A stretch of DNA of 64,000 nucleotides. Source: Planctomycetota bacterium. GTDB taxonomy: Bacteria; Planctomycetota; UBA8108; SXIK01. Positions within the stretch are counted from its first letter, which is position 1; each line of letters starts with the position of its first letter. Below are positions 1 through 64,000 of this stretch, one piece after another. Position numbers and translations under genes: made by a program. The stretch is taken from the NCBI GenBank assembly GCA_965223845.1, contig CBDCXR010000004.1:5568001-5632000 (forward strand), read 5' to 3'. Under the pieces are notes generated by a model. The model made no database searches. It had not been told where the DNA came from and saw only the letters and a list, made by a program, of their open reading frames with translations.

Positions 1-1545
1 GGTCTCGCCGGCGGCGGCGCGTGCGACTTCAGCATGCCGGAGCCGGACCTCATTCAAGGCATCGTCGCTCAGGTCACCAATGATGACGAGGAGTACATCG
101 GCTGGCAGGGTGAGGTCGCGATCGCGCTCGAAACGATCGGGACGAACGGCGGTGACGGGACGCCGGAGTGGGTGATCGACCCGGACCACGGAACCGTCAT
201 CGGCTTCGGCTTTCAATTGAACGACGACGACGATGGCGAGGACACGCGCGAGCACAAGCTCACTTGGGCTCTCATCGAGGACGTGGAGTCCGCATGGCGG
301 AACCCTGGCGCATTCGGAAAGCTCATGTTCGTCGATCCGAAGCTCGAGCCGCCGCCCCTTCTCACCGCCGTCAGAGACGTCAGCTGCGACCGGAACGAGG
401 ACGGCACGGTCGCCGTGAGCTGGACGAACCCCGATTCCGCCGACCCGGAGGTGGAGACGACGATCCTCGTCGATGGCGAGGAGGCCGGCTCGGCTCCCGG
501 CGACGCCGAGGGCGCCGAGCTCCCTGCCGATGCCGTTCCGGACGACGGCGAGGATCACGTGATCACCGTCGTCAACAACAGCACTCAAGGCGCCGAGTGC
601 ACGTTTCTTCAGTCGGACTTCGATTCCTGCGGCGGGATCCGCGAGTGGAACATCCTCGGCGGTTACCTGCGCGAAGGCGGTGCTGCGCCGGGCGACGATG
701 CGATCCGGCTCGACTACATGACCGACGGCGACATATCGGAGACCGATTTCGAGTGGCGCCCGGGCGCCGAGCTCGAACCCGACGTCGGCGGCGCCTCCGC
801 CGCGACTGCGGTGAACGGCGGCGCCGCAGGTCGAGCCCCGGGGGGCATCCCGACGGTCTTCTCGCGCCGAGCCGCGAGCGGCCGAGTCAACCTCAACGCC
901 GAATTCGGCGGCCAGATCGAGCAAATCATGGCCTACGCGCAAACGTACGTGATCGTCGAGGAGCCGATGGACGTGCACCTCGGGATCGCGAGCGACGACT
1001 CGATCCAGGTGCTCCTCAACGGCGAAGAGGTCTTCCTCAACAACATCGGCCGGGGAGGAGCGGACTGCGCCAACCAGGACTTCACCTTTGATCCGGTCGA
1101 GCTCGAAGAAGGCGTCAACTCGCTCATGGTCAAGGTGTTCAACGGCGTCGGAGGCTGGGATTTCACGATTCGCTTCCAAGACGGCGGAGACCTCTTCTCC
1201 GAGATCGTGACGGAAGGGATCTCGATCAGCTCGACGCCGCCGGGCGGTCCTCCGGTCGAGCTGATCCGCCGCGGCGACGCAAACGACGACGGCGCGGTCA
1301 ACATCGCCGACATGATCTACATGCTGAACGGTCTCTTCGGCGACGGCTCTCCCCCGCCGTGCCTCGAAGCCGCGGAGATGAACGGAGACAACGCGTACAA
1401 CATCGCCGACGCGATCTACGGGCTGAACCGCCTGTTCGGAACCGGACCGCCTCCGGTCGGCGGACACGGGCCGGACGGAACGGACTGCGGTGCAGATCCC
1501 GAACCGGAGAACTCGATCGGCTGCGAAAGCACGACGAGCTGCTGA
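1..1545 (+). CDS. Secreted multidomain protein, 5'-truncated: sugar-binding-like domain, Cys-flanked Ig/FN3-like domain, PA14-like beta-sandwich and C-terminal dockerin-like domain
   Basis: Frame is open from base 1. GFGFQLNDDD resembles CBM9-like domains; IASDDSIQVLLNG...NSLMVKV is PA14-like; the C-terminus has a duplicated Ca-binding motif RRGDANDDGAVNIAD...NGDNAYNIAD. Confidence 0.75.
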   Translation, partial: GLAGGGACDFSMPEPDLIQGIVAQVTNDDEEYIGWQGEVAIALETIGTNGGDGTPEWVIDPDHGTVIGFGFQLNDDDDGEDTREHKLTWALIEDVESAWRNPGAFGKLMFVDPKLEPPPLLTAVRDVSCDRNEDGTVAVSWTNPDSADPEVETTILVDGEEAGSAPGDAEGAELPADAVPDDGEDHVITVVNNSTQGAECTFLQSDFDSCGGIREWNILGGYLREGGAAPGDDAIRLDYMTDGDISETDFEWRPGAELEPDVGGASAATAVNGGAAGRAPGGIPTVFSRRAASGRVNLNAEFGGQIEQIMAYAQTYVIVEEPMDVHLGIASDDSIQVLLNGEEVFLNNIGRGGADCANQDFTFDPVELEEGVNSLMVKVFNGVGGWDFTIRFQDGGDLFSEIVTEGISISSTPPGGPPVELIRRGDANDDGAVNIADMIYMLNGLFGDGSPPPCLEAAEMNGDNAYNIADAIYGLNRLFGTGPPPVGGHGPDGTDCGADPEPENSIGCESTTSC

Positions 1546-1606
1546 GCGGCCTAGAGTCGGGTCCGAACGCCTGCGGGCGTCGGGAATCGGCGAGATCCGC
1601 AGACGC

Positions 1607-1648
1607 AAGAGGCGCGCGTCCCTCTCCGGGGCGCGCGCCTCTTTTCTT
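1607..1648 (+). terminator. Rho-independent terminator between convergent genes
   Basis: AAGAGGCGCGCG...CGCGCGCCTCTT stem followed by TTCTT. Confidence 0.7.
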
Positions 1649-1693
1649 AGGCGGTACCGGTCGACAAGGTTCCGTCCGAAAGGACGCGTGAGA

Positions 1694-3376
1694 TCACTTC
1701 GCCGGCGCCGCCGATTCCACGAGTGTTCCCTCACCTTCGACCGCCTCGAAGTACCGGTCGAGCCCTCGCACATCGAACCGCTCCGTTTTCCCCCCGACCC
1801 AGCGCACGGTGAGGGAATCGATGCGCGACGCACTTCCGAGTCCGAAGAGCACGCGAAGATCGTTCTGCGAAAGATAGCTCCCGCCGCTCCGCACTTCGCG
1901 CACTTGCTGTCGACCACCCGCCGAGAGAACGATGCGCGCGCCGATCGCCGAGCGATTCGTCGTCTTGCCGACACAGCGGACGCCCAGCCAGTGCCCAGCG
2001 CGCTTCGTCTCGTTTCGGAAGACGTGGCAGCGACCCGCCCAGTTGCTCACGATGATATCTTCGTCGCCGTCGTTATCGAGATCTCCGGCCGCGGCACCGC
2101 GGCTGTTCGCGACGGCGGCGAGTGCGGGCGAATCCGCCGCGGACACGCGGTCGAACTTGCCGCTCCCCGCGTATCGAAAAAGGAGATTCTCCTGCGCCGC
2201 GCGACTCTGCGGTTGAAACGCTTCGACGTTCTCGAACACGTGGCCGTTCGCGACGAAGAGATCGAGGCCTCCGTCGAGATCGAAGTCCGCGAAGATCGCC
2301 GCCCAGCCGAGGTACGGATAGCTGTGGCGGCCGGTTCCGCTTCGATAGGAAACGTCCTCGAAGAGTCCTCCTCCGAGGTTGCGGTAGAGGCTGTTCGTCT
2401 CGCTCTCGAAATTCGTGACGACGAGGTCGAGCCGCCCGTCGCCGTCGAAGTCTCCCCAGTCGGTGCCCATCCCGTTCTCCATCTCGCCGTCCTCGCTGAG
2501 CGCGACGCCGGCGACGAGCCCGACCTCTTCGAACGTTCCGTCTCCGCGGTTGTGAAAGAGGAGATTGTCGGTCGCATCGTTCGCAACGTAGATGTCGATG
2601 GCGCCATCGCCGTCGTAATCGGCCGTCGCGACACCGAGCCCGCGGCCGCGCGGTGAGAGAAGACCGGCCGCGACCGTCACGTCCGTGAACTTGCCGCTTC
2701 CGTCGTTTTGAAAGAGTCGATCGGGGACCGCTCGATAGTCCTGCGGGACGCAGTAGGTCGGAATGCCCCGCTGCTCGCAGGTCTTCTCACGGCGGGAATC
2801 ATAAAGAACGTAGTTCGCGACGTAGAGATCGAGATCACCGTCGCGGTCGTAGTCGAGAAAGGCCGCGCTCGTGCTGAATGCTCCGTCGGCGAGACCCGCC
2901 CGTCCCGCGACTTCCGTGAATCGGCCGCGGTCGTTCAAGTAGAGTCGATTTCGGCCGTAGCAGCTCACGAAGAGATCGTCGTCGCCGTCGCCGTCGACGT
3001 CGCCCGCCGCACCACCGATGGCGTAACCGACGTCGACGAGGCCGGCGCTGATCGACGCGTCGACGAATCGGCCGCCGCCGACTCCGCGGTAGAAGCGCGT
3101 CCAGTCGCGTCCTTCACTCGGACAGCCGCTGAGCGCCGCGCCGCTCAGGAGAACAACGTCGAGCCAGCCGTCGCGGTCGAAGTCCGCGAGAACGACCCCG
3201 CCCCCGATCTGCTCGACGAAGAAGTGAGCGCCGCAACCGCCGTGTCGGTGTTCGAAGGTGATCCCGCTTTCTTCGGTCGCGTCGACGAGCTTTGGACCGT
3301 CGGCAGGGAGCGCGCGCGGCCAGAGCGCGAAGAGGAGAGCTGTGGTGACGGCGAGACCGTGAAACCCCCGTCGCAT
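1694..3376 (-). CDS. CRTAC1/ASPIC-UnbV family protein with FG-GAP repeats
   Basis: Repeated D[FY]DxDGxxD motifs and a C-terminal ASPIC/UnbV motif (AIGARI...GGSYLSQ...FGLG). Start reassigned to the ATG at 3376 (signal peptide MRRGFHGLAVTTALL), which overlaps the upstream stop. Confidence 0.88.
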   Translation of the reverse strand: MRRGFHGLAVTTALLFALWPRALPADGPKLVDATEESGITFEHRHGGCGAHFFVEQIGGGVVLADFDRDGWLDVVLLSGAALSGCPSEGRDWTRFYRGVGGGRFVDASISAGLVDVGYAIGGAAGDVDGDGDDDLFVSCYGRNRLYLNDRGRFTEVAGRAGLADGAFSTSAAFLDYDRDGDLDLYVANYVLYDSRREKTCEQRGIPTYCVPQDYRAVPDRLFQNDGSGKFTDVTVAAGLLSPRGRGLGVATADYDGDGAIDIYVANDATDNLLFHNRGDGTFEEVGLVAGVALSEDGEMENGMGTDWGDFDGDGRLDLVVTNFESETNSLYRNLGGGLFEDVSYRSGTGRHSYPYLGWAAIFADFDLDGGLDLFVANGHVFENVEAFQPQSRAAQENLLFRYAGSGKFDRVSAADSPALAAVANSRGAAAGDLDNDGDEDIIVSNWAGRCHVFRNETKRAGHWLGVRCVGKTTNRSAIGARIVLSAGGRQQVREVRSGGSYLSQNDLRVLFGLGSASRIDSLTVRWVGGKTERFDVRGLDRYFEAVEGEGTLVESAAPAK

Positions 3377-4656
3377 CAGCGGCGCTCCTCCGCATTCCGA
3401 GAGTTCGGCGGCGGAACGTCCGAGCTCGTCGTCCCTGCGCCGGTCTCGATCCGCTTCCTCAAGGCCTCGAGATCGTCTCGCTCGGGATCGAGCTCGATCG
3501 CCCGGCGGATCCACTCGCGCGCCTCTCTCGGCTTGCTCGCGAGATGAAAAATCCACGCGACGTTCGCGAGCCGGGACGCGCTCGGCTCGAGGCGAGCCGC
3601 GGCCCGCGCGTGGCGTAGCGCGCTCGCGGCGTCGCCGCGCTTCAGGTAGGCGAGTCCGAGATTCGAGTGCGCGTTCACGAATGCGGGATGGGCGTCGAGC
3701 GCTCGCTCGTACGCGCGAATCGCACGGTCGAGGTCCCCCGCGCGGCGCATCGATTCCGCCCGCTCGTAGTGGAGTCGCGCCTTCGCGCGGCGAAACCGAA
3801 CGAGCGCCTCCCGGCCTTCGGTGTTGAGCTTGAGGCGAAAGCACACCTTCGCAAGCCGGTAGTGGGCCGGCGCAAAGGTGGCGTCGAGGTCGATCGCTTT
3901 CCGGAGCGACGCGCGCGCTGCCTTGAGCTCCCCCCGCGATTCGAGCGCGCCCGCGAGCGCATAGTGGACGAGGGCCACGTCGGCGTCGATCTCGAGGGCT
4001 CGACGAAACGCTTCGAGCGCAGCGTCGTCGCTTCCTGCGCGAGCGAGGACCGTGCCGAGGTTGTGCCACGCCGAAACGCTCTTCGGTGCGACCTCGACCG
4101 CGAGCTCGAGATTGCGCTGGGCCGAATCGAAATCGCCGAGCTCAGCGCGGACCAGGGCGAGCGCGACGAGCGCCGGAGCGTGATCGGCATCGACAGCGAG
4201 AGCCTGACGACAAGCCGCCTCGGCGAGATCGTAATCGCGAACGCGGCGATGGACTCTCCCGAGTGCGGCGTAGAGGGTCACCTCACGCGGGAGCGCCGCG
4301 ACGCCCCGCTCGAGGAGCTCGCGCGCCGAGGCGAAGTCTTGCATGCGCTCGTACGCGTCGGCGCCGAGGCGGTAGCCGCACGGGTCCCGTGGGCTGCGGG
4401 CGACGGCGGTCAGCGCGAGATCGGCAGCCTGCGCGAGATCGGCACGCTCGAGCGCGGCACTGACCTCCGCACAGGGCGAGGAAGGCTTCTCCGGCGCTTG
4501 CCCGGTGACGCGCGCGGCCGGTAGCGCCGCGAGCACGGCGGCGACGCAAGCGATCGAGCAGAGGCGCCGCGAGCGGTCGTCTCGCGACGACGGAGCTCGC
4601 CGACCGAGAACCGTCGCTCGGAGCTCTTTCGCCGGTTCCACGTTCGAAATCCTCAC
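3376..4656 (-). CDS. Tetratricopeptide repeat protein, probably exported
   Basis: Multiple TPR-like units (AWHNLGTVL, AHSNLGLAY, AIELDP) and a hydrophobic N-terminal segment. Translationally coupled to the ASPIC/UnbV gene. Start uncertain. Confidence 0.8.
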   Translation of the reverse strand: MRISNVEPAKELRATVLGRRAPSSRDDRSRRLCSIACVAAVLAALPAARVTGQAPEKPSSPCAEVSAALERADLAQAADLALTAVARSPRDPCGYRLGADAYERMQDFASARELLERGVAALPREVTLYAALGRVHRRVRDYDLAEAACRQALAVDADHAPALVALALVRAELGDFDSAQRNLELAVEVAPKSVSAWHNLGTVLARAGSDDAALEAFRRALEIDADVALVHYALAGALESRGELKAARASLRKAIDLDATFAPAHYRLAKVCFRLKLNTEGREALVRFRRAKARLHYERAESMRRAGDLDRAIRAYERALDAHPAFVNAHSNLGLAYLKRGDAASALRHARAAARLEPSASRLANVAWIFHLASKPREAREWIRRAIELDPERDDLEALRKRIETGAGTTSSDVPPPNSRNAEERR

Positions 4657-5034
4657 GCCGAAGTCCGCCGATCACCGCGTACCCGGTCCGCCACGATACT
4701 TCGCGCCGCGACCGGCCAGGATTGTCGGCGCTCGACGCATTCGGATCCACTGTCAATCGACGACCGAAGGTGCAGCAAGCACGTCATCCGCCGATGGGAT
4801 TCCCCGCCTACGCGCGAGCGAATCGCGTTCGCCCCGGGAGTGCCCCCCGGCAATTCCGGCCGTTCGAGGTGCTATCATCGCTCTTCGACTCCAACCGTGC
4901 TTCTCGCGAGGCGGGAGGCTTCGTAGAATCCTCGATCGCTTCGAGCGCGGGAAAACCTCGCCCGACGGTTCCTCCCTCGATCGAGTCTCGTTCCCTGGTT
5001 TCCCCAGTTCGCTTCGGTCGCCTGTCGCTTCCGC

Positions 5035-6846
5035 ATGTCGCTCCTTCTCCAAGTTCAAGCTCTCCGCAAATCCTACGGCGCGGATGTGATCCTCGACGGC
5101 GTCGATCTCACGTTCTCGCACGGTGATCGCATCGGCATGATCGGCCGAAACGGAGCGGGAAAGACCACTCTGCTTCGGATTCTCACGGGCGAGGAGGAGC
5201 CCGACTCCGGGGAGGTGCGCCGCGCTTCCGCGCTCCGGTGGAGCGCACTCGAGCAGAAGGATCCGTTTCGGCCCGGCGAGCGTGTCGACGAGTTTCTCGA
5301 GCGCAGCTCGGGGAAGGAAGAGTGGCAGTGCGGGAAGATCGCCGGCCGGTTTCAACTGAAGGGGGACGTGTTTCGCTCACCCATCGCGAGTCTTCCGGGA
5401 GGCTTTCAGACCCGAGTGAAGCTCGCGGCGATGCTGCTTCGCGATCCGAATCTTCTTCTTCTCGACGAGCCGACCAACTATCTCGACTTGAAGACGCTAC
5501 TCCTTCTCGAGCGCTTCCTCGGCGAGTTTTCGGGAGCCTACGTGATCGTTTCGCACGACCGCGAGTTCCTCAAGCGAACTTGTCGCCAAACGCTCGAGAT
5601 CGAGTTCGGCGATGCGGCCCTCTTTCCGGGCGACATCGAGGCGTACCTCGCGTACAAGGCCGAGCAGGTCGACCTCATCGAGCGCCAAAATCGAAACGTC
5701 GAAGCGAAGCGAAAGAGCCTCCAGCGGTTTGTCGATCGGTACCGAGTTCGCGCGGCGACCGCCTCGCGAGCGCAGTCGAAGCTAAAAGAGATCGAACGAC
5801 TCGAGACGACGGACGTTCGGCCGACCGCGCCGACCATCCATCTGAAGCTACCCTCCGTCGAGAAGAAGAAGGGTACGGCGCTCCGCTGCGCGGACTTCGC
5901 CATCGGTTACCCGGAGCGAACCGTCGCTGCGGGCATCCACTTCGAGATCGAGCGGGGCGAGCACGTCGCCGTGCTCGGCGACAACGGCGAAGGAAAGACA
6001 ACGTTCCTCCGCAGCATCGCCGGTCAACTCCCACCGAGAGGCGGGTCGTTCGAGTGGGGCTACGGTATCCGCCACGCGTTCTACGCCCAGCACGTCTACT
6101 CGGCGCTCCCGCCGAAAAAGACCGTGCTCGAGTACCTCGAGGGCCAGGCCGCGCGGGACGTTACCCGGCAGCAGGTTCTCGACCTCGCCGGCTGCTTTCT
6201 CTTTCGCGGCACCGAAGTCGACAAACGCATCGACGTCCTCAGCGGAGGCGAGCGAGCGCGTGCCTGTCTCGCCGGCATCCTTCTCAGCAAGGAACCGGTA
6301 CTCCTTCTCGACGAACCGACGAACCACCTCGATTTCGAGACGGTCGAAGCGCTCGCCACGGCGCTCCGCGACTACGCCGGCACCGTTTTCTTCATCAGCC
6401 ACGATCGGACATTCGTCAACTCCGTCGCGACGAACATCCTCGACGTGCGCGCGGGGTCGATTCGACTCTTTCCGGGAGACTACGACTCCTACGTCTACCA
6501 GATCGAGCGCGAGCTCGAACGTGCATCGGACGCCGAGCCCTCTCGCGGTCGCCCGACGCCGAGGCCGAAGCTCACGCACGAAGAGCGCAAGGAACGACGC
6601 GCGCAGATCACCAAGCTGAAGCGGCGAATCGAAAGCGCCGAGCGGCGACTTCGCGAGGCGACACAAGAGCGAGATGCGATCCACGCACACTTTCTCGCGC
6701 ATCCGCTCGAGCCAGCGGTCGACAAGCAGAAGCGACTCGAGGAGCTCACCGAGATCGCCGGCGCGGCGGAGAACGAGTGGCTGGGGCTGAACGAAGAGCT
6801 CGAGCGGATCGAGGGCTCGGACGGCGACAGCGCCGATTCGATGTAG
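5035..6846 (+). CDS. ABC-F family ATP-binding protein
   Basis: Two nucleotide-binding domains (GRNGAGKT and GDNGEGKT, LLLDEPTN twice), no transmembrane segments, C-terminal coiled coil. Confidence 0.92.
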   Translation: MSLLLQVQALRKSYGADVILDGVDLTFSHGDRIGMIGRNGAGKTTLLRILTGEEEPDSGEVRRASALRWSALEQKDPFRPGERVDEFLERSSGKEEWQCGKIAGRFQLKGDVFRSPIASLPGGFQTRVKLAAMLLRDPNLLLLDEPTNYLDLKTLLLLERFLGEFSGAYVIVSHDREFLKRTCRQTLEIEFGDAALFPGDIEAYLAYKAEQVDLIERQNRNVEAKRKSLQRFVDRYRVRAATASRAQSKLKEIERLETTDVRPTAPTIHLKLPSVEKKKGTALRCADFAIGYPERTVAAGIHFEIERGEHVAVLGDNGEGKTTFLRSIAGQLPPRGGSFEWGYGIRHAFYAQHVYSALPPKKTVLEYLEGQAARDVTRQQVLDLAGCFLFRGTEVDKRIDVLSGGERARACLAGILLSKEPVLLLDEPTNHLDFETVEALATALRDYAGTVFFISHDRTFVNSVATNILDVRAGSIRLFPGDYDSYVYQIERELERASDAEPSRGRPTPRPKLTHEERKERRAQITKLKRRIESAERRLREATQERDAIHAHFLAHPLEPAVDKQKRLEELTEIAGAAENEWLGLNEELERIEGSDGDSADSM

Positions 6847-6855
6847 ACCGGATCG

Positions 6856-7011
6856 TCAGCTCGCGCTCGAGAGACCGTCGAAGCCGAGCCAGCCGGAAAT
6901 CTCCGGGCGCACGAGCTCCCACACGAACGCGCCCGAGGCGAAGAGGAGACTCGTGATCACGATCGCGACCAGGACGGCGATGATCGTGAGAGGTTCTCGA
7001 CGGGCGTTCAT
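6856..7011 (-). CDS. Small single-pass membrane protein (51 aa), hypothetical
   Basis: MNARREPLTIIAVLVAIVITSLLFASGAFVW has a strong hydrophobic helix and fills the gap between genes. Confidence 0.4.
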   Translation of the reverse strand: MNARREPLTIIAVLVAIVITSLLFASGAFVWELVRPEISGWLGFDGLSSAS

Positions 7012-7202
7012 GAGCGAGTGTTTCTCCGGGCGAAGTGTCCTCGAGCTCGCAGATCGGTGTCGCTCGCTCCCGTTGGACGATTCGAGGACCCGATCCCTTC
7101 GATTCGAGCGGCGCTCGGAGTCTGTGGACGCGGCGAGAGACTGGGCGTCCTCGCCGGATTGACCCGCCGCGCACCCCCGCGGAGAATCGAAGCGAGGCCG
7201 CC

Positions 7203-9269
7203 ATGTCGCACCGCACGATCTCGCTCCCGACGACAGCAAAAGCCCGCCGAGGAATCGGACGCGTTGGCCGGATGTTCTGGATCCGGGCGGCCGTGCTCGG
7301 CGCGGGCCTTGCCTCAGCCGGATGCGACGGTGCTTCCCCGGGCGACCGCTCTCCAAAGGCGACCTCCGATCCAGGAGATCCTCCGAGAGCCACGGGCGCC
7401 GACCGCGACGTGGAGAGACGCGGCCGAGCCCTCGAAGCGCTCGGCGATTGGTCCGCTGCGGCCGCGGTGTACGAGGACGCGGCGATCGACAAGGCCGGAA
7501 TCGATGACGTCTGGGTGAGGAAGGCGATCCTCGCGCACATGATGGCCGACGCGCCCGAAGCCGCCGAGCGCTTTGCTCGCTCCGCGCTCGCGCGGGCGCC
7601 GGGCGCCCATCGCGTTCTCTTCTATCTCGGCGACAGCCAGCGCGTCACCATGCGCTTCGACGAGGCCGCCTCCTCGCTCGACGAGTTCCTCGCCCTCGAG
7701 CCCGACCACCTCGAAGCAAATCTATCGCTCGGGCACGTCCGGCTTCGACTCGGCGACGCCGAACGCGCCCTCGCACGCTTCGATCGGTTTCTGCGCGCGA
7801 GCTCGCCCGATGGGGAGTTCGCGGCGGCGGCGCGGCTCGGACGCGTGCGCGCGCTCCGTCGTCTCGGCCGGCGCGAGGCAGCCGCCGACGCGGCGCTCGA
7901 AGCTCTCGAGATCCGGCCGTTCGACCACGACGCGCTCGTCGAGGCGACGCAGTCGTTCGCGCAGGTTCGAATGCCCGAGCTCGCGAAGGCCGCGCGCGTG
8001 CTCCAGCAGTGGCTCGCCAAGCGCGGACACGGACTGAGCAGCGAAGATCCGGACGTCCTCGTTCGCGCGAAGAAAACCGCCTCGGAAGCGCTCCGCGCTG
8101 CCGACCGGCGCGAGTTCAAGTCGGCGCTCGAGCTCTTCCGTCGAGCCACCCAGGAACGACCGGCGGATCTCGCTCTCGCCGAGGCCGCCGCGGACTTCCT
8201 TCTTCGGTTGAAGCGTTTCGAGGAGTGTCTCGTCGCGGCGGAACGCGCCGTTCGCGCGGCCGGTCGGGAGAGCGCATCGCTCACTCTCGCGCGGGCGACT
8301 GCGCTCTCGGGACTCGGCCGAAAGGACGAGGCGAGGAGGCTCGTTCGCGACGCCGTGGCACGCGTCCCGTCGGTGCGCGGAGACGCAAGTGAGGCGACAG
8401 CGGGAGACGCGGCGACCGCATTTCTCGTCGCGGCCGCCGAGTTCGAGCTCGGGACGGACGGAGACCCGCGCGTCGCCCTCGAGTGGTGCGAGCGAGCGGT
8501 GACTTCGCCCGACCGCGGCGAGGCGCTGATCACGGGGGCGCGAGCGGCGCTCGCGCTGGGCGATGTCGAACGCGCGCGCGGATTCATCGCGCAAGTTGGA
8601 GCGGGAGTTTCCTCCGACCGTCCCGGCCGCGTTCGCGTCGAGTCGGTTCTCAAGGGACTCTCCGGCGACCTCGACGGCGCGGCGCGTGGGCTGATGTCGC
8701 TCGTCAAGGCCTCGCCGAACGAGTTCGAAAACTACCGTGCGTTCAAACGCGTGTTCGGCACGCAGCGCCACGTTTCGCAGGTCGCCGAGCTCATCGCCCT
8801 CGGCGACCGGAAGCGCGAGAGCCGAGCTCGACTGGAGTCGGCCGCGCGCGCGGCAGCAGAGGTCCCGCTCTTCGAGGGCGATGCGAAGACGGACACCCTC
8901 GCGGCGACACGATACCGAGAGCTCGCCGGGGCGGCACGGGAGTGCGGCGAAACGGCACTCGCGCTCGATGCGCACTTCCTTGCGAGCGAGCTCGCTCCCG
9001 CTTCGACGGCCAGCCTCGAGGCCGCACTCGCGATCCTCCACTCACCGGCGGACGTCTTCGCGCGCCTCCACGTCCTTCGCCGACTCCGCGTTCAGCGCCC
9101 GGACGAGCCGGCGTTCGCTCGCAGAGCGATCGAGGAGTATCTTGCGCTCGGGCTTCGATTCGATGCAGCGCTCGAGCTCGCGACGAAGCTCGCCGCGCGC
9201 GAGCCGGGTTCCTCGGCCGACGCGCTGATCGCCCGCGTTCGACGTGCGATCGACGCGCGGCAGAAATGA
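7203..9269 (+). CDS. TPR-rich putative lipoprotein
   Basis: Lipobox-like LASAGC followed by Ala-rich helical TPR-like repeats. Start could be 7203 or 7272. Confidence 0.7.
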   Translation: MSHRTISLPTTAKARRGIGRVGRMFWIRAAVLGAGLASAGCDGASPGDRSPKATSDPGDPPRATGADRDVERRGRALEALGDWSAAAAVYEDAAIDKAGIDDVWVRKAILAHMMADAPEAAERFARSALARAPGAHRVLFYLGDSQRVTMRFDEAASSLDEFLALEPDHLEANLSLGHVRLRLGDAERALARFDRFLRASSPDGEFAAAARLGRVRALRRLGRREAAADAALEALEIRPFDHDALVEATQSFAQVRMPELAKAARVLQQWLAKRGHGLSSEDPDVLVRAKKTASEALRAADRREFKSALELFRRATQERPADLALAEAAADFLLRLKRFEECLVAAERAVRAAGRESASLTLARATALSGLGRKDEARRLVRDAVARVPSVRGDASEATAGDAATAFLVAAAEFELGTDGDPRVALEWCERAVTSPDRGEALITGARAALALGDVERARGFIAQVGAGVSSDRPGRVRVESVLKGLSGDLDGAARGLMSLVKASPNEFENYRAFKRVFGTQRHVSQVAELIALGDRKRESRARLESAARAAAEVPLFEGDAKTDTLAATRYRELAGAARECGETALALDAHFLASELAPASTASLEAALAILHSPADVFARLHVLRRLRVQRPDEPAFARRAIEEYLALGLRFDAALELATKLAAREPGSSADALIARVRRAIDARQK

Positions 9270-9309
9270 AAAGAGCGCCCGAAGGACGCGAGTCCTTCGG
9301 GCGCTCTTT
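9270..9309. terminator. Bidirectional hairpin terminator (copy 1 of a 3-member hairpin family)
   Basis: AAAGAGCGCCCGAAGGAC-gcga-GTCCTTCGGGCGCTCTTT perfect stem between convergent genes. Confidence 0.8.
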
Positions 9310-9375
9310 CTGCTGCCGACACCGGGATGGCTCAGCGACGATCTCGCGAAACCACACGCGGTGTCGTCCGGGCGA

Positions 9376-10596
9376 TTAGAGGGGGCAACCCTCGTTGTTG
9401 AGCCCGTCGAGGACGTCCTTCGTGCCCTCGATCACGTCCGCGTCGCCGCTGTCGACCGCGTCGTTGAACGCGTCGATCACTTCGTCCGCGGTCAGACCGT
9501 AGCTGACGTCCGGAGAGAGCGCGTTGAGGAGCGCCGCGACCGAGTGACGTCCGAGCGCGTTCACGCCGCCGCCCCGAATTCTGAGAATATCGAGGAGCGT
9601 TTGGTCGCCAAAGACGTCGCTACCGAAGACGTCGACAAAGAGGTCGTCCGGACTCACGAGCGTCCAGTCGCCGACGCGAAGACCACGATTCTTCCAGTAT
9701 CCGGGCGTGCAGCCTTCGCCACCGGTCGGCGGCTCCGGACGGAAGTAGCAGAAGTCCGCCGTCAGATCGCTCGAGTTGTCGTCCGCGAGCGTCGTGCAGT
9801 AAGGAGAAGCGCGGCTGTCGCCGAGCTCGCCACACGCAACGAGGCTGCTCGAGACGGTCGACTCGTCGACCTTCACGCAGTAGTCGCCGGCACAGAGACC
9901 CTCGAAGAGGTAGTTGCCGTCCGCGTCGGTGATCGCCGAAGCGATCTCCGCGCCGCTGCCGTCACAGAGGACGAGACGGACATCCGGAAGACCGTTTTCG
10001 CCTGCATCCTTCACGCCGTCGCCGTTCTCGTCGACCCACACGAGATCGCCGATCGTCCCAAGGCAGGGATCGGGAACATCGCAGTAGACGAAATCGATGC
10101 CGTTGATGTTCGTGCCGCAGCCGGGGATCACCGGCTCCATGTCGACCGTCTGCGACTTCCCGGCGAGGTCACCGCCCGCGCAAACCGACGGATCCGGAAC
10201 ATCGGTCTCCGCGCAGCCCGCACCGTTCTCCGTGTTGAGACAGTTGAGCGTCGTGAGCTCCTTGTTCGCGGGGACCATCGAGTCGTCGATGATCTTCACC
10301 GTGAAGACGATGATCGGGTCGAAGCGGACGAGGTCGGTGAACCGATACTCGCCCATGTCGTCCGTCGTCGTCGTGACGTCGATACCGTTGTCCTGGAGGG
10401 GATTCCCGTCCCCGTCGCAGAGTCCGACCACGACGTTCTCGAGAACCTCGGGGCCCGGCTGCGCGTCCTGGCCGCAATCAGGATCGGCGCCGGCGCACCA
10501 AATCGTCCCTCGGATCGTGCGAGCGGACGCGGTAGAACACGCCAGCACGACACACGCGGTCGCCGCGAAACCGACGATCGTTCTTGTTTTCAACAT
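9376..10596 (-). CDS. Secreted Cys-rich SdrD B-like domain protein, paralog 1
   Basis: Signal peptide; GTIGDLVWVDENGDGVKDAGENGL...TDADGNYLF (SdrD/Cna B-like); C-terminal GCTPGYWKN domain. AAAGGAG precedes the ATG at 10596. Confidence 0.85.
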   Translation of the reverse strand: MLKTRTIVGFAATACVVLACSTASARTIRGTIWCAGADPDCGQDAQPGPEVLENVVVGLCDGDGNPLQDNGIDVTTTTDDMGEYRFTDLVRFDPIIVFTVKIIDDSMVPANKELTTLNCLNTENGAGCAETDVPDPSVCAGGDLAGKSQTVDMEPVIPGCGTNINGIDFVYCDVPDPCLGTIGDLVWVDENGDGVKDAGENGLPDVRLVLCDGSGAEIASAITDADGNYLFEGLCAGDYCVKVDESTVSSSLVACGELGDSRASPYCTTLADDNSSDLTADFCYFRPEPPTGGEGCTPGYWKNRGLRVGDWTLVSPDDLFVDVFGSDVFGDQTLLDILRIRGGGVNALGRHSVAALLNALSPDVSYGLTADEVIDAFNDAVDSGDADVIEGTKDVLDGLNNEGCPL

Positions 10597-11076
10597 ACCT
10601 CGCTCCTTTGAAAACAGACCTACAGAGAAACCCAACAGACACAAAGAAAACTCCGGCCGCGTTAACGTCGCGAGTGAATCGCGCCAAGTCCCGCTGAAGA
10701 GCACGCCCCCCGACGGAACCATACGCAGTTCGAGCGTTCAGACCGTCGCTCGATTGGCGCGAAATCGGACTTCCGATCGCTGAGGACTTCCCCTGCGGAG
10801 AGGCGGATTTCTTCCCCAGTTCCCCGCGGTCGTGAACTACCCGGAGAATCGACCAGAACTGCCCCTGATCGCGAAAACGCGCGAAATTCCTCGTAAGACC
10901 AATATCCTTGGTTTCTCTTGTAGTCGAATTCTCGCGGTCGAGCGAACACAAAATCGGGCGGCGAAGCACGATTTCCCGGCTCCGTGCTTCCCTCCACTCG
11001 CCCCCGCGGCTTCGGCCGCCAGAGGGCGCTCGGAGGAAGGAGCGTCCCCCGGAGGGACGATCCCCGCGCCAACGAA

Positions 11077-11116
11077 AGCGAGCGCCCGAAAGATCGAGAT
11101 CCTTCGGGCGCTCGCT
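11077..11116 (-). terminator. Hairpin downstream of paralog 2 (copy 2 of hairpin family)
   Basis: AGCGAGCGCCCGAA...TTCGGGCGCTCGCT, followed by TTCGTT on the minus strand. Confidence 0.7.
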
Positions 11117-11154
11117 GTGAACCCGGCGGTTCGCTGGAACTCGCGCGGCGGCGA

Positions 11155-12387
11155 TTACCTGCGCGCGCCGAGGGGACAACCCTCGTTGTTGAGCGCATCG
11201 AGGACGTCCTTCGTACCTTCGATGACGTCCTTGTCCCCACTGTCGACCGCGTCGTTGAACGCGTCGATCACTTCGTCTGCGGTCAGACCGTAGCTGACGT
11301 CCGGAGAGAGCGCGTTGAGGAGCGCCGCGACCGAGTGACGTCCGAGCGCGTTCACGCCGCCGCCCCGAATTCTGAGAATATCGAGGAGCGTTTGGTCGCC
11401 AAAGACGTCGCTACCGAAGACGTCGACAAAGAGGTCGTCCGGACTCACGAGCGTCCAGTCCCCGATGCGGAGACCCCGGTTCTTCCAGTATCCGGGCGTG
11501 CAGCCTTCGCCACCGGTCGGCGGCTCCGGACGGAAGTAGCAGAAGTCCGCCGTCAGATCGCTCGAGTTGTCGTCCGCGAGCGCCGTGCAGTACGGCGCGG
11601 CGCGGCTATTGCCGAGCTCGCCACACGCGACGAGGCTGCTCGAGACGGTCGACTCGTCGATCTTGACGCAGTAGTCGCCGGCGCAGAGACCTTCGAAGAG
11701 ATAGTTGCCGTCCGCGTCGGTGATCGCCGAAGCGATCTCCGCGCCGCTGCCGTCACAGAGGACGAGACGGACGTCCGGAAGACCGTTTTCGCCTGCATCC
11801 TTCACGCCGTCGCCGTTCTCGTCGACCCACACGAGATCGCCGATCGTCCCGAGGCAGGGATCGGGAACATCGCAGTAGACGAAGTCGATTCCATTCACGA
11901 TCGTGCCGCAGCCGGGGATCACCGGTTCCATGTCGATGGTTTGCGACTTATCGGCGAGGTCGCCGCCGGCGCAAACCGACGGATCCGGCACATCGGTCTC
12001 GGCGCAGCCCGCACCGTTCTCCGTGTTGAGACAGTTGAGCGTCGTGAGCTCCTTGCTCGCGGGGACCATCGAGTCGTCGATGATCTTCACCGTGAAGACG
12101 ATGATCGGGTCGAAACGGGCGAGGTCGCTGAACCGATACTCGCCATCGGAACCCGTCGTCGTCGTGACGTCGATGCCGTTGTCCTGGAGGGGATTCCCGT
12201 CCCCGTCGCAAAGTCCGACCACCACCTCGCCGAGACGCTCAGCACCGGGTTGCTCGTCCTGACCACATTCAGGATCGGCGCCGGCACACCAGATCGTCCC
12301 CTTGATCGTTCGAGCCGACACCTGAGCGCATGCCAGGGCGACACACGTGGCTGCCGCGAATCCAACCATCGTTCTTACTTTCAACAT
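11155..12387 (-). CDS. Secreted Cys-rich SdrD B-like domain protein, paralog 2
   Basis: Near-identical to 9376-10596. AAAGGA RBS precedes the ATG at 12387. Confidence 0.85.
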   Translation of the reverse strand: MLKVRTMVGFAAATCVALACAQVSARTIKGTIWCAGADPECGQDEQPGAERLGEVVVGLCDGDGNPLQDNGIDVTTTTGSDGEYRFSDLARFDPIIVFTVKIIDDSMVPASKELTTLNCLNTENGAGCAETDVPDPSVCAGGDLADKSQTIDMEPVIPGCGTIVNGIDFVYCDVPDPCLGTIGDLVWVDENGDGVKDAGENGLPDVRLVLCDGSGAEIASAITDADGNYLFEGLCAGDYCVKIDESTVSSSLVACGELGNSRAAPYCTALADDNSSDLTADFCYFRPEPPTGGEGCTPGYWKNRGLRIGDWTLVSPDDLFVDVFGSDVFGDQTLLDILRIRGGGVNALGRHSVAALLNALSPDVSYGLTADEVIDAFNDAVDSGDKDVIEGTKDVLDALNNEGCPLGARR

Positions 12388-12461
12388 TCGTCGTTCCTTT
12401 CGAAGCGGACAGAGTTCTAGACAGACCGAGAGACTCGGGTCGCAGGTGGACCACGACTGGT

Positions 12462-12705
12462 CCCGAGGGATCACTGCCCCGAGGGATCACTGCCCCGAGG
12501 GGGTCACTGCCCAGAGGGATCACTGCCCAGAGGGGATCACTGCCCAGAGGGGATCACTGCCCGAGGGATCACTGCGCCCGGAGGGGTCACTGCCCGGAGG
12601 GAGTCACTGCGCCCGGAGGGGTCACTGCCCGGAGGGAGTCACTGCCCGGAGGGAGTCACTGCCCGGAGGGAGTCACTGCCCAGAGGGGGTCACTGCCCGA
12701 AGGGA
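12462..12705. repeat. Tandem array of 14 imperfect 15-18 bp units, consensus CCC[GA]GAGGG[AG](G)TCACTGC
   Basis: TCACTGC core counted 14 times, from 12471 to 12690, with mostly 17-bp spacing and no unique spacers. Confidence 0.95.
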
Positions 12706-12949
12706 AACACCACCCCGAAGAAAAGCACGGCTCGAACGTTCAGACCGGCGCCTAGTCAAACCGATCGAGACCTCTGCGTCGCTCAGGAATTCCCCGACTC
12801 GCGAATGCCTCGACGCGACTACGTCTCCGCGTTCCATCGCTCCGCAGAGAATCAAATCAGATCGCAAACTCGCACGATCTTCCGCGGCGGCACCACCACC
12901 TTTGGCAAACAACGACCGAAAGAGCCCGGTCGCTCTGCCCAAAACGAAA

Positions 12950-12988
12950 GAAAGCGCCCGAAGGATCACTGCTCCTTCGGGCGCTTTC
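12950..12988 (-). terminator. Rho-independent terminator downstream of paralog 3 (copy 3 of hairpin family)
   Basis: GAAAGCGCCCGAAGGA-tcactgc-TCCTTCGGGCGCTTTC, with a T-rich tail on the minus strand. Confidence 0.8.
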
Positions 12989-13024
12989 AACGAGTCCGAC
13001 GACTCGAAACAACTCGCGGGACGA

Positions 13025-14254
13025 TTAGCGTCGCGCGCCGAGGGGGCAACCCTCGTTGTTGAGCTCGTCGAACACGTCCTTCGTGGCTTCGATCAAGTCG
13101 GCGTCGCCGCTGGCCACCGCGTCGTTGAACGCGTCGATGACTTCGGCGGCCGTGAGACCGTAGTCGACATTCGGCGAGAGGGCGTTGAGAAGCGCCGCGA
13201 CCGCATGGCGTCCGAGCGCATTCACGCCGCCGCCGCGAAGGCGGAGAACGTCGAGGAGCGTCTGACCGGAAAACACGTCGTTCCCGAAGACCGACTCGAA
13301 CGTGGCGTCCGGGTCGAGCTCCCAGTCGCCGATCCGACGACCGCGATTCTTCCAGTAACCCGGCGTACAGCCCTCGCCACCGGTGGGCGGCTCGGGACGG
13401 AAGTAGCAGAAGTCCGCCGTTAGGTCGCTCGAATCGTCGGCCGCGAGGGTCGTACAGTACGGATCCGCTCGGCTGTCGCCGAGAGCACCGCAGGGAAGAA
13501 GGCCTTCCGGGATCGTCGAGTCGTCAACCTTGACGCAGTAGTCGCCAGCGCAGAGGCCCTCGAAGAGGTAGTTGCCGTCCGCGTCGGTGATCGCCGAAGC
13601 GATCTCCGCGCCGCCGCCGTCGCAAAGGACGAGGCGAACGTCCCCGAGACCGTTCTCTTCGGCATCCTTCACGCCGTCGCCGTTCTGGTCGATCCAGACG
13701 AGGTCGCCGATCGTGCCTTCGCACACGACGGGGATGTCGCAGTAGACGAAGTCGATCCCGTTGACGTTCGTGCCACAACCCGGGATGACCGGTGCCATGT
13801 CGATGGTCTGCGATTTTTCCGCGAGGTCACCGCCGGCACAGACGGACGGATCGGGAACGTCCGTCTCGGCGCAGCCCGCGCCGTTCTCGGTGTTGAGACA
13901 GTTGAGCGTGGTGAGCTCTTTCCCGGCGGGAACCATCGAGTCGTCGAGAATTTTCACGGTGAAGACGACGATCGGATCGAAGCGAACGAGATCCGTGAAC
14001 CGGTAGTTGCCTTCGTCGTCCGTCGTCGTCGTGACGTCGACGCCGTTGTCCTGGAGCGGATTCCCGTCTCCGTCGCAGAGACCGACGACCACGTTCTCGA
14101 GAATTTCCGGGCCCGGCTGCGCGTCCTGACCGCACTCGGGATCGGCGCCGGCGCACCAAATCGTTCCCTTGATCGTACGAGCGGACGCCTGAGCACACGA
14201 CAGGGCGACACAAGCCGCTGCCGCGAACCCGACGATGCTTCGCGTATTCAACAT
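13025..14254 (-). CDS. Secreted Cys-rich SdrD B-like domain protein, paralog 3
   Basis: Same architecture as paralogs 1 and 2, with an AAAGGAG RBS. Confidence 0.87.
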   Translation of the reverse strand: MLNTRSIVGFAAAACVALSCAQASARTIKGTIWCAGADPECGQDAQPGPEILENVVVGLCDGDGNPLQDNGVDVTTTTDDEGNYRFTDLVRFDPIVVFTVKILDDSMVPAGKELTTLNCLNTENGAGCAETDVPDPSVCAGGDLAEKSQTIDMAPVIPGCGTNVNGIDFVYCDIPVVCEGTIGDLVWIDQNGDGVKDAEENGLGDVRLVLCDGGGAEIASAITDADGNYLFEGLCAGDYCVKVDDSTIPEGLLPCGALGDSRADPYCTTLAADDSSDLTADFCYFRPEPPTGGEGCTPGYWKNRGRRIGDWELDPDATFESVFGNDVFSGQTLLDVLRLRGGGVNALGRHAVAALLNALSPNVDYGLTAAEVIDAFNDAVASGDADLIEATKDVFDELNNEGCPLGARR

Positions 14255-14911
14255 GCTTTACTCCTTTGAAAGCACACCAACAAGAAACCGACAAACTCCA
14301 GTGGATGATCGGGACGCCGGGCGGAGCTAAACGCATCCGGCGACCACCGGTCGGCGCGAGGGGTGAGCTCGAATCGGACGATTTCGAACGCGGCTGCCTG
14401 CGAGTGCTCTCGAGGTCCGCTCGACCTCGCCGATCGATTCTTCGTTCGATCGCCGACGCGGGGGCTCGTGCAAGCACTGAGCCAAGATGTGTCCCGCACT
14501 CGATCCGTCCGAGGGAAAGGCGGGTGTGCTCGCGGAAACCAGCGATTCGCCGGTGATCGCGGTTTCGCTTCTCCGGCGGTTTACGGGCTCAAACCGCGTC
14601 GCAGTTCTTCGATGTGCACCAAAATCGGACGATCGGTAGCGATTCCGCCGACGGGACTCCGGGAGATGGACAGCGAAGCTGCGTACGGGAAAACTCGCAC
14701 CGTCACCGGAGCGAGAATCGCCCAGCATCGGGACGGCGCGGCGAGTGACTCGGGAATCGGGACGCCCATTTTCGCCCGATCCGTCCGCAGCAGCTAGCGC
14801 CGCTCGGTTCCACCGATGTGACCGGAACTGGATCGGATGCTATCACTCTCCAGCGGTCTCCGGCGGGAGGCTCGCCCCCGCACGCACCGATCTCTGAAGG
14901 GATCCACTCCG

Positions 14912-15496
14912 ATGCGTACGCAGAACAGCACAGTGCATCGACGGCGCGAGAGCGGTGTCAGCCTCGTCGAAGTGATGGTGTACGTCGCGTTGATCGTGAT
15001 CCTCGGCGGCCCGATCGCGTTCACCGTACTCACCTCTACTCGAAGTACCGCCGACCACGACGCGTTCAACAAGATCGCCGAGCGCAACCGCGTCGCGCGG
15101 TTCCGTTTCGCGCAGGACGGGAGAAACGCCGAGCTGAGCTCGATCACCGTGACGAACGGCGGCACGAATGTCGTATTCACATTCCCCGACCAGCTCGTCG
15201 GAGGAGCTTTCGTCGCCGGAGACATGATCCGCTACGAGTTCTCCCTCGTGCCCGGTGAGCAGTCGAACGGCATCGACGACAACGGCAACGGACTCGCCGA
15301 TGAAGGCCGTCTGCGCCGCATCAACCTTACGCAAAACGAAGTCGTCGGAGTCTGCGAAGGACTGGACCTGACGAACAGTGGATTCGCACTCAACGGCAAC
15401 CGCCTCAGCATTACCGTAACGACCCAAGGCGTAATGGGATCGGACAAGAACGCGCACGGTGTGACGCGAACGACCGACGTCCGTCCGCGCAACTGA
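14912..15496 (+). CDS. Prepilin-type N-terminal cleavage/methylation protein (PilW/GspJ-like minor pilin)
   Basis: Class III signal RRESG|VSLVEVMVYVALIVIL with Glu at +5. Confidence 0.8.
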   Translation: MRTQNSTVHRRRESGVSLVEVMVYVALIVILGGPIAFTVLTSTRSTADHDAFNKIAERNRVARFRFAQDGRNAELSSITVTNGGTNVVFTFPDQLVGGAFVAGDMIRYEFSLVPGEQSNGIDDNGNGLADEGRLRRINLTQNEVVGVCEGLDLTNSGFALNGNRLSITVTTQGVMGSDKNAHGVTRTTDVRPRN

Positions 15497-15633
15497 CCGA
15501 ATCCGCGTCAGCGCTTCTCATTCGCTGAGCTCGCACTCACCCACTGGAGGATCCTCGGGAGACCGAACGGACGGGCGGGACGGAGACCGTTTTCGTACTT
15601 TCGTGCTTCAGGCCTTTGGACAGAGTCGCCCCC

Positions 15634-16818
15634 ATGAAACACCCGAATCGCAACCAAGGGAACGCGCTCATCGCCGTGCTCGTTCTCTTCGTCATGCTCG
15701 CCGGTCTCGCGAGCTCTCAACACACGGTGGTTCGTTCGAACCTCCAACAGGCGAACGACTTTTACTCGCGTTCGCAGCTCCTCCAATGCGCGGAGAGCGG
15801 CCTCGCTCTCGGATCCCATGAGATTCACAACAATATCTCGGCGGATCCGGGAAAGATCGGGACCGAGCTCTGGACTGCGACCGGAGACTTCGGTCGCGAT
15901 GGCCTCCCGGGTACGTACGACGCCGGCGAGAACGACGGGATTCCGTCGCCCGGCGAGCCGAACGTCGTGCCGCAGCCGATCGGTCCGTCCGAGCTCGGCG
16001 CGAACCTTCTCGTGTACGCCGACAACACCGCGGTTGCCGGTGTTCTGCGTGTCGTATCCGTCGCTTACAACGCCGACAACATGGTGACGGTGACGAAGTT
16101 CGTCGAAGAGCAGATCGTATCGCTTCCGCAGACGGGTGCGGTGTACGTCGATCCGAGCGTCTCGCTCTCCCTCAACGGAAACTCGTTCACCATGGACGGG
16201 AACGACACCAACCTCGACGGCACCGCGGGTCCGAACGCCGCGCTCCCGGGCCTGGCAACGACAACCGTCGGTGCGGTGGGCGATAGCACCGCGAATCTTC
16301 TCGGCCAGATCCCATCCACTGCGGCGAACAACATCCTCGGACAGGGCGGAACGCCCTCCATCGGCGAAGTATCGAGCTTCGATCTCGACGCCATGTTCGA
16401 AAAGCTCAAAGCGAAGCAGACGCAAACTCTCTCCACGGGCACGTACTCCAACGTGAGTTGGGGCACGCCGGTCGTCGGTGGAATGGAGGTCGTCTACGCC
16501 TCGAGCGACATCGCACTCTCCGGGCAGGGCAGCGGCGCGGGTGTGCTTCTCGTCGACGGCAACCTCGAAATCACCGGCCAGTTCGAATGGGTCGGACTCA
16601 TCATCGTCCGCGGCGATATCAAGATGGCCGGCGGAGGAACCGCCATTCATACGCTCGGTTCTCTCATGGTGACCGACACGCTCTCCGCGGTCGATCCGTC
16701 CAATCTCACCATCTCTGGAAACGCGGATGCCGTGTACAGCAGCGAAGCGATGAGCATGGTGGAGACGTTTCTCAACACGTCCAAAGACTACGACACCCTC
16801 TACGTCGAGGTGCGCTGA
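15634..16818 (+). CDS. PilX/GspK-like minor pilin with a beta-rich C-terminal domain
   Basis: NQG|NALIAVLVLFVML lacks Glu at +5, typical of PilX; AESG motif; GSGAGVLLVDGNLEITG...GLIIV repeats. Confidence 0.75.
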   Translation: MKHPNRNQGNALIAVLVLFVMLAGLASSQHTVVRSNLQQANDFYSRSQLLQCAESGLALGSHEIHNNISADPGKIGTELWTATGDFGRDGLPGTYDAGENDGIPSPGEPNVVPQPIGPSELGANLLVYADNTAVAGVLRVVSVAYNADNMVTVTKFVEEQIVSLPQTGAVYVDPSVSLSLNGNSFTMDGNDTNLDGTAGPNAALPGLATTTVGAVGDSTANLLGQIPSTAANNILGQGGTPSIGEVSSFDLDAMFEKLKAKQTQTLSTGTYSNVSWGTPVVGGMEVVYASSDIALSGQGSGAGVLLVDGNLEITGQFEWVGLIIVRGDIKMAGGGTAIHTLGSLMVTDTLSAVDPSNLTISGNADAVYSSEAMSMVETFLNTSKDYDTLYVEVR

Positions 16819-17565
16819 ATGAGACCCTCACTCGGAACTCGAGTCGCAGGCGCCGTGCTGGTGGCACTCCTCGCCTCGGACCCGGCCGTCGCGCAGGTGA
16901 CTTCGGGCACGAAAGACGCTGGAGAGGCCAGCGCCAAAGAAAAGAAGAAGAGCAAGAAGCACGCGGAGTTCGTAAAAGCGATGGAGACCATCGCCGCCTC
17001 GACGAACAAGCACCGCCTCGTGGCGGCGATGCAGAAGCTTCGAAAGGGCTACCCCGACTCCCACGATGCGCTCGTCGAAGCGCTCAAAGGACGCTCGTCC
17101 CGCGCCCGCGCGTACGCCGTGCAGATTCTCGGCGAGTTCGGCGACCCGAAGGAGGTCTTTAAGCACGTCTCCTACGGATTGAACGACCCCGTCGCCTCCG
17201 TCCGCCTCGCGGCTGTAACCGCGATGCTTCGGATGGGCGAGGGCGCCCGCGAAGCGCTCGAGCGCTACCTTCCACGCGAGGAAGAGAAGAACGTTCGGAA
17301 GATGGCGATCAAAATGCTCCATCGGCTCGGCGACAAGAAGGCGATCCCGTTTCTCGTCGAGCGACTCGAAGTCGAGAAGGACGCCGGAGCTCGTCGCTTC
17401 ACCGTGAAAGCCCTTCAGGCGCTGTCGGGACAGAAGATCGGCGACGATTTGAACGCGTGGCGGCGCTACACGCTCAAAGAGAGCGAAGAGCGCCAGCGGC
17501 GCGAGCTCGAAAAATACGCCGAGCGACTTCTCGAGAAGAAAAAGAAAGCGGAGGCGAAGCAATGA
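16819..17565 (+). CDS. Exported HEAT/PBS-lyase-like repeat protein
   Basis: Signal peptide; LNDPVASVRLAAVTAM and LGDKKAIPFLVERL repeats. Confidence 0.75.
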   Translation: MRPSLGTRVAGAVLVALLASDPAVAQVTSGTKDAGEASAKEKKKSKKHAEFVKAMETIAASTNKHRLVAAMQKLRKGYPDSHDALVEALKGRSSRARAYAVQILGEFGDPKEVFKHVSYGLNDPVASVRLAAVTAMLRMGEGAREALERYLPREEEKNVRKMAIKMLHRLGDKKAIPFLVERLEVEKDAGARRFTVKALQALSGQKIGDDLNAWRRYTLKESEERQRRELEKYAERLLEKKKKAEAKQ

Positions 17566-18047
17566 AACGAACTCCCTCCCGCGAACAGGGCGCGCTGATG
17601 ATCGAGATGGCACTCGCTCTCAGCATCTTCGCCGTCGGCGTCCTCGCCTACATGAACAGCTTCTTCTCGAGCACGTCGGCGTTCGGCTCCGTCGAGGAGA
17701 TCGATGAGATCACCCTCGCGTTCGAAAACATGGCCGAACACCTCCGCGAGGAGACCTTTGACGACGTCTACGCGAAGTACAACGGCGCGAGCCCGATGAC
17801 CCTCTACCAAATGAAGGGTCCGAGCGGAGGCCCGGCGGTCGTCACGACGACGTGCTTCGTGAACGAAACGAACGTCCCCGCGGAGTTCGGCCCCATCTCT
17901 GATCTCGACGGAAACGCGAGTCAGCAGTCGACGGACGTCTCGGGGTCGTACCTTCTTCTTCCCGTGCGGATGCGCGTAACGTTTCAGACCGGTCAGGGAA
18001 CTCAGGTCCGCGACCAGTACATCATTCTCGAAGGTCCGGACGTGTAG
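17562..18047 (+). CDS. PilV/GspI-like minor pilin
   Basis: REQG|ALMIEMALALSIFAVG class III signal; ATGA overlap with the upstream gene. Confidence 0.75.
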   Translation: MKRTPSREQGALMIEMALALSIFAVGVLAYMNSFFSSTSAFGSVEEIDEITLAFENMAEHLREETFDDVYAKYNGASPMTLYQMKGPSGGPAVVTTTCFVNETNVPAEFGPISDLDGNASQQSTDVSGSYLLLPVRMRVTFQTGQGTQVRDQYIILEGPDV

Positions 18048-18067
18048 CCGCGCGCCGAAAGGTGCGC

Positions 18068-18166
18068 CCCGTTCCCGTTCCCGTTCCCGACAAACTTCTC
18101 TTCCTTCTTTCACTCCGTTCCGCCAGGAGCGAACCTCGCCCCTTCGGGAACGGGAACGGGAACGGG
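18068..18166. repeat. 23-bp perfect inverted repeat built from (GGGAAC)n hexamers
   Basis: CCCGTTCCCGTTCCCGTTCCCGA at 18068-18090 and its exact reverse complement at 18144-18166. Confidence 0.9.
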
Positions 18167-18175
18167 AGTAGACTC

Positions 18176-19588
18176 CTACTCACTCAACCGGTAAGCGCGC
18201 TTCGCGAGACCGTACGCGGAGTCGCAGACCATCGCCGCGGCGTCTTCCTCGTCGATCACGCCGCGGACCACGAGACCCGCGAGCCAGTTCGCGTCGACCC
18301 GTCGCCACACATCGTGCCGCGCCGGAATCGAGGGGAACGCTCGCGTATCATCGTTGAATCCGACCGTGTTGTAGAGCCCGGCCGTTTCGTGCACCTGCTC
18401 GCGGTAACGGATCATCCCCTCGATGCTGTCGTGAAACCACCACGGCGGGCCGAGCTTTACCGCGGGATAGTGGCCGGCGAGCGGCGCGAGCTCACGCGAA
18501 TACGTCGTCTCATCGAGAGTGAAGAGGATGAGTGTCAGCTCGCGGATGTTGCCGTAGCGGTCGAGGAGCGGCTTTAGATTCCGCGTGTACTCGGTCGCGG
18601 TCGGTATGTCGCAGCCCTTGTCCGCACCGAACTGGCGGAACACGGCTCGATTGTGGTTTCGGAACGAGCCCGAGTGGAGCTGCATGACGAGGCCGTCCTC
18701 GGTGCTCATGCGCGCCATCTCGGTGAGCATGTGCCCGGTGAATCGCCGGGCGTCGTCCTCGGACGCCTCGGAACGAAGCGCGCGCTGAAAGATCGCGTCG
18801 GCTTCGCCCTCGGAGAGAATCTCCGTGTAGGGCGTCGTCGCGCCGTGATCGGTCGCGGTCGCTCCCATATCACGAAAGAACTGCCGCCGGTTCTCGAGCG
18901 CGGCGACGAGCGCGCGGTAGCTTCCCACCTCGGTTCCCGTTCGCTCGCTGAGCCCGTCGATGCTCTCTCGCCAGCCGGGGGCATCGAGGTTGAGGACGGC
19001 GTCGGGCCGGAACGTCGGGAGAATGCGGCCGTTCCAATCGGAGTCGCAAATCCGCTGATGGTGGTCTAGCGAGTCGATCGCCGAGTCCGTCGTGCAGAGG
19101 ACCTCGATACCGAACTTCTCGAAGAGCGCCCGCGGACGAAACTCCGGCGAGGCGAGCTTCGCCGCGATCGCGTCGTAGATGTCTTGCCCCGTATCGCCGC
19201 TCAGCTTCTCGGTGATGCCGAAAACATCCTCGAGCTCGTGGCGGAGCCAGGCGCCGGTCGGCGTCCCGCGGAAGAGAAAGAAGTTCTCGGCGAAGATCTG
19301 CCAGATCTCGCGGTGATCCGTGGCGACGGGGCTTCCGTCGACGCTCGGAATCCCGAGCTCCTCGAGGGTGACGCCCTGCGAGTAGAGCATGCGAAATACG
19401 TAGTGATCGGGAATGAGGAGGAGATCGGTGGGCGTCCCGAACGAATAGTCGGGATCGCTGAACATCGCCGGATCCACGTGTCCGTGCGGGCAGACGAGAG
19501 GCAGCTCCCGCACCATGTCGTAGAGCTGCCGGGCAACGGCCTTTTGCGATGGTTCGGGACTGAAGTAGCGGTCTTCCGGTAGTTGCAT
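18176..19588 (-). CDS. uxaC: Glucuronate isomerase (uronate isomerase)
   Basis: LPLVCPHGHVDP, PDHYVFRMLYSQG, PTFRPD, GPPWWFHDS and GFNDDTRAF motifs. Start reassigned to the ATG at 19588. Confidence 0.93.
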   Translation of the reverse strand: MQLPEDRYFSPEPSQKAVARQLYDMVRELPLVCPHGHVDPAMFSDPDYSFGTPTDLLLIPDHYVFRMLYSQGVTLEELGIPSVDGSPVATDHREIWQIFAENFFLFRGTPTGAWLRHELEDVFGITEKLSGDTGQDIYDAIAAKLASPEFRPRALFEKFGIEVLCTTDSAIDSLDHHQRICDSDWNGRILPTFRPDAVLNLDAPGWRESIDGLSERTGTEVGSYRALVAALENRRQFFRDMGATATDHGATTPYTEILSEGEADAIFQRALRSEASEDDARRFTGHMLTEMARMSTEDGLVMQLHSGSFRNHNRAVFRQFGADKGCDIPTATEYTRNLKPLLDRYGNIRELTLILFTLDETTYSRELAPLAGHYPAVKLGPPWWFHDSIEGMIRYREQVHETAGLYNTVGFNDDTRAFPSIPARHDVWRRVDANWLAGLVVRGVIDEEDAAAMVCDSAYGLAKRAYRLSE

Positions 19589-19750
19589 GTCGCGTACGCG
19601 CTGGTTTTCGCGAGGGGAGGCGATCGTTACAATCTGCACAAGGTAGCCGACCCGGAGAGGCGAGGAAAAGTTTTTCGCGGCCACTCCACACGGCGACCGG
19701 TCGTTGTCGCGTAGAGAAAGTGACCGTCAACTGCGAAGGCTTTAGTCGCC

Positions 19751-20575
19751 GTGAATAGCTCGCTCGCCCGCTGCGTCGTCGCCGAGATCATCGGGACGTT
19801 CATTCTGATTTTCTTCGGCTGCGGTGTGCTCCACGTCGCCGTGACGATGGGCGCCGTGAGCGGTGTCCTTCAGGCCGGGCTCGTTTGGGGACTCGGCGTC
19901 GCTCTCGCCGTGTACGCGGTCGGTCACGTGAGCGGCGCGCATATCAATCCCGCCGTGACCGCGGCGATGGCTCTTTGGGGTGGGTTTCCTCGCGACCGCG
20001 TTCTTCCCTACTGGGTCGCGCAATTCGTCGGCGCCGCGCTCGCCGCCGCGGTGATCTATCTGCTCTTCTCACCGACGATCGCCGCGTACGAAGCAGCCGA
20101 AGGGATCGTGCGCGGAAGCGCGGCGAGTGTCGTCACCGCGAGCATGTACGGCGAGTACTTCCCGAATCCGACCGTCGCTCTCCACGGCGTCGACGCCGCG
20201 AACTACCCTCACGTCCCGGTGTACGGGGCGATGCTGATGGAGATCGTCGGGACGGCGATCCTCTGCTTCATGGTGTTCGCGCTCTCCGATTCCGAACGCA
20301 ACAGCGGTGCGCCGGGCGCGAATCTCGCTCCCGTTCTCATCGGCCTCACCGTCGCCGCGCTCATCGTAGTCTTCGGACCGCAGACTCAGGCGTGTCTCAA
20401 TCCCGCGCGCGACTTCGGACCGAGATTCGTGGCTTACTTCGCCGGTTGGGGCGAAATCGCGTTTCCCGGACCTCGAGGTGCGGGCGCGACGCTCCTAGTC
20501 TATCTCGTCTCGCCGCTCCTCGGGGGATGCCTCGGCGGGGCGATCTACACGAAGGTGCTCCGGACGAATCCCTAA
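19751..20575 (+). CDS. MIP family channel (aquaglyceroporin, GlpF-like)
   Basis: SGAHINPAVT and LNPARDFGPR NPA motifs; the Asp after the second NPAR is GlpF-type; six transmembrane segments. Confidence 0.92.
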   Translation: MNSSLARCVVAEIIGTFILIFFGCGVLHVAVTMGAVSGVLQAGLVWGLGVALAVYAVGHVSGAHINPAVTAAMALWGGFPRDRVLPYWVAQFVGAALAAAVIYLLFSPTIAAYEAAEGIVRGSAASVVTASMYGEYFPNPTVALHGVDAANYPHVPVYGAMLMEIVGTAILCFMVFALSDSERNSGAPGANLAPVLIGLTVAALIVVFGPQTQACLNPARDFGPRFVAYFAGWGEIAFPGPRGAGATLLVYLVSPLLGGCLGGAIYTKVLRTNP

Positions 20576-20871
20576 CTTGGATTCCTCACCAGGTTCTACT
20601 GCGCCACCGTATGTCGCGAACTGAGCATCGGATGTGTCGCCAACCTGATCCGGTTATGCATGCTGCAGGTTGAACGCTAGGCGGGAGACGTACGGGAACC
20701 GATGGCTTGGAGATCCCGTAGACGTTTCCGTTCTCGAACCGGCGGCGAAAACGACGCCGATGGACAGAGATTCCGTCGCCGGTGGGAAGACCGTGGTGGG
20801 GAAGCGAGGAGAAAGCTCGTCGGGAACCGGTACGGAATCGAAATCGTCTACGGAGGCGCTACGAAACGAGC

Positions 20872-21774
20872 TCAGCGGTCGGTATCGGGCGGCGGGAGTT
20901 GATCCTCATCGCCTCCCGCAGCGGGAGGGGTCTTGAGGGTTTCGAGAACGTCGGTGAGCGCGTTTTCTTCCGCGGCCTCGAAGTGACGCGTGCTGCAAAG
21001 GAAGCCATCGATCGCGAATCCATCCCACTCGAAGCGCCGAACGCGACACGGATCGAACGCGATGCACCAGCACGCCGGATCCGTTCCCACGCGAAAGAAC
21101 ACGCGCTCGAACGCATCGAGAAGAAGAGTGAGCTCCACCCCGGTCAGAAGACGCGGTTCCTGCACGACCTCGATCAGACATCCCGGCGGGTCACCCACCC
21201 ACTCGGGGATGCACTCACCGCCGGGCGGCGGCTCTTCGACGACCGCGAGCGTACTGTGTTCGAGCTCGTACCCCTCGTCGGTTTCGCGGATCGTCGCGTG
21301 CAGGATCGACTCGTTCTCGGGGCAGAACCCGAGCCCCGGTCCCTGGCGGTAGGTGAAGACTTCGAACGCGGAGAAGTCGCGGGATTCCGTCGCCGGCTCA
21401 CAGGGGAGAAACGACTCGCAGGAAAGCTCGTCGTTCGAGGTCGGATCGCGTCCGCATTCGTTCGGTCCCGGCGCGGGGATCTCTCCCTGTCCGCCGAAGA
21501 GAACATTCAGCGCGAACGTGGCGTCCGCGATGTTCACGCGCCCGGAGTCATCGGTGTCGGCGGCGTCGAGGCACGAGGGGGTGTCTCCGTCGGCGAAGAG
21601 GAAATTGAGGGTAAAGACCGGATCGGCGATGTTGAATCCGCCGTCGGCGTTCGAGTCCCCACGAGTGAAGATGGGACACTCGAAATCGAAGCCCGCCGTC
21701 GCGGCGGACGAGGCCGCGAGTGAGAGAGCGACGGACGCGAGAGTGACACGAAGAGATCGGTCGAATCGATTCAT
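20872..21774 (-). CDS. Secreted protein with an N-terminal dockerin-like domain and a Cys-rich C-terminal domain
   Basis: Signal peptide, then FTRGDSNADGGFNIAD...CLDAADTDDSGRVNIAD. The ATG at 21774 overlaps the upstream stop. Confidence 0.8.
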   Translation of the reverse strand: MNRFDRSLRVTLASVALSLAASSAATAGFDFECPIFTRGDSNADGGFNIADPVFTLNFLFADGDTPSCLDAADTDDSGRVNIADATFALNVLFGGQGEIPAPGPNECGRDPTSNDELSCESFLPCEPATESRDFSAFEVFTYRQGPGLGFCPENESILHATIRETDEGYELEHSTLAVVEEPPPGGECIPEWVGDPPGCLIEVVQEPRLLTGVELTLLLDAFERVFFRVGTDPACWCIAFDPCRVRRFEWDGFAIDGFLCSTRHFEAAEENALTDVLETLKTPPAAGGDEDQLPPPDTDR

Positions 21775-23396
21775 GGTGCTTCCTCCGGTGGACAGGACGT
21801 CTGCCGGCACGCCACCCCGCCCGAAGGGGCGGTTCCGCATTCGGCGAATGGCTCGACCGGTGGTGATCCGCTGGCGAAGAGGTAGTTGAGGAGATAGGTC
21901 GGATCAGCGATGTTGCGGCCTCCGTCGCCGTTGACGTCGGCGGTGTCGAGACAGACCGGCGGCGCGCCGTCCTGAAAGAGCCAATTGAGCTCGAAGATCG
22001 CGTCGCTCACGTTCACCGAGCCGTCGTCGTTGACGTCGCCGCGCTGGAACGGAGCCGACTTCTCGGCGAGGACGAGGCCACCCCGAGCGCGCGGCACGAC
22101 CGTCCCGTCGGGAATCACGGCGGTGACGGCGACGACGGGCTCGCCGAGATGGCTACAAAACTCGACCTCGTAGACTTCGCCGAGAACGGCTTCGGGACCT
22201 GGCGAGAAGTGAGCGTTGAGGACCGCGTGGGGATGCGCGCCGGAGGGCTGAGGCCAGCTCTTCACCCCGCCGACGACGACCTCCATCGTGAGTCCTCCGT
22301 CCATCGTGTCGTACGCAACGAAGTCGTCTGCGCCGGTGAGGTTCGCCGTTACGGTATCGTCGAGATCGACTCCGGCCGCGACGAGATGCGCAGGATCCGC
22401 GCACAGTCCGAACGACCAACCGCCGACTGCGAAGTCGTTTTCGAGCAGGACGCGCACGCTCGACGACACGGGCGGGAGCTCGGGTGGACGCTGACCCGGC
22501 CCCGGACTCGGAAGCCGGATCGGCAGGATCGGATCGAGGGAGAGCCGGACGGCATCGGAAATCCCCCCGAGATCGACGAAGCACGCGATCGGAACGCTGC
22601 TCTCGTCTGCGATCCACGCGACGATGTTGTAAACGTGAACCCCCGGACCCGGCTCGTTGTCGATGACCGACATCGCGTCGCCCTCGAGACGCGCGAACTC
22701 GCGCCCGTCCTTCGCGACGACGATCTGTTCGTACTCGACGGGGTTCGTCCAAGTGACGAGCACGCACTCGGGCTCTTTCTCCTGGATGTGGCACTCGACA
22801 TCGAGCGGTGCAGGTACCGGCTCACCGAACTCGACGCGCACGTCGCAGCTTCCGACGAGAAAGCGCTCTTCTCCGCCCGCGACGACCGCGAGCACGGTGT
22901 AGTGGTGCTCACCGCCGGTGCCGGGGGCATCGAGAAAGCTGAAGGTCTCGGCATCGACCGTCGCAATGTCTTCGCGATTCCGGCGGACGACGAATCCGTC
23001 GATCGCGATGTCGATCGGAAGCGGATCCCAGTCGACCGAAACCATGTGGCGCACAACATGACAGCGGACGCCGAACCCAGTCTCGACCGTGACCGCGCAC
23101 GAAGCGACAAGCTCGAACTCCTCCTCCGAAAGGCCGGAGACGAGCTCGTAGAGGTACTCTCCGGGAGGTACGTCCTTCTCGAAGACGTGAAACTCCTCGG
23201 GCGGATACTCGCCTCGAAACTCGCCGTTACGGAAGAGCTTGAGCGGATCGGCGATCGCGATGGGAGGCGGCTGGACCCAGTCGATGTACACGCCGTCGCC
23301 GTCCACTTCGCACGCGAAATCGTCCTGGCCGAAGGTCGGCGCCGTCAACAAGGCGCCGACCGCGGCGAGCATCCACACCCCTGCGCGCTTGACCAT
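21771..23396 (-). CDS. Secreted protein with three Cys-flanked FN3/Ig-like repeats, a cohesin-like domain and a C-terminal dockerin-like domain
   Basis: Signal peptide; three C...V.W...Y.V...C units; VRVLLEND..VGGWSFGL beta-sandwich; FQRGDVNDDGSVNVSD. Confidence 0.78.
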   Translation of the reverse strand: MVKRAGVWMLAAVGALLTAPTFGQDDFACEVDGDGVYIDWVQPPPIAIADPLKLFRNGEFRGEYPPEEFHVFEKDVPPGEYLYELVSGLSEEEFELVASCAVTVETGFGVRCHVVRHMVSVDWDPLPIDIAIDGFVVRRNREDIATVDAETFSFLDAPGTGGEHHYTVLAVVAGGEERFLVGSCDVRVEFGEPVPAPLDVECHIQEKEPECVLVTWTNPVEYEQIVVAKDGREFARLEGDAMSVIDNEPGPGVHVYNIVAWIADESSVPIACFVDLGGISDAVRLSLDPILPIRLPSPGPGQRPPELPPVSSSVRVLLENDFAVGGWSFGLCADPAHLVAAGVDLDDTVTANLTGADDFVAYDTMDGGLTMEVVVGGVKSWPQPSGAHPHAVLNAHFSPGPEAVLGEVYEVEFCSHLGEPVVAVTAVIPDGTVVPRARGGLVLAEKSAPFQRGDVNDDGSVNVSDAIFELNWLFQDGAPPVCLDTADVNGDGGRNIADPTYLLNYLFASGSPPVEPFAECGTAPSGGVACRQTSCPPEEAP

Positions 23397-23458
23397 TCGT
23401 CATCCTCGCGTTCGACCTCGATTCACGGTCAAGTCTATCGCTCCCCCTGAGTGCCGCC

Positions 23459-23497
23459 AAAAAAAAGGCGCGCCGAGGACTAGCTTCTCGCAGCGCC
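23459..23497 (-). terminator. Probable terminator after tdh
   Basis: Imperfect GC stem followed by 8 T on the minus strand, directly after the tdh stop. Confidence 0.55.
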
Positions 23498-23498
23498 G

Positions 23499-24524
23499 TC
23501 ACCACTCGAGAATGACCTTCCCGGCTCGCCCCTCCCGCATGGCCGCGAATCCCTCCTCGAACGCGGAGACGGGCAGCCGATGCGTGATCACCGAGTCGAT
23601 TTCGAGCCCGCTCTCGAGCATGCTCACCATCTTGTACCAAGTCTCGTACATCTCGCGCCCGTAGACTCCCTTCACGATGAGTCCCTTGAAGATCACGAGG
23701 CTCCAATCGATCGAGACGTGATCGGAGAAGATGCCGAGCGAGGCGATCCGCCCGCCGTGATTCATGTTCGCGAGCATGTCGCCGAATGCCTGCGTGTTTC
23801 CCGACATTTCGAGGCCGACGTCGAAGCCTTCGTTCATTCCGAGATCCGTCATGACGTCGGGAAGCGCCGTCTCCTTGGCATTGATGGCGGTGGCAACTTG
23901 CATCCGGCGGACGATATTCAGTCGATACTCATTCACGTCCGTCACGACGACGTGGCGAGCACCGACGTGACGTGCGATCGCCGCCGCCATGATTCCGATC
24001 GGACCGGCGCCCGTAATCAGGACGTCTTCGCCGACGAGATCGAACGAGAGCGCGGTGTGCGTTGCGTTTCCGAACGGATCGAAGATGGAAGCGAGCTCAG
24101 GATCGATCCCCGGAACTCGGAACACATTCCCCGCGGGGATCGCCAAGTAGTCCGCGAAACATCCCGGACGTTGGATCCCGACGCCGAGCGTGTTCCGGCA
24201 GAGATGTCTTCGGCCGGCGCGGCAGTTTCGGCACGTCCCACAGGTGATGTGCCCTTCTCCGGTCACCGGATCACCGGGCTCGACGCCCTTCACCTCATCG
24301 CCGACCGCTTCGACGAGGCCGAAGAATTCGTGGCCGACGGGCATCGAAAGATCTTCGATCGTCTTCGCCGCCCACGGATCCCACTCATAGATGTGGAGAT
24401 CCGTCCCGCAGATCGCACTTTTTTCGATGCGGACGAGAACGTCGTTCGGGCCGTAGTGCGGACGTTCCGCGTTCTCAACGAGAACGAGACCCGGCGCGGC
24501 GTTCCTCTTGATGAGTGCTCTCAC
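23499..24524 (-). CDS. tdh: L-threonine 3-dehydrogenase
   Basis: [45 protein letters not shown] and [11 protein letters not shown] motifs. Confidence 0.95.
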
Positions 24525-24591
24525 TTCTCTGCGCTCTTCTTTTGCGATTTGTGTTTTGGAGTGGGGCTTCGGGCGTCTTTGAGGAAGGATT

Positions 24592-24761
24592 ACACGAAGG
24601 ACGCGAAGACCCGCGAACGAAGACGAAGGAAGATCGTATTTGGAGGAGAGTCGGAACGAGACGAAAAGGCCGCGGCACCGCGTCGCCTCTTCTGCCCTCC
24701 TCTCTCATCATTCTCGTTTCTTATCTTCCTCTGCCTTCGCGGGTCTTCGCGTCCTTCGTGT
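24592..24761. repeat. 170-bp element bounded by a perfect 26-bp inverted repeat (REP/MITE-like)
   Basis: ACACGAAGGACGCGAAGACCCGCGAA at 24592-24617 and its exact reverse complement at 24736-24761. Confidence 0.85.
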
Positions 24762-24788
24762 GAATCTCCCCATCGGAGCGCTCGAAAA

Positions 24789-27700
24789 CTAAGGACAAAC
24801 GAGTCCATCCCCGGTCGGATCGAGTCCCGGTCCCGGATAGGGCGGCGGCGGCGCGTCGCCGTCCCCAAAAAGGAAGAAGAGCGAGTACAGCGGGTCGGAG
24901 ATATTGAGCACGCCGTCGTCGTTCGAGTCCATCCGATCGCGGCACGCCGGCCCCGATCCCGACGCAAAGAGCCAGTCGAGCGTCCGAATCGCGTCGGCGA
25001 TCGTGAGCGTTCCGTCCTCGTCCGCATCGCCGCGACGGAACGGAGTCGTCGGCGTCTCCTCGAACGAGATCGCGCCCATATCGCTCTGGTCGAGTCCCGT
25101 CGCGATGCACGGTGAGCCGGGCCGGAGGGAGTAATCGCCCGCAAGGACGTCGCGGAAGAGCGGGTCGAGCGAGATGTTCCCGAGTCCCGGCCAGAGGGCG
25201 TCCGAGATGTTCGAGTAGGAAAACTCGACCGTAGAGAGATCATCGAGCTTGACGTCGATCCCGTTGTTCCAAGAGATCGTGCTGTGAAAGATGCCGTGCC
25301 CGCCGTCCGGGGCGCCGTCCTTCGAGAAGAGATTGATCCCCTCTTGATTCCCGACGAGCGTGTTGTGATGACTGTTTTCGACGGTGACGCCATTCTTGAG
25401 CGCCATCGCGGTGCCGCAGTTGTAGATCAGATTCCCGCTCACCGAAGGCGCACCGAGCGGACCGTTCCCTTCGAGAGAGAGCGCCTTGTCCTGGATGTTC
25501 ACGAAGACGTTGTCGCGGATGTCAACGCTCGTCCGGCCGAGGTCGATCCCGTCGTCCGATCCGTCGATGAACGTACAGCCCTCGATCCGCGAGCGCTCGG
25601 TTCCGTTTCCGTCGAAGTCGATCGCGTCCTTGTCGCCGGCCATCTCTTCGAAGCGGCATCCGAGGATGATCACGGTCGAGTCGGTGCCGTGGACACCCTC
25701 CTGGATGTGCTTGAATTCGCTGTCGAGAACTTCGAGCCGAGAATCGACCCCGTCGATCGCGTTCGTCGTGAGGCGCGTGAATCGACAGTCCTCGACGAGG
25801 ATCTTCGCGTTCGTCGGTGCGATGTGGCCGGCGAATCCCGCCGGCTCGTCGCCAAAATCGAACTCGCAGTAGCGGAAGACGTGCGTGAAGCTCGCGGGCG
25901 ATGTTCCCGTTCCCTCGATCCCGATCCCGCCCCACCGGCCGTCGCAGGTTCCCGCACGAAAGACGACCGGCGCGGCGGCCGTGCCCTCGGCGAAGATGCG
26001 ACCGTCGACGAGGATGGAGACGCCCGGATCGCCGAAGATCTCCGTGCCCGACTCGATCGAGAGGGATCCGCCCGCTGGAACCGTCACGTCGGCGGTCAGG
26101 CGATAGGGACCACCGTCCGCGGTCCAGGTCACATCGCCGGCGAGAGTTCCGCTGACGAGCGTAAATCCGCCGGTGATGCGGCGGACGTCGACATCGATCG
26201 ATTCAACGGGATCGCCGCGGGTGTCGATCGAAGTGACCTCGAAGCGGTTGTCGCCGACATCGACTGAGACGAGCGCGCTCCAGCGAGCCGCCATCGCGTC
26301 CCAGTCGACATCGATGCCGTCGATCTGAACTCCGGTTGCCCCACAGGCGTCGGCGGTACCCGTGAGAAGTACAGTCGGCTGAGTGGTGTAGATCTTCTCG
26401 CCGCAGCCCACGCCCTGCGATGACTCCGCACCGAAGCGAAGCATCGGCGAGAGAGAGAAATCCGTCGAGTCGAGGGTTCCATTGAGCCCGACGATCGCGA
26501 GCACGTTCGTGCCTTCTTCGACCACGTTCGCAAACGGAGATAGATCGAAAAACTCGACTCCGTCAGCCTCGTGGCTCCCGTCCGCGGTGTCGCCGTGTGC
26601 GATCGGATCCCCCGGAGCGCCGACGTTGTTCCGGGCCACTTCCACGCCGTTGAGGAATGCGACGAACGCGTCATCGTAATTGATCGCCAGCTCGAGATTG
26701 CCGAAGAGCACGGGGTCCGCGACGTCGAACGCCCGGCGAATGTAGACGGTCGAGTAGCCGCCCCGCATATCGAGGAGCTCGGTCGCGTCGTCGCCGTCGC
26801 CGTACCCGAATCCGCTTCGTCCGGCCTCCCAGCCGGCGTCGTCGAAATCTACGGTCGTCCACGCTAGCGTTCCACCCGACGGCTCCGCATCCCCGCGGAC
26901 GTACATCCACGTCTCGCCCCAATCGATGATCGCGTCTCCCATCGCGGAGCCGGTCCCGCCGCCGAGGCGCTGCGGGATGTTCTCGTCGAAGAACCCGATG
27001 CGCGCCGTGATGAACTGATCGATGCCGTCGATGGTCCCAAAACCGAACAACGGTTCGATCAGACGAAAGCGTTGGCGAGTTTCGAGGCGCGAAAACACGC
27101 CGAACCGCAGATCGAGGAGGTTGCAGTAGTAGAGCCGCGCGAATCGCGGGTGCGTGAGGAACCGCCGTACGGTTTGGAGCTGCGAGCGAAAGAGCGGCTC
27201 GGTGCGGTTCTCGTAGGTTTCCTCGATGTCCCAGGGAATCAGCACCCACCGTCCGGCGTCGGGTCGAGTCGATCCGGGCGGGACGTGGTAGAGCGAGTAG
27301 TCTTCGCCGCTTCGATTTTGGATCGAGCCGTCGGCATTGGAGAGACACGCCTGCAGCGCGAAGAACCGCGCCCATTGATCGACGTCGATGAGCTGCTCCA
27401 GGCGATCGGCGAACTCCTCGTCGGACGTTTCGTCGGGATCGAACGCGCGCGTCAACTCGACGACGTCCGAATAATCGTCTTCCTCGCGGTTGCTCGACTT
27501 TCGGTAGTAGAGACGATAGCTCTCGGGGTCCGGACCGAGATAACGGAGATCCGCCTCGAACGGCGTATCGGGCTCGGAGGGATCGAGCGCGCGGTAGAGG
27601 TTACCGTTCGAACGTGCACCGGGGCCGTAGTACCGGTCGAGGAAATCCTGATCGAGCCGCTCCTTGCGAATGTAGCGCTCGTCGAGATCGCCGCGGACAG

Positions 27701-30464
27701 TCAAGTTCACCGTCCACTCCTGCGGGCTCGGCATTCCGGCGCGGCGGAAGAGATCCGCGGCGAGGATCTCGTGCTCGATCTCCTGCGAGTTGAGATTGAG
27801 GCGCTGAATTCCCTCGAAGCGTCGATCGGCGGGGAACTGCACGCGAAAGGACTTCCGCGTCGCACCGCGCGCCGCCGAGCCGCGATAGCGGATTCCGGCG
27901 AGGTGACGGATCGTCCCGTCGCCTTCATCGTCGATCGCGATGAAGGTTCCGTAGAGGAGGACGTCGCTGTCTTCGTCGCGTGAACTGAGCTCGTCCCAGT
28001 CGTTGTCCTTCAGGATGAGATAGTAGTTCACCGAACCGTTGAGCGGCGGAACACTGTCGATGACCTGATAGAGGTAGTCGGGACCGTCGAAACCCGCGTA
28101 CGGTGCGACCTCGGGCGCGCGTGGGACGAGCGTCGTCTGTCCGTCCGCCGTCTCGACCTCGATCCGGTACGCGACGATCTGGCCGGCGCTTCGGGCGGGA
28201 AGAGTCCCGGCGTACCGGCCATCGCCCGCGACGGCGTCGCCTCCCGTTCCGTCGTCCGCGAGGGGCGCAATGCCCGAGCCTCCACCGCCGTCAACTCGCC
28301 ACAGGCAGCGCACCGCGACGATGGGACTCACGGACGACACACCGCATTCGACGACGACCCCCTCTCCGCTCCGCGGAATCGCCGGCGAATGAGTCGCTTC
28401 GCGCACGACCGCCGATGGCGTAGCGTCGTAGGCGTCGTTCGCCGCGGCCGGCGATCCGCCCTCGGGTCCGTCGGTCCACGCCGCGCCCGCCCGGTTGTCG
28501 AGCCCGGGATGGACGAGCTCGATCGTTCGGCCCGTCCCGTCCGCATCGAGCGGCCACTCGCTTCCGACGAAGGTTCGATCATCGACCTCGTCGGCGGGCT
28601 CCTCGTCGTTGACGGGACCGCCGTCGCCGTACTTCACGCGATCGGCGAGATTGCCGAGCGAATCCCGAAGATTGATCGTGTCCGAAGAATGCGAGAACGC
28701 GCCGCTCCAATCGCCGACCACCTTGGCGGCGTCGACGCCCGGATGGTTTGCGAGAAACCGATCGCGCGACGACGCGACCACGAGATAGTCCTCCGCGGCA
28801 ATTGTCTGCCCCGCCGGGAAAGCGAAGTCGATCCCTTTCGTGATCTCCCAATCGGTCAGGTCGACTGCGTCCGCCGTGCGGTTGTAGAGCTCGATCCACT
28901 GGTCGGGATCGGAGCAATTCCGGGCGCACGTCTCGTCGATCGGAACGGGAAGTGGGTGATAGTGGATCTCATTGATCACGACGGAGGTCGTAGGCGCGAA
29001 CGTGTTCGCCGCTCCCGAGCTGGGCGTGACGAGGACGAAGGCGTCGTTGTCGCCGTCCGGAACCCGCCCGTAGCTGTAGCCGTTCTCCCCCGGATCTCCC
29101 GGACGCGGATCGAGCCCGTCGACGTAGGTGCGACCATCGGGTGCGACGAGTGCGTAGGTTGCGCCACTCAGAAGTACGTCGAAGCCGAGCTGGCCGTCCG
29201 AGATCGATGCAAACCCACCCGAGGGAATCAGTTCTGCGTCGAGCGTCGACGACTGCCCGAGCGAGTCGACGATGCGATAGCCGGATAGGTTGACCGAGTC
29301 GCGCGTCGGGTTGTAGAGCTCGACGAAGCCGGCCGAGCCCGGCTCGGTCGCCTTGACCTCGTTGATGACGACGGACCCGCGGCTCGAACCGCCGCCGGCG
29401 TCGCCTCCGATTCGCGCGCGCAGGACGGGAATGAAGCTGCAGTCCGAACTATCGATATCCGCGTTGTGCACCTGCACCGCGAGAACGTTCGTTCCGGCCC
29501 GGAGGAGCTCCTTCGGCACGGGAAAGAGCTCGGCGTCGTCCGCTTCGTGTGTGCCCTCGGTAGTATCATTGTGCGCGACCGGGCTCCCGGCGTCTCCGAG
29601 CTCGGCGCGCGCGAATTCCGTTCCGTTCAGGTACGCCACGAAGCCGTCGTCGTACTGAATCTCGAGCGTGATCTGGCGGATCTCGCCGAGATCCGCCTCG
29701 CGCACTTCGAACGTCCGGCGTGCTGCGAAGGACACGTAGCCGCCCTGCATGTCGAGGAGCTCCGTACGATCGTCACCGTCGTCGTAGCCGATCCCCGCTT
29801 GCCCGGTCGCCCACGCGCCGTCGTCGAACTCGAGCTCGTTCCACCCTTCGGGGTACGGGTTCGTCCCTTTCTCGTAGCTCCACATCGCGCCGTCGGCGAT
29901 GAGGACCTCCTGATCCGCCGCGGCCACTGCGAGCCGCGGTCGATTCTCCGCCCCGGGAGTGCCGTCGACGAGCCGACTCGGCTGCCAGCTCCGCGAGAGA
30001 TCCGGAGACGCGTGCGGGTGGGTGAGCTCGAGGCTCGGGCCGAGTCCATCGGGTGACGACGGCCACGGCCCGCCGTCGCCGTAGTGCACCTGCGAGATGA
30101 CGGCGCCGAGACGCGTTCGGAGCCGAACGATCTCTCCCGCGTTGCTGAGCTGTCCGGCGAAGTCCCCGACGACCGCGTCGACTCCGTAGCGCGAACGAGT
30201 GTGCTCGGCATTCGGGCTGACGAGAAGGTAGGTCTTCGGCTCGATGACCGTCCCGTTCGGGATGATCAAATCGATGCCATCGTCGAAGATCCATCCGGAA
30301 AGATCGACCGCGGTCCCGCCGCGGTTGTAGAGCTCGACGAATTGATCATCGTTGAGACCACTGAGGGGATTGTAGTGGATCTCGTTGATGACGACGTCGA
30401 AGTCGCTCCCGAACGCGGGAACGCTGACGAGTGCCGCAAGGAGCGGGAACAATCGAGGATGCAT
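24789..30464 (-). CDS. Giant secreted protein (~1890 aa): three lamin-tail domains, duplicated beta-sandwich, CotH kinase, beta-helix and C-terminal dockerin-like domain
   Basis: VVINE-led domains three times; CotH motifs GIRYRG..RKSFRV and LIPWD; beta-helix with DAIDFD/DGIDL; FRRGDADEDG. Start reassigned to MHPRLFPLL. Confidence 0.85.
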   Translation of the reverse strand: MHPRLFPLLAALVSVPAFGSDFDVVINEIHYNPLSGLNDDQFVELYNRGGTAVDLSGWIFDDGIDLIIPNGTVIEPKTYLLVSPNAEHTRSRYGVDAVVGDFAGQLSNAGEIVRLRTRLGAVISQVHYGDGGPWPSSPDGLGPSLELTHPHASPDLSRSWQPSRLVDGTPGAENRPRLAVAAADQEVLIADGAMWSYEKGTNPYPEGWNELEFDDGAWATGQAGIGYDDGDDRTELLDMQGGYVSFAARRTFEVREADLGEIRQITLEIQYDDGFVAYLNGTEFARAELGDAGSPVAHNDTTEGTHEADDAELFPVPKELLRAGTNVLAVQVHNADIDSSDCSFIPVLRARIGGDAGGGSSRGSVVINEVKATEPGSAGFVELYNPTRDSVNLSGYRIVDSLGQSSTLDAELIPSGGFASISDGQLGFDVLLSGATYALVAPDGRTYVDGLDPRPGDPGENGYSYGRVPDGDNDAFVLVTPSSGAANTFAPTTSVVINEIHYHPLPVPIDETCARNCSDPDQWIELYNRTADAVDLTDWEITKGIDFAFPAGQTIAAEDYLVVASSRDRFLANHPGVDAAKVVGDWSGAFSHSSDTINLRDSLGNLADRVKYGDGGPVNDEEPADEVDDRTFVGSEWPLDADGTGRTIELVHPGLDNRAGAAWTDGPEGGSPAAANDAYDATPSAVVREATHSPAIPRSGEGVVVECGVSSVSPIVAVRCLWRVDGGGGSGIAPLADDGTGGDAVAGDGRYAGTLPARSAGQIVAYRIEVETADGQTTLVPRAPEVAPYAGFDGPDYLYQVIDSVPPLNGSVNYYLILKDNDWDELSSRDEDSDVLLYGTFIAIDDEGDGTIRHLAGIRYRGSAARGATRKSFRVQFPADRRFEGIQRLNLNSQEIEHEILAADLFRRAGMPSPQEWTVNLTVRGDLDERYIRKERLDQDFLDRYYGPGARSNGNLYRALDPSEPDTPFEADLRYLGPDPESYRLYYRKSSNREEDDYSDVVELTRAFDPDETSDEEFADRLEQLIDVDQWARFFALQACLSNADGSIQNRSGEDYSLYHVPPGSTRPDAGRWVLIPWDIEETYENRTEPLFRSQLQTVRRFLTHPRFARLYYCNLLDLRFGVFSRLETRQRFRLIEPLFGFGTIDGIDQFITARIGFFDENIPQRLGGGTGSAMGDAIIDWGETWMYVRGDAEPSGGTLAWTTVDFDDAGWEAGRSGFGYGDGDDATELLDMRGGYSTVYIRRAFDVADPVLFGNLELAINYDDAFVAFLNGVEVARNNVGAPGDPIAHGDTADGSHEADGVEFFDLSPFANVVEEGTNVLAIVGLNGTLDSTDFSLSPMLRFGAESSQGVGCGEKIYTTQPTVLLTGTADACGATGVQIDGIDVDWDAMAARWSALVSVDVGDNRFEVTSIDTRGDPVESIDVDVRRITGGFTLVSGTLAGDVTWTADGGPYRLTADVTVPAGGSLSIESGTEIFGDPGVSILVDGRIFAEGTAAAPVVFRAGTCDGRWGGIGIEGTGTSPASFTHVFRYCEFDFGDEPAGFAGHIAPTNAKILVEDCRFTRLTTNAIDGVDSRLEVLDSEFKHIQEGVHGTDSTVIILGCRFEEMAGDKDAIDFDGNGTERSRIEGCTFIDGSDDGIDLGRTSVDIRDNVFVNIQDKALSLEGNGPLGAPSVSGNLIYNCGTAMALKNGVTVENSHHNTLVGNQEGINLFSKDGAPDGGHGIFHSTISWNNGIDVKLDDLSTVEFSYSNISDALWPGLGNISLDPLFRDVLAGDYSLRPGSPCIATGLDQSDMGAISFEETPTTPFRRGDADEDGTLTIADAIRTLDWLFASGSGPACRDRMDSNDDGVLNISDPLYSLFFLFGDGDAPPPPYPGPGLDPTGDGLVCP

Positions 30465-30713
30465 CGGGATCGTGGGTCTCGAGTCCAACCACCCCGAATC
30501 GTTCACCCGGAGACGCGAGCGATCGGTCTCCTACGACGTTCACGATCGAGTCATCACTGCCTGGTGACCGCTCGACCGTTCTCGCGCCCGTGGACGCGAT
30601 TCTACCCCAATGGTCGGAGCGCCACACCACCCCCGCCGTGCCGCGTCCGGCCGTTCGGTGGCCGACCGGCCCGTACGAGCGTTGTTCGCCCAGCCGGGCG
30701 GAGACGGAGCCGC

Positions 30714-31271
30714 TCAGCGGCGAAAGACGGCCCGCGTCGTCTGCGGGAGGTGGCACTGCCGGCAGTTCGCGCGCTCGGGGTGCGAGCAGCGGATTTCGTC
30801 GCGAGCACCCGGGCCCGTGTGACACGCGAAGCAGTTCTCCCGCCCGAGCGCGGCGTGGGGCATGACGGGCGGGGCGAGCGCGTGGTGGCGCGCGCCGGAG
30901 CGGAGATCTTGGGCGAGTCCGGCGAACGTCGACGCTGCGAAGCGTTCGGTCGTCGCGCGCGGTACATGGCACTGCCGACAGTTCGCCCACTTCCCGCCGA
31001 CCAGACCCTCCTCATGCGGCTGCGGCGGGGCGAAGCCGACGCCGGAGATCGCGAGCCCTTCGCCGGCGTGGCACGATACGCAGCTAGCGCCGTAGGGTGG
31101 GTGGGGAATGACGGGAGGCGCCCCATCGTACGCGCGCCGAGACGCTCGCACGTTCGCCGCGGTCTTCTCCGAACCGGCGGGTCCGCCACCCGAAGGCGGT
31201 GCTTCGGATTCGCAGCCGGCGGCGGACACGGCGATGGCGAAGAGAATCGATCGCGCAGAAACGCGTCTCAC
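30714..31271 (-). CDS. napB: NapB-like cytochrome c subunit, tetraheme, putative lipoprotein
   Basis: RAYDGAPPVIPH NapB motif plus a second APPVMPH copy; four CxxCH; lipobox SAAGC; GTGA overlap with the napA stop. Confidence 0.8.
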   Translation of the reverse strand: MRRVSARSILFAIAVSAAGCESEAPPSGGGPAGSEKTAANVRASRRAYDGAPPVIPHPPYGASCVSCHAGEGLAISGVGFAPPQPHEEGLVGGKWANCRQCHVPRATTERFAASTFAGLAQDLRSGARHHALAPPVMPHAALGRENCFACHTGPGARDEIRCSHPERANCRQCHLPQTTRAVFRR

Positions 31272-33640
31272 GATGTCCCCGCGCGCTCGACGCGCACCGC
31301 GCACTTCTTGAAGTCCGGCTCCTTCGAGATGTTGTCCATCGCGTCGAGCGTGAGGAGATTGGCGAGTCGCTTCTCGTCGAAGAAGGGGACGAAGACGCTG
31401 CCGCGCTCCGGGCGGCCGCGACCGTCGATCTCGACGGTTAGCTCGAGCTCACCGCGGCGGCTGACGACACGCACGCGATCTCCCTTCGCGACGCCGAGCT
31501 CGATGGCGTCGGCTCGATTGAGCTCGACGTACGCCTCGGGAACCGATTGGTGCAGCTCGCGCACTCGCCGCGTCATCGAACCCGTGTGCCAGTGCTCGAG
31601 AACGCGCCCCGTGGAAAGCCAAAGCGGAAATTCATCGTCGGGCGCCTCCGCCGGTGGATGGTACGGCCGCAGCCAGACCGCAGCGCGTTCGCCGAAGCCC
31701 TTCGCCTTGTAGAAGTGGACGCCCTTCTCCTTTTTGACGTAGGGATCGTGCCCGGCGGCGTAGCGGTAGCGCGTTTCCTTACCGTCGACGACCGGCCAGC
31801 GCAGGCCGCGCGTCGCTCGCAGCTCGTCGTAGCTCGCGAGATCCTTTCCGCGGCCGAGCGTGAACTTCCGGTACTCTTCGTAGAGCTCGCGGTGCCAACT
31901 CTCGGCCGCCCACGGGAAGAGCTTCCCGTAGCCCATGCGTTTGGCGACCTCTACGATCTGCCACGCGTCTTCCTTCGCCTCGCCGGGCGGATCGATGAGG
32001 CGCTCCCAATGCTGCGTGCGGCGTTCGGTGTTTCCGAACATGCCCTCGCGCTCGACCCACGCGGCCGACGGCAGGATCAAATCCGCGACGTCCGTCGTCG
32101 GAGTCGGATAGATCTCGCTCACGACGATGAACCGACCGTCGCCTGGGCGACGCGCAAACCGGCGCAAGTTGGGCAACGAGACCCACGGGTTCGTCGTCTG
32201 GATCCACATCGCGCGCACGTCTCCGCGCTCGAGCGCGCGGAACATGTCGATCGTGTGGTAGCCGGGCTTCGCCGGAATCGAGTTCGCGGGGAGACCCCAG
32301 AGCTTTTCGGTGAACTCGCGGTGCTCGGGCTTCGTCACGAGCATGTCGGCCGGCAGTCGATTCGAGAGCGTACCGACCTCACGCGCGGTACCGCAGGCCG
32401 AGGGCTGCCCGGTCAAGCTGAGCGGGTTGCTTCCCGGACGGCTGATCTTTCCGGTGACGAGGTGAAGATCGTTGATGAGGTTGTTCATCCACGTGCCGCG
32501 GACGTGCTGGTTGACGCCCATGCACCAGAGACTCACCGTTCCGCGATTCGAGTCGCCGTAGAGATCGGCGAGAAGCCGAAGCTGCGCCGCGGGGACGCCG
32601 CTCGTCTTCTCGACGGACGCGGGATCGTAGTCCTTCAAGAACGCCCGCATCTCTTCGAGCGAGGAGGGTTTCGCTGCGTCCTTGAACGTGTAGCGCTTCG
32701 CCGAGTCGCCATGACAGCCGTAGCCGATCGCCTCGAGGTCCTCGACGCCGCGTCGAAAAACGACGTTCTCTTCGATGAACGCCGTGTCGATACGGTTCGA
32801 TTCGAAGAGCAGGTGAAGGATGCCGTTCGCGATCGCGAGGTCCGTGCCCGGCCGAAATCGAACGCGGACGTCGGCGTACTGGCTCGTCGGAGTTTCGCGC
32901 GTCGCGAGATCGACGACTCGGACGGACGGACGGCGGCGCTTCGATTCGAGGATGCGACCGAACAGCACGGGGTGCGTCTCGGCCATGTTGTTACCCCAGA
33001 GGACGAAATCGTCGCCCGACTCGAAATCGTCGTAGCAGCCCATCGGCTCGTCGCTCTGGAACTGCGTCATGAATCCCATGACGGCCGAAGCCATGCAGAG
33101 GCGCGCATTCGGATCGAGGTTGTTCGAGCGCATGCCGCCCTTCACCCACTTGAGCGCGGCGTAGCCATCGTAGATCGTCCACTGACCCGACCCGTACATC
33201 GCGACGGCCTCGGGTCCGGACTCGGCGAGAGTCGACGAAAACTTCTCGGCGACGAGATCGAGCGCCGCGTCCCACGAGATGCGCTCGAGAGTCCCGTCCG
33301 CGCGACGGCGCTGCGGGTGCGTGAGGCGGTCTTCGCCGTAGAGGAATCCCGGCAGGTGGTACCCCTTAACGCAGAGGAGTCCGCGGTTGACGGGGCTCGC
33401 TTCGTCGCCGCGCACCGCGACGACGCGCCCCTTGTCGACGCCGACTTCGACGCCGCACCCCGTGCCGCAGAATCGGCAGGGCGCCTTTCCCCAAGTGAGG
33501 TCCGCATGCCTCGTACCCGCAACCGGTCCCGCCGCGATGCGCGCCGCCTCGTCGCGCTCCTTGCACGAGAAGGCGACGACTCCACCAGCGGCTCCGCCGA
33601 GCCAAGTGATGAAATCGCGTCGGTCCATCGGATTCTTCAT
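31268..33640 (-). CDS. napA: Periplasmic nitrate reductase catalytic subunit
   Basis: Tat signal DRRDF; KAPCRFCGTGC...C 4Fe-4S motif; DPNARLCMASA Mo-ligand Cys; SLTGQPSACGTAREVG; TGRVLEHWHTGSMTRR; PDFKKCAV. Confidence 0.96.
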   Translation of the reverse strand: MKNPMDRRDFITWLGGAAGGVVAFSCKERDEAARIAAGPVAGTRHADLTWGKAPCRFCGTGCGVEVGVDKGRVVAVRGDEASPVNRGLLCVKGYHLPGFLYGEDRLTHPQRRRADGTLERISWDAALDLVAEKFSSTLAESGPEAVAMYGSGQWTIYDGYAALKWVKGGMRSNNLDPNARLCMASAVMGFMTQFQSDEPMGCYDDFESGDDFVLWGNNMAETHPVLFGRILESKRRRPSVRVVDLATRETPTSQYADVRVRFRPGTDLAIANGILHLLFESNRIDTAFIEENVVFRRGVEDLEAIGYGCHGDSAKRYTFKDAAKPSSLEEMRAFLKDYDPASVEKTSGVPAAQLRLLADLYGDSNRGTVSLWCMGVNQHVRGTWMNNLINDLHLVTGKISRPGSNPLSLTGQPSACGTAREVGTLSNRLPADMLVTKPEHREFTEKLWGLPANSIPAKPGYHTIDMFRALERGDVRAMWIQTTNPWVSLPNLRRFARRPGDGRFIVVSEIYPTPTTDVADLILPSAAWVEREGMFGNTERRTQHWERLIDPPGEAKEDAWQIVEVAKRMGYGKLFPWAAESWHRELYEEYRKFTLGRGKDLASYDELRATRGLRWPVVDGKETRYRYAAGHDPYVKKEKGVHFYKAKGFGERAAVWLRPYHPPAEAPDDEFPLWLSTGRVLEHWHTGSMTRRVRELHQSVPEAYVELNRADAIELGVAKGDRVRVVSRRGELELTVEIDGRGRPERGSVFVPFFDEKRLANLLTLDAMDNISKEPDFKKCAVRVERAGTS

Positions 33641-35211
33641 TTGCCGATCCACTCGTGCTCGGGACGCGCCATGATATCGTCGATGACTTTGGCCACGGCG
33701 TCGGCGGCGGCTGCCTTCCCTTCCTCTCGCGCGTGGGCGACGATCTCACGCGCCTGAGGGATGAGCTCCATGTAGAATCGCTCGGCCACTTCGTACATGC
33801 CGTGCCAGTGTGCGTAGTCGGGCGCCATCATGCTCGCACCGTGACGAGCTCGTCGACCTTCGTGGTGCCAGAGATAGAACCAAGTCCACTCGATCTCCTC
33901 GTCGAAAGACGTCGAAGTTCGGAGCCCTTGCTCGAGTAGCGCGGCCATGATCTTCTGGCCGGGCTTGGCGAACTTTTCGTTGTAGAGCACGACGAAGTCA
34001 TCGTACTGGCGGTAGAAGCCGTTGACGTAGTCCGGCGTGTGGCAGTGAAGGCATACGTTCTTCATCTCTTGGCGTTTCGCCTGCCACGTGCTCTTGATCA
34101 ACGCGCGCCGTTTCTCCGGATCGGTCTCCTTGACGACGGCGTGATTCGCGTCCGTGTCCATGACGAGACTTACCGGCGGGCGATTCGTCCAGGAGATACG
34201 CTCGCCCGGGTCGTGCGTGATGCGGCCCTTGTTCTTCGAGTGGCCGGACATGTGACAAGTCGCACAGGTCGGCGCCTGTGAATAGTCCTTTCCGAGCACC
34301 CATTCCTTCGAGTCGAGGTTCAGCTCGTCCTTGAGATCGCGGTAGGCGACGCCGTGCTTCGACTCTTCGTAGATCTCCTTCTGCGGGTGGTCCGGACCGA
34401 GGTGACACTTGCCGCAGTTCTCCGGTTGGCGGGCGCGACGGGGCGAGAAGTCGTGTCGCGAGTGGCACGCGGAGCAAGAACCGCGCGAGCCGTCGAGATT
34501 GAGTCGCCCGATTCCGGTATTCGGCCACGTCCCCGGGTCGTAGAGGGGTCGGCCGTTGTCGTCCTTGCGGATTTTCGCGACGGCGTCGAGGTTCGTCGGC
34601 TTCCCGTCGGCGTCCGGCTTCAGCTCGACGACCGAGATGCGTCCGCCGTCCGTCGACTGAAGCGCGACGGCGCTCCCGTGGCATTGCTGGCAGCCGACGA
34701 ACGCGCTCGCCATGCCGTTGACCGGAGCCGAGCCGCGTCCGGGGGTCGGTGAATGCGGGTTGAACGGCTGGCGCGAGCCTTCGACGGTCTCGGCGAGAAA
34801 GTTATCGAGCGAATGAAGGATGTTCCCACCCTTGGCGTGGTGACTGCGGGCGAACTCATCGGCGACGTTCGGATGGCAACGTCCGCAATCCCGCGGCGTG
34901 ACGATCGTCGCGATTTGGTGTCCGTGGTGATTGAAGCCATCGACGTCGTCGGGTTCAGCCCGATGGCATTCCACGCAGCCGACGCCCTTCTCGGCGTGGG
35001 TACTCCCCTGCCAGTGCTGGACGATGCCCGGTGACGAATCTCCGTGGCAGCTGACGCAATCTTCCGAAGATTTCGGAATCGGATACGCGTGCGTTTCGAG
35101 TCCGGACTCGCGGCGCTTACGGAGGATCTCCATCGCTTGCACGAACACGAGGGAGAGAAGAAACGCGGCCCCGAGGCCCGCGATGATTCGTTTCTTGGTT
35201 TCTAGATTCAT
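33637..35211 (-). CDS. Octaheme HAO-family multiheme cytochrome c with an N-terminal membrane anchor or signal
   Basis: Eight CxxCH motifs (CVSCH, CVECH, CGRCH, CQQCH, CSACH, CGKCH, CATCH, CLHCH); HLGPDHPQKEIYEESKHG; APDYAHWHG. Confidence 0.92.
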   Translation of the reverse strand: MNLETKKRIIAGLGAAFLLSLVFVQAMEILRKRRESGLETHAYPIPKSSEDCVSCHGDSSPGIVQHWQGSTHAEKGVGCVECHRAEPDDVDGFNHHGHQIATIVTPRDCGRCHPNVADEFARSHHAKGGNILHSLDNFLAETVEGSRQPFNPHSPTPGRGSAPVNGMASAFVGCQQCHGSAVALQSTDGGRISVVELKPDADGKPTNLDAVAKIRKDDNGRPLYDPGTWPNTGIGRLNLDGSRGSCSACHSRHDFSPRRARQPENCGKCHLGPDHPQKEIYEESKHGVAYRDLKDELNLDSKEWVLGKDYSQAPTCATCHMSGHSKNKGRITHDPGERISWTNRPPVSLVMDTDANHAVVKETDPEKRRALIKSTWQAKRQEMKNVCLHCHTPDYVNGFYRQYDDFVVLYNEKFAKPGQKIMAALLEQGLRTSTSFDEEIEWTWFYLWHHEGRRARHGASMMAPDYAHWHGMYEVAERFYMELIPQAREIVAHAREEGKAAAADAVAKVIDDIMARPEHEWIGK

Positions 35212-35266
35212 GATTCGGTCCGCGCGAATTCCGCCCGAGTCCTGATCGCGGAGTCGACAGGACCCA

Positions 35267-36316
35267 TCAGTGCTCCACCGCCGCTTCCCAGACGGTGAAT
35301 CCGATGATCAACGACGCAGCGACGATGCCGATCCAAACGCTGAGCTCGACCCGGGGAAACAGCTTCCGCAGCGCCTGATCGATGAACGGCCAAAGGAACA
35401 TGACGAACACGATGAACCCGGTGCTAAGTACCGCGAAGGTCCCCGAGAAGAGTTTCAGCCACCGGAAGACGACGTAGAAGAACCACTCGGGCTTGATGAC
35501 CTCCGGAGTGGTCTGAGGATCTGCGCGAGCGCCGAGCTCCGCCGGCAGGCAGATCGCGAGCGTCGTGAGCACGATCATGATCACGAGGCCGATGATCAAT
35601 TCCGTGAAGAAGTGATCGGGAAAAAAACTAAACGTTCCGGATCCGTCCTTCGGATCCCTCTTGAATCGAAATTCCGTGACGCCTTGGAGCCGGATCAGCG
35701 TGATGTGAACGAAGAGGAGGAGCACCATCGCCATCGGGAGCACGGCCGCGTGAAGAATGAAGAACCGCGAGAGCGTGTGCTCACCGTAGACTTCACCGCC
35801 GAGGAGCATCCGCTTGAGGAATCCCCCGATCAGCGGGACGGTCTCGGCGATGTTGGCGCCGACCGTCGCACCCCAATAGCTGAGCTGCTCGTAGACGAGA
35901 CTGTAGCCCGTGAATCCCACGGTGATGGTGAGGAGGAGAAGACACATCCCCACCATCCAATTGAGCTCGCGCGGCTTTCGGTAGGCGCCGGTGAAATAGA
36001 CGCGCATCTGGTGGAGGATCACGGTCGCGACCATGAGGGTCGCGGCCCACTTGTGGAGGCTTCGGAAATACCAGCCGTACGTGGCTTCTTCCGTGATGTA
36101 GCGAACTGATTCGTAGGCGCGGGCGGCACTCGGCTCGTAGTAGAACGCGAGCAGGATGCCGGTCACGATCTGAACGACGAAGAGATACGCGGGCGTTCCT
36201 CCGAGACAGAACCACCAGTGCTTGAGGTGATTCGGAACCGGCTCGTTCGTGAGCTCCCGGAGGCGATTGCCCGAGACCGGAACGCGATCGTAGAACCAGT
36301 TCGCCACTCGCGACAT
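35267..36316 (-). CDS. Cytochrome b subunit of a Rieske/cytochrome b complex (b6-like N-domain fused to subunit IV-like C-domain)
   Basis: WFCLGG; four heme-b His (SLHKW, ILHQM, ILHAA, FVHIT); GFTGYSL; IKPEWFF Qo motif. Start reassigned to MSRVANWF. Confidence 0.93.
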   Translation of the reverse strand: MSRVANWFYDRVPVSGNRLRELTNEPVPNHLKHWWFCLGGTPAYLFVVQIVTGILLAFYYEPSAARAYESVRYITEEATYGWYFRSLHKWAATLMVATVILHQMRVYFTGAYRKPRELNWMVGMCLLLLTITVGFTGYSLVYEQLSYWGATVGANIAETVPLIGGFLKRMLLGGEVYGEHTLSRFFILHAAVLPMAMVLLLFVHITLIRLQGVTEFRFKRDPKDGSGTFSFFPDHFFTELIIGLVIMIVLTTLAICLPAELGARADPQTTPEVIKPEWFFYVVFRWLKLFSGTFAVLSTGFIVFVMFLWPFIDQALRKLFPRVELSVWIGIVAASLIIGFTVWEAAVEH

Positions 36317-36318
36317 CG

Positions 36319-36921
36319 TCAGGCGAGCCCCGTCGTGTCCGCATCCCGGCGGTGCTTCCCGCCGCACTCGAGGTCTCGGTCCTGATCGCCGCCGCTAGGG
36401 GGATCGGCGGCGGCGAGCTCGTCGGTCGCTACTCGTACGTAGAGCAGCCCCCCGCGCACGTCGAGCGGGAACCGCAGGAGAGACTGCTTCGCGTCGGCCG
36501 GTGGGCCCGAACGCGGCGTGCCGTCGCTCGCGAACACGCCGTTGTGGCACGGGCAGAAGAAGCGATCGTTCTGGGGCTCCCAAAAGACCTTGCAGCCGAG
36601 ATGCGGGCAAGTGCTCGAGAGCGCGAGAAAATCGTTTGCCGTTTCGCCTTCACCGCGCCGCGTGATCGTGACGCGCGCGCCGGCGGGAGTTTCATACGCG
36701 ATCGCATCGCCGACGGAGAGATCTGCGACGCGCGCGACGTAGAGCCACGCCGTCGGTCGCGCCTTCGACGGATAAAGATACCGGCCGCCGTAAAGAGCGA
36801 ACGTGCCGTAGCTGGCGGCGAGGCTGCCCGCCATCACCCATCCCGTGGCTCCGCCGATGAACTCTCGGCGTTCGACGTCGTTCGGTTTCGTCTCGTCAGC
36901 CGCCGGATTCGAATCCACCAC
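36319..36921 (-). CDS. Rieske 2Fe-2S subunit
   Basis: Tat-like ERREF plus a transmembrane helix; CPHLGC and CPCH boxes; GPP motif. Confidence 0.93.
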   Translation of the reverse strand: MVDSNPAADETKPNDVERREFIGGATGWVMAGSLAASYGTFALYGGRYLYPSKARPTAWLYVARVADLSVGDAIAYETPAGARVTITRRGEGETANDFLALSSTCPHLGCKVFWEPQNDRFFCPCHNGVFASDGTPRSGPPADAKQSLLRFPLDVRGGLLYVRVATDELAAADPPSGGDQDRDLECGGKHRRDADTTGLA

Positions 36922-36957
36922 GTCCCTCTGATCCCCAATCCCAGTCTCAGAAGCACC

Positions 36958-36987
36958 GGATTAAAAGATATTCCGACCTTTTTATCC
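36958..36987. promoter_or_regulatory. AT-rich imperfect palindrome, candidate Rrf2 operator upstream of the Rieske gene
   Basis: GGATTAAAAG-N10-CTTTTTATCC (9/10 symmetric) in a high-GC background. Confidence 0.5.
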
Positions 36988-37008
36988 AGAGAAGATCCGA
37001 ACGATCAT

Positions 37009-37422
37009 CTACTCGTCGCGACTGAATGCATCGCGGCCCAGGTCGGCAATCGTCGCGCCGTCGATCCACTCTTCGTAGGATTCCCGCACGCGCGACCACG
37101 CTCCGTGGAGCGGGCACGGATCCGCGTCCGAACAATCGGGAAAGCCGAATATGCACCGAAAGAGAACACTCTCGCCGTCGAGCGCGCGAAGGATGTCGCC
37201 GACCCTCGTCTCGAGCGCTTCCGGCGAGGCGCGAAAGCCGCCCCCCGGACCCTTGCGTGATTCGACGAATCCGCGCTTGCCGAGATCCGCGAGCACCTTC
37301 GCCAGGTACGGGGCCGATAAATCATAGTCGGCGGCGAGAGTTTCGACGTCGTACCACTCGCCTTCTGCGCGGACGAGCGCATGAAGCGCGCGGAGAGCGT
37401 ATTGACTCGTCTTAGAGAGCAA
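37009..37422 (-). CDS. Rrf2 family transcriptional regulator with candidate Fe-S ligands
   Basis: SKTSQYALRAL, YLAKVL, VESRKGPGGGF; CIFGFPDCSDADPCPLH (three Cys plus His). Confidence 0.92.
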   Translation of the reverse strand: MLSKTSQYALRALHALVRAEGEWYDVETLAADYDLSAPYLAKVLADLGKRGFVESRKGPGGGFRASPEALETRVGDILRALDGESVLFRCIFGFPDCSDADPCPLHGAWSRVRESYEEWIDGATIADLGRDAFSRDE

Positions 37423-37451
37423 CGGGCAAACGGGCTCGACTGCCGGTCCAG

Positions 37452-38897
37452 CTACAGATTCGGGAACGCCGCGGCGAGGTCGAGCTCGTCCCCGGTCGTC
37501 TTCTGCAGCTCGCGCAGTCGCGCGAACAGCTTCTTCATGAGCGCGAGGTTGTTTCGATCGCCCGCGAGGTCGCGCGTCTCGAGGGGATCGGCGACGAGAT
37601 CGTAGAGTCGCGCTCGGCTGATCTTCGGGTAGAGGATCAGCTTGTGGCGGCCGACCGTCACCGAGCGCTGGAGCTTCAAGTACGCGCCGTAGATCGCGTC
37701 GTAGCTCGAGCTCTTCGTCTCGCCGCGAAGGAGCGGAAGCAGGCTGTGAAACTCGACGTGTTCCGGCTTCTCGACTCCCGCGAGCTCGAGCGTCGTCGGG
37801 ACGACGTCCTGAAGGTAGATCGGTGCATCGATCGTCCGCCCCGCCGCGATCCCGGGCCCGCTGACGATGAACGGCACCCGCGTGCTGTGCTCGTAGAGGT
37901 TTTGCTTTCCGAGGAGACCGTGGTGCCCCACCGCGAGCCCGTGATCGGCACTGAACACGATATAGGTATTGTCGGCCTTGCCCGATTTCTCGAGTGCAGC
38001 GAGCATGCGGCCGATCTGCGCGTCCATGTGCGTGATGATCGCGTAGTACTCCTGGCGGTTCACCTTCACCGCGTACTCGGTGCGGGGAAACGGCGCGAGC
38101 TTCTCATCGCGGAGGCCGGGGCCACAGCCGATCGAATCCTTGTACGGGTACTCAGCGAGATAGCTGAACGGGACCTTGACCCGCTGGAGCGGATACTTGT
38201 CGACGTACTCCTTCGGGCTCTGCCGCGGATCGTGGGGCGCGTTGAACGCGAGGTACATGAAGAACGGCTTCTCGCTCTTCGCGGCGATCTCGAAGAACCC
38301 ATCCGCGTCGTCGCCGAGGACTTCACTCCAGTGCTTTCCGCCTCTCCAAAAACCCTCCCACTGCCGGTCCCACGGTCGCCAGGCATCTTCCTCGCCCTCG
38401 TGCGGGCGGTTGTACCCCGCTTTCGTCTGGTTCGGCATGCCCGGTCTCACGTGGACGACGTGATCGAACGCGAGCTCCGCCTTCGCGCGGACGTGCCACT
38501 TCCCCGAGAAGAACGTTTCGTAGCCGGCCTTCCGCAGAATCTCCGACCAAAAGCGCCCCGCCTTTCGCTCGTCTTCCGTCGCTTGATACACGCGGTGCGC
38601 GTGCCAAAGGAACCGCCCCGTGTTGAGCATCGTCCGGCTCGCCACGCAGACCGCGCCGCTCCACGAGCCCATATTGTACGCGCGCGAAAACGAGGTCCCG
38701 CGCGCGACGAGTCGATCGAGGTTCGGCGTCTCGATTTCGTCGTTTCCTAGCGCTCCGACGAGCTCGTGCGAGTGATCGTCGGCGAAAATGAACAGAATGT
38801 TCGGCCGCGCGTCGTCGGCTCCCCGGACGACAGTCGCAATCAGCAGCCCGCAAAGGCAAACGGTCATCGAGAGCGAGAGTCGCGGCCGCGTCGTCAT
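37452..38897 (-). CDS. Sulfatase (formylglycine-dependent family), exported
   Basis: PNILFIFADD, CVASR..LNTG, GKWH, APHDP, SADHG and GKQNLYE motifs; signal peptide. Confidence 0.92.
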   Translation of the reverse strand: MTTRPRLSLSMTVCLCGLLIATVVRGADDARPNILFIFADDHSHELVGALGNDEIETPNLDRLVARGTSFSRAYNMGSWSGAVCVASRTMLNTGRFLWHAHRVYQATEDERKAGRFWSEILRKAGYETFFSGKWHVRAKAELAFDHVVHVRPGMPNQTKAGYNRPHEGEEDAWRPWDRQWEGFWRGGKHWSEVLGDDADGFFEIAAKSEKPFFMYLAFNAPHDPRQSPKEYVDKYPLQRVKVPFSYLAEYPYKDSIGCGPGLRDEKLAPFPRTEYAVKVNRQEYYAIITHMDAQIGRMLAALEKSGKADNTYIVFSADHGLAVGHHGLLGKQNLYEHSTRVPFIVSGPGIAAGRTIDAPIYLQDVVPTTLELAGVEKPEHVEFHSLLPLLRGETKSSSYDAIYGAYLKLQRSVTVGRHKLILYPKISRARLYDLVADPLETRDLAGDRNNLALMKKLFARLRELQKTTGDELDLAAAFPNL

Positions 38898-38995
38898 GGG
38901 ATGGCTCCTGGGAATGGATTCGAGGTAGGACGAGACAGCCTACCCGACACCCTGGGAACCCTCCAGGTGCGATCCTTCGAGCGAACGCGAGGCGG

Positions 38996-40330
38996 CTACT
39001 CGATGACCTTGAGATCGGGGACAAAGTACTCTTTGCCTTCGATCTCGACTCGGCGAGTCGGCCAGCGGATGCAGGGCGTCAGGATCTCGATGCCGTCCTC
39101 CCCGACGATGAACGTGTCTTCGTGCTTCGAGCCGCGACACGTCGGGTTGTAGGCCATCGCCATTCCCGGACGGATGACCGCGTCCGGCAGCTTGCGCAGA
39201 AGCGTGATCCTCTCCGCGGTGAGGATCGGTCCGCCCTGGAGATGCTTCTGCCATTCGTTCAGGTAACCGCCCTCGGCGTACGCGCGTTCGTTGGCCTGGA
39301 GGACCTGGCGAAACGTATTCCCCGGGCGAGTCGCGTGCAGCATCGCCGCCATGACCTTGGCCCCCACATCGTAGACGCGGAGAAGCTCTTCGTCGGGCTT
39401 CCCGAAGTGGAGGAGGCGACTCGTCGAGATCACCATCCCCCATCGCCGCACGCAGACGTTGAGATTCAGGTAGTCGCGGAGCTCCGCACCCACCGGGAAC
39501 GGATGCTTGTACGTACGTACGCGATCGTCGACCGAGGCGAGGTTGACGGTCGGGAAGATGTCCCAGTACCAGCACTCCCGCGCGAGAAGATACTGGACGT
39601 CGTACTCCGTCATTCCGGGGCGGACGACGTCAGCGACGGCTTCGAGGATCTCGACGCACTTCTGTCCGAGCCACCGGTACTTCTTCAGCTCCGGCGGAGT
39701 CAGCGGGAAGAGGAGACCGAGGAAGTCGGTCGTCTCGAGCGGCTGCATCGCGCCGGGGTGGACCGCGTCGGTGACGATCTTTTCCGGATCGGGACAGTAC
39801 TTCGCGATGCGCGCCGGCTCTTCGGTCGCGTCTTCGTAGTAGCGAAACTGCTCGATCTCGAAGCCGAGCCCGCTCACGACCTCCGCCACGAGCCGCGGCG
39901 CTTCGATGTTGTTCGAGATCAGAACCACCGCATCCTTCGTGACGAGAACCTTCGCCTGCGCAGCGTCGCTCGCGTGAACGATGAAATCCTCGCCGCCGCC
40001 GGTGATCCAGCTGAACGTCGTCTCCTTCGTCAGAAGCAGACCGTCGGCTCCCTTCGACGCGAGGAACGTGCGGACGCGCTGAAGCTTCATCTCGACTTCG
40101 ACACGGCGCTCGGCGCGGTCGATGACCAGCTCGCCGAACCGACTCGAAGCGCGCTCGGGATTCCGAAATAGATCGTCCGAAGGAAGCGTCGTCATCGGGC
40201 CTCCGCAGGAACTGAGACCAAGCGCGATTCCGAGCAAGACCGGAATCGCGACTGCGCTCGAAGCACGAAAGCCGCGAGAGTCTAACGTGGTGGAGAAAAT
40301 AGGAGTACGCTCCTCAGGCGAAATCGTCAC
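38996..40330 (-). CDS. M24 (Xaa-Pro peptidase/creatinase-fold) family protein, possible lipoprotein
   Basis: VRPGMTEY, HLQGG and KHEDTF pita-bread-fold motifs; LGLSSC lipobox. Start uncertain. Confidence 0.7.
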   Translation of the reverse strand: MTISPEERTPIFSTTLDSRGFRASSAVAIPVLLGIALGLSSCGGPMTTLPSDDLFRNPERASSRFGELVIDRAERRVEVEMKLQRVRTFLASKGADGLLLTKETTFSWITGGGEDFIVHASDAAQAKVLVTKDAVVLISNNIEAPRLVAEVVSGLGFEIEQFRYYEDATEEPARIAKYCPDPEKIVTDAVHPGAMQPLETTDFLGLLFPLTPPELKKYRWLGQKCVEILEAVADVVRPGMTEYDVQYLLARECWYWDIFPTVNLASVDDRVRTYKHPFPVGAELRDYLNLNVCVRRWGMVISTSRLLHFGKPDEELLRVYDVGAKVMAAMLHATRPGNTFRQVLQANERAYAEGGYLNEWQKHLQGGPILTAERITLLRKLPDAVIRPGMAMAYNPTCRGSKHEDTFIVGEDGIEILTPCIRWPTRRVEIEGKEYFVPDLKVIE

Positions 40331-40652
40331 GCGGAAGACCGACCCGTCTGCCCTGTCATCGTCGGTTCCAAAGGGGGGGAAACCAGCTAAGATGACGCTC
40401 GTTTCTCCCTTGCGCAACGACGGGGATTGGTTATCAGACCTTCGACTGCGTGGTTGCCGTCGCGGATGGGTTGGCTCGTAAGAGGTTGTCGCCACGAAGG
40501 GCACGACGGACGCGAAGGGAAGAGGAATGCGAGAGGAGAGGGGGGAGGAGTATGGGTGTAACGTTTCGTAGTTTCGGTGGGGCCCGGACCGTTCGATCCG
40601 CCTAGCAAATCTTCCCTCGGTGCCCGTCTAGTTCTTAGGAAGCGTCTAAGCC

Positions 40653-40997
40653 ATGCCCTTCATCCCCTGGGACAACATCGAGAGCATCGAACCCGCCCCC
40701 GGCATTCGCATGCGTGCGCCCTACGGCGAGCGCATGATGATGACGCGCTTCGACCTCGACGAAGGAAGCGTGATCCCTCTGCACAACCACCCGCACGAGC
40801 AAGTCGGGATCGTGCTCGAGGGCGAGATCGAGGTTACGCTCGCCGGCGAAACGCGCACCCTCGGTCCGGGCGACGCCTACATCATCCCTGGAGGCGTCGA
40901 CCACGAAGTCAAAACTCTTCGCGCGCCGTGTCGAGTGCTCGACGTGTTTTCACCGATCCGAGACGACTACGCGACGGAGAACAACCGGCTCGCGTGA
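40653..40997 (+). CDS. Cupin domain protein
   Basis: PLHNHPHEQ...GD..IIPGGVDH cupin motifs. Confidence 0.9.
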   Translation: MPFIPWDNIESIEPAPGIRMRAPYGERMMMTRFDLDEGSVIPLHNHPHEQVGIVLEGEIEVTLAGETRTLGPGDAYIIPGGVDHEVKTLRAPCRVLDVFSPIRDDYATENNRLA

Positions 40998-41008
40998 CGG
41001 GCGCTCGC

Positions 41009-42295
41009 TCAGTGCTGAAACTCCGGCACCTCGGAAGGCTCGCGGCGAATGTGCGCGCCGAGTGAGCTGAGGCGGTGCTCGATCTGCTCGTAGCCGCGGT
41101 CGAGATGGTAGATGCGCTGCACCTCGGTGACGCCGGCCGCGACAAGCCCGGCGAGGAGAAGCGATGCGCTCGCGCGGAGATCGGAAGCCATCACCGGCGC
41201 ACCGCTCAGACAGGGCACGCCGGAGATAATCGCGCTCGGCCCTTCCTTCCGGACATTCGCTCCCATGCGCGCGAGCTCGGCGATGTGAATGAACCGATCG
41301 GGGTAGACCTTCTCCGTGATGATGCTGATCCCGTCGGCGAGGCTGAGAAGCGCCATCATCTGCGCCTGAAGGTCGGTCGGAAAGCCGGGATAGGGAAGCG
41401 TCGTCACATCGACCGCCCGGAATCCACCGTTCGATCTCACGCCGATCGAATCGCCTTCAGCGGTCACGTGGAGTCCGACTTGCCGAAGGATATCCGTCAC
41501 CGCCGCCATGTGGTCGGGCCGCGCCTTCCGAACGACGACGTCCCCGCGCGTGATCGCACCCGCGATGAGAAACGTCCCCGCTTCGATGCGGTCGGGAATC
41601 ACGGTGTACTCGACGCCGCCGAGCTCCGGTACGCCGTGGACGACGACCCGCGGCGTCCCGACGCCCTCGATGATCGCTCCCATCTTCGTGAGGCAGCCGG
41701 CGAGATCGACGATCTCCGGTTCGCACGCCGCCGCCTCGATGACCGTCGTCCCGTGCGCGAGCGTCGCGGCCATCATAATGTTCGCCGTCCCGAGGACGGT
41801 CGAGCCGAACGGCCCGCCGAGAAACACCGTCGCGCCCCGAAGCTCGTCGACCTCCGCCTCGACGTAGCCGTGGCGGATCCGGATGTTCGCTCCCAGCGCC
41901 GCGAGCCCCTTCAAGTGCAAATCGATGGGCCGCACCCCGAAGACGCAGCCGCCGGGAAGCGACACCTTCGCCCGCTTCCGCCGCGCGAGAAGCGGCCCCA
42001 GCGTGCACACCGACGCACGCATTTTGCTCACGTAGCTGTAAGGAGCGGTGTGCGGCTCCGAATCCTCCAGCTCGACCTCGATCGCCCCGTCCTGCCGCCG
42101 CTCGGCGTCCATGCCGAGGTCGCGGAGGATCTGTAGCGTGGTCGTGACGTCCTGAAGCTCGGGGACGTTCTGGATCCGGCACTTCTCATCGGTGAGAAGC
42201 GTCGAAAAAAGGATCGGCAAGGCCGCGTTCTTCGCCCCGCGGACTTCGACGCTACCCTCGAGCGGGATGCCTCCCTCGATGAGGAGCTTGTCCAT
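41009..42295 (-). CDS. murA: UDP-N-acetylglucosamine 1-carboxyvinyltransferase
   Basis: [39 protein letters not shown] and DLRASA motifs. Confidence 0.97.
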
Positions 42296-42581
42296 GGACC
42301 TTCACTTCCCTGTTTTCTCTTCGGGTTCTTCTCGCTTCGCCCACCGTCCCACCGGATTCGATGAGTACAGCGGGCGCACGCACGGCCTCCTCAGATCGCG
42401 CGCGAGGAACTCCGGAGCGGACAGGGGGAAAGCGAAGGCGCAACCGCCCGCTCGGGGCGGGCGATTCTAACGGCGCGCCGGAGCGAGGATCAACCGGAAA
42501 GGATCGTAGAGCGGCTCGCTGCTCGTTCCCGTCCCGAGGTGGGCGAGAGGTAGGCGGACACATCGAACGCCCCACGCCCCC

Positions 42582-43511
42582 TCACCCCCGCCCCACCACC
42601 ACGCGCTCGATGCCGCCGTAGTCCTTGATCACGCGCAGCGCGCCGAGTCCCGCGCGCAAGAGAGTTTCGCGCACGTCTCCGGCTTGGCCGTCTCCCACTT
42701 CGACGATGAGATGGCCGGCGGGCGCGAGGCGCTCGCGCGCAGCCGACGCGATCGCTCGGTAGTAGCCGAGTCCGTCGCGCTCGCGGCTCTTCTCGTCGAC
42801 GAGCGCCGCGCGCGGTTCGTGGTCTCGGACCTCGGGCATCAGGTCGCCGTACTCGCTCTCCGCGACGTACGGTGGATTCGAGACGATGACGTCGTAGCGG
42901 CGATCGATCGGGAGCGGCGCGAAGAGATCGCCGGCGAACAACTCGACGCGCGAAGCGACGTCGTGAGCGCGGGCGTTTCGCTCCGCGACGGCAAGGGCAT
43001 CGGCGCTCGCGTCGACGGCGTCCACGCTCGCGTAGGAGCAACTCTTCGCGATGGCGATTGCGATATTCCCTGCGCCCGTTCCGAGGTCGAGAACTCTCCT
43101 CGCCTCCGGTGCGGCCGGAACGCAATCCTCGCCCCCGTCCGGCACGTCCCGCCCGAGCGCCTCGAGCGCGGCATCGACCAGGTGCTCCGTTTCCGGCCGG
43201 GGAATGAGCACCGCCGGTGTCACTTCGAACGCGAGCGAATAGAACTCCTTCGTCCCGAGGATATACGCGACCGGTTCACGCTTTCCGCGCCTCGCGACGG
43301 ATGCGCGAAACTCCGCGCGCTCCTTACCCTCGACCGGACGCTGGAATCCGGTGTAGAGCTCCATGCGCGTGCAGCCGAGCGCCGCCGCGAGAAGGAGCTC
43401 CGCGTCGAGGCGCGGCGAAGCGCACTCGGCTCGGCGGAAGTAGTCCTCGGTCCACGCGAGGAGCTCCTTCACCGTCCACACATTCGGCGCTTCCGGTTGC
43501 GGCGCGATCAC
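42582..43511 (-). CDS. prmC: Release factor glutamine methyltransferase
   Basis: [24 protein letters not shown] and SNPPY motifs; downstream of prfA. Confidence 0.95.
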
Positions 43512-44590
43512 AACGCCTTCAGCCGCTCCTCGCGATCGCGCGCACGCAGCGCTTCGAACACCGGCTCGAGAGCGCCTTCATGAACCACCTTCTCGAGGTT
43601 GAAGTTCTGTCCGATGCGGTGATCCGTCACGCGGTTCTGAGGAAAATTGTACGTGCGGACGCGCTGACTGCGGTCGCCGGAGCCGATCTGACTCCGCCGT
43701 TCGGACTGTTCCTTCTCGAGTCGCTCCGACTCAAAGTGCTCGTAGAGCCGGCTTCGGAGGACGCGCATCGCCCGCGCGCGGTTCTTGTGCTGAGACGACT
43801 CTTCTTGAATCGCGACGACGATGCCCGTCGGCTCGTGAGTGAGGCGAACGGCCGATGACGTCTTGTTGACCTTTTGCCCGCCGGGTCCCGATGCGCAGTA
43901 AAAGTCCACGCGGACGTCGGCGTCCTTGATGTCGACTTCGACCTCTTCGGGCTCCCCCATGACCGCGACCGTCGCCGCCGACGTGTGGATGCGCCCGCTC
44001 GTTTCCGTCTCCGGCACACGCTGCACGCGGTGACCGCCCATCTCGTAACGGAGATCGCGGAAGACCGCCTCGCCCGTAACGCTGAAGACGATCGTCTTGA
44101 AGCCGCCGAGATCCGTCGGCGAGGCATCGAGGAGCTCGATCTTCCAGCTGCGCCTCTCGGCGAGACGCGAGTACATGCGGAAGAGATCGCCGGCAAAGAG
44201 CGCGGCTTCATCGCCGCCTGTCCCCGCGCGGATCTCCATGATCACGTTTCGCTCGGAGTCCTTGTCTTCGACGAGGACCGCTTCGAGGATCTCGGCCGAC
44301 AGTTGCTCGAGCTCCGGCCCGATGCGCTCGACCTCCTCGCGCGCGAGCGCGCGGAACTCCTCGTCCTCGTCGCTCGAGCCGGCGAGTTCCTCGTTCTCGC
44401 GGAGATCGCTCGCGAGCTCGCGGTACCGCCGGAACCGCCCGACCTTCTTCGCGAGTCCGCCGAGCTCCCGCGAGTGCGCGCGATAGAGCGACGGATTCGC
44501 GATCACATCCGGTGAGCTCACGAGCTGCTCGAGCTCGTCGTGACGAGCGATCAGTTCGTCGAGCTTCTTTTCGACCAGCTCAGGGAGCAT
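43508..44590 (-). CDS. prfA: Peptide chain release factor 1
   Basis: [21 protein letters not shown] (PxT), GPGGQ and [14 protein letters not shown]. Start reassigned to 44590. Confidence 0.96.
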
Positions 44591-44875
44591 CGCGGGTCTC
44601 GCGCGGAACCGCTCACTCGGCGGCGGGCGGAATGGAGGCAGCGCCCAGCGGCCCCTCGGGCATCGGCGCAAGGTTTCGATCGAACCCGCGGCCGTTCGGG
44701 ACGATCTCGACGACCGGCGGGAACGGGGACAGGTTCGAACCCGGAACCAGACACGCATCCGCATATCCGGTTAGCGACATAGCATCGGCGAGAATCCGCC
44801 GGGCGGCAAGATCGGCGCCCGCGCTCACGCGAGTTCGTCGATCGGAGCGCCGCACACTCGTCGAAACCGAGTGAG

Positions 44876-45286
44876 TCAGGACTTCTCGGCGTCGGGCTTC
44901 GCTTCTTCTGCGGGCTTCGCGTCGCCGCCCTTCGCGTCCCCCGGGGCGCCCTTCGACTTCGCGTCCTTCTTCCCCTCGTCCTCCTCGCCCTTCTTCCTCT
45001 TCCGTCCGCGCGGGTCGAGCGACACTTTCTCGCGGCCCGCGCGTCGCGACGACTTCTTCTCGGTAAGGAGCTTGTCCTTCTGCTCGTTGCTCCAAGCGTG
45101 GCGCCGCTGGAACTTTTCGACGCGTCCGGCCGCATCGACGAACTTCTGCTTCCCCGTGTAGAAGGGATGGCAGGCGGAGCAGATTTCGACCGTGAGCGTC
45201 GGGACGGTCGCCCGAGTCTCGAAGCTGTTGCCGCAGCCACACGTAACGGTGCACTCGACGTAACGGGGGTGGATCTTCGGTTTCAT
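44876..45286 (-). CDS. rpmE: 50S ribosomal protein bL31 (Zn-binding type) with a long C-terminal extension
   Basis: MKPKIHP...CGCG...[24 protein letters not shown]. Confidence 0.93.
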
Positions 45287-45525
45287 CGGTCTTTCCCTGG
45301 CGCGTAGCCGCTTGCGCCTAGCTTGTTCGAGGAGACGGCTCGTGGACGAGATGCCACCGGCGCCGGCGACGCTTGCGCTCCGAAGCAAGACGACCGACCC
45401 GGCGGAAGCCGACCACTATACTGAGTGCCCGGCGACGCATCAAACCACATTCCCGCGCGGTTCCGCGCATCGTGGATGAGCGTGCAACTCGATCCACTGA
45501 GGCGAGTTACGACCGCCCGGCGCCT

Positions 45526-46827
45526 CTAAGCGGTCTCCCGCCGGTTTTTCTTTCGCGCTACGCGCTTCCCCCGGGCGAACGTCTTCTGACGGACGAGCTC
45601 CGGCGTGACGACGTACTCGGCGATCTTTTCGGCGTGGTCGGGGATCTCGAAGAGCGCATCGAGCATGACGTTCTCGACGATCGCGCGCAGTCCCCGCGCC
45701 CCCGTGCCGCGGCCGGCGGCGAGCTTCGCGATGTCGCGAAGCGCCTTGTCCGTGAACGTGAGCTCGACGTCGACCAGGCGGAAGAGCGCCTGATACTGCC
45801 GGACGATCGCGTCCTTCGGCTCGAGGAGGATGCGCACGAGCTCGTCTTCGGTCAGCGGATCGAGCGTGCTGAGGAGCGGGAGCCGCCCGAGGAACTCGGG
45901 GATCATGCCGAACTGGATGAGATCCTCGACCTCGACCTGACGGAGGAGATCGCGACGCGCCTCGAGATCTTCGCGATGGGTCTCACCGAAGACTGGGTTG
46001 AATCCGATCCGCTTCTTACCGATGCGGTTTGCGATGATCTCCTCGAGCCCCGAGAACGTCCCGCCGACGATGAAGAGGATGTTGCGCGTGTCGACCTGGA
46101 TGTACTGCTGCTCGGGATGCTTACGCCCGCCCTGCGGCGGCACGTTCGCAACGGTGCCCTCGAGCATCTTGAGAAGGCTCTGCTGAACGCCCTCGCCCGA
46201 GACGTCACGCGTGATGGAGACGTTTTGTGTCGCGCGCGCGACCTTGTCGATCTCGTCGACGAAGATGATTCCCTGCTCGGCGCGCTCGACGTCGAAGTCG
46301 GCTGCCTGGAGAAGCTTGAGGATCAGGTTCTCGACGTCCTCGCCGACGTACCCGGCTTCGGTGAGCGTCGTCGCGTCGCCGATGGCGAACGGAACCTGAA
46401 GGATCTCGGCCATCGTCCGCGCGAGCGCGGTCTTACCGCAACCCGTCGGTCCGATCAGAAGAATGTTCGTCTTCTCGATCTCGACGTCGGCGCTCTTCGT
46501 CGTGTCCTGGAGGAGCAGCCGCTTGTAGTGGTTGTGAACGGCGACCGAGAGGATCTTCTTTGCGTGTTCCTGGCCGACGATGCGCTCGCTGAGGCGTGCA
46601 AGGATCGTGCGAGGCGTCGGAATCTGCTCGAGATAGAGCGGCGGCGGCGCCTGCCCGGAGTGCTCGTCCTCGTGGAGGATCGAGTGACAGATCTCGACGC
46701 AGCGATTGCAGATGTAGATCGTGGGGCGCCCAGCGATGAGCTTGTCGACTTCGTGCTTCGTCGAATCGCAGAACGCACAGCGCTCGACGTTGTCTCGCTT
46801 TCGTCCGCCCCCTCCACTTCGTGTCAT
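45526..46827 (-). CDS. clpX: ATP-dependent Clp protease ATP-binding subunit
   Basis: C4 zinc finger, [29 protein letters not shown] and IGF loop. Confidence 0.97.
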
Positions 46828-47177
46828 GAGAACACCGCCAGGTTTTAGATTGCCCCCCGCGTTCGCCGGCTCACCGTGTGCGCCGGCGTCCGACACCCAC
46901 ATCTATGGTGTCCCCGCGACACGCTAGAGTCCAGCTAGAACACGACGAGCGAGCGACGGAGACCGCCGGAAGGCGCACTTGACGAAGCGACCTGTTCGCG
47001 TTGTGAAGCGCGCGTCCACGCGCTTCGGAAGCGGCGAACGCAAGCCATCTCCGTGATGTTCGAGTGATGACGCAGCGGAGCCGCGCGTGACCGCGCTCGG
47101 AAAATGAGAGATCGGTGAAAGGGCGAACGCCCTCGCAAGGGAAAGTTCGTCTCCGAAGAAGCGCGTCGCGCTTACTC

Positions 47178-47780
47178 CTAGTCCGTCTTTCCCTTGAGCG
47201 TCTCGATCACTTCGTCGACGAGGCCGTACTCGAGCGCCTCGTTCGGCGTCATGAAATTATCGCGGTCGCTGTCCGCGGTGACGTCGTCGACCGAGCGCCC
47301 GGTGTGGGTCGCGAGAATACGCGAGAGCACTTCCTTGTTGCGGCCGAGCTCGCGCGCCTGAATCTCGATGTCCGCCGCCGTACCACCCGTGCCGCCCCAC
47401 GGCTGATGGATCATGATTCGCGCGTGCGGAAGCGAATGACGCTTCCCCTTCGTCCCGGCGGAAAGAAGCACCGCGCCCATGCTCGCCGCCTGTCCGATGC
47501 AGTACGTCGCGATGTCGCACGGCACGAACTGCATCGTGTCGTAGATCGCGAGGCCGGCGGTCACAGAGCCGCCGGGACTGTTGATGTAGACATTGATGTC
47601 CTGATTCTTGTTCTCGCTCATGAGAAACAGAATCTGGGCGATAACGAGCGACGCCGAGTAGTCGTCGATCGACGGGCCGATGAAGATAATCCGGTCCTTC
47701 AGCAGCCGCGAGTAAATGTCGTAGGAACGTTCACCGCGCCCGGTCTTCTCGATGACGATGGGAACAAGGTTGGCGTTCAT
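47178..47780 (-). CDS. clpP: Clp protease proteolytic subunit
   Basis: [28 protein letters not shown] and IMIHQP motifs. Confidence 0.97.
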
Positions 47781-47958
47781 TCGAGATGGCTCCTGGTTGC
47801 TCTAATCAGCCTCGAGAAGTCGGGGGCGCCGCGGTCGAGTGCGGACGAACACCGGGGCGGCGTCGACCGCCTTCCTCCCGGAGGTTCGACCTCGAGCGCA
47901 CTGGATAGTTCGGCAGAAGGGGCCCGGAGAGTTCACGCTTCCATCGCTTCCGCGGGCG

Positions 47959-49533
47959 CTACTGGGAGTCTGAGTCGTCGCCGGCGGCAGCACCCGCCTC
48001 GGAATCACTCGCCGGCTCGTCTCCCGTCTCCGCCGTCGCTTCGCCCTGGATATCGGCCTTCTTGCGGAGAAAATCGCGCACCTTTTCGTGCCGAATCGAC
48101 TGACGAATCTCGCCGAGCTGGCCGCGGCGCTCGAGCATGTCGCGCAGGAATTCGGGAGTCGTCCCATAACTCGGGGCGAGAGAGGCGAGTTCGCGATCCA
48201 CCGCCGACTCCGTCGCAAAGATCTTCTCCTTTTCGGCGATGGCCTCGAGGATGAAGTACTTCTTCGCGCTCAACCGAATCTCGGCGTCACCCTCGGTGTC
48301 TTCGGCCGCCTCCTTCGCGACCGTTTCCTTGGCCTCCTCCGCAGGAACGCCCTCGGCGAGGAGCTCACGCTCGCGTTCCGAGCTCCGGCGACGCACTTGC
48401 TCGCGGACGAGCGCCTCGGGTACGTCCATCTCCGTTTGCTCGGCTAGCTTCGTGAGAACGCCATCGGCGATCGCGTGCTCGGCCTGTCGCTTCGCTCGCG
48501 TTTCGAGCGACTCGCGGATCTCGGTGCGCAGCTCCTCCACCGATTCCTTCTCCCAAGCCGCGACGATCTCGTCGACCTCGGGGAGCTTCGATCGCATCGC
48601 CTCGCCGTCGAGCGTCAGCTCGAGAGCGAGCTCGCGCCCGCGAAGAACCTCGTCCGGGTAGTGCGCCGGAACCGTCACCTCGACTCGGATCGGCTCCCGA
48701 TCCTCCGGCTCCCCGCCGAGCTCTTTCCATTTTGCGACTCGGTCCGCGAGATCTTCGATCAAGAAATGATCGAACACCTTCGAATCCGGACGGAACGTCG
48801 CGTCCTTGCCCGAGTTCACCTCGGTGTCGCCGTCGAGCAGCCGGTACGCCGCCTGATGCCGGTCGTCGGCGTTCGCGCTGTCGACCGCGATCGGCTCGCC
48901 CTTCGCGCTTCGTCGCCGAATATTCTCGAGAGCCTCGTCGACGTCGCCGTCCGATACGGCGTGCGACACGGCCTCGACTTCCACGCCCTTGTAGCTCGGC
49001 AGCTCGAAGTCCGGCCGCACCTCAAACGTCGCTTCGTAGGTGAAATCGGACTCGGCGTCGCCGCCGGACGAGAACGTCACCTTGTCGAACTCCGGCCGGG
49101 AGAACACCTCGAGCTCTTTTTCCTCGACCACCTCCGCAAACGATGTGTGGAGGATGGATTCGCGGACTTCGGCTTCGATCTCCTCGCCGTAGCGGGCCTC
49201 GAGAAGCTGACGCGGAACGCGCCCCTTGCGAAATCCGCGGATCTGCACGCTCTTGGCGAGCTCGCGGTAGCTCTCTTCTAGTTCACGCTCGACGTTGTCG
49301 CGAGGCACCCGCGCGACCATACGCCGCTTGCAGCCGCCGAGATCCGTGATCTCCGCCATCGTCCCGAGCGAATCGTCCTCGTCGGCATCGCCCCCATCGC
49401 CCGCGTCTTCATGCGCGGGGTTCGAGGCATCCGCCTCCGCGGCATCGCTCTCGATGTCCGTCACGTCCCGCGCGTCGTCCGGCGCTCCGGTCGGATCGGG
49501 GGTCCCCGTGGGATTCTCCGTCTCGGTCGGCAT
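47959..49533 (-). CDS. tig: Trigger factor with acidic terminal extensions
   Basis: GFRKGRVP ribosome-binding motif; tig-clpP-clpX gene order. Confidence 0.92.
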   Translation of the reverse strand: MPTETENPTGTPDPTGAPDDARDVTDIESDAAEADASNPAHEDAGDGGDADEDDSLGTMAEITDLGGCKRRMVARVPRDNVERELEESYRELAKSVQIRGFRKGRVPRQLLEARYGEEIEAEVRESILHTSFAEVVEEKELEVFSRPEFDKVTFSSGGDAESDFTYEATFEVRPDFELPSYKGVEVEAVSHAVSDGDVDEALENIRRRSAKGEPIAVDSANADDRHQAAYRLLDGDTEVNSGKDATFRPDSKVFDHFLIEDLADRVAKWKELGGEPEDREPIRVEVTVPAHYPDEVLRGRELALELTLDGEAMRSKLPEVDEIVAAWEKESVEELRTEIRESLETRAKRQAEHAIADGVLTKLAEQTEMDVPEALVREQVRRRSSERERELLAEGVPAEEAKETVAKEAAEDTEGDAEIRLSAKKYFILEAIAEKEKIFATESAVDRELASLAPSYGTTPEFLRDMLERRGQLGEIRQSIRHEKVRDFLRKKADIQGEATAETGDEPASDSEAGAAAGDDSDSQ

Positions 49534-49670
49534 CGATCCTCTGTTCCTCATTGACCAAAGAAGACGCTCTCCGCCGCGAGCGGACGGCCGCACTCTGCGC
49601 GACGTTCGCGGTCGACCCCACCGGTGGTCACGGCAAACGACTCGGGTGGGTCGACGATGCGGGCGAGTCG

Positions 49671-49706
49671 ACAAAACAAACCGGCGACTCGAACGGGGAG
49701 TCGCCG
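49671..49706 (-). terminator. Rho-independent terminator upstream of tig
   Basis: CGGCGACTC/GAGTCGCCG 9-bp stem followed by GTTTGTTTTGT on the minus strand. Confidence 0.65.
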
Positions 49707-49948
49707 ACGACGAGCCGCTGGATCGCCAGCCGCGCTGCGCCGGGCGGAAGCGCACCGGAACCTATTCCGCCACCGCAGGATCTGAATCGAGCGTCGGATG
49801 AGCGGCCACCCTGATCTTCACCGGGCCGAAAGCACTCCTCCGGCCGGTGCGGCGCCACCTCCTTGTCGGTTTACGCCCTACGGCGGCTCGCCGCTGCGCT
49901 CACCGAATCCGGCGAGAACTCCGGGTTAGCTGCTCCCCGAGCGAGTTA
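49671..49948 (-). ncRNA. Candidate structured non-coding RNA or leader, family not recognised
   Basis: Bounded by a sigma70-like promoter and a terminator, with several internal hairpins and no convincing ORF. Confidence 0.4.
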
Positions 49949-49953
49949 CCGGT

Positions 49954-49981
49954 AATATATCCTCGCTTCGAAAGAGTGCAA
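49954..49981 (-). promoter_or_regulatory. Sigma70-like promoter
   Basis: TTGCAC-N16-TATATT on the minus strand. Confidence 0.6.
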
Positions 49982-50117
49982 TACGCCCACCCCGAATCCA
50001 AGCGGTGACGCCGCTCCGGTCGTGGTAGAAGGGCCCGTTTCGCCACGCCGCCCAGACGAGCCCGAGCTCCGCTCGAAGGCGCGCGACCGCCAACTCCCTC
50101 CGTGTAGCTCCGCGCGC

Positions 50118-51392
50118 ATGATCAAAAAGACCGAAGAAGTGCTCAGCGTTGAAGGCCTCGTGATCAACGATCCGCCGAGCGGCGACAGCGAGTTCTCGCG
50201 ACGGCGGATCGAAATCGATCGAGCGACGGGGAAGATCTCGACCGTCGGGCCGCCGCAAGGTTCCGGAGATCTCGTGCTCGACGACGACGCGCGGATCTTT
50301 CCCGGACTTATCGACGTCCACATCCACGCGCGCGAGGACGTCACGGGAAAGGAAAGCTACAAAGAAGACTTCGGTTCCGCGGGGCGGGCGGCGATCCACG
50401 GCGGCGTCACGGCGGTCGCGGAGATGCCGAACAACCCGGTCGCTCCCGTCGACGACGACTCCTACCGCGACAAGCGCGCGCTGACGAAGTCGAGTCCGGC
50501 CGACGTGCTGCTCTACGCCGGAATCGGTCCGGCGACGAGTCCGCTCAGCTTCCCCGTTCCGTACAAGGCGTTTATGGGCCCGAGCGTGGGGCAACTCTTC
50601 TTTCGCTCGGACCCTGAGCTGCGCGACGCGCTCGCTCGCTATCGGGGCCACCGTGTTTCATTTCACGCGGAGGCTCCCGAAATCCTCGACGCGTCCAAGA
50701 ACGAGCCGACACACGCGCGCCGACGCCCCCCCGAAGCCGAGATCGTCGCGATCGAGCGCGTGCTCGAAATGTGCGACGGATTCGACATCGAGGCGAATAT
50801 CTGCCACGTGTCGACGGCCGGCGGTCTCGAAGCGATCCGCGACGCCCGAGCGCGCGGACAGAAGGTGACCTGCGAAGTGACGCCGCATCATCTTTACTTC
50901 GATCAAGACATCGCGGCGAGCTTTCGCGAGCCGGGCTTCCTTCAGTGCAATCCGCCCATTCGGACGCGGCTCGATCGCATCGCGCTTCTCGAAGGCCTGA
51001 AAAGCGGCGACATCGACTACTTCGCCACCGATCACGCGCCGCATACGCTCGAGGAGAACGAGCGCGGAATCAGCGGCATGCCCCACCTCGATACGTTCGC
51101 GCCGTTTCTCTTCTGGCTGCGAGACGAGGGCGTCTCGTGGAACGCGATCTTCGGCGCCTGCTGCCGCCGGCCGGGCGAGCTCCTCAGCCGCTACCTCCCC
51201 GACCTCTACGGCCGCGTCGCCGAAGGATTCGTCGGTTCGCTCAGCGTGCTTCGCATGTCACCGACTCCGGTGCGACGAGGCCACCTCGAGACGCGCGCCG
51301 GCTGGTCGCCGTTTGAAGGCGTCGAGTTTTCCGGCGCGGCGAGTCACACCATCGTGCGCGGAACGCTCTACACGAACGAAGCGAGCGACTGA
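50118..51392 (+). CDS. Dihydroorotase/allantoinase-like amidohydrolase
   Basis: PGLIDVHIH, GGVTAVAEMPN, CEVTPHHL, CNPPIR and ATDHAPH motifs. Confidence 0.85.
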   Translation: MIKKTEEVLSVEGLVINDPPSGDSEFSRRRIEIDRATGKISTVGPPQGSGDLVLDDDARIFPGLIDVHIHAREDVTGKESYKEDFGSAGRAAIHGGVTAVAEMPNNPVAPVDDDSYRDKRALTKSSPADVLLYAGIGPATSPLSFPVPYKAFMGPSVGQLFFRSDPELRDALARYRGHRVSFHAEAPEILDASKNEPTHARRRPPEAEIVAIERVLEMCDGFDIEANICHVSTAGGLEAIRDARARGQKVTCEVTPHHLYFDQDIAASFREPGFLQCNPPIRTRLDRIALLEGLKSGDIDYFATDHAPHTLEENERGISGMPHLDTFAPFLFWLRDEGVSWNAIFGACCRRPGELLSRYLPDLYGRVAEGFVGSLSVLRMSPTPVRRGHLETRAGWSPFEGVEFSGAASHTIVRGTLYTNEASD

Positions 51393-51621
51393 CTTCCGCG
51401 CCGCTCGTCCCGCGCTCAAGTTCCGAGAAGCTGGCGCGGAGCATCGTCGGCGACGCGCCGCAGGCGTCGTGCATCGCTCACGCACATTCTCGGAACTCTC
51501 GCAAGCCGCGGAGCCGAGAACCCGCGCGTTTGGCCGCGTCTCGCCGCGCGTTGTACTCTCTGATGCCGGTTGCGAGCCCGACCGGAACACGAGACCGACA
51601 TCTCGGGACGCGGGGACACTG

Positions 51622-53670
51622 ATGCCATACCTAAAGGTTTACGACGGCCAGGAGAAGATCCAGTCGCTGGAGCTCACCGGCGAGGTCGTCTCGATCGGAC
51701 GCGACGCGAGTAACGCGCTGACGCTCCCCGATCCAAGTGTTTCCCGTCACCATGCGCAGGTGGAGCCGAAGGGGAACTTTTACGTCATCCGAGACAACGG
51801 CAGCACGAACGGAACGTTCGTGAACGAGATGCTGGTTCGCCTCCAGCTGCTCACACAGGGCGACAGCATCCGCGTAGGAAAGTACGTCGTCCGCGTCGAA
51901 CTCGAGCGCACCAGCGACGACGAATCGACACGCGTTCGAGTCGAGAAAATCCGTCTTCCGAGCGGGGTCGAGGACACGGCCGAGTCGAGCGACACCGACT
52001 CCTCGGACGATCGCAGCGCGGACGAGCGCCTGACGCGCCTTCGCAGCGTGCTCTCGGAGATTGGATACGTCGACACGGTCGACGGCTTGCTCGGCCGGGC
52101 GCTCGAGCTCACTCTCGAAGAGCTCGAAGCTCATCGCGGAGCGATCCTCCGCCCGGACGATCGTGCCGGCGAGGACGGCGAGCCGAGCGGGCTCAGTCCC
52201 GCCGTCTACCGGAGCAGCGAAGACGAAGATGCCGCGACCGGGGAGGACTTCGTCGTTCCCGAAGAGCTCATCGAAACTGCGCTCCTCCGCGGTGTCGCGC
52301 TCGACGCGGTGGCGCCGCACTACGGTTCAGAAACGAACGTCCCCTGTCTCGCCGTCCCCCTTCGCGATCGCACCGAAACGCACGGCGTGCTCTTCGTCGC
52401 GCGGAACGCCGAAGCGGAGCCGTTCTCGCCGGCGAGCCTCTGTACCGCGAATCTTCTCGCGAGTCGCATCGCGATCAGCCTGACCAACGCGGAGCTCTTC
52501 GCCGAGGTCACGCACATCAAAGAACAGATGAAGGCGATCTTCGCGAACCTGGTCGACGGGGTCGTCGTCACGGACACGAACTTCCAAGTCGTCGAAGCGA
52601 ACGCCGCCTCGACGGCGCTCCTTCAAGTCCGCGACACGAATCTCCTCGGTCGATCTTTTCTCGAGTTGCTCGAGACGCACCGGCTTCGTCCATCGCTCTC
52701 GGCGATCGAGACCGCGGTTGCGCGCGAAGGGGGCGTCTTCGAAGTTCAGATCGAATCCGAAACCGAACGGGACGAGGAGAGAGACGAGCCCGGGCGGCGA
52801 GTCCTCGCCGGGGTGATCAACCCGTTCCCGAGCGCACGCGATCCTCAGGGCTTCGTGATTACCCTTCGGGATCGCTCGCAGGCATGGCATCTCGAACGGA
52901 TCAAGACGGTGTTCATCGAGAACGTCTCACACAAGCTGCGGACGCCGCTCACCGTGCTCACGGCAACGCTCGATCTCCTCGACATCGAGGGCGAGCCGCC
53001 GGACCAGCAGACGTTTCTCGGACTAAAGGAGAGCGCTCGTACGCTGACGACGCTCGTCGACAAGTTCAGCGAATTCTCCGCCCTCTCGCCCCGCGACGCG
53101 TACGACGTGACCGCGGTCGATCAAGTGGATCTCTGCGCGCTCACGCACGACCTCGCTCGGTCGCTCGAGGAGCTCGCGGCGTCGCGCGACGTCGAGTTCC
53201 ACCTCGATCTTCCCGCCGGGCTACCATCCATCGATTGCCGCGGCGACGGGATCAACCAGGCCCTCTTCGATCTCCTCGAGAACGGGGTCAAGTTCGCCTC
53301 GAGTCCCGGACGGGTGGAGGTTCGGGCGAGGGAATCGGGCGGCTTCATTCAGATCGAGATCGTGGACGACGGTCCGGGCATTCCGAGCGACCAGCTCGAG
53401 TCGATCTTCGACGTCGGATACCAGGTCGATGCCGATCGAACGGGACAGGTTCCCGGCGCTGGGCTCGGGCTCGTTATCGCCCGGCACGTCATCCAGGAGC
53501 ACGGCGGTCACGTCCGTCTCCGTCCGGCCGAGAAAGGAACGCGCGTCGTCGTCCATCTTCCCTGTCCGCCGGATCACGTGCCGCGCGACTTGGATCTGGT
53601 CGAGGACGAAGCAGACGATCTCGGCAGCGAAGAAACCCAGATGATCGCGTTAGAGGAGGCGGAGCATTGA
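51622..53670 (+). CDS. Cytoplasmic FHA-GAF-PAS histidine kinase-like protein
   Basis: FHA (IGRD, VSRHHA, STNGTFVN); GAF; PAS (DGVVVTD, EANAA); SHKLRTPL; LENGVKF, DDGPGI and GAGLGL boxes. Confidence 0.88.
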   Translation: MPYLKVYDGQEKIQSLELTGEVVSIGRDASNALTLPDPSVSRHHAQVEPKGNFYVIRDNGSTNGTFVNEMLVRLQLLTQGDSIRVGKYVVRVELERTSDDESTRVRVEKIRLPSGVEDTAESSDTDSSDDRSADERLTRLRSVLSEIGYVDTVDGLLGRALELTLEELEAHRGAILRPDDRAGEDGEPSGLSPAVYRSSEDEDAATGEDFVVPEELIETALLRGVALDAVAPHYGSETNVPCLAVPLRDRTETHGVLFVARNAEAEPFSPASLCTANLLASRIAISLTNAELFAEVTHIKEQMKAIFANLVDGVVVTDTNFQVVEANAASTALLQVRDTNLLGRSFLELLETHRLRPSLSAIETAVAREGGVFEVQIESETERDEERDEPGRRVLAGVINPFPSARDPQGFVITLRDRSQAWHLERIKTVFIENVSHKLRTPLTVLTATLDLLDIEGEPPDQQTFLGLKESARTLTTLVDKFSEFSALSPRDAYDVTAVDQVDLCALTHDLARSLEELAASRDVEFHLDLPAGLPSIDCRGDGINQALFDLLENGVKFASSPGRVEVRARESGGFIQIEIVDDGPGIPSDQLESIFDVGYQVDADRTGQVPGAGLGLVIARHVIQEHGGHVRLRPAEKGTRVVVHLPCPPDHVPRDLDLVEDEADDLGSEETQMIALEEAEH

Positions 53671-54638
53671 GTCCTCGCGATCCCGCCTATCCTCCCGCCT
53701 CGCGATCGTCCGACTTCTCGGCCCCACCGCCGAGCTCCGGCTCGGATCACGGAACGCAGAACGAGATCGGCTGGCTGAAATCCGAGCTCCTCACGAAGAC
53801 GGCCGACGTCGAGCGCTTGAACTCGAAAGTGCAGCAGCTCGAGGCGGACCTCGACTCCGTCCGCGGCGATTATTCGGCGCAGACGAGCGACGAAAAGCTC
53901 GAGATCCGCACGCTTCAATCTCTCCTCGAGAAGGCGCAGGGAGAGATCGACCAGCTGCACGCACAGCTCGCCCGCCAGAAGAAAAGCAACAAGAGCCTCA
54001 AGTCACAGAATCTGCGGCTTCAGTACCACCTGAACGTCTGGGGCATTCCGGTCGCCGCCGGCGCCGAGGAGAGCGTGCCGGAAGGCGACGCCGAACACGC
54101 GTTCTTCCCGAAGCTGAACGCGCTCCTCGACGGGCTCGATCCGATCCCGAGCGTGCTCCGCGGTGACATCTACACGTTCGACGTGCCGAACCTCCTCCAC
54201 TTTCTCGCGAACTCCCAGCTCACTGGGGTTCTCACGATGGTGGCGAGCGGCATCGTGGCGAAGCTCTATCTCGAGGACGGAATCCTTCGCCTCGCCGGCT
54301 GGAACCGGCGGGAGAACGATCTCCGGCTCGCCGCCGTGCTCGAGAACAAGGTCGAGAGCAGCGTGCTCCGGCGGGTCGCCTACGACGATCAGTACGACCT
54401 CGAGCTCGCCGAAACTCTCCTCAAGGAGGAGGTCCCGGCGGCGACGATTCAGGAAGCCCTCCGCGAGCACGCGAAGGCGATCCTGATGTTTATCTTTCAG
54501 GTCGACCAGGGCTCGTTCTTCTTCCAGCCGGGGAAGCTCCGGCGGCAGCGGTCCCTGCAGTTCAACCTCCCGATCCTCGATCTCCTCCTCGAAGCGGCGC
54601 GTGAAGTCGACCACCGGGAGCGGGACCGCACGGAGTAG
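53667..54638 (+). CDS. Coiled-coil plus DUF4388 (PatA-N-like) domain protein
   Basis: TTG start overlaps the kinase stop; heptad-rich region; LRGDIYTFDVPNLLHFL..SQLTGVL and GSFFF motifs. Confidence 0.75.
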   Translation: MSPRDPAYPPASRSSDFSAPPPSSGSDHGTQNEIGWLKSELLTKTADVERLNSKVQQLEADLDSVRGDYSAQTSDEKLEIRTLQSLLEKAQGEIDQLHAQLARQKKSNKSLKSQNLRLQYHLNVWGIPVAAGAEESVPEGDAEHAFFPKLNALLDGLDPIPSVLRGDIYTFDVPNLLHFLANSQLTGVLTMVASGIVAKLYLEDGILRLAGWNRRENDLRLAAVLENKVESSVLRRVAYDDQYDLELAETLLKEEVPAATIQEALREHAKAILMFIFQVDQGSFFFQPGKLRRQRSLQFNLPILDLLLEAAREVDHRERDRTE

Positions 54639-54806
54639 GCCGGACGGACGGCCGCGACGGCGAGGACGCACGACTCAGTCGACGCGGAGCCGGGAAGACT
54701 TCGCACCCCTGCGAGAGCCAACCCCCGCCTGAAATTGAGCCGGCCGGGTCCGCTCGCGCACGGAACCGGCCGGTCTAGTCTCGATCGAAAGCCGAGGGAA
54801 ACGATT

Positions 54807-55163
54807 CTAGCCGAAGATCATTTCGGGAACGTTTCCGACTTCGATCGCGATCACGACCTCGCTGAGGATGCGCGTCTCGCGTCCGGCGACCTCGAGGACG
54901 AACGGCATTCCCGCCTGAACGTCGCCGGCGAGCCGCCCGCGGAACTTGTCGCCGAGATCGAGGCTCTCGTTCGCGGTCGAGAACCGCTGCATCACCATCG
55001 TGTTCGTCTCGGAGCTCTGCAGATGCTCGCGGACAACCCAGCGGTTGCCTTCGTCGTCTGCCTGCGACAGCCAGTACACGGTGCCACCCTGCGTTTCGAT
55101 GCGGCAGCTGCTGGGGTCGATTTCCGAGAAGTAGCCCGTCTGAGGTGTTTGGTCTTCGGTCAT
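54807..55163 (-). CDS. Hypothetical protein (118 aa)
   Basis: Protein-like composition from MTEDQTPQ onward; GGGGA precedes the ATG. Confidence 0.6.
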   Translation of the reverse strand: MTEDQTPQTGYFSEIDPSSCRIETQGGTVYWLSQADDEGNRWVVREHLQSSETNTMVMQRFSTANESLDLGDKFRGRLAGDVQAGMPFVLEVAGRETRILSEVVIAIEVGNVPEMIFG

Positions 55164-56503
55164 GGGATCCCCCAAAGGGTCCGTCCGTCCGGTAATTCCG
55201 GCGGCTTGGAATGGCAGCTTGCGAATGAGAACTCCGCGCGCTCCTCGGTCGATGATCAACGGTCCCGCGGCGGGAGTGGGATCCCGAGGAGGCTCCCGAT
55301 GTATCGGAGCGGGAGCGCCGAAAGCTTGACCCTCGCGGTGCCAGCGCGACGCCGTGCTCGACGTACAGTCCGAGAACGTAGTTCGCGACTGAGCTCCGGA
55401 AAGCGAGGTACCCGCGAAGAGCGCGATGTGCCGCGGAGACCGACGCGAAACTGTGGCCCCGCGGGGACGAAGCAGGGCGCGGAGCGGTCCGCTCCTCCGC
55501 GGGACACTCAACTCGCGCGAACGCGCTCCGAGCGGATCCCAGGCGACCCACATCGAGTCGAAGGCGATCTCGTCGGGGTGAGCCGGCGCGGCTCCGCCGC
55601 GCCAGCGAGGGGGCTTTGAGAAAGCCCGCGAAAAAACGGGGCTGAAACGAAAATCCGTTCTCCGCCCAGCCCCTCGATCAACCTCTTCGAAGCCCGACGG
55701 CGAGCGGATTTGAATCGACGTTCCGAAGATTCCGTCGAACCGACGTCCGCTCTACCGAGCTCCGCGGGTGGGGTCGAGGACCCCGTCCCACTCACTACAC
55801 CCGTCTCGAACCACGCTGCGGTGGATTCGCATCCCCGAGCTGTGAGCCGAGCTCTCGAGATCGCAACGGAAGTCGCATGAGTTCTGCCGTCCACCCGCGT
55901 TCGCTCGATCGCGCCACCGAAGGAATCGCCCGACGCGAGGGTCCGGCGTGTCCGATCGACGCTTTCGTTGCAGGCGCACAAGCCTTTCGGCTCATGGAGC
56001 GCTTCATGCCACAGCGCAAACGTAGAACGAATGACGTTCAACTTCGCAGCGATCGACAAGAGATGTGGCGCTGATCGTAGCGATGCGTTTCATCCTTGTC
56101 AAGCGACTGATGCACTTTCAACTGCGCTCTCAACGCGACCGCAGCGAATCGTTTTCGTGCGCGCAGCGCTACGTCCGCGCGCTTGCGAACCTCGTGTCGA
56201 AACCAATCGTGATGCGTCGCGCGCGTTCTCGCGAACGCGCACGCCTCGAGTGCTCGAAGCTTGCAACGATCCGGAAGGAACTTCCCGACGTGCGTGCGGC
56301 TCGATCGGGTAGAATTCTGCGCGTCGCTCCTGCGAGTTGGCGCTTTGGTCTTTTGGATTCAGGCGGCTTCCCCGCCCCGATCCAGTTTTCCCGGCACCGC
56401 TGTCCCTGGTTCGAAGACGACGAGGAGAAGGTCGCAGTGCGTTCGGCGTTACGGCCAAGCGCGGGTCGTCCCGCCGCGAATCACTCCGCTCCTTGAGAAA
56501 GCC

Positions 56504-57292
56504 GTGAGTGCGAAGCCCGCCGAGCTGTCGGTCGTTATCCCTGCGTACAACGAAGGCGCGCGCATCCGGCGCTCGCTCGAGGAGATCACGGCCTTCCTCC
56601 GTGAGAACTTCAAACGGTGGGAGGTTCTCGTCGTCGACGACGGTTCGACGGACGATACCGCCGCGGAGACCGACGGGATCGACGGTGTCCGCTACCTGAA
56701 GAACGACGCGAATCGAGGGAAGGGCTTCACGGTTCGCCGCGGGATGCTCGAGGCCGAAGGCGACGCCGTGCTCTTCACCGACGCCGATCTCTCCGCCCCC
56801 ATCCCGGAGGCGCGGCGCCTCCACTCCGCGATCGCGCGCGGGGCCGACGTCGCGATCGCGTCGCGCCAGTTCGACGTGACGACGAAGGTCCGGCGGACGC
56901 CGCTCCGCCGTCTCATGGCCTTCGTGTTCCGGACTCTCGTCAAAGTGATCGTGATCCGCGGGATCTACGACACGCAGTGCGGGTTCAAAATGTTTCGCCG
57001 CGAGGCCGCGCAGTCGGTCTTCCCGCTCCAGCGGCTGACGGGCTGGGGGTTCGACGTCGAGCTCCTCTATATCTCACGCGCCCAAGGCTGGAGCATCGAG
57101 GAGGTCGCCGTAAGCTGGACCGAGTCCGACGAGAGCCGTCTCAGCTGGCGCTCGCCCTTCACTATGATCTTTGATCTGCTCAAGATCCGCGCGAACGCTC
57201 TTCTCGGGCGCTACCGCTCCCCCGCGCGCCGGGACGAAATCCTGAGTGGAGCGGGGGGAGCACCGCCAAACTCGCGCGGCGGGAAGAGCTGA
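56504..57292 (+). CDS. GT2 glycosyltransferase (dolichyl-phosphate beta-glucosyltransferase-like)
   Basis: SVVIPAYNE, VVDDGSTD, NRGKG, FTDADL, DTQCGFKMF and FDVELL motifs. Confidence 0.92.
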   Translation: MSAKPAELSVVIPAYNEGARIRRSLEEITAFLRENFKRWEVLVVDDGSTDDTAAETDGIDGVRYLKNDANRGKGFTVRRGMLEAEGDAVLFTDADLSAPIPEARRLHSAIARGADVAIASRQFDVTTKVRRTPLRRLMAFVFRTLVKVIVIRGIYDTQCGFKMFRREAAQSVFPLQRLTGWGFDVELLYISRAQGWSIEEVAVSWTESDESRLSWRSPFTMIFDLLKIRANALLGRYRSPARRDEILSGAGGAPPNSRGGKS

Positions 57293-57365
57293 GGGATTGC
57301 CGAGCCGACGGGCTGGCGGTACGTTCTCTCCTCCTCCGTCCCCTCGCCCGCTCCGGCTTCCCGCG

Positions 57366-59213
57366 ATGTCCCCCCAAGGCGTTCTCCGATCGCTCATCGA
57401 TACGTTCGACCTGAAGTCCACCGGCAAGTGGTTTGTCGTGGCGTCGGCGGTCGGCCTCATCGCCGGACTCGGCGCGTTCGTGTTTCAGTTCCTCTGCCAG
57501 CTCGTCCTCGTCTACGCGCTCCACGACGTCGCCGGTTACGAGGCCGCAGAACCGGTCGGCGAGCATCTCTGGCTGACATCGTCTCCCGGAGAGTTCTCGC
57601 CGTGGCTCCTCATCGCGGTGATGGTCGCGGGCGGACTGGTCTCGGGCTGGCTCGTCTACACCTTCGCACCGGAGGCGGAGGGCCACGGGACCGACGCGGC
57701 GATCGAAGCCTTCCACCAGAAACGCGGAGTCATCGCGGCGCGAATTCCCTTCATCAAGATGATCGCTTCCGCCGCGACGATCGGGACGGGTGGCTCCGCC
57801 GGGCGCGAGGGTCCGATCGCGCAGATCGGCGCGGGGTTCGGATCCTTTCTCGCGACGCGCCTCCGCTGGTCGGCGCGCGACCGCCGGATCCTTCTTGCGG
57901 CAGGGATGGGAGCAGGAGTCGGCGCGGTCTTCCGCGCCCCGCTCGCCGGAGCGCTGTTCGCGGGCGAGATACTTTATCGCGACGCCGATCTCGAGTCGGA
58001 CGCCCTCGTTCCCGCGACGGTGGCGTCGATCATTTCGTACACGGTCTACTCGCTCACGCTGCCGGAGCAAGTCCGGTTTCTTCCGCTCTTCGGTGATCAG
58101 CTCGACTTCAGCCTCTCGTCACCCCTCGAGCTTCTCCCCCTCGCCGCTCTCGCCGTGGCGCTCGTCCTCGTGGGAATCGTCTTCATCAAGACGCTCTACG
58201 GGATTCACGGTGCGTTCAAGCGCCTCCCGGTGCCGCCCGTTCTCCGTCCGGCGATCGGAGCTGCGGCCGCGGGCGGACTCGGCCTCGCGCTCCTTCGGTT
58301 TACCGGCGACGCACAATCGCTCGCCGTCCTCTCGTCCGGCTACGGACTCATCCAGGCTGCGCTCGAGCCCGAGGCGATGGTAGGCGTCGCGCTCCTTCTC
58401 ACCGTCGCGTTCGGAAAGATCATCACCACCGGCCTCACGATCGGCTCGGGAGGTTCGGGAGGGGTGTTCGGGCCGTCCATGGTGATCGGCGCGACGGTCG
58501 GAGCCGCCGCCGGACAAACCTACCACTCACTCTGGCCGGCGCTCGTCCCCGAGCCGAGGGCGTACGTCATCGTGGGCATGGCCGGCTTCTTCGCCGGCTG
58601 CGCCCACGCACCGATCTCGACCCTCGTCATGGTCTCGGAAATCACGGGCAGCTATCAGCTTCTCCTTCCCGTGATGTGGGTATCGGCGATCTGCTTCCTC
58701 TTGTGCCGCCGCTGGACGCTCTACGAGAAGCAAGTTCCCTCGCGCCTCGATTCACCCGCTCACGCCGGTGATTTCCTCGTCGACATCCTCGCGGACTGCA
58801 AGGTGCGGGACGTCGTCCGCGAAGATGGAGCAGTGCCGCAGCAGATTTCCGAATCGACCACGCTCGACGAGATCGTCCATCTCTTGGCCGACACTCGCCA
58901 GGCGTACTTCCCCGTGATCGACGGCGAGAATCGCGTCATCGGAATCTTCTCCGATCGGGACGTGCGGGGATCGATCTACGAAGAGTCGATCTGGCCGGTC
59001 ACGGTGGCGCGCGATGTCATGGTGTCAGAGGTCTTGAGCGTCACCCTGGACGACGACCTGAACACCGCGTTACGCCGCTGCACGCAGAGGAATATCGACG
59101 AACTTCCCGTTCTCGATGCGGACCGGCGTCTCGTCGGGATGCTCCGACGGAAGGATGCTCTAGCGTTCTACAACGACCGCCTCGCCGAGATGAAACGCCG
59201 CGCTTCGGACTGA
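57366..59213 (+). CDS. CLC chloride channel/antiporter with a C-terminal CBS pair
   Basis: GHGTD, GREGP (gating Glu) and GGVFGP motifs; many transmembrane segments; two CBS domains. Confidence 0.92.
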   Translation: MSPQGVLRSLIDTFDLKSTGKWFVVASAVGLIAGLGAFVFQFLCQLVLVYALHDVAGYEAAEPVGEHLWLTSSPGEFSPWLLIAVMVAGGLVSGWLVYTFAPEAEGHGTDAAIEAFHQKRGVIAARIPFIKMIASAATIGTGGSAGREGPIAQIGAGFGSFLATRLRWSARDRRILLAAGMGAGVGAVFRAPLAGALFAGEILYRDADLESDALVPATVASIISYTVYSLTLPEQVRFLPLFGDQLDFSLSSPLELLPLAALAVALVLVGIVFIKTLYGIHGAFKRLPVPPVLRPAIGAAAAGGLGLALLRFTGDAQSLAVLSSGYGLIQAALEPEAMVGVALLLTVAFGKIITTGLTIGSGGSGGVFGPSMVIGATVGAAAGQTYHSLWPALVPEPRAYVIVGMAGFFAGCAHAPISTLVMVSEITGSYQLLLPVMWVSAICFLLCRRWTLYEKQVPSRLDSPAHAGDFLVDILADCKVRDVVREDGAVPQQISESTTLDEIVHLLADTRQAYFPVIDGENRVIGIFSDRDVRGSIYEESIWPVTVARDVMVSEVLSVTLDDDLNTALRRCTQRNIDELPVLDADRRLVGMLRRKDALAFYNDRLAEMKRRASD

Positions 59214-59261
59214 CGCGGCATCCGCGGACGGACGGCGTCTTCGCGCGCGTCGAGAGCGTTC

Positions 59262-62045
59262 CTATTCCGATACACCGACGTCGAGCGGAAGCTTCTCGAT
59301 GAGCGTATCCCGGAGTCTCGCCATCTCGTGGGTGAGCGTTTCGGCACACGCCGCAGCGTCGGTGAGATCACCGCTGGAGCCGATCCTCTCGAGCTGGTAC
59401 GCGATCTCCTGGACGACCGCTCCGCCGAGGTTCCCGGCGGAACCCTTGACGCGGTGGCCGATGTGGTTGATCGCCTCCGCGTCCGCGTTCTCGACCGCCG
59501 AGCAGATGCTCTCGCTCAGACTTTCGCAGTCCTCGACGAAGAGCGCCGCGATCTCGTGGAGAAGCTCTTCGTCGCCGTCCACTCGCTGGAGAGCCAGCCG
59601 CTCGTCGAAGATCTTTGTGTCTTCACTCTTCTCGTCCATTGTCTCTTCCTCCTGATTCCATTCGGTTCCGACGACCGACTTCGTCCAGCGCTCGATCGCC
59701 GCGAAAAGATCGGCCGAGCGGATTGGCTTGGCGACGTAATCGTCCATGCCGGCCGTGATGCACAGCTCTCGATCACCCTTGAGAACACTCGCGGTGAGAG
59801 CGATGATCGGGGTGTGAGTTCCGCTCTCCCGTTCGAACTCGCGGATCGCCCGCGTAGCCTCGAGTCCGCCCATTTCCGGCATCATGAGATCCATGAGCAC
59901 GACGTCGAAGTCGCTCGCTCGCACTGCATCTACTGCTTGGCGACCGTCCTCGACCACGGTCGCGAAATGCCCCTCGCGCTCGATGAACTTAACGATCACA
60001 CGCTGATTGATCGGGTTGTCCTCGGCGATGAGGATGCGGTACTTCGCCCGCGAGCTGCCGTCGCGCCGATCGTAGCGAAGCGAGCGCGGCCGCAAGGACG
60101 AAACCGGTCCCTCTGACGGGTGGAGCGCCTCGCGGCACGCGTCGCGAAGTGATTCCGGCGTCACGGGCTTGGCGACGGTCGCGAGGATTCCCAGCGTCAG
60201 ACGCCGATTCGGATCCTCTTTGCCTCCTCGAGGCACGAGACCGACGACGCGCATGTCGCGTTCGTCCGTGCGATCCCGTAGCTCCGCGACGAAGCTCAGT
60301 CCATCGAACGAGCCACCGTCGAGATCGACAAACGCGATGTCGAAGGGTTCACCCTCGTCTCGCGCGCGTTCGACGAGCTGAATCGCTTCGCTCGAGCACG
60401 TTGCGTACGTCGGCCTGAATCCCCAGCTCGACAGCGCGCGCGAGATCGCTCGGCACACCTTTTCATTGTCGTCGAGGATGAGCGCCCTCCAGTCACTCAG
60501 GGCGCGAGCATTCGACGTGCCGTCTTGAGATTGAGATGTCGCCTTGAAGACGGTCGTGAACTGAAAATCGCTGCCACGGCCGCTCTCGCTCGTCATCCAA
60601 AGACGCCCGCCCATGAATCCGACGAGCTTCTGACTGATGGCGAGTCCGAGACCCGAGCCGCCGTAACGGCGCGTCGTCGAGCCGTCGGCTTGAGAAAACG
60701 ATTCAAAGATCTCGCGCTGCTTGTCGCTCGCGACACCGACGCCCGTGTCCGCGACGCTCCAGTAGAGTCGAACCGAGTCTTCCGTGTGCGACACGAGCTC
60801 GACGCGCACGACCACATCCCCTTCGTCGGTGAACTTGAGCGCGTTCCCGATGAGATTGACGAGGATCTGCCGCGTGCGCAGCGCGTCGCCGACGACTTGC
60901 TCCGGCACTTCGCATCCGACATCGAGAATGAGCTCGAGCCCCTTCGCCTGGGCTGCGAACGCAAATGTGCCGAGCGTCTCCTCGATCGTCGCGCGGACGT
61001 CGAAGGTCTGCTCATCGAGAGCGAACCTCCCCGCTTCGATCTTGGAGAAGTCGAGAATGTCGCTGATCAGCTCGAGCAGTGAGTCCGCTGAACGCTTGAT
61101 GAGAGAGAGGTACTCCCACTGCTCGGCCGTGAGATCAGTATCGAGAGCGAGCTCGGCCATGCCGACGATTCCGTTCATCGGCGTCCGAATCTCGTGGCTC
61201 ATGTTTGCGAGGAACATCGTCTTCGCCCGACTCGCGTCCTCGGCGACATCGCGCGCACCGATGAGCTCCGCGTTGAGGTCGGTCAGCTCCTTCGTCCGCG
61301 CCCTGACCTTCTCCTCGAGGTCCGTGCGGTGCGCCTTCAGCTTGTGGTCGCGCTCTTGAATGCGCGCCATCATCTCGTTGAAGGAGTCGGTGAGTCGGCC
61401 GATCTCATCGTTCCCGATCTTCGTCGCGCGGATCGAGTAGGTTTCGTCGTCCGAGACGCGCTGCGCCACTCTCGATAGCGCGACGATCGGTCGAGACACC
61501 GACCGCCGGGCGACGTTCGAGAGGATCAGCACGGCGATGACCGTAAACGCGAAAACGAGAAGCACGATCCCCGAGTAGAGGATGAGACGCTCGGCGAGTC
61601 GAGCCGTACTCGCCCTCACGAGAACGGTGCCGACCGTGCGGCCGTCCATGACCACGCGACGAAACACGTCCATGTACTCGGTGGAATAGACGGTTTCGGT
61701 GGTCTCCGGTGCCGCCGGAATCGCGGCCACCGAGTCCGTCGTCGAATGCTGCGCGAGGATGGACCCATCGCTTCGGTAGACGGCGGCGAGACGAACCTCG
61801 GAGAGATTCGTCATCGAGAGGAGTGTCTCACGGGCGCTCGCGGCGTCGTCGAAGTCGAGAGCCGACGAGCAATTCGCCGCGACCACCTCGGCGAGAGTCG
61901 CGTACTCGGATTCGAGCGCCGACCGAAACGTGATCGCCTCGTAGAGCGAAAACGCGACCGCCGCGACGGCGAGCGGAACGCTGCCGGCGAGGAGAAGGAG
62001 CGTCGTGATCTTCCGCTCGATCGAGGCGTCGGTCAGGAACTTCAT
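59262..62045 (-). CDS. Hybrid sensor histidine kinase (periplasmic sensor, HAMP, HisKA, HATPase, two REC, Hpt)
   Basis: Two transmembrane segments; [12 protein letters not shown]; GGSGLGL; two receiver domains; Hpt HRVKGSAG. Confidence 0.93.
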
Positions 62046-62765
62046 GACGGAGCGGCGGTGAGCTACTCAGCGTGCGCGGTCGTTGGCGGTGAGGACGAAA
62101 GGAGAGCTCTCCGGCTGACGTTCTCGGAAGACCAGCGGATCCATGGAGCGTCCGCGGCACCGCCCCGGCCGGAGGAATGCCCACAACTGAATCGCCGGTG
62201 CCGTCGTTTCGTCGGCCGGCAGTACGCTCGTCGCATCCCCGGCGACGCAGCTCGTGGACGCGTCGATCGGGCGACGCCACTGCGCGCTCCGGTCCCGACC
62301 GAGGTCGTCTCGGCTTTCGCAACGGATTCAGTTCTTTGGCGAGCCCGATAGTCGATTTCGGTCGTGTTTCGACGCGTTCTGTACGTCAACTCGGGGAAAT
62401 CCCCTTTTCGGACTTCTCGGGCGGAGATCCAGGTATCGGCCCACGGCTTCCTTCCCGCGCCCGACGAAAACTCCATCGTCTCTTCCTCCTCTTCCTGCGT
62501 CCGCGATCTCCGCCCCGTGCCCGGCGTCCTCGTGAATCGGTGGTTTCCCCCATCGCCGGTGCGAGGACGGGGAAGCAGAGGCACGGGAAGATACCGGAAC
62601 CTCTCGTTCAATCCGCGGCGGGCGAGGCGCCGATGGGTAAATGAACAACTGGATCCACCTCCCGCGACGGCGCGTCCGACGACGCGCGAGAGAGAACGTC
62701 GACGCGGAACCCCCTCCCCAGCGATCCTCCGATCCCCCCGCGACTTGAACGCGCCGTCACCTCTC

Positions 62766-64000
62766 ATGCTCGGTCGTCCGACGAATCCCCTAGTTCGCGC
62801 CGCGCGCGTTTGGATCGCGGTCTGCGCCGGCGCGATCATCCCCTACTACTTCATCGACATTCAGGCGCCGGACTCCGCGCTCGTCATGTCCGCGTCGACG
62901 GAAGTCCGGCCGACCGTGGCCGCGATTCAGTTCTTCGGCGCGCTGTTCGCCTGCGCGAGCGCTTTCGTCATTCTCATGACGTACCGCGCCAGTCGAAACG
63001 GAGCGTTCCTGCTGCTCGGTCTCGGATTCTTCATCGCGGCGTCGGAGAATCTCGTGAACGGCTTCGTCGCCGGCATCGGAGATGATTCGCTCTTTTCGCG
63101 CTTCGTTCCCGACCTCGAGGTGCTCGCGCGATTTCTTCTCGCCTGCGTCGCGTTCGTGGGATTTCTCTCGACTCGGCCGCTCGGCGCCGACCGTCGCACA
63201 CCAGGTTGGTTCACGCGCACGGCCGCCGGCCCCGGGCTCGTCCTCGGCGGCTTTCTCCTCTTCGAGCTTGCCGGTGCGTTCAGCTCTCTTCCGCGACCCG
63301 CCGACCTCGCGTTCGCCGCCCTCTTTCTCGCCGCGGTGCCCTCGGCCGTGCGCCAGTACCGGAGGATTCCGGGTCCGTTCTCGTCTTCGCTCGTCCTCTG
63401 CCTCCTCCTCTTCGCGTGCAGCGAGATCTACCTCTGCACCTCGGCTCGATTGTTCGACTCCTCGTTCGTCGCCTCCCACGTCGTTCGACTCGGGTGCTAC
63501 CTCGTACCGCTCTTCGGCGCGGCATGGGGACTCGTGGATCAGCACGGCGAGCTCGAGCGCCACCGCCGCAAGCTCGAGCAACAGACGGCGCTTCTCTGGC
63601 AGCAATCCGAAGGACTGAGCAACGCGAACAAGAAGCTGCGCCAGCAGGCAGCCGAGCTCGAAACCGCCAACAATCTGAAGAGCCGGTCCCTCGCGAACAT
63701 GAGTCACGAGCTGCGCACGCCCCTGAATGCGATCCTCGGATTCTCCGACTCCCTCATCGCTTGTCGCGACACGGACCCACTCACTCCGTGGCAACAGGAT
63801 CGCGTCGGGAAGATCGGGGCGAGCGGGGAGCACCTCCTCAATCTGATCGACGACATTCTCGATCTCGCCAAGATCGAAGCGGGACGCGCGAGCGTGCACC
63901 CGAGCACGTTTCAGCCCGACGTTCTCGTCGAGGAAGTTGCATCGTCGCTCGCACCGCTCTTCGAGAAGAAACCCGAGGTCGAGCTTCGAATCGAATTCGA
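62766..64000 (+). CDS. Multi-pass membrane sensor histidine kinase, 3'-truncated (not in the ORF track)
   Basis: The ATG at 62766 opens a hydrophobic frame that is in frame with LANMSHELRTPLNAILG (~63690) and DILDLAKIEAG. The ends were read by hand and the frame runs off the window. Confidence 0.85.
   Translation, partial: MLGRPTNPLVRAARVWIAVCAGAIIPYYFIDIQAPDSALVMSASTEVRPTVAAIQFFGALFACASAFVILMTYRASRNGAFLLLGLGFFIAASENLVNGFVAGIGDDSLFSRFVPDLEVLARFLLACVAFVGFLSTRPLGADRRTPGWFTRTAAGPGLVLGGFLLFELAGAFSSLPRPADLAFAALFLAAVPSAVRQYRRIPGPFSSSLVLCLLLFACSEIYLCTSARLFDSSFVASHVVRLGCYLVPLFGAAWGLVDQHGELERHRRKLEQQTALLWQQSEGLSNANKKLRQQAAELETANNLKSRSLANMSHELRTPLNAILGFSDSLIACRDTDPLTPWQQDRVGKIGASGEHLLNLIDDILDLAKIEAGRASVHPSTFQPDVLVEEVASSLAPLFEKKPEVELRIEF

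Follow-up and report, generated by a model that had tools for sequence, protein, structure and literature searches.

Six genes of a Planctomycetota bacterium, tightly packed and co-oriented on the minus strand (positions 30714-37422 of the 64,000-nt stretch of DNA analysed, here called the window), may encode a modular, quinol-driven membrane complex that reduces both nitrate and nitrite; on sequence evidence, we give this reading a probability of roughly 0.55. In such a complex, a Rieske protein dedicated to the task, paired with an unsplit b6-type cytochrome b, would oxidise menaquinol, and the Rieske centre would pass its high-potential electron to an octahaem cytochrome c with no cytochrome c1 or f in between. 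The octahaem protein, held in the membrane by its own N-terminal helix, would serve as "c subunit" and terminal enzyme at once, reducing nitrite most likely to ammonium. NapA would be an add-on that, with a lipid-anchored tandem NapB, takes electrons from the same haem chain, and nitrate would be reduced to nitrite beside the nitrite-consuming enzyme. With quinol oxidised at a Qo site, nitrate and nitrite reduction alike would be linked to the proton-motive force and would conserve energy, unlike the canonical NapC- or NrfH-fed systems, which operate without proton-motive coupling. Co-transcription, Q-cycle coupling, the octahaem-to-NapAB path and ammonium as the product are what we infer from the sequences. 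A Q-cycle-coupled nitrate and nitrite module had been proposed in the first-pass annotation, and this part of the proposal was strengthened by conserved synteny, an anchored octahaem protein and a genome search that found neither NapC/NrfH nor NapH nor NapD; the arrangement has been described before, and the octahaem protein is not of the anammox type.

Domain matches and CxxCH counts confirmed the six genes as first annotated, encoding an Rrf2 regulator, a Rieske protein, cytochrome b, an octahaem HAO-family protein, NapA and a four-haem "double NapB". The two 4-bp overlaps reported for hao/napA and napA/tetrahaem were also borne out, given particular start codons: read directly, hao and napA have ATGA in common when the ATG at 33640 is taken as the NapA start, and napA and the tetrahaem gene have GTGA in common when translation of the latter begins at the GTG at 31271. 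An upstream GTG at 31304 is an alternative tetrahaem start, giving a 37-nt overlap with napA and an "MRG..." N-terminus that is seen in 7/18 homologues. The Rieske stop codon lies 2 nt from the cytochrome b ATG (36316), spacers of 55 nt and 88 nt separate cytochrome b from hao and Rrf2 from Rieske, respectively, and the intergenic gaps have room for no additional ORF. Since there is no spare ORF and the flanking genes encode a sulfatase and an LTD/CotH/beta-helix protein, napC, napGH, napD, nrfAH and cytochrome c1/f are missing from the cluster, as had been claimed. The six genes are predicted to form one operon.

The first gene of the block (37009..37422, minus strand) encodes a 137-aa Rrf2-family transcription regulator (PF02082, 100.6 bits), which probably responds to a redox or N-oxide signal. 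The protein scores above the TIGR00738 cut-off (97.5 bits, cut-off 73.3) and far under those of the NsrR, IscR and RirA equivalogs (43.8 bits against 182 for NsrR). An AT-rich inverted repeat, GGATAAAAAG-N10-CTTTTAATCC (36958..36987, minus strand), is a candidate operator in the Rrf2/Rieske spacer. The repeat is not conserved, any AT-rich inverted repeat being present in 12/69 upstream regions, all of them differing, and a search upstream for a sigma-70-like promoter found none. A same-strand Rrf2 gene lies directly upstream in only 3/80 related loci (L031, L040 and L045), and the regulator is therefore a local addition.

The 200-aa Rieske [2Fe-2S] subunit (36319..36921, minus strand; PF00355, 38.9 bits) has a Tat-like RREF signal/anchor and the cluster motifs CPHLGC, kept in 67/68 orthologues, and CPCHNGVF, kept as CPCHNG[VAT]F in 60/68. 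The adjoining gene (35267..36316, minus strand) encodes an unsplit b6-type cytochrome b (PF00033, 183.8 bits; PF00032, 29 bits); its ORF extends back to a GTG at 36367, and a start at the ATG at 36316 gives 349 aa, the length of the orthologues. All 29 orthologues compared keep its four haem-ligand histidines (88, 102, 189 and 204) and its PEW motif. At position 37, that of the haem-ci Cys, 15 of these orthologues have Cys and 14 have Ala, and the Qi side may therefore vary among them. Two other Rieske/cytochrome b sets are present in the genome; in one of them, cytochrome b carries fused c-type domains. Identity between the cytochromes b of these sets and that of the cluster is 37-40%; by these comparisons, the cluster pair is a dedicated paralogue.

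The octahaem cytochrome c (33637..35211, minus strand; 524 aa) is a predicted membrane-anchored member of the HAO superfamily with eight CxxCH motifs (PF13447, 83.5 bits). Its closest solved relative is IhOCC (PDB 4QO5; 139.6 bits alone, 180.6 bits with a profile), which outscores 6H5L and 1FGJ. The reported epsilon-Hao signature, Met-x7-Trp, is invariant in the octahaem family (M461, W469), and a 99%-supported branch parts this family from the Tyr-bearing HOX/HDH paralogues; these features place the protein in an IhOCC/epsilon-Hao-like branch and speak for a reductive type, as does a sister clade whose genes are preceded by an NrfH gene. It differs in type from the Rieske-linked HAO of anammox bacteria, the HAO-like protein of an anammox cluster being only 27% identical and across the 99% branch; the closest anammox paralogue is 43% identical and its gene stands alone. 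A hydrophobic N-terminal run with invariant polar residues is found in 77/79 relatives. The idea that the octahaem protein replaces cytochrome c1 gains from this conserved membrane anchor, which fits a fixed subunit in the c1/f place.

NapA (31268..33640, minus strand; 790 aa) scores 966.3 bits with NCBIfam NF010055 and 939.5 bits with TIGR01706, above the respective cut-offs of 904 and 930.55, and carries the Tat signal RRDF; its ORF extends back to a GTG at 33652. The best solved relatives are of the NapAB type (2NYA at 827 bits, then 3ML1 and 1OGY), and the monomeric 2NAP/2JIO group scores lower, at about 602 bits. The last gene (30714..31304, minus strand) encodes the 196-aa tetrahaem "double NapB" (PF03892, 30.8 bits, cut-off 25.1), in which alignment reveals two repeats, each of the form A-P-P-x-x-P-H ... 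CxxCH ... CxQCH. The four CxxCH motifs are present in 23/23 homologues, and matches to solved NapB chains are weak (E 0.06-0.36). The protein is a probable lipoprotein, with a lipobox-like AAGC; a crude test finds a lipobox in 11/23 homologues.

Conserved synteny had been set beforehand as a test of the proposal, and it was observed. Of 71 related loci with enough room, 68 have the Rieske and cytochrome b genes immediately upstream of the octahaem gene; NapA lies directly downstream in 23/64 loci, with the core found without Nap in 41/64, and a tetrahaem gene directly follows NapA in 20/20. By these counts, the arrangement of the genes is not accidental. Median gaps are -4 nt from Rieske to cytochrome b (n=62), 9 nt from hao to napA (n=23) and -28 nt from napA to the tetrahaem gene (n=21). 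Nap-linked loci occur in at least five phyla, as named in the sequence records (Planctomycetota, Acidobacteriota, Gemmatimonadota, Krumholzibacteriota and Eiseniibacteriota), and diverged copies of all five genes are found at L132 and L134 (octahaem 48-49% and NapA 56-58% identical). In a sample of 401 genomes of the phylum, a full-length octahaem orthologue, defined by at least 67% identity, is present in 46; NapA adjoins its gene in 17, including the source genome, and in one further genome the pair is split across contig ends. On the octahaem tree, Nap linkage changes at least 8 times on well-supported branches and 14 times by parsimony, and Nap is therefore an add-on repeatedly gained or lost around a core of three genes. 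Rieske, cytochrome b and octahaem genes make up this conserved core, whose subunits are about 70-78% identical across phyla, and Nap is accessory to it. Because the Nap-less core is common and linkage changes so often, transfer from octahaem to Nap is not built into the core, and the double NapB could alternatively dock on the Rieske protein or draw electrons from another carrier.

The source genome is 91.7% complete, and genes absent from it are therefore counted as not found. It was searched for napC, napH and nrfA, which might feed NapA or reduce nitrite in place of the cluster, and none was found: PF03264 (NapC/NrfH) gave no match, the best NapH match reached 57.9 bits against a cut-off of 213, and NrfA was not found. 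A 26-bit NrfA match in this genome is an octahaem-TPR protein and was rejected. NapD gave no match, and NirK, NirB and, by tblastn, Hcp were not found there either; NirS had a marginal domain match in a 1653-aa frame (26.9 bits, Pfam cut-off 25.5). The genome also contains a siroheme-type enzyme match (67 bits, 721-aa frame) and a second Nap-like molybdoenzyme. No PF03264 match of NapC/NrfH strength was found in the 18 cluster genomes, five of which have matches at E 1e-6 to 1e-8. NrfA is present in 1/18 cluster genomes versus 107/401 overall, and in 3/46 genomes with an octahaem orthologue versus 104/355 without, although these genomes are related and the counts non-independent. The genomes that carry both NrfA and the cluster are G240 and the diverged G215.

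The same core might serve in nitrosative-stress defence rather than in conserving energy and growing on nitrate, removing NO, hydroxylamine or nitrite that comes from Nap or from neighbouring organisms. The Rrf2 gene directly upstream would suit this role, as would the frequent absence of Nap and the next genes of some Nap-less relatives, which encode Hcp (L042), globins (L074, L080) and a protoglobin histidine kinase (L056). We nevertheless consider detoxification unlikely. Such neighbours account for only 4 of 25 ORFs examined downstream, where the contexts are for the most part unrelated, the regulator is seldom in that position (3/80 loci) and scores well below NsrR, a three-subunit quinol oxidase conserved to this degree exceeds a scavenger's needs, and NrfA is rarer where the module is present, albeit among related, non-independent genomes. 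Alternatively, the octahaem protein may produce NO or hydroxylamine instead of ammonium, as a denitrification front end or in a reverse-HURM-type path. Such products have been proposed in published accounts of the anammox HAOr/Kuste4574 proteins and of Nautilia, the Tyr-less Kuenenia HAO is described as reducing nitrite to NO (PMC9250108, 10.1101/2025.03.25.645162), and the Deferribacter and Nautilia papers propose that Hao acts with Hcp via hydroxylamine. With no NirK and only a marginal NirS, the octahaem protein could therefore be the one NO-forming enzyme of this genome. This outcome seems improbable, however, as the family lies across the 99% branch from the HAOr-type paralogues, IhOCC is grouped with the nitrite reducers NrfA and ONR in the published comparison (PMC9250108), and Hcp was not found in the source genome.

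Assimilation would involve the same chemistry, with the core reducing nitrite to ammonium for biosynthesis and Nap supplying the nitrite. In its favour, the genes for ONR and for Rieske/cytochrome b, two of them upstream, are described as highly expressed in Nitrospira moscoviensis with nitrite as sole N source (PMC6606698 and PMC5767232, citing Koch 2015 and Ushiki 2018), and NirB was not found in the source genome. The siroheme-type enzyme and the second molybdoenzyme may already fill this role, however, and Nitrospira ONR is likened to the cluster by published description only. Periplasmic Nap, furthermore, is not the customary nitrate reductase of assimilation, and we regard this use as quite unlikely. 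Least credible is the oxidation of hydroxylamine with electrons passing toward the chain, which would depend on a haem cross-link formed by Y466. This residue, three before W469, is invariant in 120/120 close homologues, and hhalign pairs it with the Tyr that forms the cross-link in HOX/HDH; MAFFT instead aligns the invariant W469 with that position, and the reported Met-x7-Trp fits M461/W469. The position of Y466 is occupied by Phe in an NrfH-linked sister clade that keeps W469, and by Trp in IhOCC, which has Phe at the W469 position. Moreover, a Rieske centre accepts electrons from quinol and offers low-potential haems no path into the quinone pool, and there is no ammonia-oxidation context within the window. 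An oxidative role is thus highly improbable, and a quinol-driven reductase remains the preferred reading.

Comparison with known systems showed that the arrangement is not undescribed, as the first-pass annotation had supposed it might be. For Caldithrix abyssi, Kublanov et al. 2017 proposed that Rieske/cytochrome b feeds multihaem proteins and that nitrate ammonification is electrogenic (PMC5317091); the idea of such nitrate respiration is thus already published, and the module is widespread across phyla. As published, Cabys_2564-2556 bring NapA, a tetrahaem donor, Rieske and cytochrome b together with a Tyr-less octahaem Hao in one cluster and, like the locus here, have no NapC, diheme NapB, NrfA or cytochrome c1 (PMC5317091). 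Caldithrix, however, keeps NapF and NapGH, a second possible quinol oxidase, uses NapM, and has nap before the Rieske genes (PMC5317091), whereas the order here is Rieske-cytochrome b-hao-napA-napB2, with a tandem NapB as donor and without NapG/H/F/D; the likeness is one of published gene content.

A core of this make-up is described for Nitrospira, where the octahaem ONR likewise takes the cytochrome c1/f place and is read as reducing nitrite to ammonium. Among such systems, this one alone comes with expression data; by its published description, it has no Nap attached and is read as assimilatory. A Rieske/cytochrome b/octahaem operon is also described in Nitrospina, Kuenenia and Methylomirabilis (PMC3578206). 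In R/b-3 of Kuenenia stuttgartiensis (Kuste4569-4574), the HAO-like subunit is reported to co-migrate with the Rieske/cytochrome b complex (10.1101/2025.06.25.661457), and its HAO-family octahaem is proposed to reduce nitrite, as here; that complex differs in that b6 and subunit IV are split and in having an NAD(P) oxidoreductase and additional hexa- or octahaem cytochromes (10.1101/2025.06.25.661457, 10.1101/2025.03.25.645162). The HAO-like protein of that cluster in an anammox genome has a C-terminal anchor, whereas the octahaem protein here is anchored N-terminally. IhOCC, Igni_0955 of the archaeon Ignicoccus hospitalis, has the HAO fold without a P460 cross-link and, by its published description, is a nitrite reductase with eight haems (PMC9250108). 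The sister clade (G400, G244, G289 and G179), with which we group the epsilon-Hao systems of Campylobacterota for comparison, shares with the cluster protein about 50% identity across the 300 residues at the C-terminus, as well as the WH.EGRRAR...W.HG motif block. Its octahaem proteins, however, are soluble with a signal peptide, and their genes directly follow an NrfH-type gene (100-114 bits), whose tetrahaem product serves as quinol dehydrogenase in place of Rieske/cytochrome b. Lastly, the first-pass view that Nap is usually non-electrogenic must be qualified by Campylobacter jejuni. Its Qcr is described as serving the whole cell as complex III, with a dihaem cytochrome c of its own, genes that lie away from nap, and no octahaem enzyme taking part. 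As in the complex proposed here, however, its periplasmic Nap works without NapC, and experiments reported by Garg, Taylor and Kelly 2018 show it to depend on QcrABC, a menaquinol:cytochrome c reductase, and to be electrogenic with an H+/2e- of 2 (PMC6195509).

Six co-oriented genes make up the cluster, all on the minus strand and in the order Rrf2-family regulator (37009-37422; PF02082, 100.6 bits), Rieske protein (36319-36921; PF00355, 38.9 bits), unsplit b6-type cytochrome b (35267-36316; PF00033, 183.8 bits), octahaem cytochrome (33637-35211), NapA (31268-33640) and a 196-aa tetrahaem protein (30714-31304). NapA exceeded the cut-offs of the NCBIfam NapA equivalogs (966.3 vs. 904 and 939.5 vs. 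930.55), and the tetrahaem protein scored barely above that of Pfam NapB (30.8 vs. 25.1 bits). When the junctions were read directly, ATGA was common to the ends of hao and napA and GTGA to napA and the tetrahaem gene; the latter overlap would be 37 nt if an upstream GTG is the tetrahaem start (an 'MRG' start is found in 7 of 18 homologues). Two nucleotides separate the Rieske stop codon from the cytochrome b ATG, with cytochrome b set at 349 aa to match the length of its 28 aligned orthologues. Profile matches and junctions thus confirm the six named genes and 4-bp-type overlaps of the first-pass annotation. No ORF for a cytochrome c1/f or a dihaem c was found within the cluster, where the octahaem and tetrahaem proteins are the sole c-type proteins. 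The two neighbouring genes, for a sulfatase and for an LTD/CotH/beta-helix protein, are unrelated. The latter (24789-30506), directly downstream on the same strand, is of secreted type and very large (1905 aa); it combines lamin-tail, CotH-kinase and beta-helix domains and has no evident link to the operon.

The first-pass annotation had proposed that Rieske, cytochrome b, hao and napA form one module, and this order proved to be conserved across genomes. Of 8000 candidates scored with the octahaem protein, 7999 matched, and the best 120 relatives, with names from Planctomycetota, Acidobacteriota and others, were 73-88% identical. A scan with one genome per species yielded at least 584 octahaem relatives, and the best 80 loci were searched by tblastn with the six window proteins. 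Of these 80, 71 had enough upstream sequence to hold Rieske and cytochrome b genes, and in 68 of them both lay directly upstream of the octahaem gene; of the three exceptions, locus L031 lacks both, L075 carries diverged copies and the cytochrome b of L085 is partial. NapA was directly downstream in 23 of 64 loci with room and was followed by the tetrahaem gene in 20 of 20; the Nap-linked records were titled Planctomycetota, Acidobacteriota, Gemmatimonadota, Krumholzibacteriota and Eiseniibacteriota. Median spacings along the five genes in related loci were -4, 45, 9 and -28 nt, and identity across phyla was ~70% for the octahaem protein and ~78% for cytochrome b. The window was assigned to Planctomycetota because other genomes of its phylum have a HOX gene almost identical to the solved Kuenenia proteins. 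In a sample of 401 Planctomycetota genomes, some HAO-family match occurred in 130 and a full-length octahaem orthologue (≥67% identity) in 46; NapA (≥67% identity) was immediately adjacent by coordinates in 17 of these 46, the window's own genome included, and in one further genome the two genes lay at contig ends. Two genomes carried a far more diverged copy in the same five-gene order (octahaem protein 48-49% and NapA 56-58% identical), and therefore the arrangement is old as well as widespread.

Linkage to Nap is less constant. The 41 loci without Nap had differing downstream genes, often on the opposite strand. When mapped onto a phylogeny of 65 octahaem proteins, linkage to Nap required 14 parsimony changes vs. 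a shuffled mean of 19.6, with at least eight changes on well-supported branches. Because linkage varies even among near-identical sisters (locus L034 vs. L041, L042 and L047; L040 vs. L055; L056 vs. L057), we regard Rieske-cytochrome b-octahaem as the conserved unit, and NapA with the tetrahaem protein as a cassette that is gained and lost. At one locus (L133, G301:C55), the core (octahaem protein 67% identical) is followed after ~500 nt by a different Nap-like molybdoenzyme with just 42% identity to the window's NapA. The octahaem orthologue of another Planctomycetota genome (G374:C23:45431-46995) is broken by an in-frame TAA.

Only 3 of the 80 related loci have an Rrf2 gene immediately upstream in the same orientation. 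In the window, the spacer between the Rrf2 and Rieske genes holds an AT-rich inverted repeat (36958-36987; 10-nt arms, 10-nt gap, 9/10 complementary), a candidate that could serve as an Rrf2 operator. No conserved element like it was seen upstream of the relatives' Rieske genes, 12 of 69 having some AT-rich repeat, all different. A scan that proved uninformative returned 0 promoter-like sites and 6 terminator-like sites against 4.9 expected.

The Rieske protein has a Tat-like RREF motif and both cluster-binding boxes, CxHxGC and CxCH, the former as CPHLGC in 67 of 68 orthologues. In bc1-type Rieske proteins, a Ser and a Tyr raise the potential; the window's protein appears to be without them, since its second box (CPCHNG in the window) is CPCHNG[VAT]F. 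In cytochrome b, the haem ligands H88, H102, H189 and H204 were invariant in 29 of 29 orthologues, as was P-E-W of the Qo motif, with the next residue F in 25, Y in two and W in two. At residue 37, 15 of the 29 have Cys and the other 14 have Ala (alignment A2 of cytochrome b orthologues). Haem ci is bound by Cys in b6-type cytochromes, and this split suggests that the quinone-reduction side may have two forms. The window's genome encodes two further Rieske/cytochrome b sets (G000:C4:4117000-4129000, L148, and G000:C4:666000-678000, L149); in one of them, c-type cytochrome domains are fused to a cytochrome b of 813 aa, and in the other b6 is split, a gene resembling subunit IV is present and no c-type partner is evident. 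As their cytochromes b are just 37-40% identical to that of the cluster, the cluster's pair is a dedicated paralogue. Taken together, the sequence comparisons establish the gene identities, the three-gene core, and a cytochrome b whose haem ligands and Qo motif are intact.

The octahaem protein has eight CxxCH motifs on an HAO-type scaffold and matches PF13447; the NrfA family PF02335 gave just 16.7 bits. Its matches to 1FGJ, 4N4J and 6HIF (E 1e-15 to 1e-20) were confined to the central region. Its best solved sequence relative was 4QO5 (139.6 bits alone, 180.6 with the family profile), ahead of 6H5L, which in turn ranked above N. europaea HAO (1FGJ) and Kuenenia HOX and HDH (4N4J, 6HIF). 4QO5 is IhOCC of Ignicoccus, and 6H5L is the Tyr-less HAO of Kuenenia. 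PMC9250108 describes IhOCC as an octahaem nitrite reductase that lacks the P460 cross-link. A tree of octahaem proteins, the long branches of which leave its details unsure, contained a 99%-supported branch. On the window's side were the octahaem family, the diverged Nap-linked copies, a stand-alone paralogue of the anammox genome G326, an IhOCC-like paralogue and a soluble octahaem clade behind NrfH; on the far side were the Tyr-bearing HOX/HDH group, the HAOr type and the Rieske-linked anammox type. By similarity and by tree, then, the protein is closer to the Tyr-less than to the Tyr-bearing members of the HAO family. An N-terminal hydrophobic run was present in 77 of 79 relatives, with Q25, E28 and E35 invariant, which shows that a predicted N-terminal membrane helix is conserved.

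The stand-alone gene of G326, a genome of the same phylum, is the closest paralogue there, at 43% identity. The HAO-like gene that G326 has inside a Rieske/cytochrome b cluster carries a C-terminal anchor and is 27% identical to the window's protein; this identity and its position across the 99% branch rule out orthology with the anammox Rieske-linked HAO. An anammox ORF (L137) had no match to solved structures at E 1e-50. The soluble sister clade (loci L145, L146 and L147 of genomes G400, G244 and G289, and genome G179) lies directly behind an NrfH-type tetrahaem gene scoring 100-114 bits, so that the nearest outgroup relies on the classical quinol dehydrogenase that serves periplasmic reductases. 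Each pair is an NrfHA-like module with an HAO-family protein as its enzyme.

NapA has an RRDF Tat signal and CxxCxxxC, and among orthologues CxxCxxxC was present in 22 of 22 and RRxF in 17 of 22. Its best solved match was 2NYA (827 bits), and 2NYA, 3ML1 and 1OGY all ranked above 2NAP; these comparisons show a predicted enzyme of the NapAB type. The tetrahaem protein has four haems in two NapB-like repeats (alignment A4 of tetrahaem homologues). Solved NapB chains matched it weakly (best E 0.06), and its AF2 model, with a mean pLDDT of 49.2, was unusable.

The first-pass annotation had noted the absence of the usual Nap feeders and of NrfA from the cluster, and for the NapC/NirT/NrfH family, NapH, NapD and NrfA this held for the whole genome (7.93 Mb in 4 contigs), where absences are to be read against a completeness of 91.7%. 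In this assembly the NapC/NirT/NrfH family (PF03264) had no match, NapH reached at best 57.9 bits vs. a cut-off of 213, and NapD and NrfA were not found. NirK (26 bits vs. 296) and NirB (67 vs. 578) fell below their cut-offs, NirS gave only a marginal domain match within a frame of 1653 aa (26.9 bits; Pfam cut-off 25.5), and tblastn with one query each returned neither Hcp nor NrfH. A 26-bit 'NrfA' match came from an octahaem-TPR protein of 754 aa (G000:C4:1722964-1725225; L150:3964-6225, minus strand), in which TPR repeats come after eight CxxCH motifs. A TGA and a TAA interrupt a formate-dehydrogenase-like molybdoenzyme frame (G000:C4:4982918-4984939) whose two pieces are 34% and 30% identical to NapA; it may encode a selenocysteine enzyme or be a broken gene. 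NrfA (E up to 1e-20) was found in 107 of the 401 sampled Planctomycetota genomes, in 1 of the 18 with the five-gene cluster and in 3 of the 46 with the core, a tendency rather than a test because related genomes are not independent. PF03264 was judged by score because a threshold of E 1e-5 is noisy in this phylum (170 of 401); a match of NapC/NrfH strength occurred in none of the 18 cluster genomes, with weak matches (E 1e-6 to 1e-8) in five.

In the most likely wiring, menaquinol would be oxidised at the Qo site, the octahaem protein, standing in for cytochrome c1/f, would be reduced by the Rieske centre and would itself reduce nitrite, probably to ammonium, and the double NapB would draw on the same haem chain for NapA. 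With menaquinol oxidised at Qo, both reductions would be electrogenic. Each link has a precedent by analogy: a nap-Rieske/cytochrome b-Hao cluster in Caldithrix, with the same hypothesis in print (PMC5317091); expression data for octahaem, Rieske and cytochrome b genes in Nitrospira (PMC6606698); a C. jejuni qcr mutant for Nap electron supply (PMC6195509); and complexome co-migration in Kuenenia (preprint 10.1101/2025.06.25.661457). In its fullest form, the five proteins would be one membrane supercomplex that takes nitrate all the way to ammonium, eight electrons in all, on a Q-cycle, with more energy per electron than NapC/NrfH-based ammonifiers obtain, and its carriers would be a large guild unseen by nrfA surveys. 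We consider this unlikely as a whole, with roughly one chance in four.

The octahaem protein might instead be an oxidative P460 enzyme, which would involve a tyrosine cross-link. We take the cross-linking residue to be Tyr451 in HOX and Tyr462 in HDH. A sequence search against solved HAOs stopped short of this region, and the reference Tyr was located through a HOX orthologue in G326, which matched 6T5E and 4N4J end to end, as the residue aligning with the HDH Tyr in 6HIF. Opposite it, MAFFT placed W469 and hhalign Y466, the two aligners differing by three residues. Y466 was invariant in 120 of 120 close homologues; the NrfH-linked clade has Phe at this position and keeps W469, and IhOCC has Trp. 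The epsilon-Hao signature, as given in a mat-metagenome paper (PMC8940962) that quotes Haase 2017, is Trp at the Tyr position with Met eight residues earlier. M461 and W469, invariant in 29 of 29, fit it exactly in the MAFFT register. All in all, a cross-link is unlikely, and an oxidative P460 enzyme is the least likely of the alternatives.

A reductive enzyme could still serve other ends. Its product may be NO, by analogy with Kuenenia HAOr, which lies across the 99% branch from the window's protein; the closest solved relative is the nitrite reductase IhOCC. Nitrite reduction may likewise be assimilatory, as it has been read for Nitrospira. Detoxification of NO or hydroxylamine would suit the Rrf2 regulator and the Hcp or globin neighbours of a few relatives, and the regulator's position is shared by few loci.

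The module itself is real and widespread, and it is common in Planctomycetota (46 of 401 sampled genomes); its function is predicted from sequence. If the wiring is true, many Planctomycetota, Acidobacteriota, Gemmatimonadota and other bacteria of soils and sediments would couple the reduction of nitrate and nitrite to a proton-motive quinol oxidase and need neither NapC nor NrfH nor NrfA for it. This would change both the energy yield assigned to nitrate ammonification and the marker genes used for counting ammonifiers. One survey screened nrfA and onr only (PMC10716430), and nrfA is missing from 17 of 18 cluster genomes in the Planctomycetota sample. Should the supercomplex reading be true, the octahaem family, which spans several phyla and at least 584 species genomes, would mark a large guild of nitrate ammonifiers that surveys based on nrfA overlook.

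Searches of open-access texts found no description of the five-gene form without NapGH, NapC and NapD and with a tandem NapB, no report of its spread over several phyla and no biochemical study of the module. The core operon has been noted in Nitrospina, Kuenenia and Methylomirabilis (PMC3578206) and in Nitrospira (PMC6606698, PMC5767232). The anammox R/b-3 complex (Kuste4569-4574) has its own HAO-like subunit, an extra multihaem cytochrome and an NAD(P) oxidoreductase, whereas no genes for such extra subunits occur in the window's cluster. Of the open-access texts found, the Caldithrix paper alone comes close to the five-gene arrangement.
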